The position numbers and the translations under genes were made by a program. Shown one piece after another: positions 1 to 26,780 of a stretch of 26,780 bases of DNA. This stretch comes from a virus (Duplodnaviria; Heunggongvirae; Uroviricota; Caudoviricetes). The stretch lies in the IMG/VR virus record IMGVR_UViG_2713897161_000007; one strand, written 5' to 3'. The notes under the pieces are model-generated. The model was not told where the DNA came from and did no database searches. It saw nothing but the letters and a program-made list of their open reading frames with translations. Numbering within the stretch: the stretch's first letter is position 1; each line of letters starts with the position of its first letter.

Positions 1-1002
1 TTACCCTCTATTGTCAAAAGGGTTCAATTCAACAGCAGCCTCTAAATGACCTGGAGCAAAATGCGCATAACGCATAGTCATTTTTATATCGCTATGCCCC
101 AGTATTTTTTGCAACACAAGAATATTTCCGCCCCGCATCATAAAATGACTGGCAAACGTGTGACGTAGCACATGAGTTAATTGCCCATCAGGAAGCTCGA
201 TCTTCGCTCTCTTAATTGCAGCGTCAAAAGCCTCATAACATGGTGAAAATAGCGCTCCTCGTTTTTGAGGAAGCATAGCCTGCAATTGAGGTGAAATCGG
301 TACAGTGCGGTTCTTCTTTCCTTTAGTTTTAACAAATGTGATTCGACCGGGCAGTACTTGAGATTGCTTTAATCCTTCAGCTTCACTCCACCGAGCACCA
401 GTCGCAAGCCCAATACGGACAACAACCCCCAAATCTTTATTCCGTGACTCATCACACGCAATCAGAAGGCGTTCAATCTCATCTACATACAGAAACGCCA
501 GTTCCTTTTCTTCCTCACGAAACTTGCGAATACCAGTCAGGGGGTTTTCACCAGACCACTCCCCAAGGCGCTTCAGTTCGGCAAAAACAGCATGTAGATA
601 TGACTGCTCGCGATTAACGGTTGCTTCACTAAGTTTTTTCTTCCCCTTGGGATTCCATTCTCCTGATAGCCTTCTTTCCCGATAAGTAGCAAACATATTT
701 TTGTCAAACTGAGAAGCAAATGGATCCCCCAGCCTGGAACAAATCGCCTCAAGTTTGACTTTGCGCTCTGCACCAGAGGACAAGGTTTTACCGTACATCT
801 CAAACCAACGAGCAATCAACTCAGAAAGACGAGGACCAGAACCATCTTGAAACTCGTCTCCAACTCTACTATTCATTAAACGGCGCTCATAAGAGAGCGC
901 CTCACTTTTTGTCGCAAACTGTTTACGAATGCGTTTTCCCGATGCCCCGTAGGGATAACATTCGCAAAGCCATTTACCTGATGGAATCTTACGAACCGAC
1001 AT
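1..1002 (-). CDS. int: Tyrosine recombinase / phage integrase, P2-186 family
   Basis: 333-aa ORF. C-terminal catalytic signature (TGARWSEA, RITFVKTKGKKNRTVPIS, HVLRHTFASHFMMRGG, GHSDIKMTMRYAHF) typical of P2-type integrases. Confidence 0.9.
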   Translation of the reverse strand: MSVRKIPSGKWLCECYPYGASGKRIRKQFATKSEALSYERRLMNSRVGDEFQDGSGPRLSELIARWFEMYGKTLSSGAERKVKLEAICSRLGDPFASQFDKNMFATYRERRLSGEWNPKGKKKLSEATVNREQSYLHAVFAELKRLGEWSGENPLTGIRKFREEEKELAFLYVDEIERLLIACDESRNKDLGVVVRIGLATGARWSEAEGLKQSQVLPGRITFVKTKGKKNRTVPISPQLQAMLPQKRGALFSPCYEAFDAAIKRAKIELPDGQLTHVLRHTFASHFMMRGGNILVLQKILGHSDIKMTMRYAHFAPGHLEAAVELNPFDNRG

Positions 1003-1007
1003 TTTAG

Positions 1008-1355
1008 TTACTTATCACATAAATCAAATGCAGCCTTAGTGACATCCCCCAGACTCTTTTTTAACCCTGGGGCGGCATCATTATCTAGCCAAAATGGATT
1101 ATTGTTATCTAACGGTAACGCACCAAATGTTTTACCTTTTATTCGAGCTAAACCTGTAAGCGCATATAACTTATTATCGTCAAAATTCATCACATAAGGA
1201 TTACCATCAAGACACTGTAATTGAACCTCATCAGTATTAAATGGCCATACCCCATTGAAACTCTCACGTTCAATAGTTTTAAAAGGCATTGCGACGGCGG
1301 AAAAAGAAAACATAGATAAAAAAGTAACTAATAGTTGAACCTTTTTTACTTTCAT
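1008..1355 (-). CDS. Secreted protein of unknown function (N-terminal signal peptide, two Cys); cargo in lysogenic operon
   Basis: 115-aa ORF with hydrophobic N-terminus (MKVKKVQLLVTFLSMFSFSAVA). Packed 5 nt upstream of int on the same strand. AT-rich relative to phage core. Confidence 0.55.
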   Translation of the reverse strand: MKVKKVQLLVTFLSMFSFSAVAMPFKTIERESFNGVWPFNTDEVQLQCLDGNPYVMNFDDNKLYALTGLARIKGKTFGALPLDNNNPFWLDNDAAPGLKKSLGDVTKAAFDLCDK

Positions 1356-1384
1356 ATCATTACCTCAATTTAGCTCAAGTAAGA

Positions 1385-2035
1385 TTACAAATTAAAAAAC
1401 ACCCTAGAAATGGCACCGCCTACCAAAACCCCTACGCAGATAAAGAATATTATTTCTTTTGGATAAAGTCGGATTAATTCTGAAGCACGAAGTCGAACTT
1501 CTGGTAAGGCCGAACTCTCTGTGTGACTTGATGCCGATTGTTGCTCTAACCACGACAATGCAGACTGTAACTGAGAACGAGTAAGATCGTTTAAACGTCC
1601 TGTACCGAAATTGATATGGCAATACCGCAGAAGTTTTTGTCGAAGTCCACAGTCTTCACTGTTACGTAGTAATAAACTTACAAGAGTCTTACAGGCATCA
1701 TGATCTTTACATCGCTCAAGCATTGCATGCAGAAAACTCTCCGCTGTTTTATATTGATTTACTGTCATATCATCAATACCAGCTACACCAATCTCCGCAT
1801 GTACTTTTTGCCAAATAATAAACGCTTCAGTATTGCTAGCTTCTGCAATAGCAGCAACCAAGCTATTTAGCTCCTTACGCTGAGCCTTAAGCAAAGGGCG
1901 ATCGTCATCATCATTATTCGAAGGGATTGCGATATTGACGGTATGAGAACCATCATATCGCTCTATCTGAATATTCTTTTCGTGAAAATCACGCCCAGCA
2001 ACGCGATTGTTTGAACCGTTTGAGTTGACGGCCAT
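1385..2035 (-). CDS. Tail-anchored membrane protein of unknown function (single C-terminal TM); cargo in lysogenic operon
   Basis: 216-aa ORF. C-terminal hydrophobic stretch IIFFICVGVLVGGAISRVFF. N-terminus carries NNRVAGRDF, echoing the repressor C-terminus. Confidence 0.55.
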   Translation of the reverse strand: MAVNSNGSNNRVAGRDFHEKNIQIERYDGSHTVNIAIPSNNDDDDRPLLKAQRKELNSLVAAIAEASNTEAFIIWQKVHAEIGVAGIDDMTVNQYKTAESFLHAMLERCKDHDACKTLVSLLLRNSEDCGLRQKLLRYCHINFGTGRLNDLTRSQLQSALSWLEQQSASSHTESSALPEVRLRASELIRLYPKEIIFFICVGVLVGGAISRVFFNL

Positions 2036-2050
2036 GTCACCTCCCTACTA

Positions 2051-2455
2051 TCACCTACCCTTAGTTTCGTTATAGTCACGACCAGCGATACGGTTATTAC
2101 CACCAGAAATATTTAACTCACGTCCTGATGGCTGAGTTTCCTTTTCACTGATCGCACCTTTTAAAGCCCCGATCACCGCGTTTTTCACATCTAACGAAGC
2201 TGCTCGAAAGCGAGTAATCAACTCCTGCTCATCATCGTTATAAGTTTCAGGTGAGTGAATTCCCAACACAACATACTGAACATCAAGGCCAAAACGAGAC
2301 AGCGCTGCCAAATACGCAGCATCAGGAAAGCTATCTCCTTTCTCATATCTAAGCTGAGTTAGCTTTTTGACTCCACCAATGTCGCTCATGGCAACTTGAC
2401 TAAGTCCCAATCTTTCCCTTTCCTCACGCAACCGCTGACCAATATCATTTTTCAT
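2051..2455 (-). CDS. HTH (XRE/Cro-CI type) transcriptional repressor, probable prophage immunity repressor (P2 C analogue)
   Basis: 134-aa ORF with N-terminal HTH (QRLREERERLGLSQVAMSDIGGVKKLTQLRYEKG). First gene of the leftward operon ending in int. No LexA-like peptidase domain. Confidence 0.7.
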   Translation of the reverse strand: MKNDIGQRLREERERLGLSQVAMSDIGGVKKLTQLRYEKGDSFPDAAYLAALSRFGLDVQYVVLGIHSPETYNDDEQELITRFRAASLDVKNAVIGALKGAISEKETQPSGRELNISGGNNRIAGRDYNETKGR

Positions 2456-2464
2456 ACAAAAACC

Positions 2465-2493
2465 TTGACAGGTATCTTTTTTGATACCAAAAT
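2465..2493 (+). promoter_or_regulatory. Divergent switch region: TTGACA -35-like hexamer followed by palindrome GGTATC-N6-GATACC (candidate operator)
   Basis: TTGACA at 2465-2470; perfect inverted repeat GGTATCttttttGATACC at 2471-2488 in the 75-bp gap between divergent repressor and early operon. Confidence 0.4.
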
Positions 2494-2530
2494 GATTTCA
2501 CGAGCTATTAGATGATCACAATATACCACT

Positions 2531-2737
2531 ATGAAACAAGTTCTTCACGATACCAGATCACGCATTCCGCGTAACACCGCCACAGGTCCAAGACTGGCAC
2601 TTCGGCTGTCCCTCGAGGAGCGAGCCGTCATTGATGAAATGGCAGCTAAAGAACAACGCTCATCCTCTAACATGGCGCGCATGATCTTCCTTCGCGGCCT
2701 AGAGCTAACCCAGAAAGAACAAAACAAATCTTCCTGA
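2531..2737 (+). CDS. Small ribbon-helix-helix-like regulator (first early gene; Cox/Apl/Cro position)
   Basis: 68-aa ORF; RLSLEERAVIDEMAAKEQRSSSNMARMIFLRGLE resembles CopG/MobC-type RHH proteins. No clear SD, so start uncertain. Confidence 0.45.
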   Translation: MKQVLHDTRSRIPRNTATGPRLALRLSLEERAVIDEMAAKEQRSSSNMARMIFLRGLELTQKEQNKSS

Positions 2738-2753
2738 TCAGGAGGCTAGTGGG

Positions 2754-2957
2754 ATGTCAGGTATAACCATCAATATCAATGTGAATGCCCCCTATGTATC
2801 CCTGCAGAAATATGCAGAGATAACAGGTATCCCTCTTAATACATGCAAAAAGATGTTGGCTGACGGTCGAATTATTATCCGCCCCAAACGCGCCAAAATG
2901 GAAAAGCCTGAAGTAAACCTTGTGGCGATGTTAAAAGACGCTTTGGCTAACAGCTAA
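2754..2957 (+). CDS. Small HTH DNA-binding protein (excisionase/regulator-like)
   Basis: 67-aa ORF with AGGAGG 8 nt upstream of the ATG. HTH-like segment VSLQKYAEITGIPLNTCKKMLADGRI. Confidence 0.55.
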   Translation: MSGITININVNAPYVSLQKYAEITGIPLNTCKKMLADGRIIIRPKRAKMEKPEVNLVAMLKDALANS

Positions 2958-2978
2958 AACAATGAACAGAGCATCATC

Positions 2979-3329
2979 ATGAAAAAAAACACTAATAATC
3001 CATACTCCAAATTTCGTAATGGCGTAGAACGCCATGTACACCACGTCGCTACCAGTGCATCACGTAGTAACAGCCGCTATAACCTGAACGAGACGCACGC
3101 AACACCAGATGGGCACGCTGTAAAACAAATCGGCGAACACACCTGGCTGATTGAGAAAGCTGGAATCGTGGTTCACAGATGCCCACACAATCCGTTTACC
3201 GGAAACCGCATTTTTGCATTAAGCAGCGGCGATAATCAGTTCGGGCAGGATTTCACATTGTACGAAGCACTACGCACAGTCGATCGTCTGCTTCGCGGGC
3301 AAAGTTTTATTAAACAGGCTGCTTTATAA
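2979..3329 (+). CDS. Hypothetical early protein
   Basis: 116-aa ORF, co-oriented and tightly packed in the early operon. Confidence 0.5.
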   Translation: MKKNTNNPYSKFRNGVERHVHHVATSASRSNSRYNLNETHATPDGHAVKQIGEHTWLIEKAGIVVHRCPHNPFTGNRIFALSSGDNQFGQDFTLYEALRTVDRLLRGQSFIKQAAL

Positions 3330-3339
3330 CAGGTGCTTT

Positions 3340-3618
3340 ATGACTAAAGACCATGCACAAGGTGTATTTATCCGCTTTATTGATTTTCGCGGTGAACTGT
3401 TATTACGCGCATCAGCTATTGACGGAGTAGTTCCATCTGAAAAAAACGCAGCTACCTACGTTTATCTGAACGGTACACGCCTGACTGTAGAGCTTCCGTA
3501 CCAGATCATTCGCGAAATAATTAGCGAAGCCGAAAAATCTCGTCAGGTTAATGGCGATGAACCCTATATCGAGATTATCTGCATGGATTCAGAAGCTGAA
3601 ATTCAGAAAGCAGATTAA
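3340..3618 (+). CDS. Hypothetical early protein
   Basis: 92-aa ORF in the early operon. Confidence 0.5.
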   Translation: MTKDHAQGVFIRFIDFRGELLLRASAIDGVVPSEKNAATYVYLNGTRLTVELPYQIIREIISEAEKSRQVNGDEPYIEIICMDSEAEIQKAD

Positions 3619-3629
3619 AGGGTGTTGCG

Positions 3630-3872
3630 ATGGATAAAGAATATAAAACTCTCATCAACAAAGCACTTGAGCGTTTTTATTTTCGTTTAAGCGCATCCGG
3701 CGCTCATTCAGAACGTGCAGCCCGTGACTCATTGACCAGGGCTATCCGGAGTCTGTATGACGTAGCTTTTTACGCTGACGATCTGGATGCACTTAATGAA
3801 CTTTCTGAGCTTATCTGCGCCGCAGAATGCGGGGAGCATATTGAGCCGTACAAACTGGGAAATATCGCATGA
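3630..3872 (+). CDS. Hypothetical early protein
   Basis: 80-aa ORF in the early operon. Confidence 0.5.
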   Translation: MDKEYKTLINKALERFYFRLSASGAHSERAARDSLTRAIRSLYDVAFYADDLDALNELSELICAAECGEHIEPYKLGNIA

Positions 3873-3982
3873 GTATATTTATATCCTGGATTGTTCTTAT
3901 TATTTCGGTGGTTTGTGCAATTGGTATTATGCGAATTATTAATTCAGTAAAAAAGATTGAACGCTTTTTCACTGGCGAATAA
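3869..3982 (+). CDS. Small hydrophobic peptide (37 aa, one predicted TM), overlapping upstream gene by ATGA
   Basis: Translation MSIFISWIVLIISVVCAIGIMRIINSVKKIERFFTGE. Below the ORF-track size cutoff; AT-rich. Confidence 0.35.
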   Translation: MSIFISWIVLIISVVCAIGIMRIINSVKKIERFFTGE

Positions 3983-4068
3983 CCGCATAAATAAAACCCC
4001 AGCTTAAATAAAAAAATGTGAACACAATCTGCATTCGCAGAGGTATTCACACACACCAAGGAGGCGTA

Positions 4069-4272
4069 ATGGCAATTAAGCATTTTCCTGTCGTTCGTTT
4101 CACCTCCAGAGGACGTGAATACGAAGTCGACGAACGTCTGATTACCACAATCGACAAACACCGCTCAGAAAAGGATGCACACCACATCTATCTCACTGAC
4201 GGCACTTACTTTTGCGCCACTAATGTGGCGCGGGTGAATCTTATCCGACAGGTACAGGATCCACGCAAATGA
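4069..4272 (+). CDS. Hypothetical early protein
   Basis: ATG at 4069 preceded by AGGAGG (longer track ORF starts at 4018). Protein MAIKHFPVVRF... Confidence 0.45.
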   Translation: MAIKHFPVVRFTSRGREYEVDERLITTIDKHRSEKDAHHIYLTDGTYFCATNVARVNLIRQVQDPRK

Positions 4273-4487
4273 GTAGGAGAAGAATCACTCGCAGACATCA
4301 CCGAACACACCTGAGTTCCTCAGCAACGCTAAAGGCACTTATTCAAAGCGAGATCGGTGATTTCTTCGCGGGAGTTGGCTCACCAGGCGAACCAGAAACA
4401 CCAGAAGCGATGCAGCGTGAGCTCATGATACGCATAGATAACACTTTTGATTTCTTCTACAGCATGCACGGAATTAAACAGAAATGA
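4269..4487 (+). CDS. Hypothetical early protein
   Basis: 72-aa ORF; start overlaps the upstream stop. Confidence 0.45.
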   Translation: MSRRRITRRHHRTHLSSSATLKALIQSEIGDFFAGVGSPGEPETPEAMQRELMIRIDNTFDFFYSMHGIKQK

Positions 4488-4595
4488 ACCTCAAGCCAGC
4501 AATAACTACTCGTAGAACGTCAATTCCTGTAACCGACCGCTTCTGAGTTTTTTGGCAGGAAGCCTTCGCACATCTGTAGTAAAGAGAATTGCAGC

Positions 4596-4985
4596 ATGAT
4601 TGACGCTCATGACTTCACAAGATGGGTGCGCACACAGGACACCCGTCTGGCTCCCGTTCTTCAGGGATTATTTGATCTCTACATCCGTGGTCGTGACAAC
4701 AGAGCACGCACCACAAAACCGGAGAATGCAGACACCCTTTATTTCACAGTAGACGACTGCTACCGCGTGGACTTCACACCACACGGGCTGGCGTTGCACT
4801 GCCTGACACCACACGGCGAATCACTGCTGGCGTATTACGACTCCCCGGCCTCCATATTTGCGGCAATGCTGGCGCATCGCACTGCTGGCGGGTGTGCCTC
4901 GCTGAGTGAATACTCCGCTGAATTTAACCGCCTTTCCGCCCTCTTCTCACAGGAGTGGCAGCGCGTGACGGGATACCAGCCATGA
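4596..4985 (+). CDS. Hypothetical protein immediately upstream of replication gene A
   Basis: 129-aa ORF; its stop overlaps the A start (ATGA at 4982-4985). Confidence 0.5.
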   Translation: MIDAHDFTRWVRTQDTRLAPVLQGLFDLYIRGRDNRARTTKPENADTLYFTVDDCYRVDFTPHGLALHCLTPHGESLLAYYDSPASIFAAMLAHRTAGGCASLSEYSAEFNRLSALFSQEWQRVTGYQP

Positions 4986-7822
4986 GTGCGTTTGCATGGA
5001 GCTGGAATGAACCACGGCCAGCCATTGATCCGGCCAGATTTACGGAGCGCAGGCAGGAAACTGAAACCGACCTGCAACGCGCCATCCGTTACTACCTTGA
5101 GGCAAACAAAAGGGCACAGGAAGAACAGGAAGCGAAGGAAGAAGCCTTTTTCGCACAATCCACCGTGGGTAAAAAACTCATGGCATCCCTTGAGGAAGCC
5201 GGACAGCGTGAAAAGCTGGCACAAAGCATCATCAGCAAGCGTCAGGCAACAGAACAAGACCCGGTGGCCCGTGCTTTTGCCACACTGAAGGTGCTTCCCG
5301 TTTATCTGCGTGAACCTCTGAGCCGCCACCTCTCTTTTCTGCGCAAGAAGCAGGAAGCCGATCGTCAGAAAGGCAAAAAGAGCTGGCAGGCTGAACGCTA
5401 CGCGCGCGGAACCCTGCGCAAAATATTCGAACGTCTGGACCGCACCGACAGCCGCTGGCTGACACCGGGCTATCGCTCCCTTGCCGGACGCGAACGCCTG
5501 GACGATTTGCTTTACCTGCCGCAGCTCAACAAACACCAGATACAGACGCTGGCCACCATGACGGCGGCGATGTTCAGTGGCACTTTTGAAAAACTCTGCG
5601 ATGGCTTTGGCGCGACCGATGGCGAGCTGACCATGGATGTAACGCTGAAGGCGTATCAGATGCTGGCCCGCATGGCGTTACACCTGCACGCTATGCCTCC
5701 ACATTATGACGCTCTGACAACAGACAAAGACCGGAGGAATGAACCGGACACGGAGCTGCTGCCGGGCGCAATCCTTCGCCTGACCTGTGCGGAATGGTGG
5801 AAACGCAAACTGTGGCTGTTACGTTGCGAGTGGAGAGAAGAACAACTCCGCGCCGCCTGTCTGGTTTCCAGAAAAACATCACCCTATCTGAGCCAGGACG
5901 CGTTAAGCGAGTTTCGCGCACAGCGCGAGAAAACACGCGATTTCCTGAAAAGTTTCATGCTGGAAAACGAAGACGGGTTCACGATTGATCTCGAGACAGT
6001 GTATTACGCGGGAGTAAGTAACCCGATTCACCGTAAGGCAGAAATGATGGCCACCATGAAGGGGCTGGAACTTCTGGCCGAAGCCCGTGGCGACAGAGCG
6101 GTGTTTCTGACTGTCACCTGCCCGTCAAAATACCACGCCACAACAGAGAACGGTCATCCGAATCCCAAATGGAACGGGGCCACCATGCGCGACTCCAGCG
6201 ATTACCTGGTTAACACGTTTTTTGCGGCGGTCCGCAAGAAACTGAACCGCGACGGCCTGCGCTGGTATGGCATCCGCACGGTGGAGCCTCACCATGACGG
6301 CACCGTGCACTGGCATATGATGGTCTTTGCTCATCCGGAAGAAATCGACACCATTGTGTCCCACACCCGCGATATTGCCATTCAGGAAGACCGCCACGAG
6401 CTGGGCAATGATATTACTCCGCGCTTTAAGGTGGAGTATGTCGACGGCTCAAAAGGCACGCCAACCAGCTACATCGCCACCTACATCGGAAAGAACCTGG
6501 ACAGCCGCGCCGTGGATGGCATCGACCCGAAAACGGGCAAGCCACGCGTTGACCACGAAACCGGAAAATCAATGGCCGAGAGCGTGGAACGCGCCATCGG
6601 CTGGGCACGCCTTCACCGGGTCCGCCAGTTCCAGTTCTTTGGCATCCCCTCCCGTCAGGTATGGCGTGAACTCCGCCGCCTTGCCAGCCAGATGGCACGC
6701 AACCCGGAAGGCCCACAACGGCTGAAGGATGATGCAATGGATGCGGTACTCGCTGCCGCTGATGCCGGATGTTTTGCCACCTACATTGAAAAACAGGGTG
6801 GCGTACTTGTTCCGCGCAAGGACTACCTGATTCGCACAGCCTACGACCTCGCAGATGAGCTGAACGATTACGGCGAACAGAGTGTACAGATTTACGGGAT
6901 CTGGTCGCCATTCATCGGGGAATCCTCCCGTGTGTGCACGCATCCGGATAACTGGAAGCTGGTAAGACGTAAACCGGAAGCGGAAGACAGCGCCCGCGAA
7001 AATGGTTTTGACCTTCAGGGCGGCCCTGCCGCCCCTTGGACTCGTGGCAATAACTGTCCCCGTGTACAGGAAACAGGCAACAACGGGACAGAACAGCCGG
7101 AAGAACGGCCAGCACCGTGGCCGCAGCTTCCTGACGGCGTTGAAGTAAATGAATGGATGCGCTCACTGAAACGGCACGAACGCCGGGCGCTGATGCGTTC
7201 GCTTCGTGACAAACAGGCAAAAAACAGCAGCGATGAAATGCAGAACTGGACACAGAGCCGCAAACAGCAGCGGCCTTTGCCTGATAACCACGAGTTACTC
7301 GCTAAAGAATGGCGGGAGTCTGCTGAATCTCTCGGCCTGCATATCGGTGAACAACAGATGCAGCACCTGTTACGGGGCGGCAGTCTGTACGTTGACGGCA
7401 GCATCATTGCACCGCAGGGATTTGAAATTGTACGCAAACCGGATACCCGCCCGGACAGCCGAATCACGCAGCTCTGGCAGCGTCTGAGCCGTAATCATGG
7501 CGTAAGCAGCACGGAGATCCGCCATAACCCGGTCGCCAGCTATCTGGCACAGCTGGGGGCATCAGACCCTGAAGCCGCCGCACGCCTGGCATCCACACTT
7601 CAGCAGGACCAGAACACCATGAAAACACCCGTTACCGTGCTTTCTGACATGCTGCGCGCCATCCGCGACGCAGAGCACGCACAGAGAATCAGTGAAACCA
7701 CTGAACGCGCCAGCCGCAAAGCAGACCTGCTGCGGGGTGGCCTGACCAGTGGAAACAAAAAACAGACAGAAACGGGACTCACGAATCCCGTAAATGAGCA
7801 AAAAACGCGCAGCGATATATGA
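4982..7822 (+). CDS. A: Rolling-circle replication initiator (HUH endonuclease), P2 gene A homologue
   Basis: HUH motif in TVHWHMMVF and paired catalytic tyrosines in YIATYIGK. Position matches P2 A. Start at 4982 or 4955. Confidence 0.85.
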   Translation: MSAFAWSWNEPRPAIDPARFTERRQETETDLQRAIRYYLEANKRAQEEQEAKEEAFFAQSTVGKKLMASLEEAGQREKLAQSIISKRQATEQDPVARAFATLKVLPVYLREPLSRHLSFLRKKQEADRQKGKKSWQAERYARGTLRKIFERLDRTDSRWLTPGYRSLAGRERLDDLLYLPQLNKHQIQTLATMTAAMFSGTFEKLCDGFGATDGELTMDVTLKAYQMLARMALHLHAMPPHYDALTTDKDRRNEPDTELLPGAILRLTCAEWWKRKLWLLRCEWREEQLRAACLVSRKTSPYLSQDALSEFRAQREKTRDFLKSFMLENEDGFTIDLETVYYAGVSNPIHRKAEMMATMKGLELLAEARGDRAVFLTVTCPSKYHATTENGHPNPKWNGATMRDSSDYLVNTFFAAVRKKLNRDGLRWYGIRTVEPHHDGTVHWHMMVFAHPEEIDTIVSHTRDIAIQEDRHELGNDITPRFKVEYVDGSKGTPTSYIATYIGKNLDSRAVDGIDPKTGKPRVDHETGKSMAESVERAIGWARLHRVRQFQFFGIPSRQVWRELRRLASQMARNPEGPQRLKDDAMDAVLAAADAGCFATYIEKQGGVLVPRKDYLIRTAYDLADELNDYGEQSVQIYGIWSPFIGESSRVCTHPDNWKLVRRKPEAEDSARENGFDLQGGPAAPWTRGNNCPRVQETGNNGTEQPEERPAPWPQLPDGVEVNEWMRSLKRHERRALMRSLRDKQAKNSSDEMQNWTQSRKQQRPLPDNHELLAKEWRESAESLGLHIGEQQMQHLLRGGSLYVDGSIIAPQGFEIVRKPDTRPDSRITQLWQRLSRNHGVSSTEIRHNPVASYLAQLGASDPEAAARLASTLQQDQNTMKTPVTVLSDMLRAIRDAEHAQRISETTERASRKADLLRGGLTSGNKKQTETGLTNPVNEQKTRSDI

Positions 7823-7870
7823 AGCGCGCACAAAACAGGCAAAAACGGGATTTCAGAATCCCGTAAACGA
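7759..7870. repeat. Two copies of a ~39-bp direct repeat, each with an internal palindrome ACGGGA-N7-ATCCCGT; candidate parC-like centromere/operator or origin element
   Basis: 7759-7797 and 7832-7870 are about 85% identical by eye. Palindromes at 7772-7791 and 7846-7865. Straddles the A stop and the parM upstream region. Confidence 0.5.
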
Positions 7871-7898
7871 TTAATTAATCAACATAAGGAAAACCGAC

Positions 7899-8858
7899 AT
7901 GAAAATTTACATCGACGACGGCTCCACCAACATCAAGCTGGCATGGACTGAGAACGGCGAACGCCGCAACGCCATCAGCCCGAACAGCTTCAAGTCGGAA
8001 TGGTCTGCGCCGTTCGGTGGCTCGCAGCCTGCTAACTACATGCTTGATGGCGTGCGCTATGGTTTTGATCCGGTCAGCGATCGCTTTGTCCAGACGACCG
8101 ACACGCAATACCAGTACAGCGATGTGAATGTCATTGCCATTCATCACGCGCTGGTCAAATCAGACATCACGCCACAGGAAGTGGATGTGGTTGTTACCCT
8201 GCCACTGAGCGAATATTTCGACACAAACGCACAGCCGGACATGGCCAACATCAACCGCAAAAAAGCGAACGTCATGCGCCCGGTGGAGTACCAGAACGGC
8301 GAAGCATTCACTATCCGTAACGTACGGGTTATGCCTGAATCCATTCCGGCTGGCTTTAAAGCACTGGCTGACATGAGTCCGTTTGAATCCCTGCTGATTG
8401 TGGATTTGGGCGGAACCACGCTGGATGTGGCAAAGGTTCAGGGGCAACTGGCAGGTATCAGCCAGGTGTTTTGCGATCCACACGTAGGCGTTTCTCTTAT
8501 GGCCGATGCCGTACTGTCGGTGATGGCCACTAACGGTATGCGCACCAGTCACCACATCGCCAATACCATTATCGAACATCGCCATAATGAAGCCTGGCTG
8601 CGCCAGCACATCCACAATGACGCGCATTACGCCAGCCTGATGGCGGTTATTCGTGAAAAGGAAGAAACACTGAAACAACGCGTGATCCGCGCGCTGGCGG
8701 TTTTTTCGGGTTACGGGCGGGTGATGGTTGTCGGTGGCGGGGCGGAGATTGTGGCACCCGCTATCCGCGAAGCCTGCGGAGTTAATGCGACTTTCATCGC
8801 GGACGGGGTGCCACAGTTTGCTCTGGTTAATGGGCTGTACGCAATGGACAAGGAGTAA
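7899..8858 (+). CDS. parM: ParM/StbA-family actin-like ATPase
   Basis: 319-aa ORF. N-terminus MKIYIDDGSTNIKLAW...ISPNSFKSEW and YSDVNVIAIHHAL match the plasmid R1 ParM signature. RBS AAGGA 8 nt upstream. Confidence 0.8.
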   Translation: MKIYIDDGSTNIKLAWTENGERRNAISPNSFKSEWSAPFGGSQPANYMLDGVRYGFDPVSDRFVQTTDTQYQYSDVNVIAIHHALVKSDITPQEVDVVVTLPLSEYFDTNAQPDMANINRKKANVMRPVEYQNGEAFTIRNVRVMPESIPAGFKALADMSPFESLLIVDLGGTTLDVAKVQGQLAGISQVFCDPHVGVSLMADAVLSVMATNGMRTSHHIANTIIEHRHNEAWLRQHIHNDAHYASLMAVIREKEETLKQRVIRALAVFSGYGRVMVVGGGAEIVAPAIREACGVNATFIADGVPQFALVNGLYAMDKE

Positions 8859-8862
8859 ACCA

Positions 8863-9174
8863 ATGACGACACCAACCAGACGGATAAGTTTCTATCTGAA
8901 GCCCGCCGCCGTCAAGAACGAAGGAGAAGCATGCGCCTGGCTGGACAGCCTTACACCAGAAGCCCGCAAAAGCGGCCAACGCGTGGCTTTTCTGGCCGGG
9001 CTGGCACTTCTGAAGACGAATCCGGCAGAGGCTTACCGACTGGCCGCATGGGCTGATGATGAGATGTTACCTGTGACACAAATCAGCTCAAAAAAGTTTG
9101 AAGCACAGTCTGCACCAGTGGCTAAGATAACCAGCCAGATGGCTGGGAATATCCGGGCGTTATTTCCTGAGTAA
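8863..9174 (+). CDS. parR: ParR-like ribbon-helix-helix centromere-binding protein
   Basis: 104-aa product from ATG 8863. RISFYLKPA and RVAFLAGLAL resemble R1 ParR (TIAFKLNP, RAALTAGLAL). Directly follows parM. Confidence 0.65.
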   Translation: MTTPTRRISFYLKPAAVKNEGEACAWLDSLTPEARKSGQRVAFLAGLALLKTNPAEAYRLAAWADDEMLPVTQISSKKFEAQSAPVAKITSQMAGNIRALFPE

Positions 9175-9244
9175 AAGCATCTGCGCGAAAAATGCTCACG
9201 TTTATAGAGACAGTATCATTCCATTTGGCACACTTACTTCAATA

Positions 9245-9331
9245 ATCGATCTGTTAAACAAATAGATTGTCTATTATCTATCGATTAAAACGATCAATTA
9301 TCTTGACAGTAATGTGCCTTTTTGTAAGATC
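9245..9331 (+). promoter_or_regulatory. Nested palindromes (AATCGAT...ATCGATT; TAGAT...ATCTA) directly upstream of a sigma70-like promoter (TTGACA-16-TAAGAT)
   Basis: TTGACA at 9303-9308, TAAGAT at 9325-9330; inverted repeats at 9245-9286 abut the -35. Confidence 0.35.
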
Positions 9332-9363
9332 GTTCGCATTGTGAGCGACAAGATAATTGCGCG

Positions 9364-9515
9364 GCATTGTCCATGCAAAACGCCCCAATAGCAGCAACTA
9401 TTGGGGCGTAAAACTCGGTCGGACTCACTTAACCTGATATGCGTGCCTTCCGAAGTAAATCAAAATGTGCGTCGTATATTTTATTGCTTACACGCACCTC
9501 TGTAAAGGCACGCAT
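9364..9515 (+). promoter_or_regulatory. Structured 5' leader or small RNA: hairpin CGCCCCAATAG/CTATTGGGGCG, then a long-range stem ATGCGTGCCTT/AAGGCACGCAT enclosing an inner hairpin and followed by a T-run
   Basis: Inverted repeats read directly: 9383-9410 and 9438-9510, then ATTTTT. Two short uORFs (11 and 29 codons) lie in the leader. Confidence 0.3.
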
Positions 9516-9538
9516 ATTTTTCCTATGAGGTAAATAAA

Positions 9539-9808
9539 GTGCGGGCTAAAACAGGTATTTGCAAGAACCCTCATCGTTATAATCCAACATTTCTGTCTCT
9601 CCCTGAATATCAAGGACAAGAAGGTCGGCACAAATGCGCTGCCTGTGCTTTTGAGCTAGGCATAAAAGATGCGCTTGAAGGACGCGCTATGGCTCAGAAT
9701 GATTTAGTTTTAGCTAACATTCCGTTTAGCCAGGCTGGAACTGTAAGGCACAGAGATGCCTATGAAGCATATGTTCGTGGTTGGCGATTAATAAACAGCA
9801 ACAATTGA
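9539..9808 (+). CDS. Hypothetical 89-aa protein with Cys/His cluster (possible zinc-binding), cargo in the A-cos slot
   Basis: GTG start with GAGG RBS 8 nt upstream. C-x3-H and H-x-C-x2-C spacing (ICKNPH...HKCAACAFE). Followed by an intrinsic terminator. Confidence 0.5.
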   Translation: MRAKTGICKNPHRYNPTFLSLPEYQGQEGRHKCAACAFELGIKDALEGRAMAQNDLVLANIPFSQAGTVRHRDAYEAYVRGWRLINSNN

Positions 9809-9816
9809 TACTTTTG

Positions 9817-9840
9817 AAGCGCCGATAAGGCGCTTTTTTT
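9817..9840 (+). terminator. Rho-independent terminator
   Basis: Stem AAGCGCC/GGCGCTT with loop GATA, then TTTTTTT. Confidence 0.6.
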
Positions 9841-10293
9841 GTTTGCACGATAGTGCACAAGTTTGCACAATTTTTTTGAACGACTTTTTGTACTTCCGGC
9901 CCGCGTGGTGGCTGGATCCGTCAAGGATCCGTACGTGCACAAAAAAACGCGTTTTTTCTGCGCGCAGGTGACGGGGGAACAGCCCGCGTTTCAGGGGGTA
10001 AATAGCATCCCCTGAACGATGTCGCAGCGACACAACAGAATGGCTGTATTTCTCACGCTGAGCGTGAAAAAGACGTGAGGGCTTTTGATTTGATGGGTGG
10101 CAGATAAGGCCGTCAAAATCGCACTGAGGCGGCGAGAACATGCAGTCAACGCGGTGGGATTGCGTAAGAGTCTGACCGCCGATGATGACAATAAGCAGAA
10201 AAGCGTCGTGAAATTATCTGATTGATACAGGAGCTGGAGAGTCGGGGCATAAATTTTTTATGCCCCGGCGAAGCAGCAGACAAGCGAAGCGCG

Positions 10294-11340
10294 TCAGGAT
10301 GTGGGCTGGGTATCTAGCAGTGCGTAAGGGTTAAAGCGGATCACCTCTTCGCCAAGCCAGTCATTGATGTGCTTCATGGCCTCCATGACGGGCATCAGCT
10401 CGTTAATTGCGTAAACCCGCGCGGCCTTCTCCACATCACCAAACGCACTTTTTTCGCCCGGCATCGCCCCCATCAGTTGCGGCGGAACGCGGTGCGCAGC
10501 CAGCACATCATCACGGGATGCCGCCTTAACATTCATGAACTCATCCTTTGCAGTGATCTGCTGGAACGGCAAAATTTGCACACCTTCTTTGCCCCCGTTG
10601 GGCGCATGGATGAGTACGTTTTTAAACGCACCACCACCACGCGCGCCCTGTAACGTTTCTTTCAGGGAGTCCATGCTTTCGCGGTTTACCTGCGCTGCAC
10701 CGATGTAGATGATGCACCCGGCGTGGGATCCGTTGTCGTAGTACAGTTTTCTGAACATGTCCGCCGAATGAGAAAGGCTGGCCGAGAGTAATGCGCCAAG
10801 ATATTCCGGCATGCCGTAGATTTCCTGGTTAATATCCGGATTCATCAGGTGGCACACTTTGCCAGGGCGAAACTGGAACGCGTCCTTGCCATCCTGCACA
10901 TACCACCATGATTCAAGATCGCTTCCGCGTCGCATGTATTTCGCCAGGGCGTGCCGTAATTTAAGCGGTTCGCCGAGCATATTGCTTCTAAGCTCAAGGA
11001 ATGCGTTACCGAACACAAACCAGTCCAGCGCCAGCGCCGAGAAATCCTGCCGGGAAAGCAGCGGGTGCGGGATGTAGCAACCGAGTAATACATTGCGCTT
11101 AAAGTAAAGCGCAGACTGATGCCAGGACGTTTGCCGGGCTGCTCTTGCCAGACCGTACCAGTCCACCGGGGTTTCATACCACCGTCCGTTATCAGCACAG
11201 TACATATTGTCCAGCAGGTCATGCCCGGTCAGGCGATAAGGACCATCAAATGTGAATGCACTGAGCGATGATTCTTTCCTGAGCGCATCAGCGAGATCAA
11301 TGCGTGAACTCATGCGCACTTTTTTATTTTTTCTGCTCAT
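10294..11340 (-). CDS. Q: Portal protein, P2 gpQ homologue
   Basis: 348-aa ORF immediately downstream of terminase with overlapping stop/start; size and position match P2 Q. Confidence 0.85.
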   Translation of the reverse strand: MSRKNKKVRMSSRIDLADALRKESSLSAFTFDGPYRLTGHDLLDNMYCADNGRWYETPVDWYGLARAARQTSWHQSALYFKRNVLLGCYIPHPLLSRQDFSALALDWFVFGNAFLELRSNMLGEPLKLRHALAKYMRRGSDLESWWYVQDGKDAFQFRPGKVCHLMNPDINQEIYGMPEYLGALLSASLSHSADMFRKLYYDNGSHAGCIIYIGAAQVNRESMDSLKETLQGARGGGAFKNVLIHAPNGGKEGVQILPFQQITAKDEFMNVKAASRDDVLAAHRVPPQLMGAMPGEKSAFGDVEKAARVYAINELMPVMEAMKHINDWLGEEVIRFNPYALLDTQPTS

Positions 11341-13091
11341 CAGAACTCCATAACCGTGAAACGCTCGTTTTCTCCTTCGCCGCCAATCGGTTCGTTAATG
11401 ACAGCAAGCATGGTTGCCCACGCAAGGTCGCCGTGGCTGATCCCCCTCGCGCGGTCCGTTTCGTAAGTGATAAAGCCGCCCGGTGTTTTCACCTTACGCA
11501 CGGCGTTAAAGGCCGCGACCAGCTCGCGTTCGGCGCGATCGTATTCCCACCGCCCGGCACGCATTATTTGCAGCATTTTCAGTACCAGCGACCGTTTTGA
11601 TGACAGCGTGAAGGTGTACGGAATAGCAGCAGGGAAAAACCGTTTCACTATCTGATAAACAGCCTCCCCGTTCCCGCCCGTCACATCAATGCCGATGTGT
11701 TCCACGTTGTAGCGATACGTGAACTCTTCAATGACTCTGGCCTGTTCTTCAAACTCCAGCCCCTGAACGCGTCGCGTCTCCACCGTTCGAAAACGGCCAC
11801 CAAGAACAGCCGGAGGAACCACCACGGACACAGCGCCGCTGTCGCCGTTGCCACTACTGCCGTTTGCGTCATACCCAATCCATACCGGACGATTCCCCAT
11901 CGGGCGGGGAGCAAAAGGTTTCCAGTCTTTCCAGTCGTCGTATCCGTCAACACCGCAGCCAATCAGGATATTCAGGTTAAATGCCGATTCCCCTTCGCGG
12001 ACAAACTCACACATATAGAGATTGAGGAACTCGTCTTCGGTGTTTTCATCACGAATTTCGTCGATATCGGTGTGTTTCCAGCCGTGATTGACCACATCTT
12101 CCAGCGTGACAATTTGCCGCCACGTCCGGTCAGGGCAGATAAGCCCGTTATGCAGAGTTTTCCAGTCCACAGAAAAACGCTGGCGTTTATGCGTGGCCTT
12201 TTTCTCGTTCCAGCGGTCGCCGTTCCAGTAGGCGTATGCCTCGTGCGTTTCGGTGGATGGCGTGGAGAAGTAGGTGCGCCGCAGTCCGCTGAGGGTTGCC
12301 ATAGCGCCAGCCACCTTGCGCAGTTCAGCAAAGCGACTGACCCAGAAAAATTCATCAAAATAAAAATTGCCCGTATAGGACTGTGCCGACGCAGCAGAAG
12401 TGCCGAGAAAATGCAGCTCTGCGCCGTTGGAGAGGATGATTTTATCGCCCCCTTTCAGCTCCACATCAACTTCAGCCGCGGCCTTCTGAATAATGCTTTT
12501 AAACTGGAACGCCTGACGACGCGACGCAGACAAAAAAATCTGGTTACGCTGGTAAGGTTGCGCCACATCGTCACGCAGCGCCATCAGCAGAGCTTCCTGT
12601 GCAAAATACCAGGTCGCCCCAATCTGTCGGGATTTCAGGATCATCCTGTTACGTATCCCGGCTTCCCTGCAAAGGGTCAGGGAGTCAAACCAGCCCCGCT
12701 GATGCCACTCCAGCCTGCTGATGATTTTTTCCCGCAGTGCGGCAATCTGTTCCGGCGTGAAATGATTTTTGAGTTTTTTCGCCCGGCCTTTCTTTCCTGT
12801 GACCGTCGCATCCGGCTGGCCATCATGCAGTTTTTTAAGCTGCCGGGTCAGCAGGTCTATTTCCTTAAAGTCACCGCCTGTTTTATTCTGTTTTTCAGTA
12901 AGCTGGATGAGGCGCGCATCGATGGACTGCGTGACACGCTGCACGGGTGGCGTTTCATCCCACTGGTCGCGTTTTTTCCACGCATAAATCGTGTTCGGGT
13001 TTATTCCCATCAGACGTGATATTTCTGCGGGCGGATAACCCTGCCAGTAAAGTTGCCGCGCACGCTGGCGCACAAAAGCGTCCTGAATCAT
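11340..13091 (-). CDS. P: Terminase large (ATPase) subunit, P2 gpP homologue
   Basis: 583-aa ORF, close to P2 gpP length. Divergent from O, as in P2. Confidence 0.9.
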   Translation of the reverse strand: MIQDAFVRQRARQLYWQGYPPAEISRLMGINPNTIYAWKKRDQWDETPPVQRVTQSIDARLIQLTEKQNKTGGDFKEIDLLTRQLKKLHDGQPDATVTGKKGRAKKLKNHFTPEQIAALREKIISRLEWHQRGWFDSLTLCREAGIRNRMILKSRQIGATWYFAQEALLMALRDDVAQPYQRNQIFLSASRRQAFQFKSIIQKAAAEVDVELKGGDKIILSNGAELHFLGTSAASAQSYTGNFYFDEFFWVSRFAELRKVAGAMATLSGLRRTYFSTPSTETHEAYAYWNGDRWNEKKATHKRQRFSVDWKTLHNGLICPDRTWRQIVTLEDVVNHGWKHTDIDEIRDENTEDEFLNLYMCEFVREGESAFNLNILIGCGVDGYDDWKDWKPFAPRPMGNRPVWIGYDANGSSGNGDSGAVSVVVPPAVLGGRFRTVETRRVQGLEFEEQARVIEEFTYRYNVEHIGIDVTGGNGEAVYQIVKRFFPAAIPYTFTLSSKRSLVLKMLQIMRAGRWEYDRAERELVAAFNAVRKVKTPGGFITYETDRARGISHGDLAWATMLAVINEPIGGEGENERFTVMEF

Positions 13092-13245
13092 TGCTCCCCC
13101 TGAGTAATTACAGGAAGATTACCCGCGCGCGAAACTGTTCTCCTTAACCCCCTGTTCTGGCCGTTTTCTTACAACAAAATCCCTTTGTATCAGCCTGTTA
13201 CGCTTTGCCATCATGACTGAAGAACCAGTCAGAGGGGCAAAAACT

Positions 13246-14082
13246 ATGGCTAATGAAAAAAAGACATCCCGCAAAAAGTTTCGCGTGGCTGTCTCCGGAT
13301 CAACTGTTGATGGCCGTGAAATCAGTCCGGTGCATCTGCGTGAAGCCGCCGAGAACTTCAACCCGGATGTTTACGCTGCCCGCGTGAACGTTGAGCACTA
13401 TCTCTCGCCATGCCCGTCAAGCGAATTTTCCGCAATGGGCGATGTCACCGCGCTGAGTACGGAAGATATTACGGAAGGCCCGCTGGCCGGACGTACTGCG
13501 CTGTATGCAGAAATCGAACCGACCGAGCGCATGAAGCAGCTTGTCGCTGACGGCAAGAAAATCTATTCCAGTATCGAACTGCACCCGCAGTTCTCCGTTA
13601 ACGGGCGTGCCTATCTGGTCGGGCTGGCGATGACCGACACCCCGGCAAGCCTGGGCACTGAGCGCCTGAAATTCACGGCACAGCAGCGTCAGGCGGTGAT
13701 GACGTTCAACAGTATCCAGGGTGAAGCACCGCTTATCTCCGAAGCCATCGAGTCTGAAATCATCGAAATGGCAGAACAACGCCAGGAAGAAGGCACCCAG
13801 TGGTTTAACCGCGTAATGGGGATTATTGGTCGTGGCCGCAAAGCGGATGACGCCAGTTTCTCCCGTATTCAGGAAGCGGTGGAAGGCGTTGCAACATCAC
13901 AGGCCGACATTATCGACCGTTTTAATGTGCTGGAAACCCGCCATCAGTAGGACCGCCAGAAAATCACGTCACTGACCACAGAGCTGACAGCACTGAAGGA
14001 AAAACTGCGCACGCAGGACGGCGATCCGCAGAACCGCTTCACCGCAACGGGCGCAGCCTCCGACCAGCTGGCTGACTTCTGA
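13246..14082 (+). pseudogene. O: Capsid scaffold/protease gene (P2 gpO homologue) interrupted by an in-frame TAG at 13948-13950; frame continues 43 codons to TGA at 14080-14082
   Basis: N-terminus MANEKKTSRKKFRVAVSGSTVDGREIS matches the gpO pattern. After ...ETRHQ-TAG the same frame reads DRQKITSLTTELTALKEKLRTQ...QLADF with no internal ATG. Summed length is close to P2 gpO. Confidence 0.7.
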
Positions 14083-14105
14083 TAAGACAAAGGAGCAAAT
14101 TTTTT

Positions 14106-14744
14106 ATGAATCTGGTGATGTCAGATATTACCCGCAACAAGCTGGGGTGCTATATGGCGCAGCAGGCGTCGCTTAACAATATCCCGGTATCTGCACTGGT
14201 ATCGCGATTTACCGTGGAACCCGCGGTGCAGCAGCGTTTTGAAAACGCCTCAAAGGAAAGTACCGAATTTACGAAAAGAATTAACGTGATCGGCGTGACC
14301 GACCAGAAAGGCGAAAAAATCCTCCTGGACACCACCGGGCCAATTGCGCGCACGAATAGCAGTTATGACGGCATCAAACGCCGTAAAACGGTTTATGACG
14401 TGGCATCAGGGGACTCGTTATTTATTTCTGAACTCGGTCCATTACCGGAAAATGTTACCTGGTTGTCGCCGTATGGAGAGTATCAGAAGTGGAACGGCAC
14501 ATCCTGGGTGAAAGATGCAGAAGCAGAAAAACTGTTTCGGATAAGGGAGGCGGAAGAAACAAAAAACAGCCTGATGCAGGTAGCCAGCGAGCATATTGCG
14601 CCACTTCAGGATGCCGTAGATTTGGATATTGCAACGGAGGAAGAGGCATCGTTACTGGCTGCATGGAAGACATACCGGGTATTGTTGAATCGTGTTAATA
14701 CAGCGGTAGCAGCGGATGTTGAGTGGCCAGTCGCCCCACAATAA
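14106..14744 (+). CDS. Chimeric ORF: N-terminal ~90 aa of major capsid protein (gpN-like) fused in frame to the C-terminal ~120 aa of a tail fibre assembly protein (Tfa/gpG-like)
   Basis: Residues ~30-90 ([10 protein letters not shown]...[17 protein letters not shown]) match the P2 gpN N-terminus as remembered. Residues 94-212 ([23 protein letters not shown]...[11 protein letters not shown]...EWPVAP) match lambda/P2 Tfa C-termini. Junction near 14370-14385. Confidence 0.7.
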
Positions 14745-14780
14745 AGAGAAAAAGCCATCGATTGAAATATAGATGGCTTT
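14745..14780. terminator. Hairpin between convergent genes; T-rich on the minus strand (terminator for the acetyltransferase gene)
   Basis: Stem AAGCCATC (14752-14759) / GATGGCTT (14772-14779); minus-strand reading is followed by TTTTTCTCTTT. Confidence 0.5.
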
Positions 14781-14787
14781 ATGTACT

Positions 14788-15393
14788 CTATTTATACAAT
14801 ACAACACCGCTCTTTTTAGTTATATATGTGCAGTTCGATGGTATATCTTTATTTATAAAAGACATTGCACCTATTTTTACATTATCCCCAATTTTACGTG
14901 ATAATCCAATGATGCAACAATTAGCTCCGATATCAACGTTACTACCAATTTTTACTCTTGAACCAGGCATGTCACCATCTATCTGTCCAATGGTAGTATT
15001 CTGTCGTAACACCAGATTTTCACCAGCATCAACAGCAAAATGAACAACAATTCCAGCATGATGGGGAATTGTTAACCCTTTTCCAATATTTGCGCCCAAT
15101 CCAATTTCACAACCAAATTTGTTAATTATTTTACTGTTTAACTTTTTGGCTGCTTTCTTATGTAATTTATTACCATTAATATACATTTCGTTAGCCAACC
15201 GCCACCAGAAAAGGAAATTCCGGTTACGCTGTTTTTTCTCTCTTAAAAGCCTCCAGATATCCATACGTTTCCGCCGAATTACTTCATATTTCCAGAAGTT
15301 TTTTAAATTAGTAGAGTCCCCAAATAAAACAAAGTGAATTGCCATTAAGTAAGACAGCACGATAATCTCCTTAATTATTATTTCAGACCACAC
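14788..15393 (-). CDS. Hexapeptide-repeat acetyltransferase, serine O-acetyltransferase (CysE/WcaB-like) family
   Basis: 201-aa ORF with left-handed beta-helix hexapeptide repeats (IGANIGKG, IGSNVDIGAN, IGDNVKIGAM) and a CysE-like segment before them. AT-rich. Start may be GTG at 15360 after AAGGAG. Confidence 0.8.
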   Translation of the reverse strand: MWSEIIIKEIIVLSYLMAIHFVLFGDSTNLKNFWKYEVIRRKRMDIWRLLREKKQRNRNFLFWWRLANEMYINGNKLHKKAAKKLNSKIINKFGCEIGLGANIGKGLTIPHHAGIVVHFAVDAGENLVLRQNTTIGQIDGDMPGSRVKIGSNVDIGANCCIIGLSRKIGDNVKIGAMSFINKDIPSNCTYITKKSGVVLYK

Positions 15394-15516
15394 ATATTAT
15401 AAGGTTAAGAGATTATAAAATCCTGTTGTTTGTTATTCAAAAACAATTTTCTGAGAAGGACATACAACAGCAAGTCGCCAGTCACCTTCATCAGGAAATT
15501 GGCGACATACGTTAAA

Positions 15517-16011
15517 TCAGAGCAGCCCCTTAACTGAGCTGGTCGCGCTATTAAGGGATGATGTCACCTTATCTTTGAAGCCGGACAACATATCGCTGAA
15601 CGATGAGGATTGCAGGCGCTCCCGCAAATCCTCATCACAGCGTTCAAGAGTCAGTGAAAATTCTATCTTTTTCGCCTTACCGTAGCGATCAAACTCGGAG
15701 CGGGTCGTATTCGTTTCGGTCAGGACATACATGCCGTAAATCTGCCCGACGCCATCAATCAGAGGCCAGGGCCGTCCTGTATACGCCTGCGTGGTCAGCA
15801 GAGACAGCGACACTTCGCCACCTGTAATTTCAGGATAAAGCACACCAGAAAGAACGATGCGATCATCACCTGCACCGATATACTGCCAGCTTGCTGAACG
15901 GTTAACGCGTTCATTTTTCACATGCCGCCAGCTTTTGTTTTGCTGTAACTGCTGATGCGGCAGCGTGCGCAGCTCAAAAACAAACATGCCATAGATCATC
16001 ATCATGGCCAT
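15517..16011 (-). CDS. U: Tail protein, P2 gpU homologue
   Basis: 164-aa ORF downstream of the tape measure gene; N-terminus MMMIYGMFVFELRTLPHQQLQ resembles gpU. Hairpin plus T-rich tract follows on the minus strand. Confidence 0.8.
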   Translation of the reverse strand: MAMMMIYGMFVFELRTLPHQQLQQNKSWRHVKNERVNRSASWQYIGAGDDRIVLSGVLYPEITGGEVSLSLLTTQAYTGRPWPLIDGVGQIYGMYVLTETNTTRSEFDRYGKAKKIEFSLTLERCDEDLRERLQSSSFSDMLSGFKDKVTSSLNSATSSVKGLL

Positions 16012-16017
16012 GACTCC

Positions 16018-18861
16018 TCAATCTTTATCGTAAAAACTGCCACGCCCGGCACGGGCGCGCCGTTCCATTTCTGCCCTGACCATTTCACCGACCAGTTTCG
16101 CCAGTTCGCGGGGATTCTGCGTAACAACGTTATGCAGATGAACATGAATTTCACCGCCAAATCTGGAGACAGCAGGCTCCCGATTACGGGAAGCTGCAGG
16201 AACTGATGCCACTGGCGATCGTATGGCCTCCGCCACCGGGCGGGAGCTGGCCGCAACAACAGGGACCAGCGCCGGAGGCAGCGGAGCCGGGACTACGGGT
16301 GTGATATTAATTGCGGGGGCAGGCTTACTGACCTGCGCAATCTTCCGCTCCTGCCACTCCCCACGAACAGCAAGTGCGCGGGGCAGGTTCTTAAAGACAA
16401 TATCGCCAGGGCCAATGCGTTTTTTCGTCTCATCAACCAGCTTACCTGTGTTATCAGCAATTTTGCTGAGTCTGCGTAGCGTCCCGGTATTGCTGTCTGT
16501 GAGCGGTTTGTTGTCTTTGGGTTTATCACCTCCGGTGCCATTGCCATTTTCCACAGGCTTCGGCGGATTGATTTTCGCCAGGTCCCCCTGAAGTAAGGCA
16601 ACCTTATCCTGAAGAATGGCCGCACGCTGTGCGTCTTCGATTTTCTTGCGCGCCCTTTCCGCTTCATCCGGAAGGACGCCAAGTTTTTCAAGTATCCACG
16701 CCAGCGTATCCAGTAGCATTTTTGCAGGTGTCAGAACAAGTTGTAACGCACCGCCAAGAACGTTACCGAATATCTCGCCAGCACTGGTACATTTATCCAG
16801 CGTTTCCTTGCTGGACTCCATCGGTGACAGCAGCGATTTAAACCAGTTAAACACCTGGCTGATCCCGCTTCCGATTGCGTCAAAAACAGGGCCAAACCGT
16901 TCAAAGGTTTCACGCAACGGGTTCAGCCTTTCCATAATCCCGCTGAACACCCCGGCAAAAAATGCCCTGATGGGATCCCAGTATTTCCAGATAAGGACGG
17001 CAGCTCCGGCAAGCGCAGCCACGATAAGACCAACCGGACTGAACAGCGCCCCGATAGCGCCTCCCAGTAAAGAAACGGAACCCGTCACCATTCCCCATAG
17101 TGCTGGCAGGACCCTGACAGCATTCATTGATCCGGTCAGGAGAGAAAAACCAAGACGCAGTTTTGCCAGCGGACCAGCAAGCACACCAATAGCCAGCGAC
17201 AACGAGCCAACCGTTGCAGTCATTGCCAGCAACGCACCGCCTGCTATCAGTAGCTGGCGCGTCAGTGCCGGATGGGCCTGCGCCAGCGCCGTCACCCTTG
17301 ATACCACCCGCGTGAGCCACTGCGTGACAGAACGCAGCGGACCGTCAATCAGATCTGCAATGCGGATGCGCAACCCTTCCCATGCACTGCCGAGTGATTT
17401 CAGATCGCCGTCAAGGTTGTTGGCCATAACCTTTGCTGTGCGTTCAGCCTCACCGCGCGCGCCTTCAAGTTCTTTTCTCAGTTTGGGTAAGGAACCGTCA
17501 CCCACTGCATCAACGAGCGCCATAAACGATGTGAAAGCCTCTTCTCCGGCAATGTCCTTAAAGAACGATACCCGGTCAACTTCCCCGTATTTGCGGGTGG
17601 CTTTATAAAGGTCGGCCAGCACATCCTCCATCGGGCGCATTTTACCCCCGGCATCCGAGACGGACACGCCCAGCTCTTTCAGAGCTTCTGCCGCCGCCTT
17701 TGGCGGTGATGCCAGACGAGCCAGGCTGGCACGCATTGCCGTCCCGGCATCACTCCCTCTGATGCCCATATTCGCCAGCACACCAGCCATCGCTGCGGCC
17801 TGCTCCAGCGATATTCCCAGCTTACCCGCCACCGGACCTGCATATTTCATGGTTTCGCCCAGTGCGCGAAGGTCAGTGTTGGTACGGGTAAACGCTGCGG
17901 TGAGTGTGTCACCGACCCGGTCCATCTGGTCAGCAGAAAGGCCGAACTGCGTCAGGATATTTGAGCCAATATCTGCCGTCTCGCCGAGATCCATACCGCC
18001 AGCCGTTGCCATGCTCAGCACTCCGGGAAGCGCAGCCTGAATGGCCTGCGGTGTGAAGCCTGCCATTGCAAGAAATGCCTGCCCACTGGCGGCATCGCCT
18101 GCGGTGAACTGCGTTTCAGAGCCAAGTTTTAACGCCTGCTCACGCAGCGCCTTAAACTGCGGGCTGTTCTGGTCGATTCGCGTCAGCGCCTGAACGCGGG
18201 ACATCTCTTTGCCGAACCCGATCGCGGGCTGCAAAAAACGCCCGGCAGCATAGCCGCCCGCCGCTGCCGCACCAATTGCCAGCGCACCACCTGTTTTCAG
18301 TTTTCCCGCGGTTTCCTGCGCGCGCGAATACCACTCACGCGCCCGCGTTACACGCGCAAGCGCCTGCCGTTCGCGTTCAAGCTGGTTGTTGTACTGTTCG
18401 GTGCGTCTGATGGCCTGCTGGATGGTGTTATCGCTGCCTGTCAGGGAAATGCCGTGGCGTTTCAGCTCTCCGCCAAGCTCCCGCATTTTCTGAATTTCCC
18501 GTGTGCGCGATTCATTCAGGCGTTCAAGCCGGGTGCTTAACTGCTGCATCAGCTTTTGTTGTTTTTCGCTGAGCACTGTACCCGTGCGTTGTAACTGATT
18601 AAGGGCGTTAAGCTGGCGTCGTGCTTTCACGATACCCGCATCCGCTTTACTGACAGCGTCGCGGGCGCGCTCAAATGAACGAGCCTGACGCTCGAGATTT
18701 TTAATCGCCCCCTGCGTTCGCTGGATGGAGTCACCAAACTGCCCCATCAGGCGGCGGGCGTTTTCGGCAGGCCGGGTCAGCCTGTCAACGGCGCTGAAAG
18801 CGACCCGGATATCAAGAGTCTTCATTGTCTGCATTCCCGCTGCGAAGTGCCGCCCGCTCAC
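16018..18861 (-). CDS. T: Tail tape measure protein, P2 gpT homologue
   Basis: 947-aa ORF, coiled-coil-rich N-half and hydrophobic Gly/Ala-rich central segments. Start is GTG at 18861 or ATG at 18834/18825. Confidence 0.9.
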   Translation of the reverse strand: MSGRHFAAGMQTMKTLDIRVAFSAVDRLTRPAENARRLMGQFGDSIQRTQGAIKNLERQARSFERARDAVSKADAGIVKARRQLNALNQLQRTGTVLSEKQQKLMQQLSTRLERLNESRTREIQKMRELGGELKRHGISLTGSDNTIQQAIRRTEQYNNQLERERQALARVTRAREWYSRAQETAGKLKTGGALAIGAAAAGGYAAGRFLQPAIGFGKEMSRVQALTRIDQNSPQFKALREQALKLGSETQFTAGDAASGQAFLAMAGFTPQAIQAALPGVLSMATAGGMDLGETADIGSNILTQFGLSADQMDRVGDTLTAAFTRTNTDLRALGETMKYAGPVAGKLGISLEQAAAMAGVLANMGIRGSDAGTAMRASLARLASPPKAAAEALKELGVSVSDAGGKMRPMEDVLADLYKATRKYGEVDRVSFFKDIAGEEAFTSFMALVDAVGDGSLPKLRKELEGARGEAERTAKVMANNLDGDLKSLGSAWEGLRIRIADLIDGPLRSVTQWLTRVVSRVTALAQAHPALTRQLLIAGGALLAMTATVGSLSLAIGVLAGPLAKLRLGFSLLTGSMNAVRVLPALWGMVTGSVSLLGGAIGALFSPVGLIVAALAGAAVLIWKYWDPIRAFFAGVFSGIMERLNPLRETFERFGPVFDAIGSGISQVFNWFKSLLSPMESSKETLDKCTSAGEIFGNVLGGALQLVLTPAKMLLDTLAWILEKLGVLPDEAERARKKIEDAQRAAILQDKVALLQGDLAKINPPKPVENGNGTGGDKPKDNKPLTDSNTGTLRRLSKIADNTGKLVDETKKRIGPGDIVFKNLPRALAVRGEWQERKIAQVSKPAPAINITPVVPAPLPPALVPVVAASSRPVAEAIRSPVASVPAASRNREPAVSRFGGEIHVHLHNVVTQNPRELAKLVGEMVRAEMERRARAGRGSFYDKD

Positions 18862-19341
18862 GCCAGCTAACCACTTCGCCGGGCGTCATCATGAAGATTT
18901 CGGCGGGCGACCAGTTAAAAATAACGGCAATATCTGCCACAAAGTCTTCTATGTGCTCAAAGCACACAACCGTGATCAGGCTTCCGTCGCCTGTTCGTTC
19001 TTCCCGCCAGAGTCCGCACCGCTCAAAAAATTTACGGCAACCACACATAACTGAATAAAGTCACGGGATGCCATTTTTTTGATCGTCACTTCATCCAGTC
19101 GCGGTGATGTCACGCGTGACAGCAGCGTAAACATGGATTCCGCTTTCAGATTCAGCACATCAGACAGCGACAAATCTCGCAGAGATCCAGCCTGCTCAAT
19201 AGCCCCGGTGATCTCCACATACGTGATTTTTTCGCCGCCTCGCTCAATTGGTTGGGTAAGTTTTACACCACGCTCACTGGTTTCTTTCACAGTGTCAGCA
19301 ACTACCGTGTTTTCGGTATCGATGTTTTTCGTCTCTTTCAT
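18812..19341 (-). CDS. E+E' fusion product made by programmed -1 frameshift; E' portion reads ...FFERCGLWREERTG... and ends at 18812, overlapping the T start
   Basis: The -1 frame is open from the slippery site to 18812 and closed just upstream (stop at 19061-19063). Same architecture as the P2 E/E' frameshift. Confidence 0.7.
18976..19341 (-). CDS. E: Tail assembly chaperone, P2 gpE homologue
   Basis: 121-aa ORF with AGGAG RBS; contains slippery heptamer T_TTT_TTG near its 3' end. Confidence 0.75.
   Translation of the reverse strand: MKETKNIDTENTVVADTVKETSERGVKLTQPIERGGEKITYVEITGAIEQAGSLRDLSLSDVLNLKAESMFTLLSRVTSPRLDEVTIKKMASRDFIQLCVVAVNFLSGADSGGKNEQATEA
19024..19030 (-). promoter_or_regulatory. 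Slippery heptamer T_TTT_TTG for the E/E' -1 frameshift
   Basis: Plus-strand CAAAAAA at 19024-19030; in the E frame the codons read AAT TTT TTG AGC (N F L S). Confidence 0.7.
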
Positions 19342-19395
19342 CAGGAAACTCCTTTCAGTCAGAGGCGACGCACTGCGCCGCCTGCATATTACTTA

Positions 19396-19908
19396 TCAGC
19401 CAAGCCCGAGCGCGGAACGGATGCGATCGGGCACAATGTCCTTGCCGTCCTTCCGGTAAATGAAGTTCAGCAGGTCAATCTCCCACAACGGGCGATCGTT
19501 AACACTCAGCTTGTAGTAGGTGTTTTTAATGGCGTAAGTGTGTGATGTGGCTTCGCCCTGTTTGGCTTCCCCCATATCAATTTCCGTCACACGTCCGCGC
19601 ATTTCGACTTCATACAGGTCGCTTTCTGCATCGGTGTAATATTCACCCGCAAAACGCAGCAGCGTGCCGTCAATCGTGCCGCCATACTTAAGGAACAGCT
19701 CACGAACTGCGCCCCCCATGACAAAGCTCGCATCAAGCGCGGAGTCGTCCAGACCGAGATCAATACTTACCGCACCCATCATGCCACCACCCCGGTAGCT
19801 GTCGGTTTTGCGCGTCAGCTTAGGCAGAGTGACGGACGTCACCTTACCCACTTCGTTTTCACCATCCACAAACAGCGTAAAAAAGCGAAGATGTTTTGGT
19901 ACAGCCAT
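19396..19908 (-). CDS. FII: Tail tube protein, P2 gpFII homologue
   Basis: 170-aa ORF immediately downstream of the sheath gene; length and position match gpFII. Confidence 0.9.
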   Translation of the reverse strand: MAVPKHLRFFTLFVDGENEVGKVTSVTLPKLTRKTDSYRGGGMMGAVSIDLGLDDSALDASFVMGGAVRELFLKYGGTIDGTLLRFAGEYYTDAESDLYEVEMRGRVTEIDMGEAKQGEATSHTYAIKNTYYKLSVNDRPLWEIDLLNFIYRKDGKDIVPDRIRSALGLG

Positions 19909-21092
19909 CAGGCACCTCCCAGCACCGCAAATGCGGGTTCAAAGTATTCATCAGTAAACGTCTGGTAAAGCTCCATGTCTTCCAGTGGCGGAACGGGCGT
20001 ATATTTGTAGCGAATACGCACACGCCCCTGACGTAAATCCGTGGTGCTGTTATCCACCACGTCATACCAGCACTCCGCGCCAATCAGTTTCCCGGCAGTA
20101 ACCAGCGAATCCAGTTTTGCCCTGATGGCACTGATAACATCCTTCACGTTCGCAGGCGTCAGTGGACTGTCGATGGTTTCAAACTGCGCTTCCGCAATTG
20201 AATCAGCCAGCACCTGTGCGGTTCGGGTATACACCTCAAAGATGTAGGCGTTCGTTTCCGGTGTGCGGTTGCCCCAGAAGCGGAACCCGTTGCGACGAAT
20301 AATGGTCGTGATTTCTTTGTTGTTGAGGCTGTTGGCATCACTGTCTTCGGCCTGCAACGACCAGAAAACATGCCTGGACATCCCCAGCACATTTTTAACA
20401 GGAACGTTGGACAGCGATTTGTGCCAGCCCTGCTCATGGTCAATGTACGCACGAAGGCCGCACGCATAGGCAGGCGCGGGGAACGTTTCGTTTTTGCCAC
20501 TTTTCGGGTTGTAGGCGATGAAGTCCGGCCATAAGAGCATCACCTCACGTTCGTTGAATTTCTGGCGGTAGGTAATTGCCTCAGCCATCGTGTTACAGTC
20601 ATGACATGAGGCATACACAAACGCGCGCAGTTTACCCGCAATCACGCACAGGGATTTTGTCACCGCCTCCGTGTCCAGCTCCGGCGCGGCCAGAATACGC
20701 GGACGGTATCCGATGCTTTCATCCTGCTCTGCAACAAGCAGCGCATACATCCCCGTATAGCTGCCGTCAGATTCAGAACCACCGATAACCAGTTGATCCT
20801 GCGTCTTACCGCCTTCTTCTTTGTGTTCAGCCACGCGAACGACGATCACTTTTGTGCTCACCTGGTCTGCAATAGCCTTAAGCGCACGATAAAGCGTCCC
20901 CGTAGTCCCGCATTTTCCCAGCACGTCATTGACGCGGGTCAGCAGTGTGGGCTTGTTCAGCGGGAACAGCTCCGCGTCCGCATCATCCGCCGTTGCCACG
21001 ATACCGATAACACTGGAATCAACATCATTAATCGCTGTTACCAGGTCGGTACTTTCCGTAACACGGGCACCATGAAAACGAGTTTCACTCAT
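19908..21092 (-). CDS. FI: Contractile tail sheath protein, P2 gpFI homologue
   Basis: 394-aa ORF. Motifs match gpFI: FPLNKP, YRQ.F..RE, WPDF, GWHK.LSNV, IRR.GFRFWGNRT, YTPVPPLE. Confidence 0.9.
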   Translation of the reverse strand: MSETRFHGARVTESTDLVTAINDVDSSVIGIVATADDADAELFPLNKPTLLTRVNDVLGKCGTTGTLYRALKAIADQVSTKVIVVRVAEHKEEGGKTQDQLVIGGSESDGSYTGMYALLVAEQDESIGYRPRILAAPELDTEAVTKSLCVIAGKLRAFVYASCHDCNTMAEAITYRQKFNEREVMLLWPDFIAYNPKSGKNETFPAPAYACGLRAYIDHEQGWHKSLSNVPVKNVLGMSRHVFWSLQAEDSDANSLNNKEITTIIRRNGFRFWGNRTPETNAYIFEVYTRTAQVLADSIAEAQFETIDSPLTPANVKDVISAIRAKLDSLVTAGKLIGAECWYDVVDNSTTDLRQGRVRIRYKYTPVPPLEDMELYQTFTDEYFEPAFAVLGGA

Positions 21093-21249
21093 AGCTTCAG
21101 CCCCTTGTATCCGTTAAATGATTCGGCAACAATCATCACCCACCACGCGCGTAATCTCACCCCTGCGCCGTTCTCCCGCCACGGCGACAACAAAAAGCAG
21201 TAACCCCCTATGCACGCACATGCGACCATGCCGCACAGGGAGGGAACAG

Positions 21250-22350
21250 ATGACCGATACCACCATGCAATTGCTCAGTCAGAGCACAGACCCCGTGAAA
21301 ATGCCGGATTTTGATATTCTCGCGGAGGGGGAAACACTGTCCGGCGTGGCAGAGCGCCTGATGAGCCTGTCACTGACCGACAACCGGGGATTTGAAGCGG
21401 ACCTGCTCACCATCACGCTGGATGATGCGGATGGTCAGTTGCAGCTACCGCCACGGGGCGCGCGCCTGACGGTTCTCATTGGCTGGAAAGGAGAACCGCT
21501 GACAGAAAAAGGCACTTACATTGTTGATGAAATCGCTCACGAAGGACCGCCGGACAGGCTGACTGTTTCAGCCAGAAGCGCAGATTTTCGGGATGAATTT
21601 AACGTTAAACGTGAGGTGTCCTGGCATGATGTGACCGTTGAGCGCGTGGTATCCGCCATCGCTCATCGGTACGGTCTGAAACCACAAATCAGCGAAATGC
21701 TGATGGATATTGAAATCGACCACGCCGACCAGACCGAAGAAAGCGACATGTCCTTCCTTACGCGCATGGCGGAAATGCTGGGCGCAATCACTACGGTAAA
21801 AAGCAGTAATCTGTTATTCATCATGCCAGGCGGTGGCGTGAACGCACAGGGCCAGCCGTTGCCATCGTTCGCCATCACGCGCAGCAGTGGCGATCGCCAT
21901 CAGTTCCGCATTGCTGACCGCGAAGCGTATACGGGGGTACGTGCTTACTGGCTTGATCTTAATTACGGGAAAAAGAAAAAAGTCAGCGTGAAACGCCGCA
22001 AACCGAAAAAGGAGAAAAGCAGCAGCCGTGAAGGTGACTATATGGAAGGTGCGGAAGGCAACGTGTTTGTGTTACGCAAGACTTATCAGAACGAGCAGGC
22101 AGCAAGACGTGCAGCGGCGGCAAAGTGGCAGCAGCTACAACGCGGAGCCGCATCATTCTCCATCACGCTGGCGCGTGGACGCGCAGAACTCTATCCCGAA
22201 ATGCATGGCACGGTGACAGGCTTCAAAAGTGACATCGATAATCAGGACTGGATTATTGCAAAAGCCGAGCACACCATTGATAACAGCGGCTTTACCACAC
22301 AGCTTGAGCTTGAAGCAAAAATCCCGGAATGGATAGCAGAAACAGAATGA
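21250..22350 (+). CDS. D: Tail protein, P2 gpD homologue
   Basis: ATG at 21250 preceded by GGGAGGGAA. Motifs LTLTDNRGFEAD, DRLT.SARSADFR, ESWHD, EGDYMEG, AKW..LQRG, NSGFTT.LELE match gpD. Confidence 0.85.
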   Translation: MTDTTMQLLSQSTDPVKMPDFDILAEGETLSGVAERLMSLSLTDNRGFEADLLTITLDDADGQLQLPPRGARLTVLIGWKGEPLTEKGTYIVDEIAHEGPPDRLTVSARSADFRDEFNVKREVSWHDVTVERVVSAIAHRYGLKPQISEMLMDIEIDHADQTEESDMSFLTRMAEMLGAITTVKSSNLLFIMPGGGVNAQGQPLPSFAITRSSGDRHQFRIADREAYTGVRAYWLDLNYGKKKKVSVKRRKPKKEKSSSREGDYMEGAEGNVFVLRKTYQNEQAARRAAAAKWQQLQRGAASFSITLARGRAELYPEMHGTVTGFKSDIDNQDWIIAKAEHTIDNSGFTTQLELEAKIPEWIAETE

Positions 22351-22749
22351 GCAAATTAGATGTATTGACTCAAACCAGAACTGACACACTCACAGCACAG
22401 TGCCAGACCCAATCTGGCAGCCCGCTTTGTGCCTAGAGCAGGTGTTGCTTATGTAACAGTTAATCCACGGATAGTGGTCATGAATGCTGGTTGAAGTTGT
22501 ATTGCCATGAGTGGTCAATTAGGGACTCACTTATTATCGCGTGCTCACCATTGATGGGTAAGATCATGCATTTCGGCTACTGTACTTCGCGAATCCTCCG
22601 CACACAGGCAACACCTGATTTAAGAACAGAGGGAGATGATGACGCAAGGAAGATTTATTATCGTGCATGTGGCAGATGATCTTTTAGCTGCCGGAGTGAT
22701 AAATTACACCTATTTTCGATAAGTGTTTTTGTTATAGAACATTAATTTC

Positions 22750-23889
22750 GTGGGAAACAATAAAGTGAAATTAGGAAGAAATGATAAGTGCTGGTGTAAT
22801 TCAGGACTTAAGTATAAAAAGTGCCATCTTGGTCGAGATCGTGAAACTCCGGTATCCAAAGCCGAGGCACTGAAATTTTCAAAGTCTCTCTCGCAGAGAA
22901 AGGCATGTTATGCGCCAGCATCCATGCACGAAGATTGTGATAAACGCATCGTTCAGGCGCATACGATATCTAAGAGCAGTAGCCTTAAGGCGATCGCCGA
23001 CTCCAGCAATCACGTCATGGGGGTGATAATGAACTTAGCAAGCCTGATGAGAAACAACGGAAAATGGCTTCCCGAGAAGATCGGTATCAATCAGGCATCC
23101 ACTTTTACAGGATTTTGTGCAGTTCATGACAGAATCTTATTTTCATGCCTAGAGAACGAAAAATTTACAGGCACGGACGAGCAGTGCTTTGCCTTAATGT
23201 TTCGTTCATTGTCTAAAGAAATTTATGCCAAAGAAGGGGGAGTGCTATCTTCTGATTTTGCTAAAAATGCCGATAAAGGAAAGCTACAAGTTGAACAGTA
23301 TTATATTCAGAAATTAATCGACCAGCACCAAAGTGGCTTAAATGCAGCAATAATTGAATTAAATAATCTTAAAACTAGCCTCGACCGCATCCTACTTAGC
23401 AGGCAATTTTCAGAAATTGAAAGTGTTATCTTCACTTTTGCAGAGCCTTTACCAATTGTAGTTTCGTCAATTCTTTCACCGGAGAGGGATTTCGATGGGA
23501 CCAAAATTCAGGATTTGAGCGATCTTACAGTGTCGGCGGAACAAGTATGTTTCAATGCTTTTTCCTGCGGAGGTAAGGGATATGTAGTGTTCAGTTGGCT
23601 GAGAACTTCAACAATTATCAGACGTTTTATACGGACACTAATTAAGATCCCAGCTAACAGGATGTTCAATACCCTTCTGTATTTTTTCTTCACAAAGGCC
23701 GAAAATACATATTCATCCCCTGAGTGGTGGGACAGGCTCAGTGATAAACAGCGAGAGAATATCGGCAACATGATTATGTCAGGGGTTGAATTTTTTGGCA
23801 TACCTACATCACAGGTTGATCATTCCGTTGATTATAACGCCGCTGCACTTGAAGAGATAACATGCAGCAACAACGAAATTTGCAGCTGA
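22750..23889 (+). CDS. SEC-C-motif protein of unknown function (N-terminal zinc-binding motif plus ~350-aa uncharacterised domain); cargo between D and ogr
   Basis: 379-aa ORF with GTG start. N-terminal LGRNDKCWCNSGLKYKKCH matches the SEC-C metal-binding motif. AT-rich, preceded by ~400 bp AT-rich non-coding DNA. Confidence 0.7.
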   Translation: MGNNKVKLGRNDKCWCNSGLKYKKCHLGRDRETPVSKAEALKFSKSLSQRKACYAPASMHEDCDKRIVQAHTISKSSSLKAIADSSNHVMGVIMNLASLMRNNGKWLPEKIGINQASTFTGFCAVHDRILFSCLENEKFTGTDEQCFALMFRSLSKEIYAKEGGVLSSDFAKNADKGKLQVEQYYIQKLIDQHQSGLNAAIIELNNLKTSLDRILLSRQFSEIESVIFTFAEPLPIVVSSILSPERDFDGTKIQDLSDLTVSAEQVCFNAFSCGGKGYVVFSWLRTSTIIRRFIRTLIKIPANRMFNTLLYFFFTKAENTYSSPEWWDRLSDKQRENIGNMIMSGVEFFGIPTSQVDHSVDYNAAALEEITCSNNEICS

Positions 23890-24178
23890 ATGTTTACATG
23901 CTGTTAGAAAAAGCGGGCTGAACAATCATTTCGGGATTGTAACAGATAAGATGGCACTGCCCGCTTGCTTCCCGATATGCACCTCAGCCAATAAACTTAT
24001 GTAAGCAACCGATTTCCATTTATGCGGAGGTTATCAAAGTTGTTGGAGTTGCGAACTTCCGCTCTTCGCACAAAGCGTACCGCTAGGTTTGATTGTATTC
24101 TGGCTGCGCAAACTGTCAGTTGGAGTCTGAGCTATTACAACTTAGAATAGCGGCAGCACCACGTTAAGGGAGGTCGCT

Positions 24179-24439
24179 ATGTTCCGTTGTCCGCTTTGTG
24201 GCGCATCTGCCCGAATCCGCACCAGTCGTCCGGAAAACGATTCAAACACTGTGCGGCAAAAGTATTACCAGTGTAACAACCTGGAATGCGGCGTATGCTT
24301 CTCAACACTGGAAGCTTTCCATAAATTCACATCAAAACACGCCTCCGGCGTTCACTCTTCGGAAGGTATCCCGTGGCATGAGCTGCCAGCTTCACACAGG
24401 GGAAACAATCAGATGAGTTTGCCTTTACCTCAGAATTAA
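24179..24439 (+). CDS. ogr: Ogr/Delta-family zinc-finger late-gene activator
   Basis: MFRCPLCGASARIRTSR...YYQCNNLECGVCFST matches the P2 Ogr zinc-finger pattern. GGGAGG RBS 6 nt upstream. Confidence 0.85.
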   Translation: MFRCPLCGASARIRTSRPENDSNTVRQKYYQCNNLECGVCFSTLEAFHKFTSKHASGVHSSEGIPWHELPASHRGNNQMSLPLPQN

Positions 24440-24629
24440 CAGGCAGAATTGCCGGAGTAACAAAAAAACGATAGATTACCCGCGGGTGCCTTTCGGCTGA
24501 TGGTCGGAGGAATACCCGAAGGCCGGATGTGGAAAGACCCCGGAAAACATTTCTGTTTAACCGAGGCCCTAACATATCTACCTTAAGCAAGTGATAGGTT
24601 AGCGCCTCTCCAACAAAGGAGCAAGCGCT

Positions 24630-24770
24630 ATGTCGCAAAAATCGCTTACAGCCATCACGTTCTGCGTGACGGTAATCCTCATCATCTGGATGCTACACGG
24701 TTCGCTGTGTGAAATACGGATGAGCTTCTGGGGAGCGGAGTTTGCGGCGTTCTTACAGTGTAAGCAGTAA
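24630..24770 (+). CDS. hok: Hok/Gef-family small membrane toxin (type I toxin-antitoxin toxin)
   Basis: 46-aa ORF MSQKSLTAITFCVTVILIIWMLHGSLCEIRMSFWGAEFAAFLQCKQ. Hydrophobic N-half plus SLCEIR and E[FV]AAF motifs of Hok. AAGGAG RBS. Not in the ORF track (short). Confidence 0.75.
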   Translation: MSQKSLTAITFCVTVILIIWMLHGSLCEIRMSFWGAEFAAFLQCKQ

Positions 24771-24856
24771 GGAAACCGCGACGGGGGAGCAATCCCCCGT
24801 CAATCGGTTGCTAAGGTTGGCTGAAGTGGCACCCTATCTCACAGACATGAACAACA

Positions 24857-24890
24857 AACCCGCAGCGTAAGAACTGCGGGTTTTCTTTTT
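24857..24890 (+). terminator. Rho-independent terminator downstream of hok
   Basis: Stem AACCCGCAG/CTGCGGGTT with loop, then TTTTCTTTTT. Confidence 0.7.
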
Positions 24891-24958
24891 GGAACAATCA
24901 CTAGCTAGTGTACCGTTAACGGCACATAATGCTCGCACAACAAACCTGTTAAAAGAGA

Positions 24959-25240
24959 TTACTCAGCATTCTCCTGCTTCCATTGCCGGATCATTTCATC
25001 GGTAACATCACCCTCATAACATACCACGTCATACCCTCCATTACGGCTATATGCACTGCGTCCACCACATCTACTACCATTCCTTGCATGATTATAAGGA
25101 CACGCACAATTGCCTGGATAAGATTCAATGGATTCTTTAATTATTTCTTTTTTGATCTGAGCATCAGACTTTCCTGTTGCTGCATATCCACTAAAAGATA
25201 CTAAACAAAGGCAGATTGCCATTAATAAACCACATCGCAT
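24959..25240 (-). CDS. Small secreted Cys-rich protein of unknown function
   Basis: Longest ORF is 24959-25354, but a signal-peptide-like segment (MRCGLLMAICLCLVSFSGYAA) begins at the internal ATG at 25240. No convincing SD at any start. Confidence 0.45.
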   Translation of the reverse strand: MRCGLLMAICLCLVSFSGYAATGKSDAQIKKEIIKESIESYPGNCACPYNHARNGSRCGGRSAYSRNGGYDVVCYEGDVTDEMIRQWKQENAE

Positions 25241-25710
25241 ACCGATACACTCTATTACTAACCAATCATAGCCCACATCATAAAATCGAGATGAGGAGTA
25301 CAATACCTTTAACAAGAAGGTGTCATAACGATAATATGTCGTGCAATTCATCAAAAAAAAGATCTATATCAAAGAGATAGAACTCTTATCAGCGCTTCAG
25401 ACATCGGCATTCGAGGCAGCAGAAAAACAGTAAATCTGACGAATTTGCCTTTTCCCAAGATGTTGTCAGATTAAAAAGATAGATTAGCGCAGGTACCTGT
25501 TGGTGGATTGCAGGAGGAAAAATGAAGTCGAGTGAAAAAATCCCAGAAAAATTTTTGTTTAACAGAGGTCCTGGTTCACTATGCGAAATACGGAGGAGCT
25601 GCAGAAGAATTCTGCTTCATCCTTAGAGTTTAAACAGCACGTGCACTACCATTGTTTCTGCATATCGCCACACCATCGCCACTCTACCGCCATTGCACAA
25701 AATACAAATA

Positions 25711-25734
25711 CGAAAAAACCACCCGAAGGTGGTT
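25711..25734 (-). terminator. Rho-independent terminator of the glyW-cysT-leuZ tRNA operon
   Basis: Minus-strand reading AACCACC-TTCG-GGTGGTT followed by TTTTTT, 45 nt downstream of the tRNA-Leu 3' end. Confidence 0.6.
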
Positions 25735-25778
25735 TCACGACACTGCTTATTGCTTTGATTTTATTCTTATCTTTCCCA

Positions 25779-25865
25779 TGGTACCCGGAGCGGGACTTGA
25801 ACCCGCACAGCGCGAACGCCGAGGGATTTTAAATCCCTTGTGTCTACCGATTCCACCATCCGGGC
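25779..25865 (-). tRNA. leuZ: tRNA-Leu (anticodon UAA)
   Basis: 87-nt minus-strand sequence GCCCGGATGG...ends CCGGGTACCA; anticodon loop TTTAAAA gives UAA. Matches E. coli leuZ as remembered. Confidence 0.95.
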
Positions 25866-25877
25866 TCGGGAAGAAAG

Positions 25878-25951
25878 TGGAGGCGCGTTCCGGAGTCGAA
25901 CCGGACTAGACGGATTTGCAATCCGCTACATAACCGCTTTGTTAACGCGCC
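25878..25951 (-). tRNA. cysT: tRNA-Cys (anticodon GCA)
   Basis: 74-nt minus-strand sequence GGCGCGTTAACAAAGCGG...CGCCTCCA; anticodon GCA. Confidence 0.95.
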
Positions 25952-26004
25952 AAATTCTTCAGGCCTTTCAGCCAGACATCCGCTGACGCCGATGTCTTTT
26001 AAAC

Positions 26005-26080
<76 letters not shown>

Positions 26081-26231
26081 ATTCATCAAGCAATCAGTTA
26101 ATCACTTGATTTTATTATCGTCTGGCAATCAGTGCCGCCGTTCGATGCGTTGCATTCTACTTACCTGGCGCGATGAGTCAACGATATTTTTCACCACTTT
26201 TGATCGTTTGCTGAAAATTGCGCCGAAACGA

Positions 26232-26780
26232 TCACTGATCAAGCAAATCTGCACGCGCAGCGCTCAAATATTGCAACATTGACCACAGAGTCAGTACCGC
26301 AGCCACAAAGAAAAGTGCAATACCGGCGTACTCAACCCAAATGTTCGGACGCCACAGCAGCCAGGCCAACGCCACCATCTGGGCAGTGGTTTTCACTTTC
26401 CCAATCCAGGAGACAGCCACGCTACTGCGTTTACCCAACTCCGCCATCCATTCGCGTAGCGCAGAAATAATAATTTCACGGGCGATCATCGTTGCCGCCG
26501 GTAAGGTCACCCACCAGCTGTGATAATGCTCGGTTACCAGCACCATGGCGATAGCCACGAGAACTTTATCTGCTACAGGGTCAAGGAAAGCACCAAACCG
26601 GGTACTCTGGTTCCAGCGGCGTGCCAGAAAACCATCGAACCAGTCAGTTACCGCCGCGACGCAGAAAATGAGCGCGGCGGCAAACGGCGACCAGGTGACA
26701 GGCAGATAAAAGACCAATACAAAGAATGGGATAAGGATGACACGGAACAGTGTAAGCAACGTAGGGATATTAAATTGCAT
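26232..26780 (-). CDS. pgsA: CDP-diacylglycerol--glycerol-3-phosphate 3-phosphatidyltransferase
   Basis: 182-aa multi-TM ORF with CDP-alcohol phosphotransferase motif ([27 protein letters not shown]). Conserved pgsA-glyW-cysT-leuZ arrangement of E. coli. Confidence 0.95.

Follow-up and report, generated by a model that had tools for sequence, protein, structure and literature searches.

In the textbook account of the hok/mok/sok (parB) system of plasmid R1, the antisense RNA Sok represses hok indirectly, by blocking mok, the translation of which is obligatory for that of hok, and deep mutagenesis of the R1 locus has re-confirmed this account (PMC9841398). Mutations of the R1 mok start codon abolish toxicity, as do premature mok stops upstream of the hok AUG (PMC9841398); by the R1 paradigm, a locus without mok should therefore be silent. 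Both the reviews and the deep mutagenesis study treat mok as obligatory (PMC9841398, PMC4147584), and the most recent census of Hok peptides did not analyse Mok, the prediction of which "is not trivial" (bioRxiv 10.1101/2025.08.07.668861). Among prophage-borne systems, hokW-sokW of the Stx2 prophage Sp5 has been shown to function as a type I toxin-antitoxin module, which plays a part in lysis and in the release of phage (Takada et al. 2021, PMC8621323). In two systems with unrelated peptides and RNAs, tisB/istR-1 of E. coli and aapA/IsoA of H. pylori, translation of the toxin starts, once the mRNA has been processed, in a structured initiation region of its own and without a leader peptide; the antisense RNA binds a standby site or the 5' UTR, well upstream of the site where ribosomes bind to make the toxin, and triggers RNase III cleavage (PMC4147584, PMC9841398).

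Here we describe a hok locus found in a viral DNA record of the Caudoviricetes (IMGVR_UViG_2713897161_000007), the whole 26,780-nt stretch of which is called the window below. The hok gene itself is ordinary and already annotated; what appears to be undescribed is the way in which this known system is regulated in the subfamily to which the gene belongs. A literature search returned no report of a mok-less but otherwise complete hok/sok family, and an earlier description is possible. To our knowledge, then, this conserved and common prophage-borne variant of hok/sok, which contradicts the rule that mok is required, is new to the literature. Either its members are translated and repressed in a different manner, or the toxin is silent in hundreds of genomes and yet apparently under purifying selection; if Sok control in them is indeed independent of mok, the subfamily is a natural experiment on whether mok coupling is required.

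The hok gene, its prophage setting and its spread

The hok gene ("cluster 72"; 24630-24770, + strand) starts with ATG and encodes a 46-aa Hok/Gef toxin, MSQKSLTAITFCVTVILIIWMLHGSLCEIRMSFWGAEFAAFLQCKQ. The peptide scored 30.1 bits against Pfam HOK_GEF (PF01848; gathering cutoff 22, E = 3.7e-7) over residues 7-44, and RefSeq names the same reading frame "Hok/Gef family protein". Seven residues are more than 80% conserved in the logo of the Hok survey preprint (M1, C16, T18, L30, C31, E32 and E41; bioRxiv 10.1101/2025.08.07.668861), and all seven were present in the window Hok as M1, C12, T14, L26, C27, E28 and E37. An identical peptide is listed as #1628 of cluster 72 in the supplement of Escalera-Maurer et al. 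(bioRxiv 10.1101/2025.08.07.668861). Two other peptides of this cluster, 72_1621 and 72_1589, were cloned behind a fixed Shine-Dalgarno (SD) sequence in an overexpression toxicity panel of 45 peptides, and neither is among the only three constructs that were non-toxic in that panel (bioRxiv 10.1101/2025.08.07.668861); 72_1621 differs from the window Hok by one residue.

The SD sequence of hok, AAGGAG (24616-24621, +), was read directly from the sequence 8 nt before the ATG. An intrinsic-terminator-like hairpin (stem 24856-24883, +) is followed by TCTTTTT, the feature extending to 24891; it is limited to the P2-type context and absent from the Stx-phage relatives. The first-pass annotation had proposed a Hok-family toxin gene just 3' of ogr, with a strong AAGGAG ribosome-binding site and an intrinsic terminator, and gene, site and terminator were all recovered here. 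As for the strength of the site, the SD is a good one but it does not distinguish the locus, since R1, hokB and hokC share the same AAGGAG.

The last phage gene before the hok module is ogr, the P2 late-gene activator (24179-24439, +; Pfam Ogr_Delta, 52.4 bits, and RefSeq). The hok start lies 190 nt downstream of the ogr end, and no terminator-like site was obtained when this interval was scanned for terminators. The DNA of the window is that of E. coli, the prophage lying in the neighbourhood of the leuZ-cysT-glyW tRNA genes, and the tRNA trio (Leu, Cys, Gly) is present in the window at 25779-26080. In the O26:H11 strain 11368, the RefSeq order is late-control D, a "YecA family" ORF, ogr, "Hok/Gef family protein", a hypothetical ORF, tRNA-Leu, tRNA-Cys, tRNA-Gly, pgsA and uvrC, and the hok region shares 97.8% identity with the right-hand end of phage P88 (Peduoviridae, Xuanwuvirus). 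The P2-type order of the late genes, the tRNA genes on the 3' side and the identity with P88 together indicate that hok is a moron of a P2-like prophage, carried at its ogr end in the interval from ogr to the prophage boundary.

Other features of the window were noted in passing. A 379-aa ORF with an N-terminal SEC-C motif ("YecA family protein"; 22750-23889, +) lies between the late-control D gene and ogr and is another moron. On the opposite strand, 3' of hok, a small Cys-rich ORF with a signal-peptide-like N-terminus (24959-25354, -) occurs in phage P88 too; in RefSeq a 93-aa version of it is named "hypothetical protein", and the Pfam search gave no credible match, the sole hit (Sclerostin) being below cutoff. 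IS009 (RF02111) gave a strong Rfam match at 14509-14707 (+), with 192 bits against a gathering score of 117.

A 461-nt fragment covering the hok region was 99.8% identical to the chromosomes of O26, O103 and O111 EHEC strains, and 1755 of 5426 complete E. coli genomes (about one third) matched it at 60-100% identity, which is far beyond chance. Relatives with a Hok of 46 aa, occasionally 47 aa, were found in P2-like prophages, in lambdoid/Stx prophages beside lom or gpJ, and in O157:H7 beside ykgM; the settings of the subfamily comprise P2-like and lambdoid prophages and one chromosomal site. The same 46-aa subfamily was also found in Salmonella, E. albertii and Citrobacter; the scan of species-representative genomes yielded just 12 loci. 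The subfamily is carried by P2-like and Stx-type prophages and bears on how hok modules behave in EHEC prophages. Two matches of 100% to the peptide in assemblies labelled Planococcaceae (a metagenome-assembled genome) and Vagococcus sp. were given no weight, these loci being probably contaminating enterobacterial (E. coli) contigs and not real hosts.

Search for a mok reading frame

Upstream of the hok ATG in the window, all three frames are closed: the nearest stops are a TAG at 24600-24602 (-30, in the hok frame), a TAG at 24595-24597 (-35) and a TAA at 24584-24586 (-46). Between these stops and the hok ATG the script found no ATG, GTG or TTG, and the codons read directly included no CTG, ATT, ATC or ATA. 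When the same script was run on controls, an ATG was detected at -57 in the R1-type plasmid locus and in hokC and at -58 in hokB, each reading through the hok start. That no mok frame overlaps hok here had been remarked on in the first-pass annotation; the observation holds for the window and is common to the whole subfamily. None of the 28 distinct leader variants of the subfamily has an ATG within 80 nt upstream of hok, and the frame-0 TAG at -30 is invariant among them. An ATG at -45 to -70 reading through the hok start was found in 0 of 59 unique subfamily loci, whereas, among the 49 unique prophage loci of the hokC/hokW type taken as a positive control (prophage loci recovered with a HokC query, a set which should include hokW-type loci), 47 have such a mok ATG, at -56 to -59. 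Judged from these leaders, the absence of mok is a property of the subfamily and no private decay of the window copy.

Within the leader of the 46-aa subfamily, variation is greatest in the segment expected to hold the mok start; this segment carries 1-nt indels and behaves as non-coding. The nearest K-12 homologue by peptide is hokA. An intact hokA locus was sought as a mok-containing sister, and the one ST131 genome sampled carried the same IS150 insertion as K-12.

The hokC/hokW-type controls allowed a side observation on mok itself. Their mok ATG is in frame with hok in 35 loci, in frame +2 in 8 and in frame +1 in 4; with all three frames in use, the Mok amino-acid sequence is not conserved in these loci, and "Mok" in most of them would be an N-terminally extended Hok. 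The variable mok frames of the controls fit the finding in R1 that the act of translating mok matters while the Mok product does not (PMC9841398).

RNA elements and the Sok gene

The locus was aligned element by element with R1 hok/mok/sok and with K-12 hokB and hokC, by eye and with Rfam RF01794. It shares with all three the Hok/Gef peptide, a putative promoter, the complementary 5' tac and 3' fbi elements, a ucb-like box, the GAGG hairpin with GCCUC (dcb) and the GC-rich 3' hairpin before fbi; a putative Sok promoter overlaps the hok SD region at the same spacing, and the predicted Sok, like theirs, consists of a 5' tail and a stem-loop. It differs from them in that mok is missing (no start after the GAGG, stops in all frames), in that dcb stands about 10 nt closer to the AUG, and in the length of Hok, 46 aa as against 49-52 aa. 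hokW-sokW of Sp5 is likewise a prophage-borne hok/sok module of pathogenic E. coli, but HokW has 51 aa and is HokC-like, 47 of the 49 hokC/hokW-type controls keep their mok ATG, and the Stx-phage copy of the 46-aa subfamily occupies a locus of its own beside lom. K-12 also has a Hok-family gene without mok, hokD (relF), which is a truncated remnant devoid of sok, tac and fbi as well and is co-transcribed with relBE; the window locus, in contrast, keeps tac, fbi and a putative sok.

A putative hok promoter, TTGCCG-17-TAGATT (24449-24477, +; -35 at 24449-24454, -10 at 24472-24477), was assigned by homology and conservation, with G 24484 as the predicted +1. The arrangement TTGCxx-17-TAxAxT, 6 nt before GGGTGCC, is common to four divergent relatives (Stx-phage, O157, gpJ-adjacent). 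On the opposite strand, a putative Sok promoter (24596-24624, -) has the -35 hexamer TTGCTC (24624-24619), a 17-nt spacer and the -10 hexamer TAACCT (24601-24596); the R1-type Sok promoter, TTGCGC-17-TATCCT, stands at the homologous position, and the AGGTTAG block which holds the Sok -10 is invariant in 50 relatives. A strict sigma-70 scan with a threshold of 9/12 reported no promoter on either strand; the hok promoter scores 8/12 and the Sok promoter 6/12 against the consensus, so that both calls rest on positional homology with R1.

The predicted Sok RNA (24522-24588, -), obtained by folding with its ends inferred, begins with about 10 single-stranded nt (GCUUAAGGUA), continues with a long stem-loop and ends in UCUUUCC. 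Its fold has an MFE of -22.5 kcal/mol (z = -3.1), and a fold as stable was found in 0 of 200 shuffles. This layout resembles that of R1 Sok. The antisense regulator had earlier been thought to be arranged differently or lost, and the minus strand around 24560-24660 had been named as the place to look for its promoter and transcript; the putative promoter was found at the position homologous to that of R1, and the Sok-like RNA in the canonical place. With promoter hexamers and stem-loop at positions homologous to R1, the Sok gene appears neither lost nor rearranged. The hypervariable segment of the leader coincides with the Sok 5' tail and with the loop which that tail would recognise, and this hypervariability may reflect co-resident hok/sok copies diverging to avoid cross-talk.

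In the MFE fold of 24484-24886, the predicted mRNA 5' end, which forms the tac element GGGUGCCUUUCGGCU (24484-24498, +), makes 15 bp with the complementary fbi (fold-back inhibition) element GGCUGAAGUGGCACCC (24819-24834, +), and when the 3' end was removed from the fold a 5' hairpin formed instead. Across 50 relatives, the tac/fbi pairs were kept in 93% of cells, some fbi variants pairing with the unchanged 5' end by G-C to G-U replacement, and for pairs of the RNA elements overall the figure was 93-97%. Subfamily members from different contexts resemble one another in sequence only as far as a point just 3' of fbi. The Rfam family RF01794, which is named "sok" and models the hok leader, matched 24484-24640 (+) over positions 1-157 of 157 with E = 4.2e-7; its 40 bits are below the gathering score of 59, and at that threshold the match is not listed.

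Within the leader, a ucb-like box GGAAAGACCCC (24531-24541, +) has two possible pairing partners, the tac 5' end and GAGG: the RNAalifold consensus joins columns 8-21 with 54-66, and the single-sequence MFE fold joins CCCC with GAGG. A hairpin homologous to the "mok SD / dcb" hairpin, the Sok target, was predicted by RNAalifold and Rfam at 24563-24608 (+), with GAGGCC-CUAAC pairing to GUUAG-C-GCCUC; it corresponds to columns 91-103 with 125-136 of the RNAalifold consensus, is nearly invariant and equals positions 84-125 of RF01794. The GAGG at 24563-24566 is an orphan Shine-Dalgarno sequence, invariant in the subfamily and followed by no start codon; in R1, hokB and hokC the mok ATG stands 6-9 nt after the homologous GAGG, whereas here the apical segment varies and contains 1-nt indels.

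On the 3' side, folds gave a GC-rich hairpin at 24779-24802 (+), two pairs of which show compensatory changes in 12/50 and 9/50 relatives; by analogy with R1, the active mRNA left by processing would end in this hairpin and be protected by it. Outside this hairpin, RNAalifold and explicit pair counts detected almost no two-sided pair changes in the 50 relatives. Four pairs changed on both sides, no better than in shuffled controls, the relatives being too close to one another, and for the same reason the alternative helices are not separable by covariation.

A local hairpin (24600-24630; -14.2 kcal/mol, z = -4.5) is predicted to sequester the hok SD. The accessibility of SD and AUG was compared in the processed mRNA of the window, of three subfamily relatives and of the R1-type, hokB and hokC loci, in folds that were unconstrained, had the Sok target masked or had the GAGGC:GCCUC hairpin forced. 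The hok SD was no more open than in R1 and hokB, with P(unpaired) of 0.00-0.12 here versus about 0.25 there; folding in these models thus neither supports nor explains mok independence, the SD being if anything more paired in the window. The distance from dcb to the hok AUG is -26 here as against -34 to -37 in R1, hokB and hokC, and the SD abuts dcb. With the spacer shortened by about 10 nt, GCGCCUCUCC can pair either upstream (GAGGCC...CUAAC) or downstream with the hok SD, in the -14.2 kcal/mol hairpin, and such shorter spacing would fit mok independence.

The window allele itself departs from the subfamily consensus by a 1-nt deletion (GGTCGGA-GGAAT, 24508-24510) and by a G-to-A change at 24537 in the ucb-like box GGAAAGACCCC, both shared by few relatives. 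Since mutations that weaken the tac stem of R1 lock the mRNA in an inactive fold, the window allele might be attenuated.

Selection on the locus and regulation without mok

Pairwise dN/dS of hok was 0.2-0.5 at dS of 0.5 to >1, and the ORF was complete, with 46-47 codons and no frameshift or stop, in all full-length subfamily loci recovered. The leader, which is free of ORFs, evolved 2-4 times slower than the synonymous sites of hok in the same pairs (K 0.17-0.31 versus dS 0.50-0.87). These rates argue that both the Hok peptide and its leader are under purifying selection.

We favour, with a probability of about 0.6, the reading that the locus belongs to a widespread mok-less Hok subfamily, in which the mRNA is locked by tac/fbi, trimmed at the 3' end and read for hok from its own SD, Sok repressing it without mok. 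The full-length hok mRNA would be locked by pairing of tac with fbi; trimming to the 24779-24802 hairpin would let the 5' end refold, and Hok would then be translated directly from its own AAGGAG with no coupling to a leader peptide. Sok would pair with 24522-24588, leading to RNase III cleavage and decay; it may also occupy the orphan SD/standby region or, alternatively, free GCGCCUCUCC, which would re-sequester the hok SD. In each case its action would not pass through the blocking of a mok ribosome. We infer from the sequence comparisons that hok is translated, and repressed by Sok, without mok. A more specific proposal is put forward tentatively: with mok dispensed with and Sok and fold-back kept, Sok might act by a route absent from the R1 paradigm, be it occlusion of the GAGG standby site or a GCGCCUCUCC relay that clamps the hok SD. 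Although their peptides and RNAs are unrelated, tisB/istR-1 and aapA/IsoA might on this hypothesis be mechanistic analogues. Our literature search found no reported transcript, Sok RNA or Hok protein from a native locus of the 46-aa subfamily. By analogy with R1 hok/sok and Sp5 hokW-sokW, the likely role of such a module would be to retain the prophage, to exclude other phages or to aid lysis when the prophage is induced.

Read-through from ogr could add an induction-linked component to hok expression, as described for hokW, and one may go further and suppose that hok is expressed mainly within the phage programme, by ogr read-through or by late transcription on induction, serving as a lysis helper as proposed for hokW, with Sok and fold-back mattering little. 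The ogr-hok interval without a terminator-like site would permit this, ogr of a Salmonella P2-like prophage was transcribed in all conditions tested (PMC7067206), and hokW-sokW aids the release of Sp5 after mitomycin C (PMC8621323). However, the same promoter, leader and fbi are kept in unrelated contexts with no ogr upstream, and the strong constraint on the leader points to a self-contained module. We consider it unlikely that the phage programme dominates, and this supposition is compatible with the favoured reading and not exclusive of it.

It is likewise improbable that the locus is a silent relic, in which the loss of mok made hok untranslatable and which persists, free of cost, through recent prophage spread. 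The loss of toxicity in R1 mutants of the mok start or with early mok stops (PMC9841398) speaks for such a relic, as do the -14.2 kcal/mol hairpin around the hok SD, which is mostly paired in all folds, and the deletion and G-to-A change of the window allele in the tac/ucb region. Against it stand the low dN/dS over pairs as divergent as dS 0.5 to >1, the intact reading frames and the slowly evolving leader, together with the occurrence of the subfamily in P2-like prophages, beside lom, gpJ and ykgM, and in Salmonella, E. albertii and Citrobacter. What decay looks like in this region can be seen in a second hok locus, which is degenerate (25467-25630, +), about 850 nt further 3', between the prophage end and tRNA-Leu. 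It keeps the promoter (TAGATT) and leader and then passes, through a 128-nt deletion, into the middle of the coding sequence at "GSLCEIR"; lost with the deleted stretch are the Sok promoter, the SD and start of hok, and the N-terminal half. This copy is probably the remnant of an earlier P2-like prophage at the same site, and the contrast between it and the intact main locus disfavours the possibility, raised in the first-pass annotation, of an inactivated relic of a standard locus; so do the absence of mok throughout the subfamily and the apparent purifying selection on peptide and leader.

The leader does contain open frames in some members. An ORF in frame +2 runs through the hok start in 20 of the 59 unique subfamily loci (ATG at -130 or -103, GTG at -100, TTG at -46), and this frame is closed in the other 39 and in the window, by the TAA at -46 in the window and by a stop at -58 or elsewhere in others. 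We regard these ORFs as accidental: the closing TAA at -46 is present in some and missing from others of a set of near-identical sequences; the -130 ATG lacks an SD, falls within the tac (5') stem and is not found in the O157 and Citrobacter members; and a 1-nt indel on the 3' side of this ATG puts members in different frames. In several leader variants AUA, AUC or AUU stands 7-9 nt after the invariant GAGG, but these codons are not conserved and the short ORFs which they open end before the hok SD. It is therefore very unlikely that a cryptic or relocated leader ORF, from the frame +2 ATG at -130 (24500) or from a tiny ORF with a non-canonical start after GAGG, replaces mok as the frame that Sok blocks. 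Individual leader candidates were rejected because they were not conserved, were shifted in frame by indels or had no SD, namely a 28-codon ORF at 24500-24586, a 21-codon GTG ORF at 24529-24594, the mini-ORF GTG-ATA-GGT-TAG at 24591-24602 and the AUA/AUC starts after GAGG.

Returning to the favoured mok-less subfamily, a minor point concerns its annotation: the hok ORF of P88 is labelled "MokW-like host killing", and names of this kind are misleading for genes that lack mok.
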